From NCBI GenBank assembly GCA_050304755.1, contig JBNLED010000252.1:2210-66209 (forward strand): DNA of 64,000 nucleotides, in the 5' to 3' direction. Under the pieces are notes generated by a model, which was given only the letters and a program-made list of their open reading frames with translations, ran no database searches and was not told the origin of the DNA. Shown here piece after piece: positions 1 through 64,000 of the stretch. This stretch comes from Polyangia bacterium (GTDB lineage Bacteria; Myxococcota_A; Polyangia; JAAYKL01). Position numbers and translations under genes: made by a program. Position 1 is the stretch's first letter; each line of letters begins with the position of its first letter.

Positions 1-942
1 ATGGGGTTGTTGCTCTTGGTCGAAAATCCGACCTGGGGATGGAGCCATGCCACACAAACGGATGCATTCTGGTCCAACCTGGCCGAGACTTTCAAAGAAA
101 TGGTTGTGCAGGGAAACAACCATCCAAGTATCATCGGCTACGGTTATTTCAATGAACCTTATGCGGATTTCAGTTCTCACTATGCTGCGATGAAGGAGAT
201 CGGTGATGCGATCAATCCGATGCTTCCCAAATATGTCACCAGTAACGGTGTTCATGACTATAACATGCAATCCATCGATTTTTACGGGAATCAGTACAGT
301 GATTATCCGCAGGATGTTCCTTCCCTGTGCACGGAATATCTCGGTTTCAGCAGTGCCTCAAGAGGTGACCGGCCCGCCGAAGAGCAGTATACCACCGATG
401 CGTTGGGACAGTTTCAGAGCCTCATGAATGATACTCGGAATGCGGGTGCGATTTTGTGGACCTTCAGAGACTATTGGGGGTTTGGTGATGGGGGAGGGCG
501 GAATACACTACACGATTCCAAGCTCGGCATCGTTGATCAGTACTTCATTCCCAAACGCCCCTATTACGCGTTTCGTGAAGCTGTGCTGTCGCAATCGGAT
601 GCGGATAACCCGGAACAGGGCACCGCGTCTAAAGTTAGCCTTGAGCCGGACCTGACTTCTCTGCGGGCGGACGGGGCCGACATCTCGCGCATTGTTGTCG
701 CGATTAGAGACAACGACGGCAGATGCATTGACTCAGATACGTCGGTTACCTTGTCGCTAACCGGAAGCTCCTGCACCCTGTTCGGACCGACAACGATAAG
801 CACAGTAGGGGGAAAAGCGGGGTTTGTCATCCGGTCAACGGAGGGTCTCGGTACCACCACGATTTCCGCCGCCGCGGACGGGCTGGAAGGAAGCAGTGTG
901 GAGATGACGACGTATAGGGTGAATGATCCGGCCGGTCGGTAG
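1..942 (+). CDS. Glycoside hydrolase family 2, C-terminal part (5' end outside window)
   Basis: NHPSIIGYGYFNEP acid/base motif, TEY nucleophile region, GAILWTFRDY, LGIVDQYFIPK, and a C-terminal Ig-like domain (LRADGADISRIVVAIRDNDG) typical of GH2. Confidence 0.85.
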   Translation: MGLLLLVENPTWGWSHATQTDAFWSNLAETFKEMVVQGNNHPSIIGYGYFNEPYADFSSHYAAMKEIGDAINPMLPKYVTSNGVHDYNMQSIDFYGNQYSDYPQDVPSLCTEYLGFSSASRGDRPAEEQYTTDALGQFQSLMNDTRNAGAILWTFRDYWGFGDGGGRNTLHDSKLGIVDQYFIPKRPYYAFREAVLSQSDADNPEQGTASKVSLEPDLTSLRADGADISRIVVAIRDNDGRCIDSDTSVTLSLTGSSCTLFGPTTISTVGGKAGFVIRSTEGLGTTTISAAADGLEGSSVEMTTYRVNDPAGR

Positions 943-944
943 AA

Positions 945-1134
945 CCTTGAAATCCCAATAAATCGACGGCCCAAACCGCTGTCGCTCGCGTCAATGCACG
1001 CCATCAGCGCCCGTACTCGCCTTTGCCATCACTCATGAACAGTCCAGTTCAGCTCCTGATGTCAAAGGCTCCGTTCGGCCACTGCTGACGCACCTTGACG
1101 CGTTTTCGCTCACCGACCTATTGGGATTTCAAGG
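945..1134. mobile_element. 190-bp MITE, possibly IS1380-family derived
   Basis: Perfect 16-bp terminal inverted repeats: CCTTGAAATCCCAATA (945-960) and TATTGGGATTTCAAGG (1119-1134). Flanking 5-bp direct repeat TAGAA (940-944, 1135-1139). No transposase ORF. Confidence 0.8.
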
Positions 1135-1139
1135 TAGAA

Positions 1140-1735
1140 CAAATGAATAATCGCGTCATCGGTGAAGTTATTGGGGTCGTTATGGATGTGCCAATCCACG
1201 AACACGTAGATGCCCACATCGATGGCGTCGTCGATGAGAGCGGCGAGTGTCTCTTTGATATACTCGGGATGGGCCAGGTAATCCGCCCAGTACGCGCCGT
1301 CCTTGTAATCCTCCACGTACATGGCGGGGTGAATCACGTCGATGCCGAGCTGATAGGCCAGGTTTGGAATCGTGTACTCCGGGTGGGGGGAACCAGTGAA
1401 TGCCGTGAGTGCTCACACCCCTCAGCAGAATCGGCGCCCCGTCTTCGTCACTGAGATGGGTTCCGATGACCTGGAGGTGTGCGTGCTCATTCACTACCGA
1501 GGTGTATCCGTCGGGCCTGACCGGTTTGGGACCGAAACCCGGACGCCACAGCGGTTCGGTTGGCCGGGTGGCGGAGTAGAGGTAGAGGTAATCGAGATTG
1601 ACGTCGCCGTTCACGTACACCCTCAGTGTGTGCTCGCCGGCCGTTATCGAGATATCATCGAGGGGCAAATCCTGCCATGCCTGCCACGCGCACGCGCCGG
1701 TGTCTGGAATACCCTCCCAACCGGTGGTCTCCTGC
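1140..1735 (-). pseudogene. Fragment of a CBM6/CBM35 + GH5 endoglucanase-like gene, frameshifted and truncated at both ends
   Basis: AGEHTLRVYVNGDVNLDYL (CBM-like), then LQVIGTHLSDEDGAPILLRGVSTHGIHWF. After a frameshift near the G-run at 1385-1390 it reads IDVIHPAMYVE...GIYVFVDWHIHNDP (GH5_2-like). It ends before the catalytic NEP motif. Confidence 0.75.
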
Positions 1736-1740
1736 CCATC

Positions 1741-1863
1741 TTGCGGAACGAGGCGTTTTGGTACGCCTACGCGCCCCTCGAATCTCAGACGGTGTACCGG
1801 GTGACCATTCAGGGCACTTATGTCGGGGGCCTCGATCTGTCGTGGACGTTCACCACGGAGTAA
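1741..1863 (+). pseudogene. Orphan 3' fragment of an Ig-like domain gene
   Basis: PLESQTVYRVTIQGTYVGGLDLSWTFTTE* resembles the end of bacterial Ig-like domains; no plausible 5' part is present. Confidence 0.45.
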
Positions 1864-2172
1864 TTTCAAGACAGACGGGCCAAGCCCCATCCCACCGCCC
1901 CTCAAAGTCATAGGTCCTGGAGATCCTGAAATATTCTAACGTGCTTCGTTTGTCCGTTGGATTATTACAGGTTTACAAGAAATAAGAAACCGCAAGAACC
2001 GAGAAACCGCAAGAACCGACGATACTTCCCTTTGTGGGGAAAACGACGTGATATAGATGAGAACTGGGGGTCTCGGGATTCCTGTTTCTTTCTTTCGCCG
2101 GTAGACACAAAAAACCGAGAAGGTTTCAGTGGGGTTAAGCAAATAGTGAACAACTATGCGGAAGGAAATAAG

Positions 2173-3639
2173 ATGACTAAGAAGGCTATTCACAGTGTTG
2201 TGTCTGTCCTGGTGGTTATAAATGTCTCTCTATTGGCGCCCATTTCAGAAGCCGAGTCCGGTGCTGAGTTGTATCGTACCGAAGCCCATCGCTACGGTAA
2301 ATTTGAAGCCAGGTTGCGATTCGCTCCAGGAAACGGCGTTGTCTCGACATACTTCCTGTGGAAGGTCGATTCAGAGTTGTCGGATGTCTATTGGAATGAG
2401 CTGGATATGGAGAAGATTACAGACAACTGTAACGGATACTGGGCCAATGCCATCTACGGGTTACCGGAATCCAACCACGGCTTCAACATCACTGCGCCCG
2501 ACAACCTATGCGATAACTTTCACGTCCATGCATATGAATGGACGCCGGACAGAGCCATCTGGCTACTGGACGGCAATCCGGTTCGAGAAGGTACCGGAGA
2601 GGAGATCGCCGCATTTGCCGACAACGCTCCAGACGGCATGCAATTTCGTTTCAACCTTTGGGTGGGAAATCAGGACTTTGGTGGTAATCTCGACCCGTCT
2701 ATCCTGCCGGTTCACCAGATTATCGACTGGGTTCAATTCTCGGAATACACACCGGGCGCGGGAGACAATGGGACGGATTTTACCTTTCTTTGGAAAGAGA
2801 ATTTCAATGGCTCCGAGTTGCCCTCGGGGTGGGCGACCGGAGATTGGGATTCAGCGTACGGACTCTCCAAATTCTCTCCCGACAATGTAAACCTCCAAGA
2901 AGGATGTGTGATTTTGTCTCTCACCGCAACGGGAAGTGAGGGGTATAATGACATCGACATAGATACGGATGGGGATACCGATACGGATACGGATGCGGAC
3001 ACCGACGCGGATACGGATGCGGACACCGACGCGGATACGGATACGGATGCGGACACTGACGCGGATACGGATGTGGACACCGACGCGGATACGGATGTGG
3101 ACACGGATGCGGACACAGATGCGGACGCGGACACAGATGCAGATGCGGATACGGACACGGACGCAGATGCGGACACGGACACGGACACGGACGCAGATAC
3201 TGATTCCGACACCGACGTTGATTCCGACTCTGATGTTGATTCCGACACTGATGCTGATTCCGACACTGATGCTGATTCCGACACTGATGCTGATTCCGAC
3301 ACTGACGTTGATTCCGATACTGACGCCGATTCCGATACTGACGCCGATTCCGACGCTGACGCGGATTCCGACGCTGACGCGGATTCCGACGCTGACGCGG
3401 ATTCCGATGCTGACGCGGATTCCGATGCTGACGCCGATTCCGACGCTGACGCCGATTCCGACGCTGACGCCGATTCTGATGCTGACGCCGATTCCGACGC
3501 TGACGCGGATTCAGATGACGGCACCGTGATTGATGGAGGGGTGGGGGCAGACGATGAAGGAGGATGCGGGTGTTCGGCGGTGGGAATCGATACCCGTAAT
3601 GGATCGGTCTTCAGAGAGCTGCTGAAATTGCTTTTCTGA
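2173..3639 (+). CDS. Secreted GH16 beta-glucanase-like protein with Asp-rich repeat stalk and MYXO-CTERM-like tail
   Basis: Signal peptide; YGKFEARLR and WNELDME (ExDxE) GH16 motifs; [11 protein letters not shown]; long DT/DA/DS repeat; C-terminal GGCGCS...LLKLLF; RBS-like GAAGGA upstream of ATG 2173. Confidence 0.85.
2960..3515 (+). repeat. Coding low-complexity tandem repeat encoding (D-T/A/S)n, with 6/18-bp periodicity
   Basis: Units such as GCCGATTCCGACGCTGAC and GCGGATACGGAT repeated in tandem. Confidence 0.9.
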
Positions 3640-3962
3640 CAGGCCGCGTTGTCTTGCGGTCGAGGTGGATGCCATGGGGGTTCAGGTTCGCTTGGGCCAC
3701 ATCGAAGGAAGTGCTCTCGGTGACCTGACGAGCGACAGCTGCCTGGAGTGCAGAAGTGGCTCCGACATGGCGCAACTCCTAAAACCTTCATATTTGTCGT
3801 TAGTTATAGCTGAAACGAGGCCGTTTGAGCCTCGAGCGCCGTACAGCCTCCGCGTCCGGTAACGGTTCTCGAAACGGCAAAACTATGAGATGATAAGGCG
3901 GATTCCCAATGCGGCGCGATCCGAAACGGCGGCGCGGGATCGGGGAATCCGGCGAGGATTTG

Positions 3963-4493
3963 ATGAGTGACAAGAAGAGACCTGTCACCGACGCGAAAGC
4001 GCCGGGATATCCGTTGTTCGGGGAATTCGTCGTCGACAGACGGTCCTTCATGAACACCTCGGTCATCGGCGCGGGCGCCATCCTGAGCGGATGTGACGTG
4101 CTCGATTCCCTCTTCGGACAAAGAAGAACCCTAGGGGAGCCCATGCCGGTGGTCAAACCGGGAGCATCGGCGACCGCGCCGCCTGCCGAAGGCGTCCGTC
4201 CCGCGCCTCCCGCTGAGAGCGAGCGTCCCGCGTCAGACGGCAACGATGCGGTCGAGGCGGGCGGTGGGGAGGGCGCCGACACCCCGGTGAGAAACGATCC
4301 GCCGCCGGACACCGATACGTCGGACAACGGTTCCCCGGGGCGTCCCGTAGACGACGATCGCCGCTTCCGGCTTAAGGGCAGACGCCGCGCCCCGCAGCCC
4401 CCGAAACCCGCCCCGAGGATCCCCGGGGGGAAGCGGCCCCCGGCGCCACCGCCGCCCGAGCTCCCGAAGCCGCCGGGGGATACAGAAAAGTAG
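3963..4493 (+). CDS. Pro-rich lipoprotein-like protein, putative radical SAM substrate
   Basis: N-terminal PVTDAKAPGYP, DRRSF twin-arginine-like motif, lipobox LSGC, disordered Pro/Asp-rich body; stop codon 3 bp before the rSAM ATG. Confidence 0.7.
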   Translation: MSDKKRPVTDAKAPGYPLFGEFVVDRRSFMNTSVIGAGAILSGCDVLDSLFGQRRTLGEPMPVVKPGASATAPPAEGVRPAPPAESERPASDGNDAVEAGGGEGADTPVRNDPPPDTDTSDNGSPGRPVDDDRRFRLKGRRRAPQPPKPAPRIPGGKRPPAPPPPELPKPPGDTEK

Positions 4494-4496
4494 GCG

Positions 4497-5579
4497 ATGG
4501 ATCTCACGCTCTTTCTGACCCATCGATGCAACCTGGCGTGTACGTACTGCTACGGCGGTTCGAAGTTCGATCGGACCATGGATCATTCACTCATTCAGAA
4601 GGGGGTGGATTTCGCCTTCTCATCGGGCCATGTGAGGATCTCGTTCTTCGGGGGGGAGCCATTCCTGGCGTTCGAGAAGATGCGGTTCGCGGTCGAGTAT
4701 GCCAATCGCATATCAGCACAGCGGGGGATCCCCATCGACTATTCCGTGACCACCAACGGCACCCTCTGGAACGACGAGATCGCCGCGTTTCTGAAAGAGA
4801 ACCGGTTCCATCTGGCCGTCAGCATCGACGGCGTAAAGGCGTCGCACGATATCACGCGCCCCCGGAAGGACGGCACCTCCGCCTATCCGATCGTTCAGGA
4901 GACCCTGCGACGGGCGGTGTCGACCCTGCCGTCGGTGGAGACCATTTCGGTCATCGATCCGGACAACGTCTCCCGGCTGTCCCAGGGCTTCCTGGCGCTG
5001 CTCTCGACCGGCGTCGGGCGCCTCAGCTTCAATATCAACACCCGCGCCGACTGGAGTGATCCGGCGCTCGAACGGCTGGCGAGCGCGCTCGGCGAGCTGT
5101 CGGCGGAATACGTGGATCAGTATCGATGCGGGACGCGGTTCGCCCTTGATATCATCGATCATAAGATCATCACCCACCTCAAGGGCGGGTATGCCGGGTG
5201 CGACCGATGCCGGTTCGGGGAGGGCGAGCTCTGCCTCACCCCGAAGGGAAACCTCTATCCCTGCGAGCGGGTCGTGGGGGAGGACGACACCGCCGAACTC
5301 GTCATCGGGCACATCGACACCGGCGTCGATCGCTCGAAGGTCGCGCGGCTGGTCTCCGCCAAGGACCGCCTGGAAGACGAGTGCCGGGCGTGCCGGTACC
5401 GCCACCGCTGCATGCACTGGTGCGGCTGCGTCAACTTCGAGACCACCGGTCGCGTCGGGAGCACCTCCGCCGCGGTGTGCCGGACCGAGCAGCTGATCAT
5501 CGAGGCGGCGGACCGGGCCGCCGAGCGGTTGTTCAAAGAGCGGAACCCGCTGTTCCTGAGCCGGTTCTATCTGCCCTGA
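4497..5579 (+). CDS. Radical SAM/SPASM-domain enzyme (anSME/peptide maturase-like)
   Basis: CNLACTYC (CxxxCxxC), FFGGEP, TTNGTL, SIDG; SPASM cysteines CDRC...YPC and CRACRYRHRCMHWCGC...C. Confidence 0.9.
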   Translation: MDLTLFLTHRCNLACTYCYGGSKFDRTMDHSLIQKGVDFAFSSGHVRISFFGGEPFLAFEKMRFAVEYANRISAQRGIPIDYSVTTNGTLWNDEIAAFLKENRFHLAVSIDGVKASHDITRPRKDGTSAYPIVQETLRRAVSTLPSVETISVIDPDNVSRLSQGFLALLSTGVGRLSFNINTRADWSDPALERLASALGELSAEYVDQYRCGTRFALDIIDHKIITHLKGGYAGCDRCRFGEGELCLTPKGNLYPCERVVGEDDTAELVIGHIDTGVDRSKVARLVSAKDRLEDECRACRYRHRCMHWCGCVNFETTGRVGSTSAAVCRTEQLIIEAADRAAERLFKERNPLFLSRFYLP

Positions 5580-5754
5580 GTCGGGCGGGGGAGAAAGAAG
5601 GGCGCGTCGCGACACCCTCCCTCGGGAGTTGCCCCGCTCCCCTCCCGCCGATATAGTGCCCGGAGTGATAGGAATCCATCGTACCGCTGATCTCGAGGGC
5701 GCCGCCCGCTGCGGAGGCACGGAGACACTCGGCCGGCCGAGACCCGGACGGGCG

Positions 5755-7617
5755 ATGACGCGGCTGCGGCTATCGTTCTCGATCCTCCTGGCCGCCTCCG
5801 GCTGTTACCGCTCCGCCTCGCCGGGGGAGGGCGACACCGCGAGCCTTTCGGGGTGCGACGGGTGCGATGAGAACGCGCGGTGCGAAGAGACTTCCGAGGG
5901 GGCGATCTGCGAGTGTCTGCCCGGCTGGAGCGGAGACGGCCGCGCCTGCGAGGATATCGACGAGTGCGCCGCCGGCGCGTCCCCGTGTGACCCGGACCGC
6001 CCCTGCACCAACACTCCCGGCGGCTACACCTGCGGCTGCCCTCCGGGGTGGGCGTTGAGCGACGACGGGACCGCCTGCCTCGACGCCTTCTGGGCCCTGC
6101 AGATCACGGCCGGGCGCGAGTTCTCCTGCGGGGTGCAGCGGGACGGCGCGATCCGGTGCTGGGGGGACAACCTGAGCGGCCAGTCCGCGGCGCCCCCCGG
6201 AACGTTCCGCCAGGCGGATGCCGGCTCTGAGCACGCCTGCGGCGTGCGGACGGACGGGACGGCGGTCTGCTGGGGGAGAGACAGCTTCGGTGAATCCACG
6301 CCGCCCGACGGCCGCTTCCGACAGGTCGCCGCCGGGATGCGCCACACCTGCGGCCTCCGGGAAGACGGGGCGGTGGCGTGCTGGGGCGACGACGAGTACG
6401 GCCAGTCGTCACCGCCGGACGGCGCGTTTACCCAAATCACCGCCGGCGCGCAGTCCACCTGCGCGGTCTCGGCGGACGCCGAGGTCGTGTGTTGGGGCGA
6501 CGACCGCTTTGGACAAGCCACGCCCGTCGGGTTCCGCCAGGTGGACGCCGGCTTCAACCACACCTGCGGCGTGCGGACGGACGGCGCGGTGGTGTGCTGG
6601 GGGAGCAACTACTATGGGAAGTCCACGCCCCCTGACGGCCCGTTTGTCCAGGTGGCGGCCGGCACGGACCACACCTGCGGGGTGCGGCCGGACGGCGCCG
6701 TGACGTGCTGGGGCGACGACGCATGGGGCCAGTCCACTTCCCCCGACGGTCGCTTCCTCGAGGTGGCCGCCGGGAGCTGGCACACCTGCGGGGTGAGGGA
6801 CGATCGCACGGTCGTCTGCTGGGGAGACCCCCGCAGGGGGCGGTGTACGCCCCCCTCCGGATCGTACCGCCAACTCTCCGTCAAGTACGGCCACCTGTGC
6901 GCGGTGAGGACGGATGATACGGTCCTTTGCACGGGAGATGATCATTTCGGACAATCCTCCCCCCCGGCCGGTGCGTTCGGGCAGGTGGCGGCGGGCAATC
7001 TCTTCAGCTGCGGCGTGAAGCGGGACGGCGCCGTGGCCTGCTGGGGGGATGACTCGCAGGGCCAGTCCGCGACCCCCGGCGGCGCCTTCCGCCGGGTCTC
7101 CGCCGGCGCGGCGCACGCCTGCGGGGTGAGAGAGGACGGGGCGATGGTCTGCTGGGGGTACGACTACTACGGTCAGTCCACCCCGCCCACCGGCGCGTTT
7201 CTCGAGGTCTCCGCCGGCAACGTTCACACCTGCGCGGTGCGCGCGAACGGGATGACGGCCTGTTTCGGCGGGGACCTCTATGGGGAGTCCGCGCCGCCGG
7301 CGGGCGTGTTCGAGACGGTGTCCGCCGGTTTCAGTCACTCTTGCGGGATACACGCGGACGGAACGCTCGCGTGTTGGGGGAAGGATGACCAGGGGCAGTC
7401 CACGCCGCCGGACGGAACCTTCGTCGACATCTCCGCCGGAACGAGTCACACCTGCGGAATCCGCGCGGACGCGACGGTCGCCTGCTTCGGGGATAACGCG
7501 TGGGGGCAGTCCACGCCGCCGGACGGCGCCTTCCTCCATATCTCCGCTGGTTCGAACGAAACCTGCGGGGTGAGGGCGGACGCGACCCTCGCCTGCTGGG
7601 GGGGCATCGTCCGGTGA
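5755..7617 (+). CDS. Lipoprotein with EGF-like domains and RCC1/BLIP-II beta-propeller repeats
   Basis: Lipobox ASGC; CECLPGWSGDGRACEDIDEC and CTNTPGGYTCGC (Ca-binding EGF-like); about 14 repeats of AGxxHTCGVRxDGxxxCWG. Confidence 0.85.
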   Translation: MTRLRLSFSILLAASGCYRSASPGEGDTASLSGCDGCDENARCEETSEGAICECLPGWSGDGRACEDIDECAAGASPCDPDRPCTNTPGGYTCGCPPGWALSDDGTACLDAFWALQITAGREFSCGVQRDGAIRCWGDNLSGQSAAPPGTFRQADAGSEHACGVRTDGTAVCWGRDSFGESTPPDGRFRQVAAGMRHTCGLREDGAVACWGDDEYGQSSPPDGAFTQITAGAQSTCAVSADAEVVCWGDDRFGQATPVGFRQVDAGFNHTCGVRTDGAVVCWGSNYYGKSTPPDGPFVQVAAGTDHTCGVRPDGAVTCWGDDAWGQSTSPDGRFLEVAAGSWHTCGVRDDRTVVCWGDPRRGRCTPPSGSYRQLSVKYGHLCAVRTDDTVLCTGDDHFGQSSPPAGAFGQVAAGNLFSCGVKRDGAVACWGDDSQGQSATPGGAFRRVSAGAAHACGVREDGAMVCWGYDYYGQSTPPTGAFLEVSAGNVHTCAVRANGMTACFGGDLYGESAPPAGVFETVSAGFSHSCGIHADGTLACWGKDDQGQSTPPDGTFVDISAGTSHTCGIRADATVACFGDNAWGQSTPPDGAFLHISAGSNETCGVRADATLACWGGIVR

Positions 7618-7669
7618 CGGGCACCGGACACCGAGAGACGGCCGCGACCTGTCCGAGCCGACGGCGGCG

Positions 7670-7861
7670 TCAGGCGCAATCCCGGTCTCCGCCGACGGCG
7701 TGGTAGGTGAAGCTGTCCGGCCCGGTGTAGTCGTCGTCAGGCGTGTAGATGATTTCGGGTATCGCGGTCGTGTCGAGGGAGCCGAACTCGGGGAGCGCGT
7801 CCACCCGAAACGCGCTCGTCGACGCTCCCACGGCCGTGCGTCCCTGCAGCGTGACAGCCAC
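7670..7861 (-). pseudogene. Isolated Ig-like/cadherin-like domain, probably a remnant
   Basis: IYTPDDDYTGPDSFTY motif of bacterial Ig-like repeats; 63 aa with no signal peptide. Confidence 0.5.
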
Positions 7862-7930
7862 CGGCGCTCCGCTCCCGAGACGTAATGGTGTCGTTTCCTG
7901 CGATGGGCCTATCGACCCCCGGTTGACACC

Positions 7931-10732
7931 TCACTCGACCGTGAGGGTGACCTCTGACCCGTCGTAGGAGACCGTCTGGTCCGACTGCGCGGTCACCTCG
8001 ATACCGCCGCCGTGGCCGGGACCGACCCGGACGATGTTGAAGGTCCGGCTCGAAGGCATGCCGCTGTAGCTCCCGGTCCGCTCACCGATGGTCAGCTGCC
8101 CGGCGGCGTCGTCCCAAGCGAAGGGTATCAGGGAATACTGCCCCTCTTCGTAATCGTAAGAGTCCCCTTCGTCCTCGTACAGCCTGAAGGCGCCGTCCCG
8201 TCCTTCGTAGATTCTTATCTCCAGGGGATCGATGCTCTCGGTGGCGTACTGGATTTCGGGCCCCATCGGCACGATCGACCCGGCCTTGACGAAGAGGGGG
8301 ATCATGCTGAGCGGCGCGTCCACCGTGTCGCGTCGCCCCCCTTCGATGGCCTCCCCCGTCCAGAAATCATACCAGGTGCCGCCGGGCAGATAGACCGACC
8401 GGCTGGTCGCCCCTTCGGTAATCACCGGGTTGACGAGGATCGCGGGGCCGAAGAGGAACTGATCCTTGATGTCGAAGACCTCCGGGTCGTCCGGGTAATC
8501 GAAGACCAGCGGCCGCATCATGGTGTAACCGTCGTTCGTGACCCGCCAGGCCAGCGAGTAGATGTAGGGCATCAGGCGATAACGCAGGATGTCTATCTTC
8601 AGGAGGTTGGCCTTGGTGTCGGCGCTCCACTGATCGCCGTAGAGCTCCCTCGAGCCGCCGCCGTGGATCCGGAAGATGGGACAGAAGGCGCCGTACTGGA
8701 ACCAGCGCGTGAACACCTCGTTGCTCTCGCGGGTCGTCCAGTCCACCCGCCCGGGATGTCCCCAGTAGCCGCCGATGTCCGTGGTCCAGTAAGGGATGCC
8801 GGCGGCGACGAAGTTCAGCCCCGCCGGGATCTGCCGGGCCAGCGTCCCGAAGTCGCAGTCCACGTCCCCGGACCAGCAGGTCGTGGCGTATCGCTGCTGT
8901 CCGGCGAAGCCGCTGCGGGTGAGGACGTAGACGCGCTTGTCGTTCGGACCGATGTCCCGCCACCCCTCGTACAGGGCCTGGCTGTGACCGATGGGATAGG
9001 CGTTGATGAAATGTGCCCCCTTGCCGACGGCCGTATCCACCCCCCGCATGTCGATGCTGTCCGGATACGGCTGCGGCTCGGTGTTGTCCGCCCAGATGCC
9101 GTCCCAGCCGTAGCGCCCGATCAGGCGGTCGTAGGTCTGCTGATACACGAGCGTCCGCGCCTCGCTGTCGAACGTGTCATAGAAATGGTGGTCCCCCCCG
9201 CTCGGATAGAGCGCGCCGATGTCGTTCAGCGCGTTGTAGTTGTCCTGGTCGTCGGCGCTCGGAGGGGAGCCGTTGTACCTATAGAGCGGCCAGATGGAGA
9301 TCATCGTGTGCACGTTGGCGTCGTGCATCTCGTCGATGAGGGCCCCGGGGTCCGGGTAGCGGGATTCATCCATGAGGTGGGAGCCCCAGGAGTAGGGCGT
9401 CCAGTAGTCCCAGTCCTGGACGATGCAGTCCACGGGGATGTTGTTGTTGCGGTAACCATTCTTGATCTCCAGCAGCTCGGACTGTCGGGCATACTTGTCC
9501 TTCGACTGGAACAGCCCGTAGGCCCACTTGGGGAAGAGCGGGGCCGCCCCCGTGGCTGTCCGGTATCCGGCGACCACCCGATCGAGCTCGGGACCGTAAA
9601 AGAAGTAGTAGTCCACCATCTCGCCGGCCTCCGAAACATAACGATACTTCGTATTGAAAGACTCGCCGCCGTAGAAATTGGAGGTGGAGTAGTTGTCAAA
9701 GAAGATCCCGTATCCCCGATTGGAAATCAATACGGGGACGACCGTATCGGTGTTGACGTTTATAAGGCGACGGTTGCTCCCCTTGCGGTTCATCACGCCG
9801 TCCTGATACTGGCCGAGCCCGAACAGCGCCTCGTCCTCGGGGGAGTTGAACACGCTCTCGATCTCATAGGTGGCCACGCCCTCCACGTTGGTCGGACGGG
9901 CGCTCTTGCTGTCCTCGGACAGCACGAGGTTGTCTTCCAGATCGGTGTAGCTGACCAGGCCGCTGTTCCAGTCGACCTTCGCCTTCATCCGCGTGGTCGT
10001 GATGACGACGGTTTCCCCCTCCTCGCCGACGCAGAACTCGGTGGCCCCCCAGTCATTGCTGATCGACAGCGAGGTCGTCACCGGCAGCTCCGAGGCTGTC
10101 GTATATTGAACCCGGAAGATGTCCGCCGTGCAGACGCGCACCTTCATCAGACCGTCACTCAACGTGAAGGTGACGCCGGTTTCATCGATTGTATATGGTC
10201 CGGTAGGATCCACAGGGTCGCAGACGAGCTCGGGGACTGTGTCCGTATCCGGCGCCGTGCCCATATCCGTCACCGTATCGCTGTCGGCATCGGCGTCCCC
10301 ATCGACGTCGCTATCGGTGTCCACGTCCGTATCCATGTCAGTGTCCGAATCTCCGTCGGTATCGGTATCCGTATCGGTGTCCGTGTCCGTGTCCGTGTCG
10401 GTGTCGGTGTCCGCATCCGCGTCGGCGTCCGCATCCGCGTCGGAATCCATGTCCGCGTCGGAATCCGTGTCGGTGTCTGAATCCGTATCCATGTCGGCAT
10501 CCATATCCGCATCGGAGTCCGTGTCCGTGTCGGAATCCGTATCCGTGTCGGCATCCGTGTCGGTGTCTGAATCCGTGTCGGCGTCTGAAAAGCTGTCGGT
10601 CGACGTATCCGTGTCCTTTGTCTGCCCGTCGGATGCACACCCGAGGACAACCCCCGCGAGCGCCGGCCAGAGCCACAGGTGCCAGACCCGTCGCGCCGCC
10701 GCCGTATGGGTGTGGATATTGTTGATGTTCAT
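7931..10732 (-). CDS. GH31 alpha-xylosidase/alpha-glucosidase lipoprotein with N-terminal Asp/Thr stalk
   Basis: Lipobox VLGC; DT repeat; [19 protein letters not shown] (nucleophile), WSGD, WTTDIGG (acid/base), [28 protein letters not shown]; RBS AAGGAGG. Confidence 0.9.
10275..10615 (-). repeat. Coding low-complexity (DT/DA/DS/DM)n repeat
   Basis: Tandem GTGTCC/GCATCC/GAATCC units on the + strand. Confidence 0.85.
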
Positions 10733-11109
10733 GATGTCCTCCTTAGCAAAGAATCTCGCGCGAATCCCCGACGGAAGGCCAGCGTAGGCCTAATCAGGCC
10801 CCAAACGCAACCCCCGATGAGGCTGAAATATCGGCCCCGCATGTCGTAACAATAGCGGGCCCGGACGGACGCAAACCCGGTCGGCACCGACGCGACATGA
10901 ACCGGTGGGCATCCTGTCCTATGGCATAAGTAGGCGCCTCGAGAAAAAGAGGGCGGATACCGATTGTAAAAAATGCGGTTAGTGAAAATGGTTCATACTA
11001 TTGAAGATTGGTCCGATCCCCGCCTCGGGGGAGTTTATGGGTGAGCTCCCGCGGATTCTCTGATAGACTTCTGTATAAGTCTCTAAAATAATGGGATTTT
11101 CAAGGTACA

Positions 11110-11445
11110 ATGAAGACATCCGAATACTGTCGATTATGCTCACCGACAGACGGCTAACAACGCGAAAGCCTCGCTGGACATCGACGCGATCCATTGTTAA
11201 AGAACAAGAACAGTGTTGTGAAACCTTTATAGTGATAACTATGACGACGCCTACCAAGAAGGATCTATCAAGACAGCGGCCGAGCTGTATTCTCTGGACG
11301 ATGACTCCGAGGGCCGCAGGTTCTATCTGAAGGGAACCTATCGATGCCTGATGTTCGGCGTGAATGGGAACGGTGCGGGCGATGAGCAGCGGCTCTATCT
11401 GATAGACAAGGTCGCCTTCAGCTCTGAAGACTGGATTGGCGAGTA
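11110..11445 (+). pseudogene. Degenerate 3' gene fragment
   Basis: The frame ending ...YLIDKVAFSSEDWIGE* is interrupted by in-frame stops upstream. It is preceded by ATGGGATTTTCAAGG (11091-11105), which resembles the MITE terminal repeat. Confidence 0.35.
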
Positions 11446-11664
11446 GCGTCGGCGGCTCGTTGGAATTCGAGAGGGCGCGCTTAGAACCTCAAACACTGCT
11501 ATTGTCGAGCCTCCGGATGGAACGGGCGGTGACCCCCATGGCCCCTTCGGACGGCCTGTTCCGGAAACCGCGAAAAAAAAACGCCCCCCGCCCCCCTTTA
11601 ACCGGCTCTTCCTTAAAGAAACGGGGAACACCGCCATGCCGCGGTGATGATGAGGAGAATACCA

Positions 11665-11889
11665 ATGAAAAGGAATATGGGAACGATAGACAAATCCATC
11701 AGAGTTCTTTTCGCCGCTGCGGTGGCGATACTGGTTCTGTCAGGCGCCGTCAGCGGGGTGGCGGCGGTGGTGCTCGGCAGCCTCGCCGCGATCATGGTGC
11801 TCACCAGCCTCGTGGGCTTCTGTCCGCTCTATTTGCCGATCGGATTGTCGACGCGAAAAAAGGAGAAAGCGGCGCCGTCCGGGTCATGA
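11665..11889 (+). CDS. DUF2892 (YgaP-like) small membrane protein
   Basis: MKRNMGTIDKSIR...TSLVGFCPLYLPIGLST signature; RBS GAGGAG. Confidence 0.85.
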   Translation: MKRNMGTIDKSIRVLFAAAVAILVLSGAVSGVAAVVLGSLAAIMVLTSLVGFCPLYLPIGLSTRKKEKAAPSGS

Positions 11890-12031
11890 CGTCTATTGGG
11901 AGGCGGGTGAGCGGCGTCGGGCCGTGGAGGCGCTGTATCCCAGATATTACTGTTGCGGCTGTCGGGGAGGCGGTTCGAAAAAGTCGGATTGAATCGGAGG
12001 GCGGCGGGGAATCCCGTCGACGGGAGGGGAC

Positions 12032-13072
12032 CTACACGAGACCGCCGCCGATGAGCGACTCGGCGGCGTCGATAATCGTCTCCCGGACGGGGCGATAGAC
12101 GATCCCCAGCTCCCGCTCCGCTCGGCGACTCTCGAAACGCCACACCCTGCCGAGCTCGCGACGGGTGGCCCGAAAGCTCAGCCCCCTGCTCAACAGCGCC
12201 ACGATGAGCACCATCCAGTCCGGCATCGTCCGCCTGGGGAGCCTCCGCTCCGGATAACGCTCCCGGAGGAGGTCGGCGATCTCGCGCCACCAGAGTTGGT
12301 CATGGGTGAGGAGATAGCGCCCGGTGGCCTCCGGTCGTTCGAATGCGTTCACATGCGCGTCGGCCACCTCCCGGACGTCCGCGATGTCGTAGTGGAGGCG
12401 CGGGCATGCCCCGGGGTCGCGGCAGAGGACCCGGCGCAGGATCTCGATGCTCGATTGCATGTGGGCCCTCGTATAGACGGGGCCGAACACGTAGCTCGGA
12501 TTGATGGTGACCAAGCCCGGACGCGTCCCGGGCCAGTTCTCCACCGCCCGCCAGGCCGCCTTCTCGGCAAGGGATTTGCTCAGCGGGTAGGGGTGGATAT
12601 GGAGGTCGGCATCCTCGCACCAGTCCTCCTCGGTGAAGATGTAATCGTCCGGTTTGTCGAACCCCATTATGGCCGCGATGCTGGAGGTGAATACGATCCG
12701 CTCGACGGTCCCGGCCCTTGCGGCCGAGTCCAGAACGGACGTCGTCCCGTCGACCGCGGGCTTGACGATCGCCGTCCAGGGGTCGCGCGCCGCCATCTTC
12801 ACCGGCGAGGCCACGTGGAAGAGCCCGGAGCAGCCCCGAAGGGGCGCATCGAAGGCGCCCTCCCGGGTCAGATCCGCCGAGAACAACGCCAGCCGCTCGG
12901 CGGCCTCCGGGACCAGCCGGAGAAGGTGGGATACCTTCGCGCCGTCGGCCGCGTCCCTCACCGTGGCGTGTACGCGATACCCCCGCTCCAGCAGCACCCG
13001 GACCACATGGGTACCGATGAACCCGGCGGCGCCCGTCACGCAGACCGTTTTGATGCTCGTGTCGTCATTCAT
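12032..13072 (-). CDS. NAD(P)-dependent epimerase/dehydratase (dihydroflavonol/aldehyde reductase-like extended SDR)
   Basis: VTGAAGFIG, FHVASP, FTSSIAA, YPLSK (YxxSK), DVREVADAH. Confidence 0.9.
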   Translation of the reverse strand: MNDDTSIKTVCVTGAAGFIGTHVVRVLLERGYRVHATVRDAADGAKVSHLLRLVPEAAERLALFSADLTREGAFDAPLRGCSGLFHVASPVKMAARDPWTAIVKPAVDGTTSVLDSAARAGTVERIVFTSSIAAIMGFDKPDDYIFTEEDWCEDADLHIHPYPLSKSLAEKAAWRAVENWPGTRPGLVTINPSYVFGPVYTRAHMQSSIEILRRVLCRDPGACPRLHYDIADVREVADAHVNAFERPEATGRYLLTHDQLWWREIADLLRERYPERRLPRRTMPDWMVLIVALLSRGLSFRATRRELGRVWRFESRRAERELGIVYRPVRETIIDAAESLIGGGLV

Positions 13073-13237
13073 TAAAGTCGCCTTTCTACGGGTCCGCGGG
13101 GCGCCATACGGCACGAGGTGTTCCCGCGGGGGCGGACAATCCAATGGGAGGGCGCCCATATCGAGCGGCCGACAGGAGGGTATGCGGAAATCGTGCCAAG
13201 CGAGCGGGCCTGTCTCTGGGTCCGGTTCATGCGCCGT

Positions 13238-14440
13238 TCAACCGGCGCCTCGATAGTCCGCGAGCAGTCTCTGTAACGCGCCGAGGTCCGGGGATTCGGG
13301 CGCAATCCGCCGCATTTCCGTGAGGGCGTCCTGGGCTGTCTGGAAATCCCCCAGCTCCGTCAGCAGGCGAATCCGCTTGACTCTGGCGTCTGTAAACGAG
13401 GGGTCCAGCTTGAGGCAGGTTTCAAAGGCGTTTTGCGCGACGCTGAGCTTCTGGAGCGACATGAGGACGATGCCCAGGTTGTACCAGGCGCGGTGGTTGT
13501 TGGGGTTGGCCTCTATCGAGGCCAGAAACTCCGCGTGGGATTCGTCCACCTTCCCGAGCGACAGATAGGCCATCCCCCGGTGGTTGCGCAGGATGGAGCG
13601 AACGGACTCCACCTCCGTCATCTCGAGGGCGCGGGTGTAGAGTGATATCGCGGTGTCGTACGACTCCTCCGAGTGCGCGTTCAGGGCGTCGATGATCACC
13701 TTCTCGAGGTCGTCATGCGCCCTGGCGTTGCCGTCAGCGTGGAACAATTCCGAGTGGATATCGCCGTTCGAAAGCAGGCGGACGGAGTCATCGGCGAGCG
13801 ACCGCCGCTTGGTCTGTTTCCGAAGGATCTCCCGCTGAAATTCCCGCAACTCCTGGAAGATGATATCGCTCAGGGTCAGGTTGGCGTTGAGGGCCGCGAG
13901 CTTCCGTTTGATCTGATAGGTGGGGATCGGCCAGTCCGATTTGTAGATGAGCTCGTGCTCCACCTCCGCCCAGGCGTCCTGCAGTATCGTCCGGAGCTGG
14001 ATCTCACAGACCGCGGGGACGCACGGCAGCGGATGCTCGACGTTCCGATCTTGGAGGTCCAGCAGCAGGTGCGTCGCGTCGTACCCGAACTCGCGGAAAG
14101 AGTGGCGTTCGTATTTCTTGTCCACCTCGGTGATGTCGAACCTGGCGGACAGCAGCCTCTCCGCCACCCCCAGGTCGTCCAGGAACGGGCAGACGATTCG
14201 AATGCCCATCAGATCCTCGATGCGATCGATGGTCGGCCTCCCCGCTTCGTTGAGATTCAGTTTCTGTAGGTAGCCTTCGAAGTCCTTGACGCGGTGCTTG
14301 ATTTGAAACCGAAGGCCGGACCCGGCCAGCGCCTCGCGAATACTCCCGACGACCTCGCGAAGCAGTGTGTCATACTCCGACCGGCTGTGATCGTCGTATC
14401 GTTCGCGTAACCGCAATGTGTCGAAGTGTTTCACAATCAT
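13238..14440 (-). CDS. RelA/SpoT synthetase-domain protein (small alarmone synthetase-like) with C-terminal TPRs
   Basis: RVK, EDLMGIRIVCPF, GY, EIQLRTILQDAWAEVEHELIYK; TPR helices (NHRGMAYLSLG, AWYNLG). Confidence 0.88.
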   Translation of the reverse strand: MIVKHFDTLRLRERYDDHSRSEYDTLLREVVGSIREALAGSGLRFQIKHRVKDFEGYLQKLNLNEAGRPTIDRIEDLMGIRIVCPFLDDLGVAERLLSARFDITEVDKKYERHSFREFGYDATHLLLDLQDRNVEHPLPCVPAVCEIQLRTILQDAWAEVEHELIYKSDWPIPTYQIKRKLAALNANLTLSDIIFQELREFQREILRKQTKRRSLADDSVRLLSNGDIHSELFHADGNARAHDDLEKVIIDALNAHSEESYDTAISLYTRALEMTEVESVRSILRNHRGMAYLSLGKVDESHAEFLASIEANPNNHRAWYNLGIVLMSLQKLSVAQNAFETCLKLDPSFTDARVKRIRLLTELGDFQTAQDALTEMRRIAPESPDLGALQRLLADYRGAG

Positions 14441-14759
14441 GATTTAACATCACCCCACACCGCTTACCATTAAAAATTCCTGCTATGAAACCGGCGTTGG
14501 AGTCGTGATATGACATGGTCGACACCGTATCACTTATAACTCATCGGGGGTACCCCTGTGGAGAGCGGCGGCCGCGTCCACGTGCCGGGGAGGACCCTGG
14601 ACGATGCATGAATTCAGGGTCCGGAAGAGCAGTCCCTTCGCGGGGGTTCACCGCGGGATAGCCTCGGGCGGCCCGGACTCCGGTCCGTGAGTTCGAACCG
14701 GCTCAATCGGGTGGGGCGTCTTGACAAATATTCCGTAAGAATAGAAGAACATTACGCTG

Positions 14760-16787
14760 ATGGACGAGGCAGCGGGAGCCGAATACTTGAGACGCATTTT
14801 GAAATTCCTGAAAGAGCACAAGCCGGCCGTCCTCACGGCGTTTTTCATCTCCGCGGGCCTGCTCTCCCTCTACCTGCTCAGCGTCCAGACCCTCGCCCTC
14901 CCGATGCTCGGGGATCACTGCATGAAGACCTCGAAGAGCGTGGAGATCTCCTACAATATGGTCCGGTACAAGGATCCTTTCCACCAATACGCGGACTGGC
15001 AGGCCACCAAGAGCAACGTCTTCGGAAAGACCGGGAGCATCATCGGGTACGAGTCCCCCTTGAGCGCTTTCCTCCTGGCCGGGCTCTATCTCGTCGTCGA
15101 CAGCGCAGACTTCATGACGCGGGTGGACACCGCCCGGTACTTCACGCTGGTCCACCTCCTTGGCGCATACTTCCTCCTCGTGTTCTTCATATTCCGGCGG
15201 GATCTGTTCTCCCTCGTCACCTTCTCCGTCTTGTTCATCGCCTCCACCTTCACCATCTCCTACTCGACCCAGCCCTTCGTCGAGAGCCTGTCCCTCCTCT
15301 ACCAGGCGCTCTTCATCGCGGTCGCCGTGCGCCTCCTGGATCGCCCCGATCACCCGTTCCGGAAGGCGCTCGTGATCGCCGCGGTCGCCTTTCTGCTGTG
15401 TATCGGGGGCAAGATGAACTATTTCCTCCTCGGCGCCCCCGTCATCCTCGGTTACCCCTTCATCGACCGGACCTTCCGCGGGATGCGGCCCAAGCTGCTC
15501 TTCCTGTCCGTATTCATCGCAGGGGGCGGAGCGCTCCTGGCCGGGCTCGCCCTCTTCTCCAACCTCGATTTCGGGAATATCTTCATTTATATGATCCGGG
15601 GCAACAAGCCGATCATCAACGGCAGCCTGTGGCAGACCTTCGTCGAGGGGTTCAGCGCCTTCGACGAGCTCGCCCATCGCACCCGGGAGGACTTCGGATA
15701 TCTTCCCTACCGGGGCGGTGTCCTGGGCGTCCTCTACCTGGCGATGAAATTCATCGCGCTCCCGATATTCAAGCGGGGCACCCCCCTCTCCCCCTTCGAG
15801 CGGTTCCAGCGGGTGCTCTTTCTCTTCGTCCTCGGCCACGGGCTGAACTACGTGGTGCTGAGGAACCTCTATATCCCCCATCGGTACTACGTCATCCCCC
15901 TGTACACGATATTCTGCCTCGCGCTCACCGTGCTCGTCGCCGATCTCCGGACCCTCCTCCTCCGACCCATGGCGATCAAGACCCGGCTGTGGGCCCGGCT
16001 CACCTCGCGCTTCACGCGGCTGCGGGCCGTGGACCGCCTCCGGGAGAGCAGCGCGTGTGTCATCTCCGTCTGTCTCGCCGCCCTCGCCGCGGTGTTCCTG
16101 GCGGCCGCCCTCACCTTCGACACGAACCAGAGCTGGCAGGGGACCTTCCTCACGACCGCGCGGATGTTCGGAAACAGGACCCTGGCCATCGAGCTGCTGG
16201 CGACGCTGGCGGGCGCGGTGAAGCTGTTCTACGGGCTCGCCGTCGCCCTGGGGGGGCTCGCGGTCCTGACCGCCATCCTCCCCTTTTCGAAGCTTGCGAC
16301 GAACGGGCCGGCGGCCGCCGCACTGGAACGGACCGGCGCGCGCTTCGAGCAGTACGGTATTACGGCGACGGGGCCCCTCATCGGCCTGTTCTTCGTTCTG
16401 CTGATCGCCTTCTCCGTGATGAAGACCTGCCGATCCCTCGATCGCTGGGCCGGCCGCTATCGGGAGCACATCGATACCGCCGAGGCACTCGCCAGGATTC
16501 GGGAGGATACGACCCCTGGTGATCTCGTCCTCTGCTGGAAGTGGTGCATCGCCTTTTACGCGGACAAGCGATCCATCACCGACGCCACGGTCAATGATCT
16601 GCCCTACTACCGGGAGCACAACATCCATTCGGTCATGGGGCCGGTGAAGCCCCTCAACCACTTCTACAAGAGAATTGCTAAATACGCCGAACCGATGTCA
16701 TACTGGAGGCCGCTGTCGAAGGACGAGGTGAAGAACCGCCGGATACAGCAGAAGAAGAAACGGCAGAAGAAGGATCTGGAGAAGTAG
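14760..16787 (+). CDS. Polytopic membrane protein, probable GT-C/ArnT-like glycosyltransferase
   Basis: Many transmembrane segments, YESPL loop, HRYYVIPL, REDTTPGDLV; operon with GT2 and GT4 genes. Confidence 0.6.
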   Translation: MDEAAGAEYLRRILKFLKEHKPAVLTAFFISAGLLSLYLLSVQTLALPMLGDHCMKTSKSVEISYNMVRYKDPFHQYADWQATKSNVFGKTGSIIGYESPLSAFLLAGLYLVVDSADFMTRVDTARYFTLVHLLGAYFLLVFFIFRRDLFSLVTFSVLFIASTFTISYSTQPFVESLSLLYQALFIAVAVRLLDRPDHPFRKALVIAAVAFLLCIGGKMNYFLLGAPVILGYPFIDRTFRGMRPKLLFLSVFIAGGGALLAGLALFSNLDFGNIFIYMIRGNKPIINGSLWQTFVEGFSAFDELAHRTREDFGYLPYRGGVLGVLYLAMKFIALPIFKRGTPLSPFERFQRVLFLFVLGHGLNYVVLRNLYIPHRYYVIPLYTIFCLALTVLVADLRTLLLRPMAIKTRLWARLTSRFTRLRAVDRLRESSACVISVCLAALAAVFLAAALTFDTNQSWQGTFLTTARMFGNRTLAIELLATLAGAVKLFYGLAVALGGLAVLTAILPFSKLATNGPAAAALERTGARFEQYGITATGPLIGLFFVLLIAFSVMKTCRSLDRWAGRYREHIDTAEALARIREDTTPGDLVLCWKWCIAFYADKRSITDATVNDLPYYREHNIHSVMGPVKPLNHFYKRIAKYAEPMSYWRPLSKDEVKNRRIQQKKKRQKKDLEK

Positions 16788-16797
16788 TCACAACATC

Positions 16798-17793
16798 ATG
16801 GAACGAGAAGCCCCCCAAAACACAGACGCAGTCTACATTTCCGTTGTGCTGCCCGTATTCAACGAGGAGGGCTCCCTCTCCCTGCTCAACCAGCAGATCG
16901 TCGAGACCCTCCGTGCCCGTGACTGGACCTTCGAGATCATTTACATCGATGACGGCTCGTCGGACAGCTCACCGGAGGTCATCCGGGAGCTGTCGGAGCA
17001 TCACCCGGAGGTGCGGGGCATCCTGTTTCGGCGCAACTTCGGGCAGAGCGCCGCCACCGCCGCAGGGATCGATCACGCGATGGGGCGGATCATCGTCCTC
17101 ATGGACAGCGACCTGCAAAACGATCCGACCGACATACCGCTGCTGGTGGAGAAGATAGAGAACGGCGCCGATATCGTGAGCGGCTGGCGCAAGCACCGGA
17201 AGGACAACCCCTTCATCAGGAACTTCCCGTCGTGGGTGGCCAACCGCCTGATCCGGGAGATCAGCGGGCTTCGAATCCACGATCTCGGCTGCTCTCTGAA
17301 GGCCTACCGGGGGGAGGTCATCCGGGAGGTGAAGCTGTACGGGGAGACCCACCGCTTCATCGCGATTTACGCGAACATGATTGGGGGAAAGGTGGAGGAG
17401 GTGGTGGTCAAGCACCACCCCCGGCGGTTCGGCACCTCCAAGTACGGGCTCAACCGGGTGGTCAAGGTGCTGCTCGACCTCATCACGCTGAAGTACATGC
17501 TGAGCTACGCCACCCGGCCCATCTACTTCTTCGGGAAGCTCGCCCTGTTCATCGCGTTCCTCGGGTGCGGCTCCATGACCGGCCTGTTCGTCCACAAGTT
17601 CGTATACGGCACGTCCTTTGTCCGGTCGCCCTTCCTCATGCTCACCTCCATGATCTTCCTCGTGGCGTTCCAGACGCTCCTGTTCGGGCTCATCGCGGAG
17701 ATCCTCATGCGCATCTATCACGAATCGCAGGAGAAACCCGTGTACCACATCCGGCAGCTCGTCGGGCGGCGCCGGGACGACGAGCCGTCGTAG
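16798..17793 (+). CDS. GT2 polyprenyl-phosphate glycosyltransferase (ArnC/GtrB-like)
   Basis: ISVVLPVFNEE, IDDGSSD, RNFGQSAA, MDSDLQNDP, two C-terminal TM helices. Confidence 0.92.
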   Translation: MEREAPQNTDAVYISVVLPVFNEEGSLSLLNQQIVETLRARDWTFEIIYIDDGSSDSSPEVIRELSEHHPEVRGILFRRNFGQSAATAAGIDHAMGRIIVLMDSDLQNDPTDIPLLVEKIENGADIVSGWRKHRKDNPFIRNFPSWVANRLIREISGLRIHDLGCSLKAYRGEVIREVKLYGETHRFIAIYANMIGGKVEEVVVKHHPRRFGTSKYGLNRVVKVLLDLITLKYMLSYATRPIYFFGKLALFIAFLGCGSMTGLFVHKFVYGTSFVRSPFLMLTSMIFLVAFQTLLFGLIAEILMRIYHESQEKPVYHIRQLVGRRRDDEPS

Positions 17794-17799
17794 CCCGGT

Positions 17800-18924
17800 A
17801 TGCGGATACTCATCCTGAACTACGAATATCCGCCTCTGGGGGGTGGTGCGGGCGTGGCGCTCCGTTACCTCCTCTCGGGACTCTCCTCCCGAAAGGAGAT
17901 CCACGCGGATGTGGTGACCTCGTCGATGACGGGGGATCGGGTGGAGACGCCGGGAGACCGTATCGCCGTTCACTTCCTCGATATCGGAAAGACCGGATCC
18001 CCCCACTTCCAGACCAACAAGGATCTGCTCACCTACTCCGCGCGGGCCTATCTCTACGCGCGGCGGCTGCTCAGGAGACGGCGATATGACCTCTGCCACG
18101 CCTTCTTCGGTATCCCCTGCGGCTACCTGGCCATGCACCTCGGCATTCCTTACATCGTCTCCCTTCGCGGGAGCGACGTCCCCTTCTACAACCAGCGGTT
18201 CGAGCGGCTCGACCGTCTCTGGTTCAAGCGCCTGAGCCGGACCATCTGGCGGCGGGCGGCTCGGGTGGTGGCCAACTCCGAGGGGCTGCGGCGGCTGGCG
18301 GCACAGACCGCCCCGGACCAGGCCGTCGACGTCATCTACAACGCCGTGGATACAGATTTCTTTGCGCCGCGGAAGCGATCCAAGCGTCCCCGCGGACGCC
18401 CCCTGACCCTGATCTCCACGGGGCGGCTCATCGAACGGAAGGGATACCACTTTCTGCTGCGGGCCCTCGCGCGCATGGACGGGGTGAGGCTCCGTCTCAT
18501 CGGCGGGGGAAACCAGGAGGACGCCCTCGCCGCTCTGGCCGGCGAGCTCGGAGTTGACGTGGAGCTCCTCGGGCCCCAGCCCCGGTCGGCGGTTCGGGAA
18601 CTCCTCGTCGACGCGGATCTGTTCGTCATGCCCTCCCTCAATGAAGGGATGAGCAACGCGGTGCTGGAGGCCATGGCCTGCGGTCTCCCCGTCGTCGCCA
18701 CCGATGTGGGGGGGAGCCGGGAGCTCATCGACGGCAACGGGATCATCGTGGAGAGGGGGGAGCCCGCGCCCCTGGCCGAGGCGATTCGCGTCTACCTCTC
18801 GAACCGTGATCTTATTGGAAAGCATGGCGCGGCGTCCCGGCGCCGCGCGCTCTCGATGAGCGTGGCCGCGATGGCTGGCCGCTATGCCGACCTCTACGCG
18901 AGCCTGGGGGAACAGCGCCGATAG
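17800..18924 (+). CDS. GT4 family glycosyltransferase
   Basis: EYPPLGGGAG, GRLIERKG, EGMSNAVLEAMACGLPVVATDVGG. Confidence 0.92.
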   Translation: MRILILNYEYPPLGGGAGVALRYLLSGLSSRKEIHADVVTSSMTGDRVETPGDRIAVHFLDIGKTGSPHFQTNKDLLTYSARAYLYARRLLRRRRYDLCHAFFGIPCGYLAMHLGIPYIVSLRGSDVPFYNQRFERLDRLWFKRLSRTIWRRAARVVANSEGLRRLAAQTAPDQAVDVIYNAVDTDFFAPRKRSKRPRGRPLTLISTGRLIERKGYHFLLRALARMDGVRLRLIGGGNQEDALAALAGELGVDVELLGPQPRSAVRELLVDADLFVMPSLNEGMSNAVLEAMACGLPVVATDVGGSRELIDGNGIIVERGEPAPLAEAIRVYLSNRDLIGKHGAASRRRALSMSVAAMAGRYADLYASLGEQRR

Positions 18925-18947
18925 GTTCGCTTTGGGGGCGATGAACG

Positions 18948-19373
18948 CTACTTCTCGGTCTTCTCTTCCGGGGGCTTCTTGTCCGCCTTGGCCACCGCCT
19001 CTTCCGCCGCCGCGCCCTTGGCCTCGTTTTTCACCGCGTCCTCCGGCGCCGGGGGCTCCGCCGATCCTTCCGCCTTGGCGACGGCCTCACCGGCCTCACC
19101 CGCTGCCTCGGCGTCAGCCTCGTCTGCCGGGGCCGCCGGCGCCCGGGCCGCCGCGGATTGCGCAGCCGAATCCTCCAATGACTTGACCTTTTCGTCCAGC
19201 CGTTTGATGACGGTCTCGAGGGTCGACGCGTTGCTGGAGAGGGTCGCCTCCATCGTGTCGAAGCGGGTCACCATGATCATGTTGGTGTAGTAGAGCCCCG
19301 TGAACACGGATCCGACGATGACGATCAACGCGATCAGCTGATACGGATCCATTTTTTTCTTTCCTTCTGACAT
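18948..19373 (-). CDS. Hypothetical single-pass membrane protein with coiled coil and Ala/Glu-rich tail
   Basis: N-terminal TM helix, heptad-like segment, RBS AAGGAGG. Confidence 0.7.
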   Translation of the reverse strand: MSEGKKKMDPYQLIALIVIVGSVFTGLYYTNMIMVTRFDTMEATLSSNASTLETVIKRLDEKVKSLEDSAAQSAAARAPAAPADEADAEAAGEAGEAVAKAEGSAEPPAPEDAVKNEAKGAAAEEAVAKADKKPPEEKTEK

Positions 19374-19549
19374 AACGTTTTCCTCCTTGTTTTCCCCCTG
19401 TTTTTTTCGAAGCGATTTACCCGCTGACGGGTGATGTCGGGCTTATATCGGGCTTATATTAGATAGTCTTGAAACGCTGGTTATTATGCGCGATACGGGG
19501 GGGTGTGCAAAAAAAAAATGGAATTACGGAGAGGAATCATGGGAATCGC

Positions 19550-20347
19550 TCAGGGGAACCTCCCCTGGAGGCCGATGCCGCCGGTGAACTCGAGGCGGAA
19601 CTCGGAGATGAAGGAGATATTGGGGGAGACCTGGGCGAACGCGGCGAACCAGGGATAGATATCGAAGTGCGCCGCGATGGGGACATGGATGACGAAGTCC
19701 GGACGGAGGTCGATGTCGCCGCGGTTGGAGAAGTCGAAGAGCGGGGCGACGCCGAAGGCCAGCTTGAAGAGTCCCTCCTTCGGGGTGTAAATCTTGATAC
19801 CGGCGCCCACCTGCCGGACCTTGGGTTGGTTCCTCAACCCGTTCCCGGAGGGCTGCTCCAGCCCCAGTCTGAAGATAGCGAAGAGCTCGAATCCGGGCTT
19901 CAGGCCGTAGCCCGCCAGCATGTCCAGATGCCAGCCGGAGCGTCCGGAGCAGAGGGGCTCGCCCTGCTCCGGCTCCTCCTTGTCATCGGCGCACCGCTTA
20001 TCCGGATCGTCCTTGTCATACGGGGCGACCATGAAGTATCCCGTGCCGCCGAGGATGCTCATGAACCCCTGGCGTTTGTGATCCCGCTTGCGGCCGCCCC
20101 ACTTCTCCTCGCCCTCCGGTGTCGCTTCATCCTTCTTTGCGGCGTCCTCCCCGTCGGCGGGCTCGTCGGCGTCGTCGGGAAACGCCTCCTCGCCCTCGAC
20201 TTCGGGGGATTCCCCTTCGGCATCTGCCGTCGGCGATGTCTCATCCTCCGGTGCTGTTTCGTCCGCCGACGCTCCGACACTTCCCGTGAGGAGCCACAGC
20301 CCGGCGGCGATTTCGAGCAGGGTCGTCCGAACCGTTTTCACCTTCAT
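19550..20347 (-). CDS. Putative outer-membrane beta-barrel protein
   Basis: Signal peptide, acidic linker, alternating beta-strand pattern, C-terminal GGIGLQGRFP. Confidence 0.65.
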   Translation of the reverse strand: MKVKTVRTTLLEIAAGLWLLTGSVGASADETAPEDETSPTADAEGESPEVEGEEAFPDDADEPADGEDAAKKDEATPEGEEKWGGRKRDHKRQGFMSILGGTGYFMVAPYDKDDPDKRCADDKEEPEQGEPLCSGRSGWHLDMLAGYGLKPGFELFAIFRLGLEQPSGNGLRNQPKVRQVGAGIKIYTPKEGLFKLAFGVAPLFDFSNRGDIDLRPDFVIHVPIAAHFDIYPWFAAFAQVSPNISFISEFRLEFTGGIGLQGRFP

Positions 20348-20424
20348 CGCAGCCTCCCTTGCCAAAATCTCTATGTTGAAATAAACACTGTTCCCTAGTG
20401 CCGAATCATATAGGATCATACCCC

Positions 20425-21192
20425 ATGCAGGCAAACCGACGAGCTTTTCTCAGGAACACCGGCTTGGCCGCCTTGGGGCTGGCCCTCCCCGGGAGGCTCA
20501 TGGCGGTTGGGGCGGCTTCTCAGGTTCAGATCCTCCAGCTCGTCTACCCCGGGGGAAACTGGCGTCCCCGGGCGACGGCGCTCAGGCGGCTGCTTTGGGA
20601 GGTTCACAAACGAACGGCGGTGAACGCAGCGCTGGAGCCGCTGGATATCAAGCCCACCACCTGGGCGTTCGCCAAGAGCCCCCTCGCCTACATGAGCGGC
20701 GATCGGCCCTTCTCCGACTGGAGCAAGCAGTCCGTTCAGGCCCTCTCCCGATTTCTCCAGCTCGGGGGAATGCTCATCGTCGATCCCGCCCACACCCCCG
20801 ACGGAAACCCCGCGGGGTTCGAGGCCTCCGTAAAGAAGCTCCTGCTCGCCGCGCTGCCCGACGTCACCCCCAAGCCGCTCCCGAAGCGGCATGTGCTCTA
20901 TCGCTCTTTCTACCAGATCGAACGTCCCGTCGGGCGGATCACGGGACCGGACTTCCTGACGGGCTACAGCGTGGACGATCGGTGCCAGGTGGTGCTCACC
21001 CATCACGATCTCGGGGGCGCCTTCGCCAGAGACAACCTGGGCAACTGGGAGTACATCGTGGAGCCGGGGGGCGAGCGTCAGCGGGAGAAGGCGTTCCGGC
21101 TGGGGGTGAACCTGGTGCTCTACGCGCTCTGTCTGGACTACAAGAACGAGGAACCCCACCGGCGGTTCGGCCGGGAAATCAAAGAGGGCTGA
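20425..21192 (+). CDS. DUF4159 domain protein, Tat-exported
   Basis: NRRAFL twin-arginine signal; LGGMLIVD, HVLYRSFY, AFRLGVNLVLYALCLDYK. Confidence 0.85.
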   Translation: MQANRRAFLRNTGLAALGLALPGRLMAVGAASQVQILQLVYPGGNWRPRATALRRLLWEVHKRTAVNAALEPLDIKPTTWAFAKSPLAYMSGDRPFSDWSKQSVQALSRFLQLGGMLIVDPAHTPDGNPAGFEASVKKLLLAALPDVTPKPLPKRHVLYRSFYQIERPVGRITGPDFLTGYSVDDRCQVVLTHHDLGGAFARDNLGNWEYIVEPGGERQREKAFRLGVNLVLYALCLDYKNEEPHRRFGREIKEG

Positions 21193-21196
21193 GACG

Positions 21197-23488
21197 ATGG
21201 AAGACGCGGCCGCACAGGCGCCGAATACGCAGAGCGAGTGGCAGATTACGGCCCTGTCCAACCTCGACCTGGTGGTGCTGATCGCGTTGGCGTTGGCCGC
21301 GGTGGGGCTCGCCCTGTGGACCTGGCGCTCCTTGGATCCGGCCTTCTCGCGGGGACGTAAGGTGACCCTCCTGATGCTCCGGATCGCCGCCATTGTCGTC
21401 TGCTTCGGCATCCTCCTCCAGCCCACGTTGCACAAGCGAGAGCTCCGGGCCGAGCCCGCGCACCTGGCGATCCTCGTGGACACCTCCCCGTCGATGGCGC
21501 AGGGCGGGGACAACACGCGGCTCCTCCGCGCCAAGCGGATGCTCAAGACCGCGGGGCCGGCGATCGCGCGGCTCGAGAAGCGCTATCGGATCGACTGGTA
21601 CGGCTTCTCCGACGGCCTGGTCCCGGTGGCGTCGCCGGAGGCCCTCGGGGCGGGGGAGGGCAAGCACCGGAAGACCGATATCCGGGGGGCGCTCCAGGCG
21701 CTGATGGCAGGCGCCAAGAAGGTCCCCATCGACGGCGTGGTGCTCATCAGTGACGGGGCGGACACGGAGCTGGTCCCCCAGGCGGACGGCGAGTCGGACC
21801 TGACCTGGGCGGAGGCCTTCGGCGTCCCGATCAATACCATCGCAGTCGGGGACGCGCCTGACCGCGTCGAGCTCGCCATCACCCATGTGGAGGCGGCCCC
21901 CTTCGCGTTCACCCGGAGCGACACCCCCATCACGGTCCGCCTGAGAAGCGTCGGCCTGGAGGACCGCCGGGTGGAGGCCTTCCTCAAGCAGGACGGGACC
22001 GTGGTGCAGCGCCGGGAGGTGCAGCTGGTGGGGGGACGGGGGCAGCTCACCTTCACGGCCCTGCCCACGGCCCTCGGGCAGCAGGTGATGGAGGTCTCCG
22101 TCCCGGTGCCCGAGGGCGACGAGGTGCCCGAGAACAACCTGCAGCACCTCACCTTCGAGGTCATTCGGGACAAGTTCCGCATCCTCCACCTCGCCGGCCG
22201 GCCCTCGTGGGACCAGCGGTTCCTCCGGGACGCGCTCAAGTCATGGCCCCGGGTGGACCTCGTCTCCTTCTACGTGCTACGCACCGGCTACCAGTCGGCC
22301 ACCGAGGGATCCGCCGGAATGGCGCTCATCCCGTTTCCCACCGATGACCTCTTCAAGGATCACCTCGGGGAGTTCGACATCCTGATCTTCCATGAGTTCG
22401 AGCCCGCCGAGGTAGGGGTCGAGGCGTACGCGGGGAAGATCGCGGAGTTCGTCAGGGACGGCGGCGCCCTGGTCCTCATCGGCGGCGAGAAGGGACTCAA
22501 AGGTGGAACCATGGGGGGGCCCGCCCTGGAGGCGATCTTTCCCGTGGAGCTCCTGTCCGCGGGGACTCCGGCCTCCCGGATGAGCGACTCGGGACAGTTC
22601 CGGGCCAAGCTCACCGAGGACGGCGCGAACCACCCCATCACCCGGCTCTATCCCGATGACGAGAGGAACCGCCAGGTCTGGCGTTCCCTCACGCGGCTGG
22701 ACGGCCAGGGGCGCATCGCGGGGCTCGCGGAGGGGGCCCACTCCCTGTTGGAGAACCCCTTCCTCCTGGCGGACGACGGGCCGACACCGGTGGTCGCCGT
22801 CAAGGAGGTGGAGAAGGGGCGCACCCTCGCCATCACCACCGACTCCCTGTGGCGTTGGCGTTTCTCCGGACCGGTGACCGGCGGGCCGGCGGACCTGTAC
22901 ACCGACTTCTGGCGCAAGACCATCGCCTGGCTCACCCGCGCCCCGGACCTGAAGCGCCTCCGGGTCAAGGTCAGCCCCGCGCCGCTCACCATCGGCGACG
23001 CCGCTGATATCGATGTGGAGCTCCTCGATGAGTCCTACCGCCCCCTCGGCGGACAGCCCATCACCTCCCGTATCTCCTGGATCGGTGAGGACGGCGCGGA
23101 GGGCGGCGTCTCCTTTGATGCCAAGGTTGATCGGGACGGCCGCTACCGCCATGAGTGGCGGCCGACGGTGGAGGGGGCGCACTCGATCACCGTCACCGCC
23201 GATAACGGGCTGACCAATACCCAGCGGTTCCTGGTGGTGACCGATGACCGGGAGCGCCATCACCTCGACCTCCAGGAGTCCCTCCTCAGGGAGCTCGCCG
23301 AGACCACCGATGGCGATTTCAAACGAAACCTTTTCGATGATAAAGGTCTCGCCATGAGCAGCGCCAAGGGCCGCGAGGTGGTCTCCCAGCTCGCCCTCAC
23401 GCTGTGGGATCACCCCGCATTCATCGGCCTCTTCCTGCTGTTCGTCTTCGCCGAATGGCTCATGAGGCGCCGCATGGGCATGGATTGA
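21197..23488 (+). CDS. Membrane protein with VWA and glutamine-amidotransferase-like domains (BatA/DUF4159-associated)
   Basis: N-terminal TMs, VDTSPSM MIDAS motif, LISDG, ENN, FVRDGGALVLIGG, DSLWRW, C-terminal EWLMRRRMG. Confidence 0.85.
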   Translation: MEDAAAQAPNTQSEWQITALSNLDLVVLIALALAAVGLALWTWRSLDPAFSRGRKVTLLMLRIAAIVVCFGILLQPTLHKRELRAEPAHLAILVDTSPSMAQGGDNTRLLRAKRMLKTAGPAIARLEKRYRIDWYGFSDGLVPVASPEALGAGEGKHRKTDIRGALQALMAGAKKVPIDGVVLISDGADTELVPQADGESDLTWAEAFGVPINTIAVGDAPDRVELAITHVEAAPFAFTRSDTPITVRLRSVGLEDRRVEAFLKQDGTVVQRREVQLVGGRGQLTFTALPTALGQQVMEVSVPVPEGDEVPENNLQHLTFEVIRDKFRILHLAGRPSWDQRFLRDALKSWPRVDLVSFYVLRTGYQSATEGSAGMALIPFPTDDLFKDHLGEFDILIFHEFEPAEVGVEAYAGKIAEFVRDGGALVLIGGEKGLKGGTMGGPALEAIFPVELLSAGTPASRMSDSGQFRAKLTEDGANHPITRLYPDDERNRQVWRSLTRLDGQGRIAGLAEGAHSLLENPFLLADDGPTPVVAVKEVEKGRTLAITTDSLWRWRFSGPVTGGPADLYTDFWRKTIAWLTRAPDLKRLRVKVSPAPLTIGDAADIDVELLDESYRPLGGQPITSRISWIGEDGAEGGVSFDAKVDRDGRYRHEWRPTVEGAHSITVTADNGLTNTQRFLVVTDDRERHHLDLQESLLRELAETTDGDFKRNLFDDKGLAMSSAKGREVVSQLALTLWDHPAFIGLFLLFVFAEWLMRRRMGMD

Positions 23489-24091
23489 GAGGGCGTGATT
23501 CAACCGAATACTGTCGGGTAGGCGTCCCCCCTTTTTCAAAGGGTGAATTGGGATTCTTCAACCGACTCTGAACAATCGACAAGGCAACCCACAGCTACAT
23601 TTGGCGACTTTTTACTTTTGAAACGAAGCCTTTGGATTGGCCCTGCCCTCGAGAATTATCCCGTTCGACTCCACAGCTTCGAGTTCAATATCAATCACCC
23701 CCAATCCGGAGCTCGCCAAAGAATACAAAGAATCTTGGAGAGAGTTCCTCGGTCGATACATCACGGCATCCGCTGATTATCGCAACGGGAACTTCGAGAG
23801 AGCGTTTCCAGATGGGAGCTGCCGCCCGCCGCTGATGTCGATATACACCGCCTCCGAACCGTAGCTGCGCCAGTAAACATCAACCATCAACCCGCCCACC
23901 GTTATTCCGGACGCTCCGAGTCCCAATGTACCCGTCTGCCTCATTTACGACTCATTTCATCAGATAGACCGCAAACGACATTACTGACTCGAATCTGTCC
24001 TGGAAATCATGCTGGACAGTCTCTTTCTTCAGTGTATTTGATGGAAAACCGTTTGGCGTGATTGGAATTTTGCAAATGGTCCAGTTTGGCA

Positions 24092-24123
24092 TTGTAGAGA
24101 CTTTCAGGCTCTCTGAGACCCTT
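24092..24123. repeat. 32-bp direct repeat, copy 1
   Basis: TTGTAGAGACTTTCAGGCTCTCTGAGACCCTT, identical to 25736-25767. Confidence 0.9.
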
Positions 24124-24193
24124 ACCCCCCGAAGTCGGCCCTCAGGACTACGTGTACATCGACGCCAACGCCCTCGACTGGCCGGCCACAACC

Positions 24194-25543
24194 TCAGTCA
24201 AAGAACCATATGGGGCATCTGTCGGCGATCCAGCTCAACGCCGCGGGCTCGCTATCGATATTGATCAGACTCTTGATGATGATTTGCGGGAGCGTGTCGT
24301 TGTTCACGTCCTTGCCGAGGACCCCTCCCATCTGGTAGCCGATGCGCAGGGTGTTTAGGTGTCCATTGCCGTTCCACAACAGCGAGCGGTTGCGCAGCAC
24401 GAACCGCTCGAGGATCTTCAGGATTTTGATCGTTACAATGTCTCTGATTTTCTCTATGTTCGTGCGGTTTCCGTGGAGCATCTCGTTAAGGATCTCAATC
24501 TTGCGGGGATCAGATGACATTATGGTGTTCCCGCTCTGACTCAGTTGTTCCTCGCAGATCCCCGTCACCAGCGCCCTGAAAAATCTCAGACCATAGTCGA
24601 GCTTAGCTATCCTCGCCATTCCACCGGCGAACTCGGTCATGCTACAGGATAGCGCGCTGGCGATCTTGGGCTCGAGATAGGCGGTGTCGAATCCTTCTTG
24701 TATATCCGGATAGTGCTCAGTCGAGCTGATGAGCAGCCGTTTGATGCGCTGAATCGCCTGATCCGTCTTGGCGGCATATGTGATCAGGCCGGCCTTCAAG
24801 CGCTCGCGTTCGCCCTCGGCCGTTTTCAGGCTCTGCACGAGCACTCTCCAGTCATCGAGAATCCTGTCGATCGTCTCCTTCTTCAACTGATTTGGACCGT
24901 CGCTCCCGGGAGTGACGCTCCCCGCGATGTCGATAAGATTGCACAAGCAGACAAAGACGAAGTTCTTGAGGACGCCCTTTATCGTGCTCAGATTGCTTGA
25001 GTAGTACGGGACGTCGGCAAAAATCGGCAGCGATGCTTCACCCGTCTGTACGACACCGAACTTGTCGTGATGGAATACGACTGAACAGAGGGAGGCAAAG
25101 TATTCGCGTCCGATGATGCTCTCCAGGCGCCCTGCGTCCGTGCCGGAAAAATCGCGGATTAGGTAGAGGCCGATCTGCGGGTGGTTGTCGATTTCGATAT
25201 ACTTACCGATGTCGTGAAAAAGAGCGGCCAGCTTGAAGAACTCTCGGTCGTTCTCGGCCAAATAGGAATCGCAGGTGATTTCTTGTACGGCATCTATCAA
25301 GGCCAGTTTCGTGTCCTGCCCTCCGGATACAATTTCGCTTCTATCCCCGCTCAGGAGCTGATCGGCGAATTTCATGACATAGGCCAGATGGCGATGCAGG
25401 ACGGCGTTTTGAGAGTCTGTGTAGATGGCGGTCAGGTACCGCTTGAAGGGCATGTCTTTGATCCGGACCGTGGGCATCTGACCGGAAGGGGCGGAACACT
25501 CGTAAAAATCACTGGCATTAATAACAACGGCATTTCTTGGCAT
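24194..25543 (-). CDS. HD-domain phosphohydrolase-like protein of unknown function
   Basis: H...ALFHDIGK...HPQIG...HHD...D metal-binding pattern; RBS AAGGAGAG upstream of ATG 25543. Confidence 0.75.
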   Translation of the reverse strand: MPRNAVVINASDFYECSAPSGQMPTVRIKDMPFKRYLTAIYTDSQNAVLHRHLAYVMKFADQLLSGDRSEIVSGGQDTKLALIDAVQEITCDSYLAENDREFFKLAALFHDIGKYIEIDNHPQIGLYLIRDFSGTDAGRLESIIGREYFASLCSVVFHHDKFGVVQTGEASLPIFADVPYYSSNLSTIKGVLKNFVFVCLCNLIDIAGSVTPGSDGPNQLKKETIDRILDDWRVLVQSLKTAEGERERLKAGLITYAAKTDQAIQRIKRLLISSTEHYPDIQEGFDTAYLEPKIASALSCSMTEFAGGMARIAKLDYGLRFFRALVTGICEEQLSQSGNTIMSSDPRKIEILNEMLHGNRTNIEKIRDIVTIKILKILERFVLRNRSLLWNGNGHLNTLRIGYQMGGVLGKDVNNDTLPQIIIKSLINIDSEPAALSWIADRCPIWFFD

Positions 25544-25735
25544 GCAACTCTCCTTGATTGTGTTTGTCGCGGCGAAGCTTATCACAGCGAAGTTGTGTGG
25601 TGTAGCTCTTGTTTGCGCGTCGGAGAGTCGCTTCGACCACCTCATCGGGGCAAACGGGGTCATCGATAGAGCGGCCGTATCGGTCAAGGGGACGTAGTAG
25701 AGGGGGAGAGACAGGACGGACATGAAATGTGATTC

Positions 25736-25767
25736 TTGTAGAGACTTTCAGGCTCTCTGAGACCCTT
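25736..25767. repeat. 32-bp direct repeat, copy 2
   Basis: Identical to 24092-24123; both copies are followed by a C-run. Confidence 0.9.
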
Positions 25768-26039
25768 CCCCCCCCTGGAGATGCTCGTCTTTCGAGAGCA
25801 TCGCGGCAGCCGAATACAATGGGCTCCATGCAAGCGGAGCCCTCGCAGCCTGCGCAACGACCCGTGTTTCTCGTATCAGCCGAAATGTGGGAGAAAGGAA
25901 GCGTCCCCTCCCGCCCAAGCTCGAGGTCCACCTCGAGCGAAACAGCCCCTGGGGGTCTTCTTCGCCGAATGGCTCATGAGGCGCCGCATGAGCATGGATT
26001 GAGAGGGCGTGATTCCCCCGAAGCTTCAACCGCCCCCAA

Positions 26040-27494
26040 GTGGACGGCCCACCTGAATTCGGCTACATCAATTGGATGGACGCGGTCAGCGAAAGCATCG
26101 GGGCGGTGCTGGGGTGGTACAACGAGTATGTCGGCACCTACGCGCTGATGATCCTGCTGGTGCCGGTGGGCATCATGTTCACGGTGATGCTGAGGGGGGT
26201 GCAGCTCACCCGGCTCCGGCACGCGGTGGATATCGTCCGGGGCAGGTACGACAATCCGGACGATACGGGGGACATCAACCACTTCCAGGCCCTCTCGGCG
26301 GCCCTTTCGGCCACGGTGGGGACGGGCAACATCGCCGGGGTGGCGCTGGCCATCTACTTCGGCGGACCCGGCGCGGTGTTCTGGCTCTGGGTCACCGGGT
26401 TCTTCGGGATGGCCACGAAGTTCGCCGAGTGTACCCTGGCCCAACGGTATCGCGAGGTTCACGAGGACGGCTCGGTGTCGGGCGGTCCCATGTACTACAT
26501 CGAGCGGGGGTGCAAGAAGACCCTCGGTCGCGCCGCCAAGCCCCTGGCGGTCATCTGCGCGGGCTCGGGGATCCTCTGCTCCATCGGCACCGGGAACATG
26601 GCCCAGAGCAACTCCATGGCCGACGCCCTGCACCAGTTCACCCTCCCCGTCGCCGGCGGATTCCATATCCCCCACTGGGCCGCCGGGCTGGTCCTCGCCT
26701 TCCTTGTGTGGCTGGTGGTGGTGGGCGGCATCAAGCGCATCGGCACGGTGGCGGAGAAGATGGTGCCCCTGATGTCCGCGATTTACGTGACCGGCGCGGT
26801 GGTGGTCATCGCCCTCAACCTCGATGAGGTGCCCCACATGTTCGCCCTCATCTTCGAGGGTGCCTTCACCGGCACCGGCGCCACCGGCGGGTTCATGGGG
26901 GCGTCCTTCCTCCTCGCCATGCGCTACGGCATCGCCCGGGGGATCTTCAGCAACGAGGCCGGGCAGGGCTCGGCCCCCATCGCCCACGCTGCGGCCAAGA
27001 CCGAGTACCCGGTGCGGGAGGGGCTGGTGGCCCTCATGGAGCCCCTCATCGATACCCTCATCATTTGTACCCTCACCGCACTCGTCATCCTCTCCACCGG
27101 GGAGTGGACCTCGGGGGAGAAGGGCGCCGCCATGACCTACCGGGCGTTCCAATCCGGCCTCGATGTCCGAATCGGCGCCGTTGAGCTCGGCGGGGCGGTG
27201 GTCTCCGTCGGCCTCCTGCTCTTCGCCTTCACCACGGCCATCTCCTGGTCCTACTACGGCGAGCGCTGCATGGTCTACTTGTGGGGCCGCAGGTATATCC
27301 CCCACTACCGCTACGTCTACTGCTTCTTTGTCTTCGTCGGCGCCGTCTGGGCCAAGGATCTGGTGTGGCAGTTCGTGGACACCGCCATCACTCTGATGGC
27401 CGTCCCGAACCTCCTGGCCCTCATCCTCCTCGCCCCGGTGGTCAAGAAGATGACCGAGGAGTACTTTTCCATTGATCACCGGCCCACGCGGTAG
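26040..27494 (+). CDS. Alanine/glycine:cation symporter (AGCS family)
   Basis: FQALSAALSATVGTGNIAGVA, GGPGAVFW, GGPMYY, RGIFSNEAGQGSAPIAHA; exact start uncertain. Confidence 0.93.
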   Translation: MDGPPEFGYINWMDAVSESIGAVLGWYNEYVGTYALMILLVPVGIMFTVMLRGVQLTRLRHAVDIVRGRYDNPDDTGDINHFQALSAALSATVGTGNIAGVALAIYFGGPGAVFWLWVTGFFGMATKFAECTLAQRYREVHEDGSVSGGPMYYIERGCKKTLGRAAKPLAVICAGSGILCSIGTGNMAQSNSMADALHQFTLPVAGGFHIPHWAAGLVLAFLVWLVVVGGIKRIGTVAEKMVPLMSAIYVTGAVVVIALNLDEVPHMFALIFEGAFTGTGATGGFMGASFLLAMRYGIARGIFSNEAGQGSAPIAHAAAKTEYPVREGLVALMEPLIDTLIICTLTALVILSTGEWTSGEKGAAMTYRAFQSGLDVRIGAVELGGAVVSVGLLLFAFTTAISWSYYGERCMVYLWGRRYIPHYRYVYCFFVFVGAVWAKDLVWQFVDTAITLMAVPNLLALILLAPVVKKMTEEYFSIDHRPTR

Positions 27495-27654
27495 CGCTCT
27501 TTTTTATAAAGCGTTTGTGCGCCGGTTGCGGGCGCGAGATTTTGCATCACACTGATGTCGTTTCATTGCGAAGGGGGGCATCGGAACAGCCCCGAGACAA
27601 CGGATACGCTGATTTATGCCACCGGCAAGGGCCGCGTGGAGAGAGGAGACGACC

Positions 27655-28095
27655 ATGGCCAAGCCAACCGAAGAATCGGTACGAGAAGCGTTCAAGCCCC
27701 ACCTGCGGGAGGGGGAGGAGCTGACCCATTTCGCCCTGGGGGTGAAGCAGCCCCACATTCTGCTCATCATGCTGCTGGTGGCGCTCGCCATCCTGCCGGG
27801 GCTCATCGCGGTGATCCTGCTCACCAAGAACTACTGTATCGGGTTGACCAACCAGCGGCTGATCGTGCTGCAAATCGCGAGCCTCGGCAACCTGACGGTC
27901 AAGGGGATCACCGAGTACTCGCTGGATGAGGTCAAGAAGATGGACATCAAGACCTCCACCGGGGGGCTCTTCACCCACTTCGATATCAAGGACCCGGGCA
28001 AGCCATTCAAGGCCAAATTCCACCGGGCCCTGGCGGGCTTCAACCGGCCGAACGCCATCGCCATCGCGGAGGCCATCACCGCGAAGGCGGCGTAG
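27655..28095 (+). CDS. Hypothetical membrane protein (TM hairpin plus PH-like domain)
   Basis: RBS GAGGAG; LREGEEL...IGLTNQRLIV pattern. Confidence 0.7.
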   Translation: MAKPTEESVREAFKPHLREGEELTHFALGVKQPHILLIMLLVALAILPGLIAVILLTKNYCIGLTNQRLIVLQIASLGNLTVKGITEYSLDEVKKMDIKTSTGGLFTHFDIKDPGKPFKAKFHRALAGFNRPNAIAIAEAITAKAA

Positions 28096-28097
28096 GT

Positions 28098-28346
28098 ATG
28101 AGCGCGAGCGCCTGCCCCTTCTGCGGCACCTCGGGCGCCGCCGCCCGGTGTCCCGGCTGCGGCCGCGATCCGACCCTGCCGCGGAGGGTCTGCCCCCGTT
28201 GCCACGAGATGACTCCTCAGAACGAGCGGACGTGCAGCCACTGCGGCGCCGGCCTGGGGAGCGATCTCTCCTGGAAGATCCCCCTCATCATCGGGATCTT
28301 CGTCGCGGCCTTCATCCTCTCCGTTATCCTTCATCTGGCCATGTAG
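28098..28346 (+). CDS. Double zinc-ribbon membrane protein
   Basis: Four CxxC pairs and a C-terminal TM helix; 2 bp after the upstream stop. Confidence 0.75.
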   Translation: MSASACPFCGTSGAAARCPGCGRDPTLPRRVCPRCHEMTPQNERTCSHCGAGLGSDLSWKIPLIIGIFVAAFILSVILHLAM

Positions 28347-28455
28347 CCGGGCCATCCACGGCCTCATCCGACTCGGATAGCGCTTTCTCCTTCCCGATTG
28401 CCTCACTCTGGCCTATAATGCGCGCGGTCTTCCACATCAAACCCCGGAGGGAGAA

Positions 28456-28929
28456 ATGATACACAAGAACAGAATAGGTCACCTTATCGCCGTCGTCCTC
28501 TGCCTGCTGGCGCTGCCGCTCGCCTCCTGCGACGGTGACGACAGCGACGCCGGGAACGACACCGGCGAGCCGCCCCCGCCCGACATGAACGGCGCGTGGG
28601 CCGGGCTCTGGAGCTCGGGGTCCCTCGGCAACAACATGGTCTTGAATGTCACCGACGCGAACGGCGAGCTCGCGGGAGATATCTCGTTCGATCTCTTCCC
28701 GTGCATGAGCGTCGCCACCATCAAGGGGACCCGGACCGACACCTCTTTCCAGTTCCAGGCCATCACCGGGCCCACCGTCGCAACCTTCGTCGGCAGCTTC
28801 ACCACCACCGCCACCGGCAAGGAGCTGACCGCTGACTTTACGTTCAACGAAGGCCCCTGTACCAACGAAAACGGTAAGATCAGTCTCACCGCGACCTCCC
28901 AGAAGCCGGCGGCGGATACGGCCCAGTAG
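28456..28929 (+). CDS. Hypothetical beta-rich lipoprotein
   Basis: RBS GGAGG, lipobox LASC, GAWAGLW. Confidence 0.75.
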   Translation: MIHKNRIGHLIAVVLCLLALPLASCDGDDSDAGNDTGEPPPPDMNGAWAGLWSSGSLGNNMVLNVTDANGELAGDISFDLFPCMSVATIKGTRTDTSFQFQAITGPTVATFVGSFTTTATGKELTADFTFNEGPCTNENGKISLTATSQKPAADTAQ

Positions 28930-28973
28930 CTCTCGGGGGTGATCCCGAGCCGATTCCCCCGTCGCCGCGGCGA

Positions 28974-31900
28974 TCACCTGCGCTTTTTGACTAGCCCCAT
29001 CTTCTCGATGCGGCGGTAGAAGGTCCGGCGGGCCATGCCGAGCTCCTCGGCGGCCTTGGTTCGGTTCCACTTGTTCCGGTCGAGGGCGGCCAGGATGCGG
29101 GCCTCCTCGTCGGCGTCTTTCTCCGGCGGCGAAGGCGCGGTCTCTCTCGTCGATCTCAACGATTCGAGCGGGGAGAAGATCTCCTCCTTCTGGATGGCGC
29201 CCACCCCCTCCCCCATGGCCAGGGTCCGTCGGAGCAACTGCTCCAACTCCCGCACATTCCCAGGCCAGTGGTGGGCGAGGAGCGCCGTGACGGCCCGCTT
29301 CGACAGGGGCCGGGTGGGCTGGTTGAACTGGGCCGCCTCCCGATCCAGGATGCGCCGTGCCAGGCTCGGGATGTCCGCCTTTCGGTCTCTGAGGGGCGGG
29401 AGCTCGACGGTGACCACCTGGAGTCGGTAGAGCAGATCCTGGCGGAGCGCCCCCTCCTCGACCAGCTGCTCCAGTGGCTGGCGGCTCGACGCCACGATCC
29501 GTACGTTAATCGATAACGTCGTGGATGAGCCGAGGGGGGTGAAGGACCCCTCCTGGAGCACCCGGAGGAGGTCCACCTGCATCCGGGGGGACATGTCGCC
29601 GATCTCGTCCAGGTAGAGGGTGCCCCCGTTCGCCGCCTGCAGGATGCCCGCCCGCTCCCGATCCGCGCCGGAGAACGCTCCCCGGGTGTGTCCGAAGAGG
29701 GTGGACTCCACCAGGGTCTCCGGGACGCTCCCGCAGTTGACGACCACGAAGGGGGCCTCCTTGAGGCGGCTCTGCTCGTGCATCACCCGGGCGAGGAGGT
29801 CCTTGCCCGTCCCGCTCTCCCCGATGAACACCACCGGCACGTCCAGATCCTTGATCCGCTCCACCAGCTCGAATACCTTGGTCATGGCGCGAGAGAGGCC
29901 CACCACGCCGTTGTAATCTCCCTCCCCCTCGAGCTGTTGCCGCATGCGCTCGACCCGCTCACGGGTGATCTGGAGATCGTGATCCCGGAGCTGCAGATCC
30001 TCCAGCTTCCGGTCGTAGGCGTCCTGGAGGGCCTGGCGCGCCTCCTCCAGCTCTGCGGCCCGCTCCCGCGCCTCCCGGATGAGCCGGGTTTGGGAGATGG
30101 CGATGGCCACCTGATCCGCGAACGCCGCCAGCACCCTGAGATCGCTTCCGCCGAACCGGCCCCGCCGGAGCCGGTTCTCGAGGTAGAGCACCCCAAGGGA
30201 TCGCCCTCGGTAGATCACGGGCATGCACGCCACGGACTTGAGCCGGAGCTCGTGGATGGACAGGAATTCATTAAACCGCTGATCGCTCATAGCGTCCACC
30301 GTAATCACCGGCTCCCCGTCCAGGTAGACGGACTCGGCGATGGAGCGGCTGAACTTGTCGTGGGGATCCTCGCTCTCCTCCTTCTTCAGATCCCGCGCGG
30401 CCTTGATCTCCAGATCGGCTCCCCCCTCCGCCGAGGGCATCAGGACGAGCCCCCGCTCCGCGCCGGTGAGCTCCACTGCGGCGTCCAGGATGAATTCCAG
30501 GAGGTGATCCAAATCGTGCTCGGTGAGGAGCCGCTTGTTGAACTCCAACACCCGGTAAAGGGCTCGGGCCTCCGCGTCCGGCGCCACGTCGGTGTCCGAG
30601 ATCAGCTGGGACGACGAGAACCCGGAGGAGGGGGTCAGCTCCGCCAGGGCGGTCCGCACCCTGGCGCGTTGCACGTCCTGCCAGAAGGCGATCCGGCGCT
30701 CCGCCGAGAGCCCGGCGGAGAGCTTGTCGAGGATCTCTTCTGCCTGCCGCAGCCGCCGGCGGGCCAGGAAGCCGGTATCTCCCGTCGTGAAGCCCCGCGC
30801 CGCGGCGGCGTGGGCCTGCCAGGCGAAGTCGAGGGGCCCCGCTTCGCTGGTCTTCGTCACCAGGTCGTCGAGCAAGGCGGTCCCCTGCTCGAGCCGTCCC
30901 TCCAGGACGAGGAGGGTTCCCCGCTGGAGCTGCAGCGACTCCGCGAACAGGCGCCCCTCCTCCTCCCGCTTCCTCTGGGAGGCCCGCTGGATGAGCACCC
31001 CGGCGTCTTTCAGATCCGCGGGCTCCCCCCGGAAGAGCAGACAGTTCGCCATAGCGAGCTCGATCTCCGGGATGATGGCGTGACGGTTCAGCCGGCTGAA
31101 CCCCTGCCGGACGGCCTCGTATCCCACCATGGCCTCGCGGACCTCTCCCTTGGCGGCGGCCAGGACCGCCAGGTGCCATCGCGCCCACAGGGAGAGCTCT
31201 TCGTGGCCCAGGCGAGTGGCCTCCTGATCGCTGCGGCTGAGCACGAGCTGCGCCCGCTCGAAGCATCCCAGCTTGATGAGGGCGAAGCCGTAGTTGTTGT
31301 AGACGCTGAGGCGGAGCACGGGGCTGGACACGGTCCGGGCCAACCGGACCGCCTGCTCGTAGTGGGCCAGCGCCGACCCCCAGCTCTCGAGCCACAGCTT
31401 CAGATCGCCGAGCACCAGCTGATCGCGCATGAGTCTCGGCAGATCGCCGAACTCCCGGTGGAGCATCATCGAGCGTTCGAGCTCCGCCGCGGCCCTGCGG
31501 TGGTCTCCGGAGCGCTGGTACACCCACGCCAGGATCCCGATGGCGAGCGCCATGGAGCGCCGGTCGCCGGCGAGCCGGGCGTCCGCCTCGGCTGCCTCGG
31601 CGTGTTTCAAGGCGTCCTCGAATCGCCCTTGGCTCACCACCGCCTTGGCGATCAGCCCCAACAGGTCTGCCCGCACCCGGTGCCCCCGCGGCACGTCCGT
31701 CAGACCGGACTCCGCCGAGGCGATGCAGGCCGCCGTGTCGCCCCGCTTGAACTCCACGTTCGCCAGCTCGAACCGTACCTCGGCGGTGGCGAGGGCGGTG
31801 GTCTGGATCTCGAGGGCCTTCGAGAGGCAGCGGGACGCGTCGTCGAGCGCCTCCCGCGCCGCGTGCAGGCGCCCGAGTAGCAACAGCGCGGTCGGCTTGA

Positions 31901-34112
31901 GGGTCTTGTCCCGCTTCTTGGTGAGGGGGGAGAGGTAGGCCTCCGCCACTTCGAGCTCTCCCTGGGCCAGGCACACCTCCCCCAGATCGAGGCTCACCAC
32001 ATCCGCCTCCGGCCGTCCGGACAGCGCGCCGCGCATCGACTCCAGGAGATGACGGGCCGCGTCCAGGGCGCCGAGGCGCTTCAGCGAACGGGCTACCGGA
32101 ATTCCCCGGTCGATGACCCGATCCAGGGCGCCGCAACCGGCGGCGTGGATGAGCATCCTCGCCTCGTCCGGCTCCACCGACATCGCCCCCCGGTGCAGCT
32201 CGCGGACCGTGTCCGGGGTCGCCGCCGCCAGCACCTCCTTGCCGAGGGGCCCGGTGCTCAGGTGCCACTCGGAGGCCGATCGCCGGATCCAGCCGGCGGC
32301 CTCCAGGGCAAAGAGAGCCCCCTCCAGCACGGCCTCCTCCTGCCCGGTGATCTCGGCGAGGTCCGAGAGCTCCGCCGGCCGGCCGAGGACCGCCACGGCC
32401 TCGATGGCCGTACGCTCCACCGCCGGAAGGGAGGTGAGCCGATCCCGCCAGTACATCTCGAGCTGCCGCGGGGGGCCCAGTCGCTCCAGCTCCTCCGCCC
32501 CTTTGCCGCGGGCGGCGAGATCCTTAAGGAGCGTCGTAACGAACAGGGGATTCCCTCCGGTGTGGGCGAGCACCCGCTCCACGATCTCCTTTTCCGAGGT
32601 CCCCAGGAAAGTCTTGACGAGGGGCGCGATCTGCTCCCTGGAGAGGACCGGGAGCGCGATGCTGTCCCCCTGCCCCAGGGCGTTTCGCCAGTCGAAGGAG
32701 GTTTCGGCGGTGACCAGGATCGCCACCGCGTCATTGGACTCCACCGCGGTGATGAGCCCCCGGAGCACGGTCAGGGTCTCCGGAGAGGCCTGCTCCACGT
32801 CGTCCACCGTCAGCACGAGCTTGGCGTCCTCGGCGATCTTGAGGAGGAGCTCCCCGGTCGCTTTGGTCAGACTGTCCAGGTGCGCCCCCTTGCTCCCGGG
32901 GTGCGTCATCAACTTCTGCAGTGTCTCTCCCTGGGCGGCGGTCTCCGGATCCCCCTCCAGGAAGAACAGCGCCTGGCCGATAACATCGGCGAAGGGGCGG
33001 AGCATTCCGCCGCCGCCGCAGCGGACCTCAAGCACGGGGATACCGCTGAGCTGCGCCCACCACTTGACCCCCCGGAGGACCGCGCTCTTGCCCGTCCCGA
33101 GCTGCCCCTCCACCACCAGGAGGGGGGACTCGTCGGAGGGGGCGAGCCGCCGTCCAATAGCCTCGCGGATTCGTTTCAGCTCCCGATCCCGTCCCACAGA
33201 TTCGCTGAGCATCGGATAGTCGGGGAGGGGATCCGGCGAGATCGCCTCCGGCGCCACCGCCGTGAGCGCGGCCTCCAACTCGAAGATGTCCGGAAAGCGA
33301 TCGTTCGCGCGCTTCGAGAGGAGCCGGGTGATGATGTGCTGCACCGCGGTGAGCCGCTCCCGGTCCGCCGATGGAACGACCCCCAGACGCCGCGGAGCGG
33401 GGGGCGAGGGGGGATTGGACAGGTGCCCGTGTATGATTTCCGTAACAGTCCCTTCAAACGGGGGGGCGCCGCTCAGGATCTCGAACATGGTCGCGCCGAG
33501 GGAGTAGAGGTCCGCCCGGGCGTCCGCCTGCTTTCCCTGGATCACCTCGGGCGACATGTAGGGGACGGTGCCCCGCCTCCTAGCGTCGTCATCGCTCCCG
33601 CGGACGAAGGAAAAGTCGATGAGCCGGGCCAGCCCGTCGGTGGAGCAGATGATATTCCCCGGTTTCAGGTCGCCGTGCACCAGCCCCCGCGCGTGTAGGG
33701 GCTTGAGGGCGCGACAGACATCGGCGAACAACGCCACGATGGACTCGAGGGACATGCCGGTGGAAGCGCTTCTCAGATCGTCTCCGGCGACATAGTCGCG
33801 GGTGAAGAAGACCCGGCCGTCCTCGGAGGCGCCGAAATCGTGGACATCCGATAATCGGGGGTGCTTCAGGCCGGCCAACGCCTCGAACTCGTGTCGGAAC
33901 GCCTTCCGCCACTCCGCGTTGGCTTGGGGTCTCAGAATCTTTAGGACCAGCAGACGGCCCGCGAGGAAGGCGTCTTCGACAAAGTGCACCACCCCCTGTC
34001 CCCCCTCTCCGAGCCGACGAACGTGTCGATATCGGCGCCTCAGCGAAGGGGAGAGCTCTCCTTGGTTTTGGTCTTCGGGCTGTAGTTTCGGTCGTGATGT
34101 ATTCTGTGCCAT
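28974..34112 (-). CDS. Ser/Thr kinase-ATPase-TPR-GAF-sigma54 enhancer-binding protein fusion
   Basis: LGEGGQG, HGDLKPGN, GTVPYMSPE; Walker A GQLGTGKS; TGGNPLF; TPR-like helices; GAF (GVLYLENR); GESGTGKD, GAFSGA, WPGNVREL; Fis-type HTH. Confidence 0.9.
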   Translation of the reverse strand: MAQNTSRPKLQPEDQNQGELSPSLRRRYRHVRRLGEGGQGVVHFVEDAFLAGRLLVLKILRPQANAEWRKAFRHEFEALAGLKHPRLSDVHDFGASEDGRVFFTRDYVAGDDLRSASTGMSLESIVALFADVCRALKPLHARGLVHGDLKPGNIICSTDGLARLIDFSFVRGSDDDARRRGTVPYMSPEVIQGKQADARADLYSLGATMFEILSGAPPFEGTVTEIIHGHLSNPPSPPAPRRLGVVPSADRERLTAVQHIITRLLSKRANDRFPDIFELEAALTAVAPEAISPDPLPDYPMLSESVGRDRELKRIREAIGRRLAPSDESPLLVVEGQLGTGKSAVLRGVKWWAQLSGIPVLEVRCGGGGMLRPFADVIGQALFFLEGDPETAAQGETLQKLMTHPGSKGAHLDSLTKATGELLLKIAEDAKLVLTVDDVEQASPETLTVLRGLITAVESNDAVAILVTAETSFDWRNALGQGDSIALPVLSREQIAPLVKTFLGTSEKEIVERVLAHTGGNPLFVTTLLKDLAARGKGAEELERLGPPRQLEMYWRDRLTSLPAVERTAIEAVAVLGRPAELSDLAEITGQEEAVLEGALFALEAAGWIRRSASEWHLSTGPLGKEVLAAATPDTVRELHRGAMSVEPDEARMLIHAAGCGALDRVIDRGIPVARSLKRLGALDAARHLLESMRGALSGRPEADVVSLDLGEVCLAQGELEVAEAYLSPLTKKRDKTLKPTALLLLGRLHAAREALDDASRCLSKALEIQTTALATAEVRFELANVEFKRGDTAACIASAESGLTDVPRGHRVRADLLGLIAKAVVSQGRFEDALKHAEAAEADARLAGDRRSMALAIGILAWVYQRSGDHRRAAAELERSMMLHREFGDLPRLMRDQLVLGDLKLWLESWGSALAHYEQAVRLARTVSSPVLRLSVYNNYGFALIKLGCFERAQLVLSRSDQEATRLGHEELSLWARWHLAVLAAAKGEVREAMVGYEAVRQGFSRLNRHAIIPEIELAMANCLLFRGEPADLKDAGVLIQRASQRKREEEGRLFAESLQLQRGTLLVLEGRLEQGTALLDDLVTKTSEAGPLDFAWQAHAAAARGFTTGDTGFLARRRLRQAEEILDKLSAGLSAERRIAFWQDVQRARVRTALAELTPSSGFSSSQLISDTDVAPDAEARALYRVLEFNKRLLTEHDLDHLLEFILDAAVELTGAERGLVLMPSAEGGADLEIKAARDLKKEESEDPHDKFSRSIAESVYLDGEPVITVDAMSDQRFNEFLSIHELRLKSVACMPVIYRGRSLGVLYLENRLRRGRFGGSDLRVLAAFADQVAIAISQTRLIREARERAAELEEARQALQDAYDRKLEDLQLRDHDLQITRERVERMRQQLEGEGDYNGVVGLSRAMTKVFELVERIKDLDVPVVFIGESGTGKDLLARVMHEQSRLKEAPFVVVNCGSVPETLVESTLFGHTRGAFSGADRERAGILQAANGGTLYLDEIGDMSPRMQVDLLRVLQEGSFTPLGSSTTLSINVRIVASSRQPLEQLVEEGALRQDLLYRLQVVTVELPPLRDRKADIPSLARRILDREAAQFNQPTRPLSKRAVTALLAHHWPGNVRELEQLLRRTLAMGEGVGAIQKEEIFSPLESLRSTRETAPSPPEKDADEEARILAALDRNKWNRTKAAEELGMARRTFYRRIEKMGLVKKRR

Positions 34113-34293
34113 GGCACAAATGATTAGGCAAAGTGTGCCATTTGGCAAGAAGTTGATGTGTATTCGCTGAAAAAAAGGAGAACCTGCAGAACATCGGAGG
34201 CGGGGCTTACCCCCTGGCATCGCCCTCTCATTGCTGATATGGTGTCCGGCATTATTGAACAGTATTCAAAAGAGCTTAGGAAAGGATATTTGA

Positions 34294-35682
<1,389 letters not shown>

Positions 35683-35907
35683 CACGGTCCATCACCGGTT
35701 CGGCTGGATCACGACTGATTGACCTCCTCGTTCAACACTCGAAAGTTTCGTTGTAATAGTGAAAAGAACATTCCAGCGGGGCGGGGAACTTTACCCGGCC
35801 GGGAGTGTCGGTAGCTTGCAGAACGCGTGGCTCTCCGGAGAGCAAATCAACCATAGATTAGGGACGCGCCCTCAACGGGAGTGGAGACGTCCGCGAGGAG
35901 TATCGTC

Positions 35908-38358
35908 ATGAAGAGAAAACATGGAAGTAAAGCGCCGAATGAACGGGCCGTTGAGATAAAGGTATTCTGGAACGACAATCTCGACGCCAGCATTCAACTG
36001 GAGAGTGGAGACAAGACCCGGTTCGTCATTGGGGAGGCGCCGGACTGCGACTACCCGGTCTCTCCCGATCGCCTCGGTCAGAGCGCCTTCACCCTGGTCT
36101 CCTCCGACCCACGGGGCCGGGTGGTGGCGCGCATCCCGGAGCAGGCCGCCGCCAGATCCGTCGATCCCTCGGGGCGGCGGGAGCGGCTGGAGCGGGGGAG
36201 CGTCCCCCTCGACCTGGTGGGCACGGTGGACGTCACCCTCGGCGTCCTCCGGTTCGAGATCGGTCTGGTGAAGGTGGAGGAGAGCTTCGCCCGGATCATG
36301 CGTCCCGAGAAGCGATGGACCGCGTTCGCCCTGGGATCCCTGGCGTTGCACGCGGCGTTCTTCTGCGTGGTGTGGCTGATGCCGCCGGAGATCGAAGACC
36401 CCATGCGCCGCATCGACTCGAACCGGATCGCCCGGTTCATGTTCACGCCGCCGGGGGTCACAGAAAACAATGTGCCGTCGATGGATCTCCGGATGTCCCG
36501 GTCGGTGTCCACGGCGCAGATGGCCCGGAGCAGCGGAATCCTCTCCTTCCTCCCCGCCGAGAGCCCGCCCGCTACGACAAACGATCCGGAGACGGCGTTG
36601 GGCGCCCTCGATGGGTCCCGGACGGACGGGAATCTCGGCTATGGCGGCCTCTCCATCCGCGGCACCGGACGGGGCGGCGGGGGAACCGGCGGCGGGAGCA
36701 TCGGTCTCGGCCAGCTGAACACCATCGGTCACGGGGGGGGCGGCGGCTCCGGCGCGGGGTACGGCCGGGGCGCCAACCACTACGGCATCCGGGGTCCCGG
36801 TCAGGCCCCCTTCGCCTTTCTGAACAACCCGGCGAAGGTCGCTCAGCCGGGCTTCAACACGGAGAGATACGCCCCCCTGGAGGACAACCCCTTCCTGCGG
36901 GTCTCCTCGAGCCCCCTCAGCACTTTCTCGATTGATGTGGACACGGCCTCCTACGCCAACATCCGGCGGTTCCTCCGGGAGAGCACGCCCCCCCCAAAGG
37001 ACGCGGTTCGCATCGAGGAGATCGTGAACTACTTCTCCTACGACTATCGGCCGCCGGCGAAGGACGCCCCCTTTTCCGTGCAGGTGGAGACCGCCGAATG
37101 TCCCTGGAACCGGGGCCACCGGCTGGCCCGCATCGGTCTCCGGGGGCTCGAGATCCGCGATGGGGAGCGGGCCCCGGCCAACCTGGTCTTCCTCATCGAC
37201 GTCTCCGGATCGATGCAGGCCGGGAACAAGCTGTCGCTGTTGAAGCGCGCCATGAAGATGCTGGTCAGGACCCTCGATGAGCGGGACCGGGTCGCCATCG
37301 CGGTGTACGCCGGGGCCTCCGGGCTGGTGCTGGACAGCACCCCCGCGAGCGACCGGCAGGCGATCATCGACGCCATCGACCGCCTCTCGGCGGGCGGATC
37401 CACCAACGGCGGGGCGGGGATCCGGCTGGCCTACGACACCGCGCGACGCCATTTCGACAAGCGGGGCATCAACCGGGTGATCCTGGCGACGGACGGAGAC
37501 TTCAACGTGGGGGTCACCGGCATCGGTGAGCTGGTGCGGCTGATCGAGCAGAAGGCCGAGATCGGCGTGTTCCTGTCAGTGCTCGGCTTCGGGATGGGGA
37601 ACTACAACGACGCGGGGTTGGAACAGTTGGCGGACAAGGGCAACGGCAACTACGCCTACATCGACACGGAGAAGGAGGCGCGGAAGGTGCTCGTCGAGGA
37701 GATCAACGGGACCCTCCAGACCATCGCCAAGGACGTCAAGATTCAGGTGGAGTTCAACCCCGAGCGGGTGGCATCCTACCGCCTCATCGGATACGAGAAC
37801 CGCATGCTCGAGGCGCGGGACTTCAACGACGACAAGAAGGACGCCGGCGAGATCGGAGCGGGGCATACGGTCACGGCGCTCTACGAGCTCACCCCGGTGG
37901 GGCCGACAACGGCGATGCGCGAGGTGGACCCCCTCAAGTACCAGACCTCGAGCCTCACGGAGGCGGCCGGGAGCGGGGAGCTCTTCACCCTGAAGCTCCG
38001 CTACAAGAAGCCGGACGGGAAGAAGAGCGAGCTTCTGACCTACACCGTGAACGACGATCCCGCCGATATCGCCAAGGCCTCGGCGGACTTCAAGTTCGCC
38101 GCCGCCGCCGCGGGGTTCGGCATGCTGCTCCGCGACTCTCCCCATAAGGGAGACGCCGACTTCGACACTGTCCTCGAGCTGGCCCGGCAGGGCCGGGGGC
38201 CGGACCGGCACGGCCACCGGAAGGAGTTCCTGGAGGTGGTGGAGCAGGCCCGCCGGATCATCAAGGTCAGCACCGCGAGCCGGATCGCGTGCGACGCCGA
38301 CCCCCAAGGCCCCCCTGAGAATTCTGCCGCGTGCCTGCTGGAAGAGAACCAATCCTAA
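35908..38358 (+). CDS. YfbK-like VWA protein with AgmX/PglI-like N-terminal membrane region
   Basis: STFSIDVDTASY, NLVFLIDVSGSM, LATDGDFNVG, GNGNYAYID, DDKKDAGEIGAGH; N-terminal TM plus Gly-rich GIGLG-type segment; start could be GTG 35881. Confidence 0.88.
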   Translation: MKRKHGSKAPNERAVEIKVFWNDNLDASIQLESGDKTRFVIGEAPDCDYPVSPDRLGQSAFTLVSSDPRGRVVARIPEQAAARSVDPSGRRERLERGSVPLDLVGTVDVTLGVLRFEIGLVKVEESFARIMRPEKRWTAFALGSLALHAAFFCVVWLMPPEIEDPMRRIDSNRIARFMFTPPGVTENNVPSMDLRMSRSVSTAQMARSSGILSFLPAESPPATTNDPETALGALDGSRTDGNLGYGGLSIRGTGRGGGGTGGGSIGLGQLNTIGHGGGGGSGAGYGRGANHYGIRGPGQAPFAFLNNPAKVAQPGFNTERYAPLEDNPFLRVSSSPLSTFSIDVDTASYANIRRFLRESTPPPKDAVRIEEIVNYFSYDYRPPAKDAPFSVQVETAECPWNRGHRLARIGLRGLEIRDGERAPANLVFLIDVSGSMQAGNKLSLLKRAMKMLVRTLDERDRVAIAVYAGASGLVLDSTPASDRQAIIDAIDRLSAGGSTNGGAGIRLAYDTARRHFDKRGINRVILATDGDFNVGVTGIGELVRLIEQKAEIGVFLSVLGFGMGNYNDAGLEQLADKGNGNYAYIDTEKEARKVLVEEINGTLQTIAKDVKIQVEFNPERVASYRLIGYENRMLEARDFNDDKKDAGEIGAGHTVTALYELTPVGPTTAMREVDPLKYQTSSLTEAAGSGELFTLKLRYKKPDGKKSELLTYTVNDDPADIAKASADFKFAAAAAGFGMLLRDSPHKGDADFDTVLELARQGRGPDRHGHRKEFLEVVEQARRIIKVSTASRIACDADPQGPPENSAACLLEENQS

Positions 38359-38365
38359 CAACCCG

Positions 38366-39730
38366 TCAGCGCGACTTCACGCCTTCCCCGAAGCTCAGCA
38401 GCCACCTCCGAGACAAGACGAGCCCCAAGGGGCTGACGCAGGCGATGACCCCGTAAATGAGCCACAGCGTACCGCTGTCCTGCGGACCGGACTCTGGGAT
38501 GAACCGCTCGAGGAGCGTGCCGGAGTAGAGGCCGGTGGTGAACTTGGCGAGGAACCACGGGATGCCCGCCAGCCCCATGTAGGCCCCCACCTTGCCGGCG
38601 GGGGCGAGCTCCGCCACGAACTCGAGGAAGCGGGAGGACCAGACGGCCTCGCCGAGCGAGAAGACGACGACGTACAGAAGCAGCGCGTGGAAGGCGGGGC
38701 CGGGCACCAGGACGAAGGTGGTGAGGGCGGAGACGACAGTACCGATGATCATCATGTCGATCACCTTGACCCGTTGCGTGAAGGTGGCGATGAGCGGGAC
38801 GAACACCACGATGATGATGGGGTTGAGCCCGTTGATCCATTCGAACTTGGCGCTCACCGCCTCGGGGTAGGCCCGGAATACGTAGTCCGGCATGGTGAGG
38901 AACTGGTGGGCGAAGAGGGTCCTCACCGGCAGCAGGATGAAGATGAAGAACATGAACCGCCGGTCCAGGAACGGGAGCTCGAGGAGCCGCTCCGAAAGGG
39001 ACCTCTCTTGAGTCGGGAGGCTCTCTCGAGCGGGCGCTGTCCGGCAGCGGTCCTCCACCCGTTTCGTGAAGAGGGTCATGTGGACTAGGAGCACGAGGGC
39101 GGTGATGGAGACGCACATCCAGTAGACACCGTCGATGCCCCAGCCGAGGCCGATGATCTCCGTGAAGCCGAGGTCGAGGAACATCTCGTCGGTTCGGATG
39201 AAGGGGGAGATGAAGTGCTCGGCCACGATGCCGAGGTTCATGATGGCGTAGAGCAGGCTGTAACCGATCGTGGCGGTTCGGGGATCGGTGTACTCCTTGA
39301 TGCCCGCGTAGAGCGCCGGCTGCAGCACCCCGGTGCCGAGGGCCATGAGAAGCAGACCGAGCCAGGCGGTGCCGTGAGCGAGCCCGCCGGTCCCTGACAC
39401 CACCGCGCCGGACAGGAGGACGCGGCCGACGGCGATGACGAGGAGGGAGACGGTCAGGGCGCGGCGGACCCCGAGCCGGTCGGAGACGAAGCCCCCGCCG
39501 AACATGAACAGGGTGACCATGCCGGTGTAGAAGGAGACCGTGATCCCCGTGACCTGATCGGACATCCCGAGCCGGGCGCCCAGGAACCGGGTGAGCAGCA
39601 CCAGCATCCCGAAGTAGGCGACGCCGTCCCCGAAGTTGACCAGGTTCACGCACCAGAACCCCCGGGACGCCGTGAGCAGCATCCGGTAGGTCTCCCGAAT
39701 GGTGAGCTTCTGTTCCGGTCGATCAGGCAT
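38366..39730 (-). CDS. MFS transporter (POT/peptide transporter-like)
   Basis: GGFVSDRLGVRRAL motif A, YAIMNLG, about 12 TMs. Confidence 0.85.
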   Translation of the reverse strand: MPDRPEQKLTIRETYRMLLTASRGFWCVNLVNFGDGVAYFGMLVLLTRFLGARLGMSDQVTGITVSFYTGMVTLFMFGGGFVSDRLGVRRALTVSLLVIAVGRVLLSGAVVSGTGGLAHGTAWLGLLLMALGTGVLQPALYAGIKEYTDPRTATIGYSLLYAIMNLGIVAEHFISPFIRTDEMFLDLGFTEIIGLGWGIDGVYWMCVSITALVLLVHMTLFTKRVEDRCRTAPARESLPTQERSLSERLLELPFLDRRFMFFIFILLPVRTLFAHQFLTMPDYVFRAYPEAVSAKFEWINGLNPIIIVVFVPLIATFTQRVKVIDMMIIGTVVSALTTFVLVPGPAFHALLLYVVVFSLGEAVWSSRFLEFVAELAPAGKVGAYMGLAGIPWFLAKFTTGLYSGTLLERFIPESGPQDSGTLWLIYGVIACVSPLGLVLSRRWLLSFGEGVKSR

Positions 39731-39977
39731 CCTCGAGAGGCATATCAAATAAAGTGATTTCTGGAAACGCATCTGAAGAAAACGCCTCCGGACACCTACA
39801 AAGTCGGACCTCTCAACAGATGAGCTTCGAGTCGCCGGTGAGGGCTCGGTCTGCGGGGCCGAGGACTGTTCGAGTCGTCTTTGACGGCAGGACGAATGAC
39901 GATGTCTGAGTTCCGCAGGCCCCGCGGGCTGAGCCCTCACCGGCGGCGCTGGTCGTGGACAGACGCTTGTTGCGGGG

Positions 39978-41231
39978 CTACTTCCGACGGAGCCGCCAGC
40001 CGATGCGGAAGAGCTTGTCCGCGCCGGTGTCCGCGAGCAGGACCTCGGGGGGGCGGCGCTCCTGTTTCCGTCCGATGAGGAATGCGAGCCCCTCCGCGCA
40101 GACGTCGAGGACCTCGCGGGCGGCGTCCAGCGGGCGTATCGGCGAATAGGCGCTGCCGCGGCCGGCGAGGAAGAGATTGGCCAGGTAGGCGAGCTCCCGC
40201 ATTCGTCGATCGTGGCGATCCGGACGGGTCTCGGCGAGGGCCAGGAGCGCTGCGCGAAGTCTGTCCGACACGGTCGGGGCGGCCTCGGTCTCGGACAGCA
40301 GGGGCGTGGGGGGCGGCCAGACGCCGGCTTCCTTCAGCTGTCGACCGAGGCGTCCCGCGATCGTATTGTTTCCGTTCTCGTTTCGGGCGAGGTCCGCGTT
40401 GCGGGAGTCCTTCACCTCGGCAATCTCCCTAAAGTAGGCCCGGGTGACGGGATCCTGGTCTTCGTCATCGATTATCGCCGACAGATCGGTGACCTCCGCC
40501 AGCCTGAGGAACGCCGCCGCGTCGGAGGGCGCCACATGTCCCTTTGCGGCCCGCCGGTCCGCGCGATCCGCGGCCGCGTCCTCGAACAGCATCTCCTCGG
40601 CGGTGAGCACATTGTAGAGCCCGCCGTTCTCCTCGATGACCTCCGACGACGCGTAGCAGCAGTGGGAGAGGATGCGCCGGAGCAGATCCGGCTGGCGGTC
40701 GTCGAGGGCGATGAGGGCGGTGAGGATGGTGTCCCATCCCCGCTCCCCGAGTCCCACGATGCCGTACTCGTCGAACTCGTGGCTGAGGGCGCTCTCCAGG
40801 ACCTTGTCGGTGACGTCTTCCTCGTCCGGATTCGCCGCGGCCGCCAGGTCGTCGAGGTTGAGCACGAGCATGCGTCGGGAGAAGGCCAGGAAGACCAGAT
40901 CCTCGGGGAGCTCGGCGAGCCGCTCCGCCAGCGCGATCTCCCCCGCCTCCGTCAGGATCTCCAGCCACAGGACGAACCGCTCGTCATCGAATTCTTCTTC
41001 GGCTCCCGGACGCTCGTTCTTCCAGAGCTCCTCGTCGAAGACGCGCAGGAGCTGTTCCGTGCTGGCGAGGGCGATGATCTCCCCGCAATCCTCCAGCCCG
41101 ACGGTGTCGATGAGCCGACCGAGGGCCTCCGGAGGAAGGGCGCGGATGGCCTTCGAGAGGCCGGGCGCTTCGAGCAGGGAACGCATCAGCCCGGTCGAGG
41201 ATGGCCGCAGTGAGGGGTTGAGGAGTGTCAT
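39978..41231 (-). CDS. Conserved hypothetical protein (DUF6178-like)
   Basis: VGLEDCGEIIALASTEQL...FDEELW, LAYLAN, FRIGW motifs recalled for this family. Confidence 0.6.
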   Translation of the reverse strand: MTLLNPSLRPSSTGLMRSLLEAPGLSKAIRALPPEALGRLIDTVGLEDCGEIIALASTEQLLRVFDEELWKNERPGAEEEFDDERFVLWLEILTEAGEIALAERLAELPEDLVFLAFSRRMLVLNLDDLAAAANPDEEDVTDKVLESALSHEFDEYGIVGLGERGWDTILTALIALDDRQPDLLRRILSHCCYASSEVIEENGGLYNVLTAEEMLFEDAAADRADRRAAKGHVAPSDAAAFLRLAEVTDLSAIIDDEDQDPVTRAYFREIAEVKDSRNADLARNENGNNTIAGRLGRQLKEAGVWPPPTPLLSETEAAPTVSDRLRAALLALAETRPDRHDRRMRELAYLANLFLAGRGSAYSPIRPLDAAREVLDVCAEGLAFLIGRKQERRPPEVLLADTGADKLFRIGWRLRRK

Positions 41232-41238
41232 CCCTTCT

Positions 41239-42429
41239 CTATGGTTTCTTCGCGTACTCGGGCTTCAGCTTCGGGGCCTCCCGCCACATTGGGGTGAAGG
41301 TGAAGTTGAGGAGCACGCCGACATTATCGTAGGAGGAGTTCTTGTTGCCCACCACCGGGAGCCAGGCGCGGAGCCCCACACCGAAGAGCCGGCTCACCGG
41401 GAACGCGTCGAACCCGGGCTCCAGGGCGAAGACGAAGTGCCTGGACCGGCCGCTGCCGGGGACGCGTTCCACGTCCCGCCGCCCCTCGATGAACCCGTCC
41501 TCCTCGGACTCGTAGTCATAGATGTCCTCCCAGTCGTTGTCTGCGTCATAGATGTGCCAGGTGAACTGCGTGGCGCTGTATCCCGCGTGGATGTTCAAAT
41601 AGGGGACGATCCGCTTGAACGGCCACTGGAAGCGCACGAACCCGCCGAGGTTGCCCCAGAACTTGGATCCGAGGTATTTGTAGTCGTCCTCATCGTCGCT
41701 TCCGACCAGATACGCCTCCCGGTTGGTCGCGGCGGTGAACGCGGTCTTGAAGTTGATGCCGACACCGACCCACTTCAGGAACATGTATCCCACCTGCAGG
41801 TCCAGCATGAGCCCCATGTCGGGGTCGAAGGGCACGTCCCCATAAGTGGTGGAGCGGGCCTCCTCGGAGGGCACGCGGTAGTTCGGCAGTGCCACGCCGA
41901 AGCCGAAGTTGACCATTAGCCCAGGGGCCTTGTCCGCGGGCTCCGGCCGGACATACATCTGCCGCTTGCAGTATCGGGTCAGCTGACAGGCGCTCTCGTG
42001 GCAGTCCACGAGGCCGTTCTTGTCGTTGTCCACGCCGTCCTTGCACTGCCAGGCCTGCTCCGGCCGGGGCGGCGGCGTCACCAGAATCCGGGGCTCGGGG
42101 GGCGCTGCCGCCTTGGCGTCGACGCAGATCGCGTAGATTTCACAATCCTGATCGTCGCAGTCCGCGTGTCCGTCCAGATCGTTGTCAACCTCATCCTGGC
42201 AGAGCTCCAGCGTGTTCTCGGGGTGCGGATCCGGGGGCGGCGTCGCCTCCTCCGCCTCCTCGGGCGGGACCTCGTCCGGCGCCTCCCCATCCCCGGCAGG
42301 GGCGGGCGAGGCCGCCGCTTCATCTTCCGGATCCGCCGGCGAAACCCGCTTCGCCTGTGCGTATCCCACCATCGAGACGACCAGGAGGGCCATGACGATC
42401 CCTATCTGAATCCATTGCTTATGTCTCAT
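41239..42429 (-). CDS. Secreted/outer-membrane protein with Cys-Asp (CxDxxDNDxxGxxDC) repeats and C-terminal beta-barrel
   Basis: Signal peptide; CQDEVDNDLDGHADCDDQDC and CKDGVDNDKNGLVDCHESAC; amphipathic strands; RBS AAGGAG. Confidence 0.7.
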   Translation of the reverse strand: MRHKQWIQIGIVMALLVVSMVGYAQAKRVSPADPEDEAAASPAPAGDGEAPDEVPPEEAEEATPPPDPHPENTLELCQDEVDNDLDGHADCDDQDCEIYAICVDAKAAAPPEPRILVTPPPRPEQAWQCKDGVDNDKNGLVDCHESACQLTRYCKRQMYVRPEPADKAPGLMVNFGFGVALPNYRVPSEEARSTTYGDVPFDPDMGLMLDLQVGYMFLKWVGVGINFKTAFTAATNREAYLVGSDDEDDYKYLGSKFWGNLGGFVRFQWPFKRIVPYLNIHAGYSATQFTWHIYDADNDWEDIYDYESEEDGFIEGRRDVERVPGSGRSRHFVFALEPGFDAFPVSRLFGVGLRAWLPVVGNKNSSYDNVGVLLNFTFTPMWREAPKLKPEYAKKP

Positions 42430-42528
42430 TTTTGTCTCCTTTTTGCTTGGAGTTGTATTCTCGCTTCCATTATAGATAACAAAACCCTGGGGGAAATATG
42501 TCACCCTGTTGATCTCTATGAGGTAGTC

Positions 42529-44451
42529 ATGACCATTTCAACAGAAACTCACAAGTTTGAAGCAGAAACCGGCCAACTCCTGGACTTGATGATCAGTGCG
42601 GTCTATTCGAGTAAGGAGATCTTCTTAAGGGAGCTCATCTCCAACGCCTCGGACGCGCTCGACAAGCTCCGCTTCGAGATGCTGACCGATGATGCGCTGA
42701 AGAGCACCGAGACCGAACCGGAGATTCGCCTGGAGGTCGCCGAGGGGCAGCGGGTGCTCAAGGTTCATGACAACGGCATCGGCATGTCAAAGGAGGAGCT
42801 TCAGAAAAACATCGGAACCATTGCGAAATCCGGTACCAAGGAGCTCCTCTCCAGGCTGCGGGAGGCGAAGACGGTGGATGTCCCCCCTGACTTGATCGGT
42901 CAATTCGGGGTCGGGTTCTACGCCTGTTTCATGGTCGCCGAGAAGGTGGAGATCGAGACCCGGCGGGCCGGAAGTGACGAGAGTACCCGTTGGGAGTCCA
43001 AGGGGGGCAGCGAGTACACCGTCGCGGCCGGAGCTCGGGAGACTCAAGGGACGACCGTAACGCTCCATCTGAGACCCGTCGACGAGGAGAACGGCCTGGA
43101 GGACTACACGAACGAATGGGTCTTGAAGCGCATCGTGAAGGAACACTCTGATTTCGTGCGGTATCCCGTCCTTCTGAAGACCCGGAAGGAGAAGGGGGAG
43201 GGCGATAAAAAAGAGACGGTCTTCGAGGACGAGGTGCTCAACTCCCAGAAGGCCCTCTGGCTGAAGTCGAGAAGTGATGTCACGGATGAGGAATACAACG
43301 AATTCTACAAACATATCTCCCACGATTGGACCGAGCCCCTCACCCACGTCTCAATGCAGGCGGAGGGGCGGTTCGAGTATCGCTCGCTCCTGTTCATTCC
43401 CGCCCACGCGCCCCTCGACCTCTTCTACAGGGGGTACGAACGGGGGCTTCAGTTATATGTGAAAAATGTAAAAATTTTAGACCGTTGTGAAGAGCTGATC
43501 CCGGAATATCTCCGCTTTGTGAAGGGGGTGGTGGATTCACCGGACATGCCGCTCAACCTCTCCCGGGAGATGGTGCAGTTCAGTCGTCACACGGCCCAGA
43601 TCAGGAGCGCGTTGACCAAGAAGGTCCTCGATACGCTGAAGCAGACAATGGAGAATGACCGCGAGAAGTACACGGGGTTCTTCAAAGAGCTCGGCGCGGT
43701 GCTGAAGGAGGGGATCGCCTCTCAACCCAAGGACAAGGACAAGCTCATCGACCTGATGCTCTTCGAGTCCTCGGCCGACACCGAGAAGCTCACCTCCCTC
43801 GAAGAGTACCTCGCCAGAATGAAGGAGGGGCAAACCGAAATCTATTATATGACAGGCGAGTCCAGGGCGGCGATTGAAGGCTCTCCGCACCTCGAAGGGG
43901 CGCGGAGCAAGGGGTACGAGATTCTGTACATGACGGATCCAGTGGATGAGTTCATCCTGCCGTCGCTGACCGAGTATCGAGAGAAGAAGCTCAAATCCAT
44001 CAGCAAGGGCGAGGTCGATTTTGTATCGGAGGACGATAAAGAGGGCGTCAAGGAGAGCTTCGAGGACAGAATAAAGAGCTTCGAGCCGTTTCTGAAGGCT
44101 CTTCAGAAGGAGCTCGACGACGATGTGAGCGAGGTCCGGCTCTCGAAGCGATTGACCACCTCCGCGGCGTGTCTCGTGGGCTCGGAGGCCGGGTTCAGCC
44201 CTCATGTGGAACGGCTGATGGCGAAGAACAAGATGGATATCCCGAAGCAGAAACGGATTCTGGAGATCAATCCGGAACACGAAATAGTTCAGAAGTTGAA
44301 GGCCCGGTTCGATGTCCGACCGACTGATCTCGAGCTGGCGGACAACGCCCGACTGCTTCACGGGCAGGCCCTCCTCGCGGAGGGGTCTGTGCTCTCTGAT
44401 CCTGCGGGGTTCGCGACCCTCCTGGCGAAGCTTATGGCCCGGTCCCTCTAA
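42529..44451 (+). CDS. htpG: Molecular chaperone HtpG (Hsp90)
   Basis: FLRELISNASDALDK, DNGIGM, IGQFGVGFY, FVKGVVDS, LEINPEH; RBS GAGG before ATG 42529. Confidence 0.97.
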   Translation: MTISTETHKFEAETGQLLDLMISAVYSSKEIFLRELISNASDALDKLRFEMLTDDALKSTETEPEIRLEVAEGQRVLKVHDNGIGMSKEELQKNIGTIAKSGTKELLSRLREAKTVDVPPDLIGQFGVGFYACFMVAEKVEIETRRAGSDESTRWESKGGSEYTVAAGARETQGTTVTLHLRPVDEENGLEDYTNEWVLKRIVKEHSDFVRYPVLLKTRKEKGEGDKKETVFEDEVLNSQKALWLKSRSDVTDEEYNEFYKHISHDWTEPLTHVSMQAEGRFEYRSLLFIPAHAPLDLFYRGYERGLQLYVKNVKILDRCEELIPEYLRFVKGVVDSPDMPLNLSREMVQFSRHTAQIRSALTKKVLDTLKQTMENDREKYTGFFKELGAVLKEGIASQPKDKDKLIDLMLFESSADTEKLTSLEEYLARMKEGQTEIYYMTGESRAAIEGSPHLEGARSKGYEILYMTDPVDEFILPSLTEYREKKLKSISKGEVDFVSEDDKEGVKESFEDRIKSFEPFLKALQKELDDDVSEVRLSKRLTTSAACLVGSEAGFSPHVERLMAKNKMDIPKQKRILEINPEHEIVQKLKARFDVRPTDLELADNARLLHGQALLAEGSVLSDPAGFATLLAKLMARSL

Positions 44452-44653
44452 ACCGTACGGATTCGGCCGGATTTTTTACAGAACTTCAGTTTAGTGTCAA
44501 AATGATACAACTTTGGGTCTGAAAAATTTTTGGCAGATTTGTATATATTTAATTTAATTTATAAATATTGGAAGATTGACTTTGATTTGTCTCCATGAGA
44601 TATTTTTTTGAGCTTTAGTTTGTGTCAAGTACTGAACGTACCGGAGAATACAC

Positions 44654-47218
<2,565 letters not shown>

Positions 47219-47258
47219 TGCCTTGTCAGGCCTACGTCTTCGGCCATAAAAGGGGAAG

Positions 47259-48347
47259 ATGAAGCTACTTGTTCCGATTGCCGTCACTCTGATTGCGATT
47301 TCGGCGCGTCCTCTCGCGGCCCAGGAGCTCCCGCGGGTGGTTCTCCTCTCGGTGGTGAGCCGGGAGCCTTCAGGCAAAGCGGTCGGCGACCTCTTGAAGG
47401 CGCAACTGGCGGAGATTGAAATCGGCCTCGAGGTGACGGCTGTCGAGCTCGGGAGAGCCCCGCTGGGACCTTCCGGATGGTTGAAACGCGCAGAGACCTC
47501 ACGCGCGCCGGGGACGGTGGCCGTTTTCGGATACTCGTGTAAAGAGAAGAAGTGCAGCCTGCATATCATCGATCCTGAGAACAAGAGTTCTTCGCGGCTT
47601 CCGGTACGTCCCCGGTCCGGTACATCTCGTACAGAGGCCCTCGCCGCGACCATACGGGAGGCGTTGATCGGCCCTCTGCTTCCGGAGATGAAGCGGCTCA
47701 TCGGTGAGGGGGCGGACCCCTCGACGCCCCGGCGTTCCGGGGAGAGCCCCTGGGGGGAATTCAAGAATAAGCGAGGGAAACCGAAGAAACAGAACCATCC
47801 GTGGCTTTGGACGGACGGCGGCTACATCGGTGACCACGCCCACAAGGAGGGGCATCCGCTGCACGGACCGTGGATAGGCCTCGCGATGGAGCCGGTGGAG
47901 CTGCTGGGCGTGATGCTCTCTGTCGGTTGGCTCGGCATCCGCCGGGCCGAGGTGGAGACCGCCGGCGCCAGCGTACAACGGCTCTTTTTCTCAATGTCGC
48001 TGCCGCTGATCCTCCCCGTGGGACCGGCGCGAATCTCCCTCGCCCCTACCGGTCGCTTCGACGTGGCGTTCGCCGATATCGACAATACAGGGCGAGCTGA
48101 CGAACGGCTGAACCGGTTCGAGTTTCAGCTCGGCGGTCTCTCCGTCTGGCATCTCCCCCTCTCCTGGAGGTTGGAGATCTTCGTCGGCGCCGGGGTGCTC
48201 GTGTCCGTCATCAGCGAGGAGACAAAGGTCAGCATCTCGGAGAATCAGCGGGTTACGGCGATCCCCGCGAGCACCCTCCGCCTGACGTGGCTCATGGGAT
48301 TCGCGTGGAGCCCTCTCCGACCGAGACTAGAACAGGAGGAAGAATGA
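47259..48347 (+). CDS. Hypothetical exported protein, probable C-terminal outer-membrane beta-barrel
   Basis: Signal peptide, amphipathic beta-strands; lies directly after the kinase. Confidence 0.6.
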   Translation: MKLLVPIAVTLIAISARPLAAQELPRVVLLSVVSREPSGKAVGDLLKAQLAEIEIGLEVTAVELGRAPLGPSGWLKRAETSRAPGTVAVFGYSCKEKKCSLHIIDPENKSSSRLPVRPRSGTSRTEALAATIREALIGPLLPEMKRLIGEGADPSTPRRSGESPWGEFKNKRGKPKKQNHPWLWTDGGYIGDHAHKEGHPLHGPWIGLAMEPVELLGVMLSVGWLGIRRAEVETAGASVQRLFFSMSLPLILPVGPARISLAPTGRFDVAFADIDNTGRADERLNRFEFQLGGLSVWHLPLSWRLEIFVGAGVLVSVISEETKVSISENQRVTAIPASTLRLTWLMGFAWSPLRPRLEQEEE

Positions 48348-48916
48348 ACGGATCCAATCTATACGAAGACCTTTTGAAACAGCGGTTTCAGACCCTGCGG
48401 ATCCTGTGGATCATGATGACGGTGTCTATCGCAATCTACTGCGTCGTCGGCATCATCGTCTCGATGAACGGAGACGCTTCCGGGGATATCGGGGGCCTCC
48501 GTTTGGGGTTGGATGCCGTCGCCGTCTCGAGCGCCTTGGGCTCCGTGGTGTTCAAAATGGTTGCCTTTTCGAGGGATCGACTGGCGGAACGCCTGAAACA
48601 GCCGGTGAATCTGGAGGCGCAGGCGACCCGTCGCGACACCGGGGCGGTCGATGGGGAGCAACTCGAAAAGCTCGAGTCGTTGAGCGACCCGGAGCGGAAG
48701 GTCTACGGCCTCATCGGCTGGTACCAGTTTCGGTTCGTGATCCTCCTCGCGCTCCACGAATCCATCGCGATCTACGGGCTGATATTGACTATTGTGACGC
48801 ACCAGGTGGAAGAGATGCTTCCCTTCGCGGCCGTGGCGCTGTTTCTGAACATCCGCCTGTTCTCCCATCCGAGGCTCGTCGTTGAAGAGTGTGAATCTCT
48901 CGTATCACCCCAATGA
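48344..48916 (+). CDS. Hypothetical 4-TM membrane protein
   Basis: ATGA overlap with upstream gene; ALHESIAIYGL. Confidence 0.7.
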   Translation: MNGSNLYEDLLKQRFQTLRILWIMMTVSIAIYCVVGIIVSMNGDASGDIGGLRLGLDAVAVSSALGSVVFKMVAFSRDRLAERLKQPVNLEAQATRRDTGAVDGEQLEKLESLSDPERKVYGLIGWYQFRFVILLALHESIAIYGLILTIVTHQVEEMLPFAAVALFLNIRLFSHPRLVVEECESLVSPQ

Positions 48917-48996
48917 ACCCTCCCTCCTACCGTTCATTCGGTGAATGAAGGAATTGTATTTTTTCTCTATTTTAGTAAAATAGCCTCGTAGATGGT

Positions 48997-50559
48997 TTGT
49001 CAAGCAACGAGGGGGTCTCTTTGAAAGTGGCTGTTGATGATTGGGTCGGGCGGATTCTGGACGAGAAATATGAAATCGTCCGTCTGCTCGGCCACGGGGG
49101 GATGGGCTCGGTGTTCGAGGCCGTGCATCTCGTGTTGCAGCGCCATGTCGCCATCAAGATTCTCCAGCCTCAGGAGGCCCAGAAACCTGCTTCCGTGCAG
49201 CGATTCATTCGGGAGGGGCAGGTCACCAGCTCCATCAACCATCCCAACGTCGTCGATGTACAGGACTTCGGTCGGGAGGGCGCGACCTTCTACATCGTGA
49301 TGGAGCTTTTAAAGGGTGATTCCCTCCAGTCGGTGCTGAACTATCGGGGGGTCCTTCCGGCGGACCACGCCATCGCCATCACCCTCCAGATCCTCTCCGC
49401 GCTCAGTGTGGCGCATGCCAAGGGGATTATTCACCGCGACTTGAAGCCGGATAATGTATTTCTATCAGCGAGCCTCAGAGGGGAGCACGTGAAGATAATG
49501 GATTTCGGGGTGGCGAAGTACAAGACGCCCAACCAGGCGGACCTTCGCCTCACCGCGACGGGGACGGTGCTCGGGACCCCGTACTATCTGGCGCCGGAGC
49601 AGGCGAGCGGCGGAAAGAACATCGATGAGCGGATTGACCTCTGGTCCGTCGGGGTGATGCTCTACGAGATGCTGACCGGCGGCGTCCCTTTCAAAGGGGA
49701 CAACTACAACGAGGTGGTGAGCAATATCCTGCTCAAGGAGCCCGTCTCCTTGAAGTCCCTCAATCCCGAGGTTCCAAGAGATCTCGTCAAGATCATGGAG
49801 AAGGCGTTGGCAAAAGACAAGGCGGATCGCTACGAGAGCGCGAGCGCGATGATGACGGAACTGCTCTCCGTCAGCCATCAGATGGAGTATTTCATCAGCA
49901 CCGGGGTGATGCGAGCGCTCCAGACGTCCCTCTCTCCGCCGTCGCCGGTCGGCAGGGTGTACGACGCGTTTCGGGAGACCTGTGACAGCGGCGAGGAGAC
50001 GGACGGACAGAACATGATGGAGATAGCGGATTCCCAGCCCCTCCCCGCCTTGCGCCGACCGCGCTTCGCCGTGAGCCTGATGATCGCCGCCGGGATCATC
50101 GTCTTGCTCTCCATGGTCATCGCGACCTCTCTCCGACGCGAGGAGACCGCCCGGCTGGAACGATCGATCACCATTACCGTGCCTCCCGCTAAGGTCGAGG
50201 CCGCCCCCGGGCGGAGCTCGGCCGACGAGGCGGGGCCGGAGGCTCGAGACGATCTGAAGGAATCGAATACCGTCACCATCGACATTCAGGGAATCCCCGA
50301 GGGCGCGAAGACCACCCTGGATGGCGTGGCGTCCATGCCGCCGCTGGTGATCCCCCGATCCGACACCCCTATGACCTTGAAAATACGGGCTCCCGGCTTT
50401 ATTACGGTTGACCGGGTGGTCGTTCCGTCCAAGAATCAAATAATAGCGGTTGGAATGACGAAAGCGCGATCCAAACCGCGGAATCCCAAGCCGAGGAGCG
50501 AGCGGGAAAAAAAGACGGAAGATGCAAAGAGCTGGCGTGCGAATCCATTTGATAACTAG
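48997..50559 (+). CDS. Membrane Ser/Thr protein kinase
   Basis: LGHGGMG, HRDLKPDN, DFGVAK, GTPYYLAPEQ; TM; PEGA-like domain; start may be TTG 49021. Confidence 0.92.
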   Translation: MSSNEGVSLKVAVDDWVGRILDEKYEIVRLLGHGGMGSVFEAVHLVLQRHVAIKILQPQEAQKPASVQRFIREGQVTSSINHPNVVDVQDFGREGATFYIVMELLKGDSLQSVLNYRGVLPADHAIAITLQILSALSVAHAKGIIHRDLKPDNVFLSASLRGEHVKIMDFGVAKYKTPNQADLRLTATGTVLGTPYYLAPEQASGGKNIDERIDLWSVGVMLYEMLTGGVPFKGDNYNEVVSNILLKEPVSLKSLNPEVPRDLVKIMEKALAKDKADRYESASAMMTELLSVSHQMEYFISTGVMRALQTSLSPPSPVGRVYDAFRETCDSGEETDGQNMMEIADSQPLPALRRPRFAVSLMIAAGIIVLLSMVIATSLRREETARLERSITITVPPAKVEAAPGRSSADEAGPEARDDLKESNTVTIDIQGIPEGAKTTLDGVASMPPLVIPRSDTPMTLKIRAPGFITVDRVVVPSKNQIIAVGMTKARSKPRNPKPRSEREKKTEDAKSWRANPFDN

Positions 50560-51415
50560 ACGATATCTCAAAATCCTTGGGGGCGTGTGTCTGCTGTGGG
50601 GGTTCAATGCCGCGCCGGCGTGGTCCGATACCCTTTCGGAGTGTCCGGAGCCCCCGGCGGACGAATCCGCCCGGCGCAAGCTGGCGGGGGAGTGGTTCGC
50701 CACGGCCCAGTCGTTCGTGGAGGATGAGCGTTTTCCCGACGCGGTCCGGGCGTTCGAGTGCTCTATTCTCATGGTGGAGCACCCCGATACGATCTTCAAC
50801 GCCGCTCGGGCGGCCAAGCTGGCCGGGGATGCCGCAGCGGCGGTTCGATACGCCGGTCTCTATCTCGAGAAGAGACCCGAGGGAGAGGTGGCGGAGGAGG
50901 CCCGGCTCATCATCGAGGAGCTGGGGGATTCGGTGAAGTCTCCCGAGCCGGAGACCCCCGAGCCCGGGGACACGCCGCCGGAGACCCCCGAGCCCGAAGA
51001 CCATGACGTCGAGGCGCCCGAGCCCCCGCCCGTCGAGGCGTCCGAACAGGTGTCCGACGCGGGGACGACGGTTGATCAGAACCCGCCTCCGGCGAAACCG
51101 CAGCGCCCCAAGCTCGCCATCGCCGGGATCACGGCATTGGGGGTCGGCGGTGCGGGGGTCGTGGTGGGGGCGGTCATGCAGGGGCTCGCCTCGAACGCGT
51201 GGGCGAGCGGCAACTCCACGACGAGCTATCGCGATTTCAAAGAATACAACCGCAAGATGGAGCGCTTTCAGACCGGGGCGCTGGTGGGGCTCATCGCGGG
51301 GGGGGTCGTCGCGGGAGCCGGGCTGACCATGCTGCTGCTCCAGCGGGGCGGCGAGACGAAACAGGTCGCCCTCGAGGTTGCTCCGGGGGGGCTGATCGTA
51401 TCCGGGAGGTTCTAA
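50549..51415 (+). CDS. Exported TPR protein with C-terminal Gly-rich hydrophobic hairpin
   Basis: Signal peptide, TPR helices (FNAARA, YLEKRP), PE-rich linker, ends GGLIVSGRF; start approximate. Confidence 0.75.
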   Translation: MITRRYLKILGGVCLLWGFNAAPAWSDTLSECPEPPADESARRKLAGEWFATAQSFVEDERFPDAVRAFECSILMVEHPDTIFNAARAAKLAGDAAAAVRYAGLYLEKRPEGEVAEEARLIIEELGDSVKSPEPETPEPGDTPPETPEPEDHDVEAPEPPPVEASEQVSDAGTTVDQNPPPAKPQRPKLAIAGITALGVGGAGVVVGAVMQGLASNAWASGNSTTSYRDFKEYNRKMERFQTGALVGLIAGGVVAGAGLTMLLLQRGGETKQVALEVAPGGLIVSGRF

Positions 51416-52209
51416 TGATGCGATGGCCGAATCGATTGGCGGCGGGGTTTCTCGGGCTGCTCTTCACGGCATGCACCCTCGTCCCCGGTGAGGGGCAGTT
51501 CGTCTGCAGCGATGACACCGACTGCCCGGACGGATGGTCGTGCCAGGAGAAGCGATGCTACACGGTCGGCGATGACTCGAGGCGGGATACCGGCAGCGGA
51601 GAGGACACCGAACCCGACACGGGGGACACCGGGGAGACCACCACCGAAGGGGAGACCGCCTCACAGACCGAGACCGATGAGCCGACGGACGGCACCGGGA
51701 CGGAGCGGGGGACCGGCTCCGATAGCGCGGATACCGGGTTTCCCACTGATACGGAGGGATCCACCGCCAGCGTGACGGATAGGTCCACAGAAACGCAACC
51801 GTCCAGCGATACCGATCCCGGGGGGAGTGACACGGAGACGGCGACCCCGGTCGACACGGAGACGGCGACCGATACCGCCGTTCCGGATACCGGGACCGGG
51901 CCGATGGATACCAACTGTGAGTGCGTGACCGGCCCCTGCTGTCGAGACGACTGCCAGTTCTACAAGTCCAATGAACGTCATATCTGCGATACCCTGACGA
52001 AATTGCAGTGCAAGAAGATCGATTGCGGCAGCAGCATCGAGGAGGTTACCTCTGTGCGGCGATGTCTCGGCGGTACGAACGAGTGTACCGGGAATCTCGT
52101 GCCGGATCCGGCCTCCAGGACGGACGTGACGGACTGCTCCGCCACCCAGGTCTGCGTCCATGACACTGCGTCCGATCCCATCTGTGAGGAGGATACCAGC
52201 TGCCTCTGA
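51415..52209 (+). CDS. Cys-rich lipoprotein with Thr/Asp linker
   Basis: TAATG overlap with upstream stop, lipobox FTAC, CSDDTDCPDGWSC, multi-Cys C-terminal domain. Confidence 0.78.
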   Translation: MMRWPNRLAAGFLGLLFTACTLVPGEGQFVCSDDTDCPDGWSCQEKRCYTVGDDSRRDTGSGEDTEPDTGDTGETTTEGETASQTETDEPTDGTGTERGTGSDSADTGFPTDTEGSTASVTDRSTETQPSSDTDPGGSDTETATPVDTETATDTAVPDTGTGPMDTNCECVTGPCCRDDCQFYKSNERHICDTLTKLQCKKIDCGSSIEEVTSVRRCLGGTNECTGNLVPDPASRTDVTDCSATQVCVHDTASDPICEEDTSCL

Positions 52210-52329
52210 CTTCGCCTCGCCCCCGTTGAAAATCGACATATTGGAATTGATTTTTCTTTGTCACGATAAAAGCTATATAGAGGTACATATTTGGAATTTA
52301 AAAGGGATTGGTGCGGCCACTGATGGAAG

Positions 52330-53871
52330 ATGAAGAAAATGCTCGGACGCTTACTCGATAACAAATACAAGGTGATCCGCCTGATAGGACGGGGCGGCAT
52401 GGGGACGGTGTATGAGGCCGAGCATATCATCCTGAACCGCCGGGTGGCCATCAAGGTGCTCCTCCCCATGTACTCGAGCAACACCGCGGCGGTGAAGCGG
52501 TTCATCCGGGAGGGCCAGGCCGCCAGCGCCATCGAGCACCCCAATATCGTCGATGTGTTGGACTTCTGCCGGGAGTCTGACGGCACGGTCTACATCGTAA
52601 TGGAGCTTCTGAAGGGGGTGTCGCTGAAGGTGCTGCTCGACCAGCGGGGCGCCCTCCCGGTCGCCCAGGTGGTGTCCATTTCGTTCCAGGTACTCTCAGC
52701 GCTCCAGGCGGCCCATGTCAAGGGCATCATCCATCGCGACCTGAAACCGGAGAACATCTTTCTCTCGGCGACCCCCGGCGGTGAGCAGGTCAAGATCGTC
52801 GATTTCGGGATCGCGAAGTTCAAGGAGATCGCCGGTGGGCCCATCGAGCTGACCCGCACCGGCAGCGTCCCCGGGACCCCCAACTACCTGTCGCCGGAGC
52901 TGGCCAGCGGGGGAAAGAACGCCGACGAGCGGATCGACATCTGGGCCATGGGGGTGGTCCTCTACGAGATGTTGACGGGGCGGGTTCCGTTCGTGGGGGA
53001 CAACTACAATGAGGTGATCAGTATGATCCTCATGTCCCCCGTGGTGCCGGTGCGGGAGCTCTCCACCGATGTTCCGGAGGGCCTCGCCCAGATCGTCGAG
53101 AAGGCGTTGGCGAAGCGCAAGGAAGAGCGTTTCGCGAGCGCGGATGAGATGTACGAAGCCCTGCTCCCGTTCCGCGGGACCGGGGGGGGGGCTCTCCGGA
53201 CGACCAACGTGTTGCTCGGTCAGACGTCCGGATCGGGGACGAACCCCAGCTATCCTCAGATCTCGGCGCTCTCCAATAATGTGAGTCGAAGCAGCGACTC
53301 CATGATCCTGGCCATGACGGACTCCCGGCCGAGTCGTCCCAGGCGATCTGTTTGGACCCTGCTCAGCATTATCGCGGTCATCGTCTCCGGCGCGGTCGGG
53401 GTTGTGTTCGGCGTCTCCATCAATGACAAGGCGCCCCCGAACCACGAAGCCGGGGAACCTTCGGTCAAGGCGTCACCGGATCCCGAACCGACGGTTCCTC
53501 CCGAGACGCCATCGGTCGCGGCCGAGAAGAGCGCGGAGAAAGCGGCGCCGACGATGGTGACCATCGACATGGAGGGGCTCCCGCCGCGGTCTCGAATTAC
53601 GGTTGACGGCGTCGCGCAAAAACTGCCCCTCAAGGTGGCCCGTTCGGACTCTCCTACGGTGTTGAAGGTGAAAGCGCCGGGGTATGCCCCCCACGAGGCG
53701 TCGGTCATCCCGACTCATGACCGTAGGTTGTCGATTAATTTGAAGAAACTGAAGCCGAAGGGCAAGCGTCCAAAAGCAAAGAACGATACAAAGACAAAAG
53801 ACGATGCAAAGACCAAGCCCCCGAAAGAGGGGGAGAAGTGGCGTAACAATCCGTTTGCGGAGGGGTCATAG
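52330..53871 (+). CDS. Membrane Ser/Thr protein kinase, paralogue of 48997-50559
   Basis: IGRGGMG, HRDLKPEN, DFGIAK, GTPNYLSPE; TM; PEGA-like domain. Confidence 0.93.
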   Translation: MKKMLGRLLDNKYKVIRLIGRGGMGTVYEAEHIILNRRVAIKVLLPMYSSNTAAVKRFIREGQAASAIEHPNIVDVLDFCRESDGTVYIVMELLKGVSLKVLLDQRGALPVAQVVSISFQVLSALQAAHVKGIIHRDLKPENIFLSATPGGEQVKIVDFGIAKFKEIAGGPIELTRTGSVPGTPNYLSPELASGGKNADERIDIWAMGVVLYEMLTGRVPFVGDNYNEVISMILMSPVVPVRELSTDVPEGLAQIVEKALAKRKEERFASADEMYEALLPFRGTGGGALRTTNVLLGQTSGSGTNPSYPQISALSNNVSRSSDSMILAMTDSRPSRPRRSVWTLLSIIAVIVSGAVGVVFGVSINDKAPPNHEAGEPSVKASPDPEPTVPPETPSVAAEKSAEKAAPTMVTIDMEGLPPRSRITVDGVAQKLPLKVARSDSPTVLKVKAPGYAPHEASVIPTHDRRLSINLKKLKPKGKRPKAKNDTKTKDDAKTKPPKEGEKWRNNPFAEGS

Positions 53872-53933
53872 CGGATGTCGCGGCGTGTTGAACACAGTGT
53901 GCTATACTTCTTCGTTACTCGAAGGCGAACGCG

Positions 53934-55421
53934 ATGAGCAAAGACGGATCCAACCGGAATTCAGACCTTTCATCAGTGATGTTTGCCCTGGAAACGTCGA
54001 CAGGACTGGTGAATCATCGTGCCGATGAGCAGCCCTCATCCGGGACGCTGCTGGAATCCACCTATATACAGAACAAACGGGAGCCCAAGGCCTATGTGCT
54101 GTTTCTGAGAGACTTCTCGACGCCTTCGGCGCTCATCGAGCAGACCCTGAAGCAGTCGGGGATACATGTTACGGTTGTTCAGGACACGGCGCATTTGTCC
54201 GAGGAGTGGGAGACGGGCGTCTACGGACTGCTCCTCCTCGACCATTCCCTGCCGTTGAAGGAGCGCATGGCGCTCCTCGACGCACACAAGGCGCGCTTTC
54301 ACTCCCAACCCATCGTTATGATCTTCGAGCCCGGCGCCGGTCAGGAAGCGATCGATGCGAAAAGAAAAGGCGCGGATGAATGCCTCGTTCGGGATCCGCA
54401 CGGCGAATACCTGCTCCTCATTACCACCATCGTCGAGAAGCTCGCTGAGCCGCCCAACATCAACACCACGGCGGAGCTCACCGGACCAGCCCGCGTGGAT
54501 CGAGAGGAGGTCACGGATCAGGTGGATCTGAGACCCCTCGCCGCGGAGGTCCGCGGGGCCGCGATGGAGAGCCAGACGGCCTGCCTGGTGGTCCTCGCCG
54601 GACCGGACGTGGGGACGGTGACCCGGATGGAGGGGATATGTGTTATCGGCCGGGACCCCTCCTGTCAGCTGCGGCTGAAGGACGAGAGCATCTCCCGGTT
54701 TCACGCCAGCATCAAACAGCACAAGAACGGCGCGGTCACCATCAAGGACCTGGACAGCACCAACGGGACCTACGTCAACGGGAAACGGCAGCAGGTTGCG
54801 AACTTGAGAGACGGCGAGAAGATTCTCCTCGGACAGGATACGCTGATAAGGTATCAGATCCAGGACGCCATCGAGCAGAGCTACCACGACGAGCTGTACA
54901 TTTATTCCACCCGGGACGGGCTCACCGGGCTGTGCAATCGGCGGTGCGCGACGGAACGGATCAAGGCGAACCTCTCCTACGCGAAACGCCATCGCTGCCC
55001 TGTGTCCCTCATGATGCTGGACATCGATCACTTCAAGCGCATCAACGACACCTACGGGCACCAGGCCGGAGACCTGGTGCTCGTCACGATCGCCAACGTC
55101 ATGCTCGCCACCATCCGGGAGGAGGACGTGCTGGGACGGTTCGGCGGCGAGGAGTTCATCCTCTTCGCTCTGGACACGCCCCTCGACAAGGCCCGGATCT
55201 TCGCCGAGCGGGTTCGGCGGAAGATCGAAGACGAGATTATCGTCCTCGAAGGGGATCCGCGGAGCATTCGCGTAACGATGAGCATCGGCGTGATCACCAT
55301 CACCCCGGACGGGGACTATGATCTGGACCAGCTCATCAGCCAGGCGGACATCAACCTCTACAAGGCCAAGGACGGCGGGCGAAACCGCGTCGTCGCCTCG
55401 GAGTCGATACTGGCCAACTGA
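53934..55421 (+). CDS. Diguanylate cyclase with REC-like, FHA and GGDEF domains
   Basis: FHA motifs IGR, ISRFH, STNGT; DIDHFKRINDTYGH; RxxD I-site (REED) and GGEEF. Confidence 0.92.
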   Translation: MSKDGSNRNSDLSSVMFALETSTGLVNHRADEQPSSGTLLESTYIQNKREPKAYVLFLRDFSTPSALIEQTLKQSGIHVTVVQDTAHLSEEWETGVYGLLLLDHSLPLKERMALLDAHKARFHSQPIVMIFEPGAGQEAIDAKRKGADECLVRDPHGEYLLLITTIVEKLAEPPNINTTAELTGPARVDREEVTDQVDLRPLAAEVRGAAMESQTACLVVLAGPDVGTVTRMEGICVIGRDPSCQLRLKDESISRFHASIKQHKNGAVTIKDLDSTNGTYVNGKRQQVANLRDGEKILLGQDTLIRYQIQDAIEQSYHDELYIYSTRDGLTGLCNRRCATERIKANLSYAKRHRCPVSLMMLDIDHFKRINDTYGHQAGDLVLVTIANVMLATIREEDVLGRFGGEEFILFALDTPLDKARIFAERVRRKIEDEIIVLEGDPRSIRVTMSIGVITITPDGDYDLDQLISQADINLYKAKDGGRNRVVASESILAN

Positions 55422-55461
55422 CGCTCCCCTGCCCGCGGGCGAGTACGGGCCCGTGGGAGGC

Positions 55462-56730
55462 CTATTCAGGCGGCGCGGGGCAGCCAATCCCATTCATCTT
55501 CTCTATCGTCTGATCCCGTTTGGCGCTGTAGGCGCTTGTCTTGGCGGTGTTCCCCTTCTTCTCGTAGGCGTCGCGCTTCGCGGTGAAGTGCTTCAGCTTT
55601 TTCTTCAGGGCCTTGCACTTCTTCTCGTCCGCCCGCGACAACCCCGCCGCGGCCGTGGCGTCGCCGGCGGCCGTGGCGCCCGCTTCGGTCGCTGCCGGGG
55701 ACTCCGAGGGCCCGACCTCTTCTATCGGTTCCTCCTCCGGCGCCGGTGCCACCGCCGCCTCGACGTTCGCGGGCGGCGTCTCTTGGATCGGGGACATCGC
55801 GAGGGAGTACTCCTCCTCGGTGACATCGAGCGCCTTGAGCAGATCGGAGAGGGGGGCCGTGGCGTTCGGAAAGAGCGCGGGGATCTGGGCCTTCTTCAGC
55901 CGATCCCCGAGCCGCTTGAACCGCTTCACGTATCGCTTGAGCCGGCGCCCCGACTCCCGGATTCGCGCTATCTCTTTCGGGGACATCTCCGTGATCTTCT
56001 CCAGCACCCCCAGTAGCGCGAAGCTGCAGCTCTCCTTGGCCCCCTTCTTGAACCGATCCACCTCGGACCCCTCGGTTGCCGCCTCAGTGAGCTCCCGGGT
56101 GATCGCCACGGCGTCCAGCAGCTCTCCCAGTGTCCTCATGGCCTGCTTCGCGGTCTCCATATCGGAGATGCTGTCGCACGTCATAATGAGGTTGCGGAGC
56201 GCCTGCAATCGATCCGTCTGGGTGGTCCGCTCCTCGAGCAGCCGGTTCGCGGCCCCGATTTTCTCCGTGAACGCGCCGTTCAACAGGGGGGCGTTGCACA
56301 GCTCGTCGATCTCCTTCAGCTCCTTCTGGTGCGGCGCGCACTCGTCCCCGAGGCAGATCTGCGCGTTCATCACCTTCTCCAGGCGGCTGTTGCAGGTGAC
56401 GGTCAACATCTCCACCCGCCGTTTGTCCTCGCTGCACGACTGGGCGTTCTTGAGCTTGGTGTTGATCTCATGCTGCTCTTCCCGGGTCGCGGTGGCTTCG
56501 CACTCGTCCCGCCATCTCGTCACCTGGCTCTCGAAGTGGTTGACCATCAGCGGGCTGCAGATCTCGTCCGCCTGCTTCTCCCGAAGCTCCTGCAGCGTGT
56601 CGGCGCACCCCTTGGCCTCCGGCGATACCCCTCCGCAACCGAGGGCGCCGATCGCGAGCATCGCCAGCGACCTGTATCGGACGAAAAGCCGTCTGCAACC
56701 TGAGTCGTCTCGTCTCATTGGCTTCCCCAT
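55462..56730 (-). CDS. Hypothetical Cys-containing helical lipoprotein
   Basis: Lipobox ALGC, coiled-coil-like segments with spaced Cys; overlaps the upstream gene end; start uncertain. Confidence 0.65.
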   Translation of the reverse strand: MGKPMRRDDSGCRRLFVRYRSLAMLAIGALGCGGVSPEAKGCADTLQELREKQADEICSPLMVNHFESQVTRWRDECEATATREEQHEINTKLKNAQSCSEDKRRVEMLTVTCNSRLEKVMNAQICLGDECAPHQKELKEIDELCNAPLLNGAFTEKIGAANRLLEERTTQTDRLQALRNLIMTCDSISDMETAKQAMRTLGELLDAVAITRELTEAATEGSEVDRFKKGAKESCSFALLGVLEKITEMSPKEIARIRESGRRLKRYVKRFKRLGDRLKKAQIPALFPNATAPLSDLLKALDVTEEEYSLAMSPIQETPPANVEAAVAPAPEEEPIEEVGPSESPAATEAGATAAGDATAAAGLSRADEKKCKALKKKLKHFTAKRDAYEKKGNTAKTSAYSAKRDQTIEKMNGIGCPAPPE

Positions 56731-57701
56731 ATTTCCCCCTCGAAGGTTAATGCGAGTATCAGGTTCGGCAGGGCCTGCGGAACGTCCTGCCCCGTCCGGA
56801 ACCGGTGCTTGAGCCACCAGGCGGCGATGAACAGGAGGGTGGGCCGATTGAAGAGCCTCTCGGGCTTGTCGTAGAAGACATAGGCCAGCAGCGGCCCCAG
56901 GCTGACGGTCGGGGTGTTGATGTTGGCCCCCGGCTCTCCCGGCGCGAAGTGTTCCGCGTTGTAGAACGAATGCACCAGCGATGAGGTGACGCCGCCGATG
57001 AACCCGAAGTCGGTGAGGTAGAGCAGGCTCGCGTCGTTCCTGAGAATCCAGCCCCGGTTGCCGACCATGACATCGTAGTGAATGGAGTAGAAGGACACGT
57101 CGCCCTCCCTGAGATCCTGCGCTTCCCAGTGGGCGTTGATGTCGTCGCTGATGACGATGGGGCCCACCTTCGCGATGAGCTCGGCCGTCAACTGGAGCTC
57201 GTGGCCAGTGGTGGCGTAGTTCTCCTCGTCGTCGCGCCGGCGCTCGAGGGCCGTGTCCGAGTGGTCCGCCCGCGCTGACGGGAAGGACTGCAGGTAGCCG
57301 AAGTTGCCGTACCAGAGGTAGTAGGCGTATTGCGCCTTCAGGGTGACCACCGCCAGGGGCTTGACCACAATCGTCGCCCCGATCTGGGTCAGCGCGGGGT
57401 TGATACTCGGGGTGAACCCCACGCCCACATGAGCGTCTCGAAAGAGGACCCCGGGGTCGTCATAGAGCCGCAGCCGGTACCTGAGGTCGATGCGATCCTC
57501 CAGCCCCAGGGGATTGTACATCACCCCGAAGACATTGCCGTAGGTGATGCGATGGCGGGGCAGGGGCGTCTCCTCGGGGCTTTCCGAGGCGGCGGGCTCC
57601 TCCCGGGGGGGTTCGTCCGTGCGCGCGGGGCGGCTCGCGAGCCCCACTGTGCCCAGTACCAGACATGTCATCCATCGCATTAACATGAAGTTGTGTCGCA
57701 T
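56715..57701 (-). CDS. Hypothetical exported/outer-membrane protein
   Basis: Signal peptide, YNPLGL motif, beta-strand-rich. Confidence 0.65.
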   Translation of the reverse strand: MRHNFMLMRWMTCLVLGTVGLASRPARTDEPPREEPAASESPEETPLPRHRITYGNVFGVMYNPLGLEDRIDLRYRLRLYDDPGVLFRDAHVGVGFTPSINPALTQIGATIVVKPLAVVTLKAQYAYYLWYGNFGYLQSFPSARADHSDTALERRRDDEENYATTGHELQLTAELIAKVGPIVISDDINAHWEAQDLREGDVSFYSIHYDVMVGNRGWILRNDASLLYLTDFGFIGGVTSSLVHSFYNAEHFAPGEPGANINTPTVSLGPLLAYVFYDKPERLFNRPTLLFIAAWWLKHRFRTGQDVPQALPNLILALTFEGEIWGSQ

Positions 57702-57767
57702 TCGAATTAAAGTCTAGAATGGGGGGCCGGGGGCGTCAAATCGGAGGGAAAATGGGGGCGGAAAAGG

Positions 57768-59348
57768 CTACCTTGAAGGCGCGTATTTTTCGATGATGCG
57801 CCGGGCGGCGTTCAGTCCGTCGAGGGCGGAGCTCATAATGCCGCCGGCGTACCCCGCCCCTTCTCCCGCCGGAAAGATCCCGGATATCGTCGGGGTCTCC
57901 AGGGTCCCGGGGTGGCGGAGGATGCGGACCGGAGACGACGCGCGGGACTCCGGCGCCAGGGCCGCGGCGCCGGGGTGCAGGTATCCCGGAATCCGACGAT
58001 CGAACTGTTCGAGGGCCGATCGCAACGGACGGCTCACGAAAGGCGGGAGGATCTCATCCAGCCGGGCCCGTTTGACCCCGAGGCGGTAGCTGGTCTCCGG
58101 GAGGGTCGTCGAGGGGGTTCCCTCGAAGAAGTCCACGAGCCGCTGGGCGGGCGCCCGATAGTCTCCGCCGCCCTGCCGGAAGCAGGTCCGCTCCACGCTC
58201 CTTTGGAATGCCAGGCAGGCGGCGAGGTCCGAGCCCCCGTACACCTCCGGCGTCAGGGTGACCACCATCCCGCTCGAGGCGAACGCCGAATCCCGGCCGC
58301 TCCGGGACATGCCGTTGATGGCCAGATGATCCGGTTCGTTCACCGTGGGCATGGTCTCCCCCCCCGGACACATGCAGAAAGAGAACACCGGCACCCCGTC
58401 CACCCTGGCAGCCAGCTTGTAGTCCGCCGCCCCCAGCGCCGGGTGGCCGGCGGCGGCGCCGAAGCGGGCCCGGTCAATCCATGCCTGTCGATGCTCCACC
58501 CGGATGCCGAGCTGGAAGGGCTTGGGCTCGAGGCGGAGGCCGCACGCGTCGAGGGCGCACCATGTGTCCCGTGCGGAGTGGCCGATGGCGAGTACGAGGA
58601 CGCCGCAGTCCAGCGGTCCGGCCGTGGTGTCCACCCCAGCGACGGCTCCCTGACTCGCGCGGATTCCGTCGACGCGCGTGTTCGTTCTGATCTCCCCTCC
58701 GGCGTCGCGGATACGCCGGACCAGATTGCCCACGACCTCGACGAGTATATCCGTGCCGATATGGGGTTTCGCGTCGATGCGGATGGCGTCGGGGGCGCCA
58801 CAGGCCGCGAAGGTGTCGAGGACGCGGGGGATCCAGGGGTGGTTGAGACCGGTCTTGAGCTTGCCGTCGGAGAAGGTGCCGGCGCCGCCGATCCCGAACA
58901 TGGCGTTGCATTCCCGGTCCGGAAGGCGGGTTTCCCTAAAGCGTCGAAGGGCGTCGATGCGCTCGGTCACGTCCCCGCCGCGCTCGAGGAGCAAGGGCCG
59001 GTATCCGTGCTCGGCCAGGAGGAGGGCGGCGAAGAGCCCGGCGGGCCCACCGCCCACCACCAGCGGCGGCGTCGGGAGGGGGAGGGTGCCGGGGCGGATA
59101 TCCCACGCCGCCGGTTCGGGCGGGGGAACGGCGTCCCGGAGGGCAACGGCAGGCGCCGCGCTCAATTCGACATCAACGCTGTAAATGATTTTAGCAGGGC
59201 GCTTCCTGGCATCGATGCTCCTGCGCACCACCTGGAACGCGTGCATCAGACCCGCGGCGTCGCCGAGTCGTTCCAGAATCCGCCGCTTCAACGCACCGGG
59301 GGTATCGTCGTCATAGCTCAACCGCAGTCCGTGCAGGCGTATCTTCAA
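57768..59348 (-). CDS. FAD-dependent oxidoreductase (uncharacterised HI0933-related family)
   Basis: RRSIDAR, VGGGPAG, GGAGTFSDGKL, PHIGTD, FCMCPGG, GEGAGYAGGIMSSALDG; probable TTG start at 59348. Confidence 0.88.
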   Translation of the reverse strand: MKIRLHGLRLSYDDDTPGALKRRILERLGDAAGLMHAFQVVRRSIDARKRPAKIIYSVDVELSAAPAVALRDAVPPPEPAAWDIRPGTLPLPTPPLVVGGGPAGLFAALLLAEHGYRPLLLERGGDVTERIDALRRFRETRLPDRECNAMFGIGGAGTFSDGKLKTGLNHPWIPRVLDTFAACGAPDAIRIDAKPHIGTDILVEVVGNLVRRIRDAGGEIRTNTRVDGIRASQGAVAGVDTTAGPLDCGVLVLAIGHSARDTWCALDACGLRLEPKPFQLGIRVEHRQAWIDRARFGAAAGHPALGAADYKLAARVDGVPVFSFCMCPGGETMPTVNEPDHLAINGMSRSGRDSAFASSGMVVTLTPEVYGGSDLAACLAFQRSVERTCFRQGGGDYRAPAQRLVDFFEGTPSTTLPETSYRLGVKRARLDEILPPFVSRPLRSALEQFDRRIPGYLHPGAAALAPESRASSPVRILRHPGTLETPTISGIFPAGEGAGYAGGIMSSALDGLNAARRIIEKYAPSR

Positions 59349-59477
59349 CGGGCCCCTCTGTTCCGGCGGCGATTCCGCAGGCCGGTCTCGCGCGCGAATA
59401 TAGCCCTGTTTCGGGGGGATTAATATGTTTTCGCTCCAATTTTCGCCGGGTTCGGTGTAAAAGGTGACACAGATCGA

Positions 59478-60893
59478 ATGACTCAGCGGAGTGACAGAAC
59501 CAGCGGACCGCCCAGAAAGACCATCGTCGCGGTGATATGGTTCATCGCCCTTGGCGGCTCGTTTTTCGTCTACCAGCGGCTCACCGCGGAGCCCTCCTCG
59601 GTGGTGGACGCCCCGCCGGTGGTGACCCCCTGGACCGGAACGCCGGCGACCTTCATCCCGGAAGAGGAGGCGCCGGAGCCATTTCCGGAAGAGGACGAGA
59701 GAGATGTCGCCACTCCCCGTATCGCCCATCAGCCCATCGATGATCCCGGGTCGATGTGCCTGTTCTACAAGGCGCTGAGGGCGCTCGAAACGGAGACCGA
59801 CAAGAATCGACAGGTGAGGATCCTTCACTACGGCGACTCCATCCTCACCACCGATGAGCTCTCCGGGCGGGTCCGGCAGGTGCTGCAGCAACGGTTTGGA
59901 GACGGGGGGCACGGGTTCGTCCTCATGGGAAAGCCGTGGCGTTGGTACCACCACCTGGGGGTCGAGCACGGCGCGAATCACAAGTGGACCCCCCGCCCCC
60001 TCTCGTCCGCCCCGGTGCGGGACGGGCTCTTCGGGCTCGGCGGAGTGGCCTTCGAGACCAGCAACCGGGGGGCCAAGGCCTGGGCCGGCGCCGCCACGGA
60101 TGGGCCGTCGGGGCGTAAGGTGGCCTCCTTCGATCTCTCCTATCTGGCGCAGCCGAGGGGGGGGAGCTTCGAGGTCTACGTCAACGATCAACTCCGCGAG
60201 ACACTCTCCACGAGCGCGGACGCGATAGCGGTCAAGCATCACCTCATCGAGGTCACGCCGGGGGCCTCCAAGCTCTCGGTCCGAACGAACGGAGACGGCG
60301 TGGTAAGGGTCTTCGGCGCGGTTCTGGAGAGCGGCGAGCCCGGGGTGGTGTACGACTCCCTGGCCATCAACGGGGTGCGGACCAGCCTGTTCGACCGGTT
60401 CGACGCCGCCCACTGGAGCGCGGAGCTCAGGCGGCGGAATCCGAGCCTCGTGGTCTTCATGTGCGGCGCGAACGAGGGAAACAACGACGAGCTGGCCCTC
60501 GGATACTACCGGACGCAGCTCGAGGCGGTCATCGGGGCGATTCACGAGGCGGTGCCGGAGGCCGGGTGCCTCGTCGTCGGTCCCCTGGATCAGGCCACGC
60601 GAGGGCCCGACGGTAAGCTGACCTCCAAGAAGATGCCCCGGAAGCTGACCCGGGTTCAGAAGGCGGTGGCCCTCGAGAACCGCTGCGCGTTCTTCAACAC
60701 CTACGAGGCCATGGGGGGGAAGGAGAGCATGGCCAACTGGTATCGGCGGGGGCTCGGCGGCGGCGACTTCATCCATCCCACAGAGCGGGGAGCCAGGAAG
60801 GTCGGATCGTGGCTGGCGGAGGCGCTGCTTGCGGGATATGAAAATTTCGTTTTTAATGGAGAGTCATGCGAACTGAATGCGACTACCTTGTAA
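59478..60893 (+). CDS. SGNH/GDSL hydrolase or O-acetyltransferase (PatB/Ape-like)
   Basis: N-terminal TM, HYGDS, RFGDGGHG, GANE, DFIH. Confidence 0.82.
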   Translation: MTQRSDRTSGPPRKTIVAVIWFIALGGSFFVYQRLTAEPSSVVDAPPVVTPWTGTPATFIPEEEAPEPFPEEDERDVATPRIAHQPIDDPGSMCLFYKALRALETETDKNRQVRILHYGDSILTTDELSGRVRQVLQQRFGDGGHGFVLMGKPWRWYHHLGVEHGANHKWTPRPLSSAPVRDGLFGLGGVAFETSNRGAKAWAGAATDGPSGRKVASFDLSYLAQPRGGSFEVYVNDQLRETLSTSADAIAVKHHLIEVTPGASKLSVRTNGDGVVRVFGAVLESGEPGVVYDSLAINGVRTSLFDRFDAAHWSAELRRRNPSLVVFMCGANEGNNDELALGYYRTQLEAVIGAIHEAVPEAGCLVVGPLDQATRGPDGKLTSKKMPRKLTRVQKAVALENRCAFFNTYEAMGGKESMANWYRRGLGGGDFIHPTERGARKVGSWLAEALLAGYENFVFNGESCELNATTL

Positions 60894-62446
60894 TCGGCAG
60901 CGGAATTGCCGGGTTGACCTTTGCTCGAAAAGTTGCGGGGAAGGGGCGTGTGTATATCCTCGCCAAGACCACCGCCAAGGAGTCATCGACGGAGAAGGCG
61001 CAAGGGGGGATCGCCTCGGTGCTCAGCATCGAGGACACCTTCGAGAACCATATCCAGGATACGCTGGCGGCCGGTCGGGGGCTGTGCAAGCGGGAGGTAG
61101 TGGAGCAATGTGTCATGGATGGCCCCGAGCGAATCCGGGAGCTGGAGACCATCGGCGTCCACTTCTCCATGCGTCAGAACCACCCCGGAGAGCTCGATCT
61201 GGGGAAGGAGGGGGGGCACTCCAAGCGCCGCATCGTTCACGCCACGGACGCCACCGGGAAGGAGATCATGCGGGCGCTGCTCCACGAGGTTCGGCGCCTC
61301 GAAAATGTCCATATTCTGGAGCACCACATGGCCATCGACCTCATCGTGAAGCACCGCGGCACCAAGGACGCAGTCTGCGCGGGCGCCTACGTGCTGGATG
61401 AGAAGACCGGCGAGGTGAATACCCTGCTCGCGCCGGTGACGGTCCTGGCCACGGGGGGCGCGGGGAAGGCGTACCTCTACACCTCCAATCCGGACGTGGC
61501 CACCGGTGACGGTGTGGCCATGGGGTATCGCGCGGGCGCCCGGGTGGCCAACATGGAGTTCTTCCAGTTCCATCCCACCATCCTCTATCACTCCCAGGCC
61601 AAGGGGCAGCTCATCTCGGAAGCGGTTCGGGGGGAGGGGGCCATCCTGCGGAACCGGGAGGGGAGGGCGTTCATGGTCGACTACGACGAGGCCCTGGACC
61701 TGGCGCCGCGGGATGTGGTGGCCCGGGCCATCGACTCAGAGATGAAGCGGAACGGGGAGGACTGCGTCTTTCTTGATACCACCCACCTGGACGCGGAGTT
61801 CCTGAGGAACCGGTTCCCCCATATCCACGCCGCCTGCCTCAATTTCGGGGTGGACATCACCACGGACCCCATCCCGGTGGTGCCGGCGGCCCACTACAGC
61901 TGCGGCGGGTTGCAGACGGATCTGGACGGGCGTTCGTCCATCACCGGCCTCTTCGCCATCGGGGAGGTGGCCGGGACCGGGCTCCACGGCGCCAACCGCC
62001 TCGCCTCCAACTCGCTGCTGGAGGCGCTGGTGTATGCGCACCGCGCGGCGCAGGTGGCCCCGGAGGTGCCGACGCCGGACTATTCGGATATCTCGGACTG
62101 GCAGGTGGGGGACGCGGTCCCCAGCGACGAGGAGGTGGTGGTCTCCCAGGACTGGGACGAGGTGCGCCGGTATATGTGGAACTATGTCGGCATCGTCCGG
62201 TCGGACCGCCGTCTGGCCCGTGCCAAGCGCCGCAGCGACATGATGTTGCAGGAGATCCGGGAGTACTTTTGGAATTACCACGTGACCACCGATCTGCTGG
62301 AGCTCCGCAACATCGCGACAGTGGCGGATCTCATCATCACGTGCGCCATGCACCGGAAGGAGAGCCGGGGGTTGCACTTCACCTCGGACTACCCGGCCGA
62401 AGCCGAAACGGCGGAAGATACGGTGCTTGGCCGCTACAATCTCTGA
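60866..62446 (+). CDS. nadB: L-aspartate oxidase
   Basis: GSGIAG, AQGGIA, EGGHSKRRIVH, QFHPT, LAPRDVVARAI, LHGANRLASNSLLE, ESRGLHF. Confidence 0.95.
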   Translation: MRTECDYLVIGSGIAGLTFARKVAGKGRVYILAKTTAKESSTEKAQGGIASVLSIEDTFENHIQDTLAAGRGLCKREVVEQCVMDGPERIRELETIGVHFSMRQNHPGELDLGKEGGHSKRRIVHATDATGKEIMRALLHEVRRLENVHILEHHMAIDLIVKHRGTKDAVCAGAYVLDEKTGEVNTLLAPVTVLATGGAGKAYLYTSNPDVATGDGVAMGYRAGARVANMEFFQFHPTILYHSQAKGQLISEAVRGEGAILRNREGRAFMVDYDEALDLAPRDVVARAIDSEMKRNGEDCVFLDTTHLDAEFLRNRFPHIHAACLNFGVDITTDPIPVVPAAHYSCGGLQTDLDGRSSITGLFAIGEVAGTGLHGANRLASNSLLEALVYAHRAAQVAPEVPTPDYSDISDWQVGDAVPSDEEVVVSQDWDEVRRYMWNYVGIVRSDRRLARAKRRSDMMLQEIREYFWNYHVTTDLLELRNIATVADLIITCAMHRKESRGLHFTSDYPAEAETAEDTVLGRYNL

Positions 62447-62459
62447 GAAGGTGACGCGA

Positions 62460-64000
62460 ATGCCCTTTTCCCGCCGGCCGGTCATCGCGATTGTCTCCTG
62501 TCTCGCCCTCGTGAGCTGCGGCGAGTCCCGGGAGGCCCCCCCAAAACCCACGGCGCCCGCCGTTGGAGAGGCCCCCCCCTCCCGGTCATCGGCTCCCGCC
62601 GCTTCGAGCGGGGTGAGGCGGATCGGTGATGTGGGGGAGATCGCGGTTTCGATACCGGATCTCAAGGGACTGTCCGCCAAGGAAAAGCAGCGACTGCTGA
62701 AGGGGCATGCCGCCGCGGCGGCGGCGGATACGATACGCCTCGCGCGGCTCGGGCCGGTGGGCCTGCGGACCTGGCGGATCCTCCGCGGGATCCTCGAGGC
62801 CGGAGAGGCGATTCCCTCGGAGATCCGCGAGAAGATCGCGCCCTACGCCGAACGCTTCATGCTCCATCGCGGTCCGTTCGACGCGTGGACCGGAGAGAAG
62901 CTCCGTCCCACCTTCATCCCCGGCGAGCTGGCGGCGGCCGCGCAGATCGCCATTCAGCGGGGCATCGACCTCGGGGAGCAGGACTACCGGGAGGCCGATC
63001 TGGGGGCGAACGAGCTGGAGCATCTCGAGGCCTTCCTCAACTCCGTGCGGCCCTTCATCTTCCGACAAGGCGGTGAAGGCGGCGCGGCCGAGGACAGCGA
63101 TTCCGATTCCGACACGGCCTCGGGGGCAGATCCATCACCGCCGTCGTCGTCGGTACCGGAGTTGCCGTTGCCGAAGACCGAAAAACTGCTCGATGTCCAG
63201 ACCGCGGTGAGCGCCTACCGGCAGACCGGGGATCGGGCGCCCCTGGAGCGGTACGCGGCGCAGTGGCTCAAGAGCGACGATCCGGTGGAGATCCTGGCGG
63301 GGTTCGTCCTGGGACCGAGATCACCGGATCCGGATCTTGACCGCGCCGCCTTCGGCGCCTTCGTGGCGGTGCGGGACGACGACCGCTCGCCTATGGTCCG
63401 AAAGGTGGCGGAGGAGGCCCCCTACTATGAGTACCGGCTGCCGGGCAATGCCATGTTCCGTCGACCGCGCAAGACCATTCCCATCCCCGACGCCGGCGCT
63501 TACAACCTCGTCGGCGCCTTCGGGGCCATGGGACCACGGACGGCGCCGGTCTTCGCCTATCCGTATCCCGCCTTCGCCTCGGGAACCGCGGGGCAGCGGA
63601 CCCTGATTTTCTCCAACCTCCTGGACGCGGAGGCGGAGGTGTTCGGCAAGCAGCGGATCCGCGCGTTCTCCGCCACGGAGGAGATCGGGTTCCGGCGGGA
63701 GAAGTGGCAGGCCACGGGGCGCACCGCCTTCCTGATGCTCAAGCACGTGATCGGATTCCAGGCGGGCGCCCGGCCCAAGACGGCGGCCCCCGGGACCCCC
63801 CACGGCGCGGTGCTCTCCCGGGATGCGGCGGTGCTTGCGGCGCTCCACGCCGATCTGGTGGCCCTGTACCTGGCGTTCGATCCCAAAACCGAGGCCATCG
63901 GGCTCGTCCCCGAGCCGGAGTGCGCCCAGGCGATCTATGACGAATACGTCAGCCGTTTCCAGGAGCAGGCGGTGCCGGTCCTTCCGGCCGGGATTTTGCC
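62460..64000 (+). CDS. Lipoprotein, dipeptidyl-peptidase III (M49)-like, catalytic motifs degenerate; runs off window end
   Basis: Manually translated open frame from ATG 62460, absent from the ORF track because it has no stop in the window; lipobox LVSC; EKLRPTF, YYEYRLP, ADLVALY. Confidence 0.7.
   Translation, partial: MPFSRRPVIAIVSCLALVSCGESREAPPKPTAPAVGEAPPSRSSAPAASSGVRRIGDVGEIAVSIPDLKGLSAKEKQRLLKGHAAAAAADTIRLARLGPVGLRTWRILRGILEAGEAIPSEIREKIAPYAERFMLHRGPFDAWTGEKLRPTFIPGELAAAAQIAIQRGIDLGEQDYREADLGANELEHLEAFLNSVRPFIFRQGGEGGAAEDSDSDSDTASGADPSPPSSSVPELPLPKTEKLLDVQTAVSAYRQTGDRAPLERYAAQWLKSDDPVEILAGFVLGPRSPDPDLDRAAFGAFVAVRDDDRSPMVRKVAEEAPYYEYRLPGNAMFRRPRKTIPIPDAGAYNLVGAFGAMGPRTAPVFAYPYPAFASGTAGQRTLIFSNLLDAEAEVFGKQRIRAFSATEEIGFRREKWQATGRTAFLMLKHVIGFQAGARPKTAAPGTPHGAVLSRDAAVLAALHADLVALYLAFDPKTEAIGLVPEPECAQAIYDEYVSRFQEQAVPVLPAGIL

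Follow-up and report, generated by a model that had tools for sequence, protein, structure and literature searches.

This locus raises the question of what a radical SAM/SPASM enzyme (rSAM) acts on when its gene starts 3 nt past the end of an open reading frame for a lipoprotein-like protein of 176 residues. The two genes were analyzed within a 64,000-nucleotide stretch of DNA from a Polyangia bacterium (contig JBNLED010000252.1), referred to here as the window. The gene pairing, motif conservation and enzyme fold reported below are best read, with reasonable confidence for the pathway as a whole, as a self-contained protein or peptide maturation cassette; from them we infer substrate binding, modification and the order of export. 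Coordinates of all features are collected in Table 1.

Table 1. Features of the cassette, in window coordinates.
Feature	Residues	Position	Strand	Basis or remark
Shine-Dalgarno-like GAGGA, 4 nt ahead of precursor ATG 3963		3954-3958	+	sequence
Precursor gene, 176 aa: leader/signal peptide and Pro-rich mature part		3963-4493	+	ORF call, homologue P0146
n-region leader, P7-x6-P14-x-Y16-P17	1-17	3963-4013	+	alignment, profile, complex model
Twin-arginine-like DRRSFM	25-30	4035-4052	+	sequence
Hydrophobic region and lipobox LSGC (Cys44), NTSVIGAGAILSGC	31-44	4053-4094	+	sequence
Site 1, TLGEPMP	56-62	4128-4148	+	aligned with TAGEPVL in P0146
Site 2, LKGRRRAP	137-144	4371-4394	+	canonical hydrophobic-x-G-x3-(A/P)-P; aligned with VKGKRMPP in P0146
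Site 3, IPGGKRPP	153-160	4419-4442	+	canonical; aligned with RPGTARAP in P0146
Radical SAM/SPASM enzyme, 360 aa, without RRE domain		4497-5579	+	PF04055, NCBIfam, AF2, Foldseek
CxxxCxxC motif, Cys11/15/18	11-18	4527-4550	+	sequence, alignment
SPASM region, Cys 238, 256, 296, 299, 305, 309, 311, 328		5208-5480	+	alignment of homologues
C-terminal helix, predicted docking site of leader Tyr-Pro	~323-358	5463-5570	+	complex model, alignment

The precursor stop codon (TAG, 4491-4493) is followed by GCG and then by the rSAM ATG; the 3 bp gap and the other features of the original prediction were all found where it had placed them. An alternative upstream ATG at 3909 was broken in the contigs of run X3 by changes at 3910 and 3911, and the frame from 3963 was intact. 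The precursor sequence was identical in contigs from four DNA runs, the three changes seen all lying upstream of the start. The cassette is preceded by a GH16 gene and followed by an RCC1/EGF lipoprotein gene and then a GH31 gene; as predicted, no sulfatase, protease or transporter was found among these neighbors. A scan for consensus promoters and terminators returned nothing for the cassette; one promoter-like site was seen 3′ of the rSAM stop codon. The genome to which the window belongs contains one rSAM of the window type and one leader-bearing ORF.

The enzyme was matched by PF04055 at 57.2 bits (gathering threshold 29.5). It opens at the CxxxCxxC motif, and the CteB N-terminal domain is missing because only CteB residues 99-445 are covered by the family profile, in agreement with the claim that no N-terminal RRE is present. 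The claim of a full SPASM Cys set was borne out by an alignment of 76 homologues and by the fold match to CteB and anSME. Eight Cys of the C-terminal half are invariant or ≥90% conserved (C296-x2-C299-x5-C305-x3-C309, with C238, C256, C328 and C311); the Pfam SPASM model PF13186 was unreported for the enzyme at E ≤ 0.01, so that the Cys set is that of the alignment. Cys311 has no aligned Cys in CteB. The GGEP SAM motif and all cluster Cys are retained in the family. The AF2 model had a pLDDT of 96.1, and Foldseek gave TM scores of 0.80-0.82 to CteB, 0.79 to anSME and 0.75 to ChlB. In the C-terminal helix stretch, within which the profile alignment to CteB stops at position 339, D339, L345 and Y358 are ≥90% conserved and F353 is invariant.

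The enzyme scored under every curated NCBIfam cut-off. Its best match was PapB (NF047865, 187.4 bits against 340), and ten further members of the family scored 183-231 bits against the same cut-off. QhpD (TIGR03906) gave 162.7 bits against 453, the SCIFF maturase (TIGR03974) 121.6 against 425, the anaerobic sulfatase maturase (TIGR03942) 97.7 against 349, and the cyclophane-type models YhhB, GrrM, AmcB and FxsB 53-62 against 310-445. Assignment as a ranthipeptide maturase or to the TIGR04133 system was rejected on scores under the cut-offs, and assignment as a sulfatase maturase on the TIGR03942 score together with the absence of a sulfatase among the neighbors.

The upstream ORF is a genuine gene. 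It was matched by none of the Pfam or NCBIfam families, and a word-based homology search with it returned only itself; P0146 is a full-length homologue with 30% identity (pairwise E 5e-17). A profile of the leader, run over the genome of the window, recovered the precursor at E 1.3e-11, with the runner-up at 0.07. The 132 residues past Cys44 hold 30 Pro and, in line with the original claim for Cys and Trp, 0 Cys, 0 Trp and 0 Tyr; the two Phe are not kept in P0146, and this mature part is probably disordered. The window ORF contains no Tyr-Gly apart from G15-Y16 of the leader. A PapB-type ranthipeptide substrate was rejected on the lack of Cys past the lipobox, and a triceptide or three-residue cyclophane on the lack of Trp and Tyr in the mature part and on cyclophane model scores far under their cut-offs; a sactipeptide identity was also considered and rejected. 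The poor fit to sactipeptide, ranthipeptide and Trp-cyclophane patterns noted from the sequence thus stands.

The best-conserved part of the precursor is its N-terminus. Residues 4-17 (KKRPVTDAKAPGYP) carry the pattern P-x6-P-x-Y-P, in which Tyr16 and Pro17 are invariant in 40/40 aligned precursors. A strict regular expression (P-x-[YFW]-P...RR) overlooked most clades, and profiles were used instead. The leader profile matched 197 cluster representatives (50% identity) at E ≤ 0.001 among 1.84 billion proteins. Among the best 149 of these 197 matches, 126 have their Tyr between residues 14 and 17 (85 at residue 14, 27 at residue 16).

A model of the complex between the enzyme and leader residues 1-32 reached an ipSAE of 0.67, the best of three controls giving 0.01. 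In the benchmark this level was reached by 58/80 solved complexes and 2/110 mismatched pairs, a calibration that holds only roughly for the custom alignments used here; the score may also reflect in part the solved rSAM-leader complexes (CteB, SuiB, ChlB). Contact agreement between runs was at least 85% and partner pLDDT at least 62. Enzyme contacts were predicted from leader residues 2-11, 14-19 and 22, with the lowest errors between leader residues 14-17 and enzyme residues 339, 342, 343 and 345-347. Tyr16 was predicted to contact 339, 342-347 and 227, including the conserved D339 and L345, and was placed on the C-terminal SPASM helix, away from the CxxxCxxC/SAM site. The original description of the PV...PxYP segment as a recognition leader is supported by the Tyr-Pro conservation and by this predicted docking, and the n-region of the signal peptide is likely to be the leader.

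The PVTDAKAPGYP segment is followed, as first described, by an RRSF twin-arginine-like motif and an LSGC lipobox. Across the best 149 family proteins, [RK]R-x-hydrophobic was found after Tyr-Pro in 90 and a hydrophobic stretch closed by Cys in 139. The Tat model TIGR01409 was passed by one relative (L062, 20.2 against a cut-off of 16.7) and gave no match to the window ORF at E ≤ 10 despite its DRRSFM, for which reason "twin-arginine-like" is the appropriate wording. TatC is encoded in the same genome. The lipobox Cys is ≥90% conserved in alignment A2, and a lipobox expression matched 53/77 sequences in its stricter form and 58/77 in its looser form. The precursor is probably a secreted, lipid-anchored protein, with lipidation judged likely.

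Mature parts are unrelated between clades and range from 17 to >400 residues, many family substrates being proteins of 130-300 aa. About one-sixth of the family proteins (26/149, class A) contain a folded domain in which a conserved Cys precedes PPVFLSEEEA, and the modified site may therefore differ between classes. In the ESM Atlas, one class-A precursor returned only "hypothetical protein" clusters.

Core statistics were computed on 117 leader-selected proteins that lack the class-A domain. Relative to Gly, Pro was enriched at +5 (z 10.3) and +3 (z 5.8), not at +4 (z 1.0), and depleted at +1 (z -7.8); hydrophobic residues were enriched at -2 and +2 (z 3.9 each). The composite motif, a repeated hydrophobic-x-G-x-hydrophobic-x-(A/P)-P, was seen 83 times against 14.6 ± 3.9 expected, a count reached in 0/300 shuffles; the pattern was defined post hoc on the same sequences and is present in 52/117 of them. 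In the first, locus-derived set Gly-anchored enrichment was modest (z 3-4), with G-x-P, G-x2-P and G-x3-P each at z ≤ 2.0. An unanchored Gibbs search for one width-8 site per sequence failed to separate out the Gly site and converged on the class-A PPVFLSEE, with an information content of 11.4 against 8.8-9.2 in shuffles.

The original prediction had described three G-x-x-x-P sites in the window protein. The sites are there, are positionally kept in P0146 while the spacers diverge, and represent a family feature; the conserved spacing, however, is G-x4-P. LKGRRRAP, which had been called off by one, is instead canonical, because the Pro enrichment of the family sits at +5 and not +4 from Gly, and TLGEPMP falls outside the composite pattern because its Pro stand at +2 and +4. 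That the Gly sites are the modified sites is favored, though by little.

The n-region could alternatively be the modified core itself, for example at its invariant Tyr, with the released signal peptide as the product and the mature lipoprotein as a largely irrelevant carrier. Enterococcal pheromones come from lipoprotein signal peptides, and such a reading would suit both the far better conservation of the n-region than of the part past the lipobox and its fixed distance from Met1 (Tyr14 being the commonest placement), as well as the unrelated mature parts of widely differing length. It is nevertheless unlikely: Tyr16 is modelled near residues 339-347 on the SPASM helix and not at the SAM site, and a Gly motif strongly enriched in mature parts, with three sites kept between the window protein and P0146, would be needless in an irrelevant carrier.

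The linkage of the two genes was followed across the family. A leader N-terminus was found directly beside the rSAM gene, on the same strand, at 54/92 loci by strict criteria (46 upstream, 8 downstream), contrary to the lack of linkage to similar ORFs that had been named as refuting the original prediction. By record titles these loci belong to Myxococcota/"Deltaproteobacteria", Akkermansia, Planctomycetota, Riflebacteria and Clostridia, and no major clade of the rSAM tree is without them. When the leader profile was run against six-frame ORFs of the 92 loci (1.08 million aa), 69 matches in 44 loci were obtained at E ≤ 0.011, all 69 on the rSAM strand; the first opposite-strand match had an E of 0.085. 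A 16-residue n-region matrix (score ≥16) gave 64 matches within 2.6 kb upstream, six directly downstream and two elsewhere, the last category covering a 4.6-fold larger space. This matrix was trained on upstream matches, and the downstream and several Akkermansia matches came from non-training loci. No other gene family was common to the rSAM flanks. The enzyme and the upstream protein are very probably a cognate enzyme-substrate pair.

A precursor was absent by strict criteria from 38/92 loci, six of which have <400 nt upstream and six weak matches; none was seen in the available flanks of several small clades, of three Akkermansia loci (L031, L038, L042) or of a close homologue (L021). These loci leave some room for a pairing that is real and yet not catalytic at the Gly sites, the enzyme maturing another substrate or a cofactor, or serving as an export-linked chaperone, and the upstream genes encoding lipoproteins that are ordinary but for an unusual tag used in targeting. 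One database record calls a homologue "anaerobic sulfatase-maturating enzyme", and upstream of one clade member (L072) there is a 467-aa protein whose N-terminus is Tat-like. Such a role is improbable given the retention of every cluster Cys and of GGEP, the wide margins by which anSME and other curated families were missed, and a locus with no sulfatase nearby, no third conserved flank gene and only 3 nt between the genes. That the enzyme might cluster with sulfatase maturases had been named as a way for the original prediction to fail; on the TIGR03942 score it is not one.

To our knowledge, the nearest characterized relatives of the enzyme all make Cys thioethers. PapB substrates carry repeated Cys-X3-Asp/Glu motifs, and CteB has a coordination site that binds the substrate Cys. 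Because its core is free of Cys, a thioether in the window substrate is impossible unless the lipobox Cys is used: Cys44 would be cross-linked to a nearby Asp/Glu carbon and hence not lipidated. The C44-D-V-L-D48 sequence fits the Cys-X3-Asp spacing, the best family matches are PapB, QhpD, nif11-type and SCIFF maturases, CteB is the closest solved structure, and the class-A relatives do have their conserved Cys. Even so, a ranthipeptide- or QhpC-like thioether is very improbable: scores reach about half of the PapB cut-off, the Cys stands in a classic lipobox context in nearly all family proteins, the residues after it are not spacing-conserved across relatives, and the eighth conserved Cys, Cys311, may fill the site that binds the substrate Cys in CteB.

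A chance open frame beside a genuine rSAM gene, which the 70% GC of the region, its long ORFs in more than one frame (among them an antisense one of 243 aa at 3800-4531) and the failed family and word-based searches might suggest, is effectively refuted by an N-terminus whose conservation extends across phyla with frame and strand preserved, by the full-length homologue, by the Shine-Dalgarno-like sequence and the close rSAM start, and by identical sequence in contigs from other samples.

Under the preferred reading, that of a maturation cassette acting on the mature part, the cytoplasmic enzyme would recognize the substrate by its signal peptide, of which the first ~17 residues are predicted to dock on the family-specific C-terminal helix, so that no RRE domain would be needed. 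The 5′-deoxyadenosyl radical would then be used on the Gly-centered sites, mainly LKGRRRAP and IPGGKRPP and probably TLGEPMP. The modified protein would be exported, by the Tat-like RR motif here and by a Sec-type signal in other clades, then lipidated at Cys44 and its leader cut off by signal peptidase II; housekeeping export and lipoprotein processing would thereby replace a dedicated RiPP protease and transporter. The outcome would be a disordered polypeptide, rich in Pro and held by a lipid anchor, with a few radical-installed modifications. Since the core is without Cys, Trp and Tyr, the chemistry should be neither a thioether nor a cyclophane; we would guess that the reaction, at the invariant Gly or beside it, forms a short cross-link within the chain or takes place at a backbone C-alpha.

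A wider proposal is put forward tentatively, at slightly below an even chance. It would be a phylum-spanning class of rSAM-modified lipoproteins and lipopeptides, including 47-130-aa peptides of gut Akkermansia (such as the 47-48-aa precursors of locus L077), in which an n-region leader is recognized by the C-terminal helix of SPASM enzymes that lack an RRE, the housekeeping Tat/Sec, Lgt and Lsp machinery supplies exporter and leader peptidase, and a new Cys- and aromatic-independent modification is made at the repeated Gly sites. If this is correct, the "RiPP-lipoprotein" paradigm would be widened from MNIO to radical SAM chemistry, a signal peptide would double as a RiPP leader, and radical modification would occur on substrates that offer none of the residues on which the known cross-linking classes depend. 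The family is a large one, with 197 clusters by leader alone and rSAM homologues numbering at least 953 at E ≤ 1e-30. Because it reaches animal-gut Akkermansia, its products in the cell envelope could be of consequence in interactions with the host or the community.

The pairing of an rSAM/SPASM enzyme with a lipoprotein-routed RiPP, the leader tag and the Cys-free Gly core were absent from Pfam, NCBIfam (June 2026 release) and the full-text literature searched, although DAG-RiPP datasets might list non-MNIO lipoprotein precursors. rSAM/SPASM maturases and lipoprotein-routed RiPPs are each already known; it is the combination that was not found described. The original claim of an undescribed RiPP-like system holds for the rSAM pairing and must be given up for the use of the lipoprotein pathway as RiPP exporter and leader peptidase, which, in the accessible text of the source, is already published for MNIO enzymes (PMC13056109). 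In that portion of the record, lipoprotein-RiPP hybrids are published for MNIO enzymes only.

Among characterized systems, the closest kin in sequence and fold are the ranthipeptide (SCIFF) maturases of the PapB/CteB type (NF047865; CteB 5wgg, 193 bits), which resemble the window system in having three [4Fe-4S] motifs and, encoded by a neighboring gene, a substrate with repeated core sites that is guided by a leader (probably so in the window system). The window enzyme differs in its scores under the cut-offs of 340 and 425, in the absence of the ~98-residue N-terminal recognition domain of CteB and in its extra conserved Cys311. Its substrate carries a signal peptide and lipobox and has no Cys in the core, where no thioether can therefore form. 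Sulfatase maturases are similar in size, in the lack of an RRE and in a SPASM fold whose auxiliary clusters are ligated entirely by Cys. anSME acts on exported proteins prior to their export, at a short motif in which Pro stands two residues past the target. The window system is separated from it by the TIGR03942 score, by the lack of a nearby sulfatase and by Gly where the sulfatase motif has Cys/Ser.

The NCBIfam "rSAM/lipoprotein system" (TIGR04133 rSAM_w_lipo with TIGR04134 lipo_with_rSAM) is likewise a pair of an rSAM and a small lipoprotein with chemistry unassigned, and neither model was mentioned in the literature searched. It is a different family: the window enzyme scored 23.7 bits against 425, and the precursor gave no match (cut-off 39.8). 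Another rSAM of the same genome (contig C81) scored 373.7 bits with TIGR04133.

ChlB, an RRE-less radical SAM cyclophane synthase, was solved with its precursor leader (PDB 9gm3; JACS 2025, cited in PMC12912966). It is an rSAM/SPASM enzyme of ~375 aa that, as is predicted for the window enzyme, binds its leader directly without an RRE. ChlB forms aromatic-to-C-beta cyclophanes, whereas the window core has 0 Trp, 0 Tyr and two unconserved Phe.

DAG-RiPPs are RiPP precursors with a lipobox that are modified by MNIO enzymes and matured by the lipoprotein pathway, as shown experimentally (PMC13056109, PNAS 2026). As far as the accessible text of that paper goes, the enzymes are MNIOs (DUF692) acting on Cys-based motifs, the mining pipeline was run on MNIOs only, and the word "radical" does not occur. 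DAG-RiPP precursors are defined by a lipoprotein (SPII) signal and lipobox Cys; the window precursor has a hydrophobic stretch followed by LSGC, with the Cys conserved in the family, as a putative counterpart. To the extent covered by that text, the logic proposed for the window system is the same: a cytoplasmic enzyme would act on a precursor bearing a lipoprotein signal, and lipidation and trimming would be left to Lgt/Lsp, with no need of a dedicated protease or exporter. On the same basis, the window system is set apart by a radical SAM/SPASM enzyme in place of an MNIO, by an n-region with a dedicated conserved tag and by the size of many of its substrates.

The finding is real: directly 5' of the 360-aa radical SAM/SPASM enzyme (rSAM) lies a 176-aa precursor ORF, and the three bases GCG separate its TAG stop from the rSAM ATG. 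An alternative precursor start, ATG 3909, is lost in contigs of sequencing run X3, which derive from another sample and in which the precursor ORF is unaltered. Three bases in these contigs (3910, 3911 and 3926), all just 5' of the precursor start, do not agree with the window, and two of these changes abolish ATG 3909. The precursor coding part was the same in contigs of all four runs compared. No Pfam or NCBIfam family matched the precursor ORF, and a word-based homology search with it returned only itself.

Features in and around the two-gene cassette
Feature	Position	Strand	Basis or remark
GH16 glucanase-like protein	1957-3639	+	long Asp-Thr/Asp-Ala/Asp-Ser dipeptide repeat linkers
GH16 C-terminus	about 3560-3639	+	Gly/Cys-containing tail (..GGCGCS..), then short hydrophobic end
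GAGGA	4 nt 5' of ATG 3963	+	sequence reading
Precursor ORF, 176 aa	3963-4493	+	ORF reading
rSAM gene, 360 aa	4497-5579	+	ORF reading
Promoter-like site 5' of EGF/RCC1 gene	5629-5657		consensus scan
Lipobox-bearing protein, EGF-like domains and 12 RCC1 repeats	5755-7617	+	PF13540 E 8.7e-105; first gene 3' of rSAM
GH31 glycosidase	7931-10732	-	long Asp-Thr/Asp-Ala/Asp-Ser dipeptide repeat linkers

In related genomes the ORFs directly 5' of rSAM orthologues (42-50% identity) all share one N-terminal plan: the first residues are basic, P-x6-P-x-Y-P follows, RR-x-F usually comes next, and after that come a hydrophobic stretch and Cys. From 567 confirmed matches in one-per-species genomes, the 80 best were taken and joined to the relatives' loci and the window, giving 92 loci. 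When all their six-frame ORFs (1.08 million residues) were searched with an iterated leader profile, 69 matches at E≤0.011 emerged across 44 loci, every one on the rSAM strand; the best opposite-strand match had E 0.085. A 16-residue n-region matrix (score ≥16) placed 64 matches upstream and 6 just downstream of the rSAM; the remaining space, 4.6 times larger, held 2. The matrix was trained on the upstream matches; those downstream (L011, L054, L063, L085, L087 and others) were new to it. Under strict criteria the conserved N-terminus lies beside the rSAM at 54/92 loci (46 upstream, 8 downstream), which supports the original prediction that rSAM and a lipoprotein-type substrate form a modification system. 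Precursor copies numbered one in 34, two in 11 and three in 7 of 52 positive loci. Of the 38 negative loci, six include <400 nt upstream and six give weak matches; among the 38, no precursor was seen in the searched flanks of three Akkermansia loci or of L021, a close homologue. Precursor-bearing loci fall in every major clade of a tree of the 92 enzymes, and the taxa, as named in the records, include 'Deltaproteobacteria'/Myxococcota, Akkermansia and other Verrucomicrobia, Planctomycetota, Riflebacteria, Clostridia, Hydrogenedentes and others. The genome of the window has one enzyme of this type and one leader. Clustering of all flanking ORFs gave no further shared family, no protease and no transporter. 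Judged by sequence conservation, the 176-aa ORF is a genuine, conserved partner of the rSAM.

The arrangement varies between clades. A leader-bearing gene lies directly 3' of the rSAM at L054, L064, L072 and L087 (also L063, L082 and L085); upstream, L072 (recorded as an Akkermansia muciniphila MAG) encodes a protein of 467 aa whose N-terminus is Tat-like. Upstream of the closest rSAM homologues (50% identity; L014/L015, also L002-L004) stand three leader-bearing paralogues in tandem (200-245 aa); in one of them the signal has an end of Ala-x-Ala type, not a lipobox Cys.

Alignment of 40 diverse N-termini showed Tyr16 and Pro17 (window numbering) to be invariant and the lipobox Cys to be ≥90% conserved. 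The leader profile matched 197 proteins of 48 to 361 aa (E≤0.001) among 1.84 billion cluster representatives, some identical to locus ORFs behind the profile. Within the best 149, excluding the window's own, 85 had Tyr at residue 14 and 27 had it at residue 16; a hydrophobic stretch ended by Cys was present in 139, [RK]R-x-hydrophobic after Tyr-Pro in 90 and a folded 'class A' domain in 26. The profile ends two residues past the Cys and is therefore uninformative on the mature part.

Leader docking was modelled with the enzyme (76-row alignment) and leader residues 1-32 (40-row alignment). The complex gave an ipSAE of 0.67, the best of three controls giving 0.01; 58/80 solved complexes and 2/110 mismatched pairs reach that mark, counts that are a rough guide only because custom alignments were used. 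Contact agreement between runs was ≥85% and partner pLDDT ≥62. The lowest-error predicted contacts join Tyr16 and Pro17 to enzyme residues 339, 342, 343, 345-347 and 227, and leader residues 5-8 are predicted to contact 299-301, 328 and 332. D339, L345 and Y358 are ≥90% conserved and F353 is invariant. The docking helix looks family-specific, since the CteB alignment stops at 339. The model supports binding of the leader by the enzyme, although solved rSAM-leader complexes exist (CteB, SuiB, ChlB) and their general arrangement may account for some of the score.

The enzyme matched PF04055 (57.2 bits), with CxxxCxxC at residues 11-18 and eight conserved Cys in the C-terminal half. Its top curated match, the PapB ranthipeptide maturase model, scored 187.4 bits vs a cut-off of 340; the QhpD, nif11-type, SCIFF and anSME models fell still further under theirs, and ten homologues from other phyla were likewise sub-cut-off for PapB (183-231 bits). 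Database names, drawn from at least 953 matches at E≤1e-30 among 8,000 candidates scored, were 'radical SAM protein', 'uncharacterized protein' and one 'anaerobic sulfatase-maturating enzyme' only. The AlphaFold2 model (pLDDT 96.1) superposed on CteB with TM 0.80-0.82, anSME 0.79 and ChlB 0.75. The family profile alignment covers CteB residues 99-445; as it starts at residue 99, the CteB N-terminal recognition domain is absent from the family. Cys311, the eighth conserved Cys, has no counterpart in CteB in the alignment and may complete auxiliary cluster I, which would fit an enzyme that does not ligate a substrate thiol.

Mature parts are wholly different from clade to clade: a Pro-rich basic stretch in the window, acidic Asp/Thr-rich repeats in the nearest genera, peptides of 47-130 aa in Akkermansia and ∼280-aa proteins in Planctomycetota and Clostridia. 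These ∼280-aa proteins, class A precursors with a folded domain (L058, L066, L070, L078, L080, L084, L086, L088 and L090), share the segments ..APIF.HGEGRG..GC....PPVFLSEEEA.. and C-terminal ..QVRDF..WLK.QGVI. They had no Pfam match and are 'hypothetical protein' in the ESM Atlas; a thioether would be feasible in class A, where acidic residues come after the conserved Cys.

Gly-anchored enrichment in the locus-derived set (56 sequences) was modest, with z 3.1 for a hydrophobic residue at -2 and 3.4 for Pro at +5, and an unanchored Gibbs search gave the class A motif. The larger leader-selected set comprised 117 proteins without the class A domain (14,114 residues, 1,253 Gly). Here Pro relative to Gly had z 10.3 at +5, 5.8 at +3, 1.0 at +4 and -7.8 at +1, a contrast between adjacent offsets that cannot come from local composition; z was 3.9 for hydrophobic residues at both -2 and +2 and about 7 for Gly-Gly doublets. 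The composite [LIVMT]-x-G-x3-[APVIL]-P occurred 83 times in 52/117 proteins vs 14.6 ± 3.9 in shuffles (0/300); this pattern was set up after viewing the same sequences, a bias of which the Gly-anchored scan is free. Sites ended ≤10 residues from the C-terminus in 13 proteins vs 1.5 expected. The repeated Gly-centred sites originally proposed are thus enriched, but their G-x3-P spacing is better written G-x4-P because Pro is enriched at +5. LKGRRRAP, once read as off by one, is canonical (Pro at +5), as is IPGGKRPP, and TLGEPMP is the variant. Each of the three has an aligned counterpart in P0146, a database homologue of the window precursor (152 aa, 30% identity, pairwise E 5e-17), while the intervening spacers diverge.

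In the proposed pathway, the cytoplasmic enzyme would bind the signal-peptide n-region and modify the Gly-centred sites; the substrate would then be exported, lipidated at Cys44 by Lgt and freed of its leader by Lsp. The window precursor has a Tat-like motif and TatC is encoded in the genome; the Tat HMM did not match the window ORF and passed its cut-off in the relative L062. Thioether, sactionine and cyclophane types are excluded by the lack of Cys, Trp and Tyr in the window mature part, unless the lipobox Cys takes part. The residue preceding Gly is variable (A, P, G, D, R, K, L), from which we infer an event independent of the side chain, or a cross-link joining the hydrophobic residues at -2 and +2 or leading to Pro.

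Among the neighbouring genes, the EGF/RCC1 gene is not conserved beside the rSAM at other loci. The GH16 and GH31 linkers match staphylococcal SD-repeat adhesin models far under cut-off (e.g., ClfA, 114 bits), and Asp/Thr-rich spacers in precursors of the nearest rSAM relatives resemble them. The GH16 tail looks like a C-terminal sorting signal and matched no NCBIfam model at E≤0.01.

Membership of the PapB, SCIFF, QhpD, anSME and cyclophane families was rejected on model cut-offs, as was the NCBIfam 'rSAM/lipoprotein system' (TIGR04133, 23.7 vs cut-off 425; TIGR04134, no match). Another radical SAM gene in the same genome (locus L104, G000:C81:12068-13114, - strand) scored 373.7 bits against TIGR04133 (cut-off 425), and the genome may thus hold a second, unrelated rSAM-lipoprotein pairing. 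The present pairing was not found in full-text literature on SPASM/radical SAM with lipoprotein, lipobox, Tat, signal peptide or Akkermansia; earlier description elsewhere is possible, since most subscription journals and supplements lie outside that coverage. The family is widespread and the modification hypothesis is open to direct test. With the spacing corrected, the original reading is supported and has one conceptual precedent. In PMC13056109, MNIO-modified 'DAG-RiPPs' are experimentally shown to follow the same logic of modification, export and Lgt/Lsp processing; there the mining pipeline was run on MNIOs only and radical enzymes go unmentioned. The window cassette resembles the DAG-RiPP pathway in export logic, and would work like the leader-guided SPASM RiPP maturases.

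Follow-up and report, generated by a model that had tools for sequence, protein, structure and literature searches.

Transposons related to the locus

TIRtrons, as portrayed by Di Nocera, De Gregorio and Rocco (2013, PMC3733652), consist of a RAYT-like HUH-Y1 transposase gene (TIRYT) that lies between long terminal inverted repeats (TIRs) and not between REP hairpins. In the same account, the TIRs are moderately abundant and occur as singles, pairs and groups, solo and clustered TIRs being a described trait, and many of them carry a GGGGWSAS motif; in its passages on TIRtrons, no experimental demonstration of TIR binding or cleavage by a TIRYT is reported. Subclass 2.1 of the TIRYTs has a C-terminal HTH-like domain according to the classification outlined in PMC6006769. 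REPs are presented as self-complementary hairpins, found in hundreds of copies together with a single-copy gene (PMC2817692, 10.1101/119735), and the IS200/IS605 elements (IS608, ISDra2) are characterised in the outline of PMC6006769 by subterminal hairpins and no TIRs.

The element found at the locus studied here is, as judged from its sequence, an IS-like TIRtron with the order left TIR, gene of approximately 338 aa for a RAYT/TIRYT-type HUH-Y1 transposase, approximately 230 nt of non-coding DNA and right TIR; the full size is approximately 1.4–1.6 kb. It is assigned to the TIRtrons because it encodes a HUH/Y1 transposase of the RAYT/TIRYT kind: the HUH motif and the catalytic Tyr relate this protein to RAYTs, the gene is flanked by TIRs which are not REPs, and the TIR family is found as singles, dimers and groups. 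The GGGGWSAS motif is absent from all six copies (6/6) and no HTH-type Pfam domain is found in the C-terminal extension of the transposase, but these two traits define subclass 2.1 and not the TIRtron concept. Compared with the described TIRtrons, the gene is multi-copy and IS-like, the ends form tandem fragment arrays with a common outer boundary, and public records name the protein only as ‘hypothetical’ (one distant RayT excepted).

The REPtron (E. coli TnpA-REP, a RAYT, PDB 4ER8) is the system that the transposase matches best, in structure as well as by profile. As in the REPtron, the gene lies between inverted repeat units, which are also dispersed without the gene. The unit here, in contrast to REPs, is unfolded and has 14 copies, and the gene is multi-copy; it does not fit the definition of REPs and REPtrons (20–40-nt palindromic units, usually GTAG-tagged, in high copy number with a single-copy gene). 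The IS200/IS605 elements share the same HUH-Y1 catalytic fold, and transposition is presumed to be single-stranded; however, the element here has TIRs, and its transposase (338 aa) is more than twice as long and does not match Y1_Tnp. It thus falls outside the IS200/IS605 definition (Y1_Tnp PF01797, approximately 130–150 aa, subterminal hairpins, no TIRs).

The direct repeat pair

The window, that is the whole stretch of 64,000 nucleotides that was analysed, contains two exact matches of a 32-mer, both on the plus strand, at 24092–24123 and 25736–25767 and 1644 bp apart from start to start, as the preliminary description had reported. The longer form of the repeat is 39 nt with 38/39 positions identical (24092–24130 and 25736–25774; copies 1 and 2). 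With up to three mismatches, no sites besides the pair are found in the window, and a genome-wide search of the 7.5-Mb assembly gives a single additional site (C48:775–806). All genomic copies other than the window pair differ from the 32-mer at 3 or more of the 32 positions; the two window copies are closer to each other than to any further copy, with flank bases and a C-run past the end of the TIR common to both.

A chance or artefactual origin of the pair, such as a mis-assembly of the metagenome bin at an IS end that created a duplicate, hardly comes into consideration. The assembly comprises 285 contigs and this IS family breaks contigs, which would favour such an error, but the window is reproduced by independent k=31 contigs of four runs: record 18 of run X3 spans copy 1 and both of its flanks (24026–24259) with 0 differences, and records 6 and 3 of run X1 cover both sides of copy 2. 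Concerning chance, the expectation is 0, and shuffled versions of the window contain the 32-mer in 0/100 cases. Outside the source genome, the 32-mer pattern has three matches in public genome contigs, all in unrelated phyla, and one in metagenome contigs (contig GC 42–47%), which has no transposase, HD gene or flank homology beside the repeat. These matches are taken as chance; the public collections scanned may omit the source genome's own records.

Organisation of the locus

The repeats enclose one long ORF on the minus strand (24194–25723, 509 aa from the first ATG). Translation likely starts at the ATG at 25543: AAGGAG lies 7 nt before it, and the resulting product of 449 aa is the protein called in public data (P0001). 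The resulting gene, a predicted HD-superfamily phosphohydrolase (24194–25543, minus strand), and its 192-nt upstream region (25544–25735) are both within the repeat-bounded segment, in agreement with the preliminary description. No promoter-like sites above chance are found upstream of the HD gene, the promoter and terminator scan being at chance level.

The segment is part of a low-GC island of 2.45 kb (23509–25947), delimited by the composition profile, which contains the decayed element, the HD gene and a solo TIR; its GC content is 52–56%, compared with 65–72% for the flanks. The left flank holds a DUF4159 gene (20398–21192, Pfam) followed by a host gene from the ORF list with no Pfam family (21197–23488, plus strand, 763 aa). 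Orthologues of the latter (30–51% identity) are present in 26/30 relatives, with the DUF4159 neighbour in 8/9 of the loci checked. The right flank is a sodium:alanine symporter gene of the host (26040–27494, plus strand; Pfam Na_Ala_symp, E 7e-134), which is absent beside the 763-aa orthologues in nine relatives' loci (1.5-kb flanks). No empty site is reconstructable, because the closest relative has only 51% protein identity. The window contains no tRNA genes, and Rfam gives nothing in 22000–27500 but a sub-threshold miRNA match.

The island is bracketed by an outer direct repeat, D1, a duplication of 56–75 nt from the 3' end of the upstream gene. Its left copy (23434–23508, plus strand) is the 3' end of the 763-aa gene including the stop, and its right copy (25948–26022, plus strand) codes only for a stretch ending in VFFAEWLMRRRMSMD before the stop. 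The copies, the only two in the genome, are 75 nt long and 91% identical with a spacing of 2514 and share a core of 56 nt with one mismatch. A spacer with several short hairpins lies between copy 2 and the right copy of D1 (25775–25947); elsewhere in the genome it has only a 23-nt match. We considered a long target duplication as a hallmark of the element and rejected it: flanking duplications of more than 11 nt are absent in 5/5 copies in relatives, and D1 is therefore left unexplained by the element. A Logan contig of run X1 joins 25958 to 23445, across a 32-nt exact repeat, at low depth and with poorly covered alternative branches.

The decayed element and its transposase

Left of copy 1, two fragments of a transposase gene are found on the plus strand. 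Fragment a (23632–23703, blastn) covers the region of the HUH motif, with LENYPVRLHSFEFNINHP in its translation, and is 87.5% identical to C213:6199–6270 and 86% to C55:3533–3591. Fragment b (23698–23864, blastn and tblastn) codes for the C-terminal part of approximately 55 aa, ending in FPDGSCRPPLMSIYTASEP before the stop; it matches C70:104–526 (83%), C250, C224, C41 and C10 (75–78%) and, by tblastn, aa 76–126 of the C41 copy (80%). Approximately 200 codons are deleted between the two fragments. The interrupted ORF noted there previously is what is left of the transposase gene. Next comes the element's non-coding 3' region (23865–24091, plus strand), within the same 83% match to C70, which runs unbroken from 23698 to 24126 and stops at the last bases of the repeat. 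A minus-strand frame ending SFAVYLMK (23952–24191), previously taken as a truncated ORF, is probably not a gene, because it lies over this non-coding region and the repeat.

Based on spacing and homology, copy 1 (24092–24130, plus strand) is the native right TIR of the decayed element. It starts 228 nt after the transposase stop, compared with 227 (C41), 228 (C224) and 234 (C70) in other copies, and it shows homology to the right TIR that the copies in a relative (G009) carry. No left TIR was found for the decayed copy. Copy 2 (25736–25774, plus strand) has the same orientation and is a solo right-end unit: no part of the element's interior is attached to it, and the homology of its inner flank extends over 0 nt, compared with at least 60 nt for copy 1 and C70, 14–15 nt for C48 and C98, and 4 nt for C266.

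The transposase gene has 21 matches in its own genome, none complete within a contig, and is present in 19/20 other genomes of the same bacterial family; among the matches listed, two relatives have 31 (G007) and 40 (G017). No Pfam family, Y1_Tnp included, is found in any of the full-length proteins (7/7), and the NCBIfam model REP_Tyr_transpos matches at E 1.5e-6, under the family cut-off. At the catalytic Tyr motif, the transposase profile hits the TnpA-REP entry PDB 4er8 (E 5.7e-4). In a Foldseek search with the AF2 model (pLDDT 84), 4er8_A comes first (E 3.7e-5, target TM 0.71), and ranks 3–11 are IS608 and ISDra2 transposases. Y149 is invariant and, within the NH.H (HUH-type) motif, so is N84, with H87 nearly invariant. 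Public proteins at E<=1e-10 number 94; wherever the source gives a name in this table, in some cases in shortened form, it is ‘hypothetical protein’, except for one distant member, RayT. The element has no match in 72,556 plasmid records, and a locus search with the Y1 protein gave 44 pattern matches, of which 0 were confirmed.

Terminal repeats in the genome and in relatives

The TIR motif family has 14 genomic copies at E<=1.1e-6, solos included; a looser regular expression gives 13 matches, compared with 2 in the reversed control. Four of the 14 copies (C41, C224, C70 and window copy 1) sit 227–234 nt past a transposase 3' end, and an inverted left-end TIR is located approximately 215 nt upstream of the transposase start on contig C164. 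No intact element with exactly the TIR of the window has been assembled in the genome. The preliminary description had also suggested two same-orientation ends of a TG-terminal transposon. The same-orientation ends are borne out, both being right ends, but the TG terminus is incorrect, since TTGTAG forms the inner edge and the repeat terminates on its outer side at ...CCCTTAC(C). GTAG at the inner edge is seen in this sub-family only.

In the relatives, the transposase gene lies between inverted copies of the core TTCAGGnTCTnTGAG, which is also found as solos and tandem arrays. The six element copies of G009 share approximately 1.3–1.4 kb; their left TIR (...GC.GCTCA.rGACCCTGAA, 5/6 copies) and right TIR (TTCAGGGTCTnTGAGC..., 6/6 copies) are an inverted pair which contains the core of the window 32-mer, and the core pattern has 31 hits in this genome (solos, arrays and pairs), compared with 0 in the reversed control. 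In G002, the transposase gene has inverted TIRs on either side, with TTCAgTGTCTCTGGG as a related core, and an inverted TIR doublet, 203 nt apart, is located on C244; other TIRs flank the gene in G005 and G015. TIRs are clear in 4/8 genomes examined, weak in a fifth and not recognisable in G008, G004 and G011. Tandem arrays of end fragments with a common outer boundary and variable inner extent are found, for example, at C70, C39 and C41 and at L040, L041 and L042, with four full units at L040 and two at L041.

Same-orientation TIR pairs without a transposase between them are found in two other genera. One pair (G009:C50, 1365 nt) encloses a single STIG1-like Cys-rich gene and both of its TIR copies carry the private tail GCACCTGA; the other (G018:C197, 939 nt) encloses tRNA-Asp and tRNA-Val genes and a truncated integrase. 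The occurrence of these pairs in two other genera suggests a non-random process, and such pairs, 0.9–1.4 kb apart, are hints of end duplication or of capture.

An inverted half-TIR abutting copy 1 (24125–24160) was also considered and dropped as a probable chance match. In alignment with one G009 left end it outscored 500/500 shuffles, but neither this site nor any other G009-type TIR came up when the genome was scanned with a profile built from 16 G009 TIRs. The HD segment is therefore without a recognisable inverted TIR pair of its own.

Origin of the repeat-bounded segment

We consider it probable, at roughly 0.78, that the repeat is the right TIR of a TIRtron, that copy 1 is the native end and copy 2 a solo unit, and that the HD gene is a passenger. 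On this reading, the element has lost its left end and approximately 200 transposase codons, leaving copy 1 as its native right end, and copy 2 is a solo right-end unit in the same orientation. The TIRs may serve as the binding and cutting sites of the transposase. Copy 2 may have arisen by end duplication, in keeping with the habit of the family to leave fragments with a common outer boundary and differing inner extent; the identity of the copies and their common C-run point to a duplication event, which the TIRtron reading names but does not explain. Alternatively, copy 2 could have acted as an alternative right end, the element and the HD gene having moved or arrived as one low-GC block; having lost its left end and its transposase, this block would no longer be able to move. 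Points against the TIRtron reading are that no intact element with exactly this TIR is assembled, that the left TIR is missing, that same-orientation pairs occur in two other genera, that TIRs are clear in only 4/8 of the genomes examined and that D1 is left over. The structure is not a composite transposon, which has two complete IS copies; the locus has one decayed copy and one 39-nt solo end.

Other HUH elements, of the IS91, ISCR and Helitron types, have a fixed terminating end and a variable 5' extent and pick up neighbouring genes when this end is bypassed; their enzymes are two-tyrosine (Y2) Rep-like proteins and the elements are without TIRs. By analogy only, such a bypass would give two same-orientation ends around cargo, and nothing at this locus shows rolling-circle copying. 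An unlikely explanation is end-to-end capture, in which two right ends of like polarity become substrates of the Y1 enzyme or of replication that starts from its nick. This could happen by one-ended, rolling-circle-like copying past the first right end that stops at the next, or by strand exchange between identical ends which frees and re-inserts a circle of ‘cargo + one TIR’. TIR–gene–TIR would then be a genuine recurrent mobile or capture unit of the family. The close relationship of the two window copies, including their common flank bases, is in line with it, as are the G009:C50 and G018:C197 pairs, the former with its single enclosed gene and the tail shared by its TIRs; the end arrays likewise fit copying that always ends at the cleavage site. 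However, the G018 pair holds host tRNA genes and a truncated integrase and not a cargo gene, the pairs are three only and without statistics, and the HD cassette is found once in the genome and nowhere else. Also, neighbouring ends would be co-oriented anyway if single-strand transposons target one replication strand, a preference that appears in the outline of PMC6006769.

In run X4, one Logan contig of depth 2.9 connects 25735 with 24092, as a circle or tandem of the segment would. The joint falls within an exact repeat of 32 nt, the assembly used k=31, the depth is below 3 and the alternative branches are poorly covered, so that circle or tandem and graph artefact are not separable; like the X1 joint it was given no weight as support.

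The HD gene and the cassette model

The HD-domain match of the 449-aa protein is weak (Pfam E 2.8e-4; 21.6 bits, cut-off 22), as is that of NCBIfam HDIG. Its AF2 model has a pLDDT of 85, and the N-terminal half has the HD fold (VIA Z 13.7 to 3wfo_A and 10.6 to GppA domain III). Foldseek against the PDB gives nothing at E<=1e-3, and no fold was assigned to the C-terminal half (approximately residues 250–449). PADLOC finds weak Cas3-HD matches only (best E 4e-4), the Atlas entry is ‘putative HD domain protein’ only, and there is no plasmid match. The family is rare and patchily distributed, always as a stand-alone gene; among the 61 genomes searched it is found in this genome only, and no conserved neighbours are seen in 10 loci of homologues.

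The preliminary description had proposed, as one of two options, a recombination site for integron-like cassette capture by an unknown recombinase. The 32-mer would then be an att-type site at which a recombinase encoded elsewhere inserted a circular HD cassette and duplicated the site. This is highly improbable and close to refuted. The resemblance lies in a single gene, with its own upstream region, bounded by identical direct repeats of a short site; the stand-alone, patchy occurrence of the HD family and the X4 contig going back 1644 would also agree. On the other hand, the repeat is continuous with the 3' region of an IS and belongs to a family of IS ends, the very result that the preliminary description itself had held against a cassette. 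The AGAG/CTCT dyad described in it does not fold above shuffles (single-stranded DNA folding z-scores of -0.21 to +0.21), and there is no hairpin or attC-like fold on either strand of either copy. No integrase (Phage_integrase) or other recombinase family is present among the 33 ORFs scanned (1–47 kb), there is no array, the enclosed gene has 192 nt of its own upstream DNA, and other copies of the repeat flank no cassettes; the locus thus differs from integron cassettes, which are usually promoterless, stand in arrays and have an IntI integrase and attC sites whose imperfect inverted repeats fold as single-stranded DNA. Nine loci of HD homologues also have neither flanking direct repeats of at least 18 nt nor a Y1 gene. 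The HD gene is foreign passenger DNA between two transposon ends and not an integron-style cassette, because both repeats are right-end copies of a transposon family.

Implications

Since the repeat is the end of a transposon family, the label ‘cassette’ should be dropped. The element is a new member of the TIRtron-type transposons, a kind already known, and annotation is now possible for a multi-copy Y1 transposase family (94 proteins filed as ‘hypothetical’) and for its TIR core TTCAGGnTCTnTGAG. The unusual feature is the habit of the ends, with tandem fragment arrays and same-orientation pairs around foreign DNA.

Improbable as it is, this unannotated TIRYT-like family might capture neighbouring genes between two right ends of the same polarity, the right terminus being made anew again and again by the HUH enzyme or by replication from its nick, which would yield both the arrays of end fragments and the TIR–gene–TIR units. 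Since the units have two identical cleavage sites on one strand, they could leave as single-stranded circles and insert again at another right end. If true, this would be a HUH-driven counterpart of cassette exchange, and the window HD unit, the G009 STIG1-like unit and the G018 pair would be three snapshots of capture. If the end habit is enzymatic, it would inform how TIRYT and RAYT enzymes process their ends. On the preferred reading, the HD-hydrolase gene, which is rare and stands alone, is cargo gained by horizontal transfer and a candidate for an accessory role (e.g. defence).

The 32-mer pair and its surroundings

Two exact plus-strand sites of the 32-mer TTGTAGAGACTTTCAGGCTCTCTGAGACCCTT are found in the window, at 24092-24123 (copy 1) and 25736-25767 (copy 2). 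The spacing is 1644 and the extended repeat reaches 39 nt with one mismatch. No third site is present in the window at up to three mismatches and none occurred in 100 shuffles, so the exact 32-bp pair reported around a single HD gene in the preliminary description is real. Across the whole 7.5-Mb, 285-contig assembly the sole further site within three mismatches is C48:775-806 (C-numbers denote contigs of this genome). Only one gene lies between the copies, on the minus strand: it spans 24194-25723 if read from the first ATG, while the ATG at 25543, with AAGGAG 7 nt upstream, gives the 449-aa protein called in public data. The pair is nested, as had been claimed, in an island (~23.5 to 25.95 kb) with a GC content of 52-56% vs 65-72% around. 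Ordinary host genes flank this island: on its left side a DUF4159 gene and a 763-aa gene (21197-23488), on its right side the gene of a sodium:alanine symporter. No Phage_integrase match was found among 33 ORFs scanned from 1 to 47 kb of the window, no tRNA genes in the window and nothing from Rfam in the 32-mer region. An abundant ~200-bp repeat, unrelated to the 32-mer, is also present at 944-1135 (C252:3153-3344; type copy C55:2955-3154); it has >40 partial or full assembly matches (85-97% identity), often at contig ends.

The read evidence consists of k=31 contigs from four sequencing runs of one study and confirms the window order: record 18 of run X3 reads through copy 1 into the flank on either side, and records 6 and 3 of run X1 cover copy 2 from both sides. 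Given this agreement, an assembly artefact as the source of the pair is extremely improbable. Two further contigs contain other joints, one from X4 (depth 2.9; 25735 to 24092) and one from X1 (depth 6.3; 25958 to 23445), each in a 32-nt exact repeat with thinly covered competing branches. Because these repeats are only one base longer than k and the alternatives are thinly covered, the joints may be graph artefacts, circles or tandem copies, and they weigh neither for nor against any of the readings.

A decayed element and its repeat family

When 23300-26200 was compared with the assembly by blastn, 23698-24126 matched C70:104-526 with 83% identity, and this match stopped within the final bases of copy 1. 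Part of this stretch (23698-23870) also matches C250, C224, C41 and C10 and corresponds to the last 55 codons of a repeated transposase gene; 23632-23703 matches C213 and C55 in a more upstream part of that gene. The region 23632-24126 is therefore a decayed element copy, which contains in order a HUH-motif fragment (...LHSFEFNINHP), a ~200-codon deletion, the C-terminus (...FPDGSCRPPL...), 227 nt of non-coding sequence and the 39-mer.

The genome-wide search proposed in the preliminary description reveals a repeat family of 14 copies (profile, E≤1.1e-6), partly beside transposase genes. They form two sub-families, GTAGAGACTTTCAGGsTCTyTGAGAmCCTTAC and GAGATTTACAGGACGTTTGAGATACGTACCTTAG; a looser regular expression gave 13 matches vs 2 in the reversed genome. 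Four of the 14 (those of C41, C224 and C70, and copy 1) sit 227-234 nt past the stop of the repeated gene. The gene copies are often at contig ends (C55, C41, C70, C250), as expected for an IS at which the assembly breaks, and all 21 matches in this genome are incomplete within their contigs. On C164 an inverted (left) copy of the repeat is found ~215 nt upstream of a transposase start.

The element contains a long, conserved hairpin, AGCGGCGACGA...(about 30 nt)...TCGTCGCCGCT, in its 5' untranslated region, between the left terminal inverted repeat (TIR) and the transposase start (C55:~3180-3230, C224:~67125-67175 and the reverse strand of C164); it might be a regulatory or second recognition structure. 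The first 1300 nt of C48 (locus L003) are a mosaic around the 32-mer relative. By motif reading, a 5'-truncated tyrosine recombinase-like gene (...HVLRHSFASH...RY) abuts the inner side of this repeat, with a fragment of IS91-like appearance after it, and a SecA-like fragment lies on the outer side.

Identity of the 32-mer

Of the 61 genomes searched, 31 contain the transposase gene, which is present in 19 of the 20 other genomes in this bacterial family, usually in multiple copies; every other genome compared is a draft assembly. In the relative G009, six element copies have 1.31-1.38 kb in common. Their left end (5/6 copies) reads ...GC(C/A)GCTCA(G/A)(A/G)GACCCTGAA and their right end (6/6) ...TTCAGGGTCT(C/G/T)TGAGC..., an inverted pair whose members lie ~60-80 nt upstream of the start and ~240 nt downstream of the stop. 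The core of this TIR, TTCAGGnTCTnTGAG, recurs as the core of the 32-mer in the window (TTCAGGCTCTCTGAG), and the core pattern has 31 matches in G009 vs 0 in the reversed control. Inverted repeats flank the gene in G002 (TTCAGTGTCTCTGGG... and TTCATTGTCTCTGGG...), in G005 and G015, and weakly in G032; around the gene in G008, G004 and G011 no TIRs are recognisable. Based on the inverted pair in relatives and the left copy in C164, we identify the 32-mer as the right TIR of an element with a Y1 transposase.

This identity decides between the two explanations offered at first. An integron-like cassette site is rejected: the repeat is the end of a Y1 element, has no folding of its own (z from -0.21 to +0.21) and is accompanied by no Phage_integrase match among the 33 ORFs scanned from 1 to 47 kb. 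The suggestion of same-orientation ends of a TG-terminal transposon is correct as to the right ends and wrong as to the terminus, since TTGTAG is the inner edge of the 32-mer and the outer end is ...CCCTTAC(C).

The transposase

Full-length relatives of the transposase are ~338 aa long with the N-terminus MG(R/S)RIR. The protein has no match in Pfam, and the NCBIfam REP-associated tyrosine transposase model is sub-threshold (E 1.5e-6; 28 bits vs a cut-off of 80). A seven-protein profile matches PDB 4er8 (E. coli TnpA-REP) around the catalytic tyrosine motif (E 5.7e-4), and in an 11-sequence alignment Y149 and N84 (NH.H, HUH-type motif) are invariant and H87 nearly so. The best Foldseek match of the AlphaFold model (pLDDT 84, pTM 0.83) is 4er8_A (E 3.7e-5, TM 0.71 on target), followed by the IS608, ISDra2 and IS200 transposases. 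The profile and structure matches and the conserved Y149 and N84 identify the element protein as a RAYT-type HUH-Y1 single-strand DNA transposase whose C-terminus carries a long extension. Among 94 matching public proteins (E≤1e-10), every name listed, some of them in shortened form, is 'hypothetical protein', except that the most distant one (25% identity) alone has PF01797 and the name RayT. No match exists among 72,556 plasmid records.

Solo ends, arrays and same-orientation pairs

The ungapped homology to the element on the inner side of the repeat (≥70% identity) extends over 60+ nt in copy 1 and C70, 14 in C48 and 4 in C266, all of the same sub-family, and over 0 nt in copy 2; in C98 it is 15 nt, or ~130 nt with gaps. 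Because the inner homology differs, the solo copies are right-end fragments with a common outer boundary and differing inner extent. Ends also occur in tandem arrays: those of C70 contain 23- and 15-nt units all ending ...CCTTACG, and those of C41 and C39 units ending ...CCTTCGG. In G009, locus L040 has four repeats and L041 two of the complete ~37-nt right TIR, and both ends of the copies contain tandem runs of two to seven short outer units, each of 11-14 nt. These arrays (L040 1400-1520 and 2800-2990; L042, L044, L045; G009:C49 and C221) have a common outer boundary, and those of C49 and C221 have four members with spacings of 53-163 nt.

A TIR-pair search with genome-specific patterns in ten genomes (this one and nine relatives, three of which gave no matches) identified two more distant same-orientation pairs with no transposase gene between them. 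In G009:C50:13298-14677 (L073 1799-3178), right TIRs 1365 nt apart, with a private tail common to both, enclose one gene for a 263-aa secreted Cys-rich STIG1-like protein; no transposase remnant is nearby. The pair of G018:C197 (939 nt) comprises the right TIR of an element, a truncated tyrosine integrase, tRNA-Asp, tRNA-Val and a second right TIR. These enclosed host tRNA genes argue against a 'cassette'. We regard a site-specific cassette system as very unlikely. In elements that target one replication strand, neighbouring ends are expected to be co-oriented (PMC6006769). Inverted TIR pairs are also found (G002:C244:6694-6911, 203 nt apart; G018:C69:2957-3993, 1022 nt apart); neither could hold the complete element, and both likely represent non-autonomous (MITE/REPIN-like) derivatives.

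The outer duplication

A second direct repeat, D1 (23434-23508 and 25948-26022; 75 nt, 91% identity, with a 56-nt core containing one mismatch), brackets the whole 2.45-kb low-GC island. Its sequence is that of the 763-aa gene's 3' end together with the stop codon, and it has no additional copy in the genome (blastn against the whole assembly). In relatives, all five element copies lack a flanking duplication >11 nt. D1 is an event separate from the element and is not explained by it. It resembles the attL/attR of site-specific integration, yet no integrase was found among the ORFs scanned. A short GTAG-containing hairpin-like stretch at 23497-23546 (...GGGTAGGCGTCCCCCCTTTTTCAAAGGG...) is 87-89% identical to C282:13810-13861.

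The HD gene

The HD family is rare: a search of 5.8 billion proteins gave 21 at E≤1e-3 (best 46-48% identity), and none of 60 relatives has it. Its homologues are scattered across Acidobacteriota, Chloroflexota, Planctomycetota, Verrucomicrobiota, Patescibacteria and others; ten loci have no conserved neighbours, and all nine loci checked lack a Y1 gene and flanking direct repeats ≥18 nt. The protein model (pLDDT 85) has an N-terminal HD fold, with Z of 13.7 to 3wfo_A and 9-10.6 to Ppx/GppA domain III in VIA; Foldseek gave nothing at E≤1e-3 and PADLOC only weak Cas3-HD matches. The gene was acquired horizontally and its product is a predicted stand-alone HD-superfamily phosphohydrolase. One distant paralogue (23-25% identity, Pfam HD E 3.6e-4) is present in this genome at C224:67818-69254, adjoining a truncated copy of the same Y1-transposase IS. 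This locus (C224:66000-69300, L018) also contains an IS256-like transposase, a right-TIR-like motif (67084-67110) and a 5' portion of the Y1 element (67125-67565). Within the genome it is the second place where an HD gene lies beside the Y1 IS.

Origin of the structure

The 32-mer is a right TIR, copy 1 being the native one of the decayed element and copy 2 a bare end unit, in a family that multiplies its ends. The transposase would bind and cut at the TIRs, its cut lying at the precise outer boundary that all end fragments have in common. Copy 2 would have arisen by the process that duplicates the ends of this family, or it would have served as an alternative right end, the element and the HD gene having travelled as one low-GC block. 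We consider HUH-mediated end-to-end capture unlikely. Copies 1 and 2 are mutually identical and have at least 3 of 32 differences from every other copy; since they are identical yet unlike the others and the block is uniformly low in GC, the TIR-HD gene-TIR structure suggests formation before or during entry into this genome. The block is now inert, because its left end and transposase are gone.

Comparison with known systems

The closest described kind is the TIRtron, in which RAYT-like 'TIRYT' genes are flanked by long TIRs that can form moderately abundant families (single, paired or grouped; PMC3733652); our element shares these defining features, namely a Y1 enzyme, TIRs and a TIR family. 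Most TIRYTs are placed in Y1 subclass 2.1 (PMC6006769), but the element lacks the GGGGWSAS motif and HTH domain given there for that subclass. A REPtron was rejected, as the unit lacks a hairpin and has a low copy number while the gene is multi-copy, and so was IS200/IS605, as the element has TIRs and no Pfam match. We rate this as a Y1 element family so far unannotated, yet of a described kind, in which only the arrays of ends and the three pairs in the same orientation are unusual.
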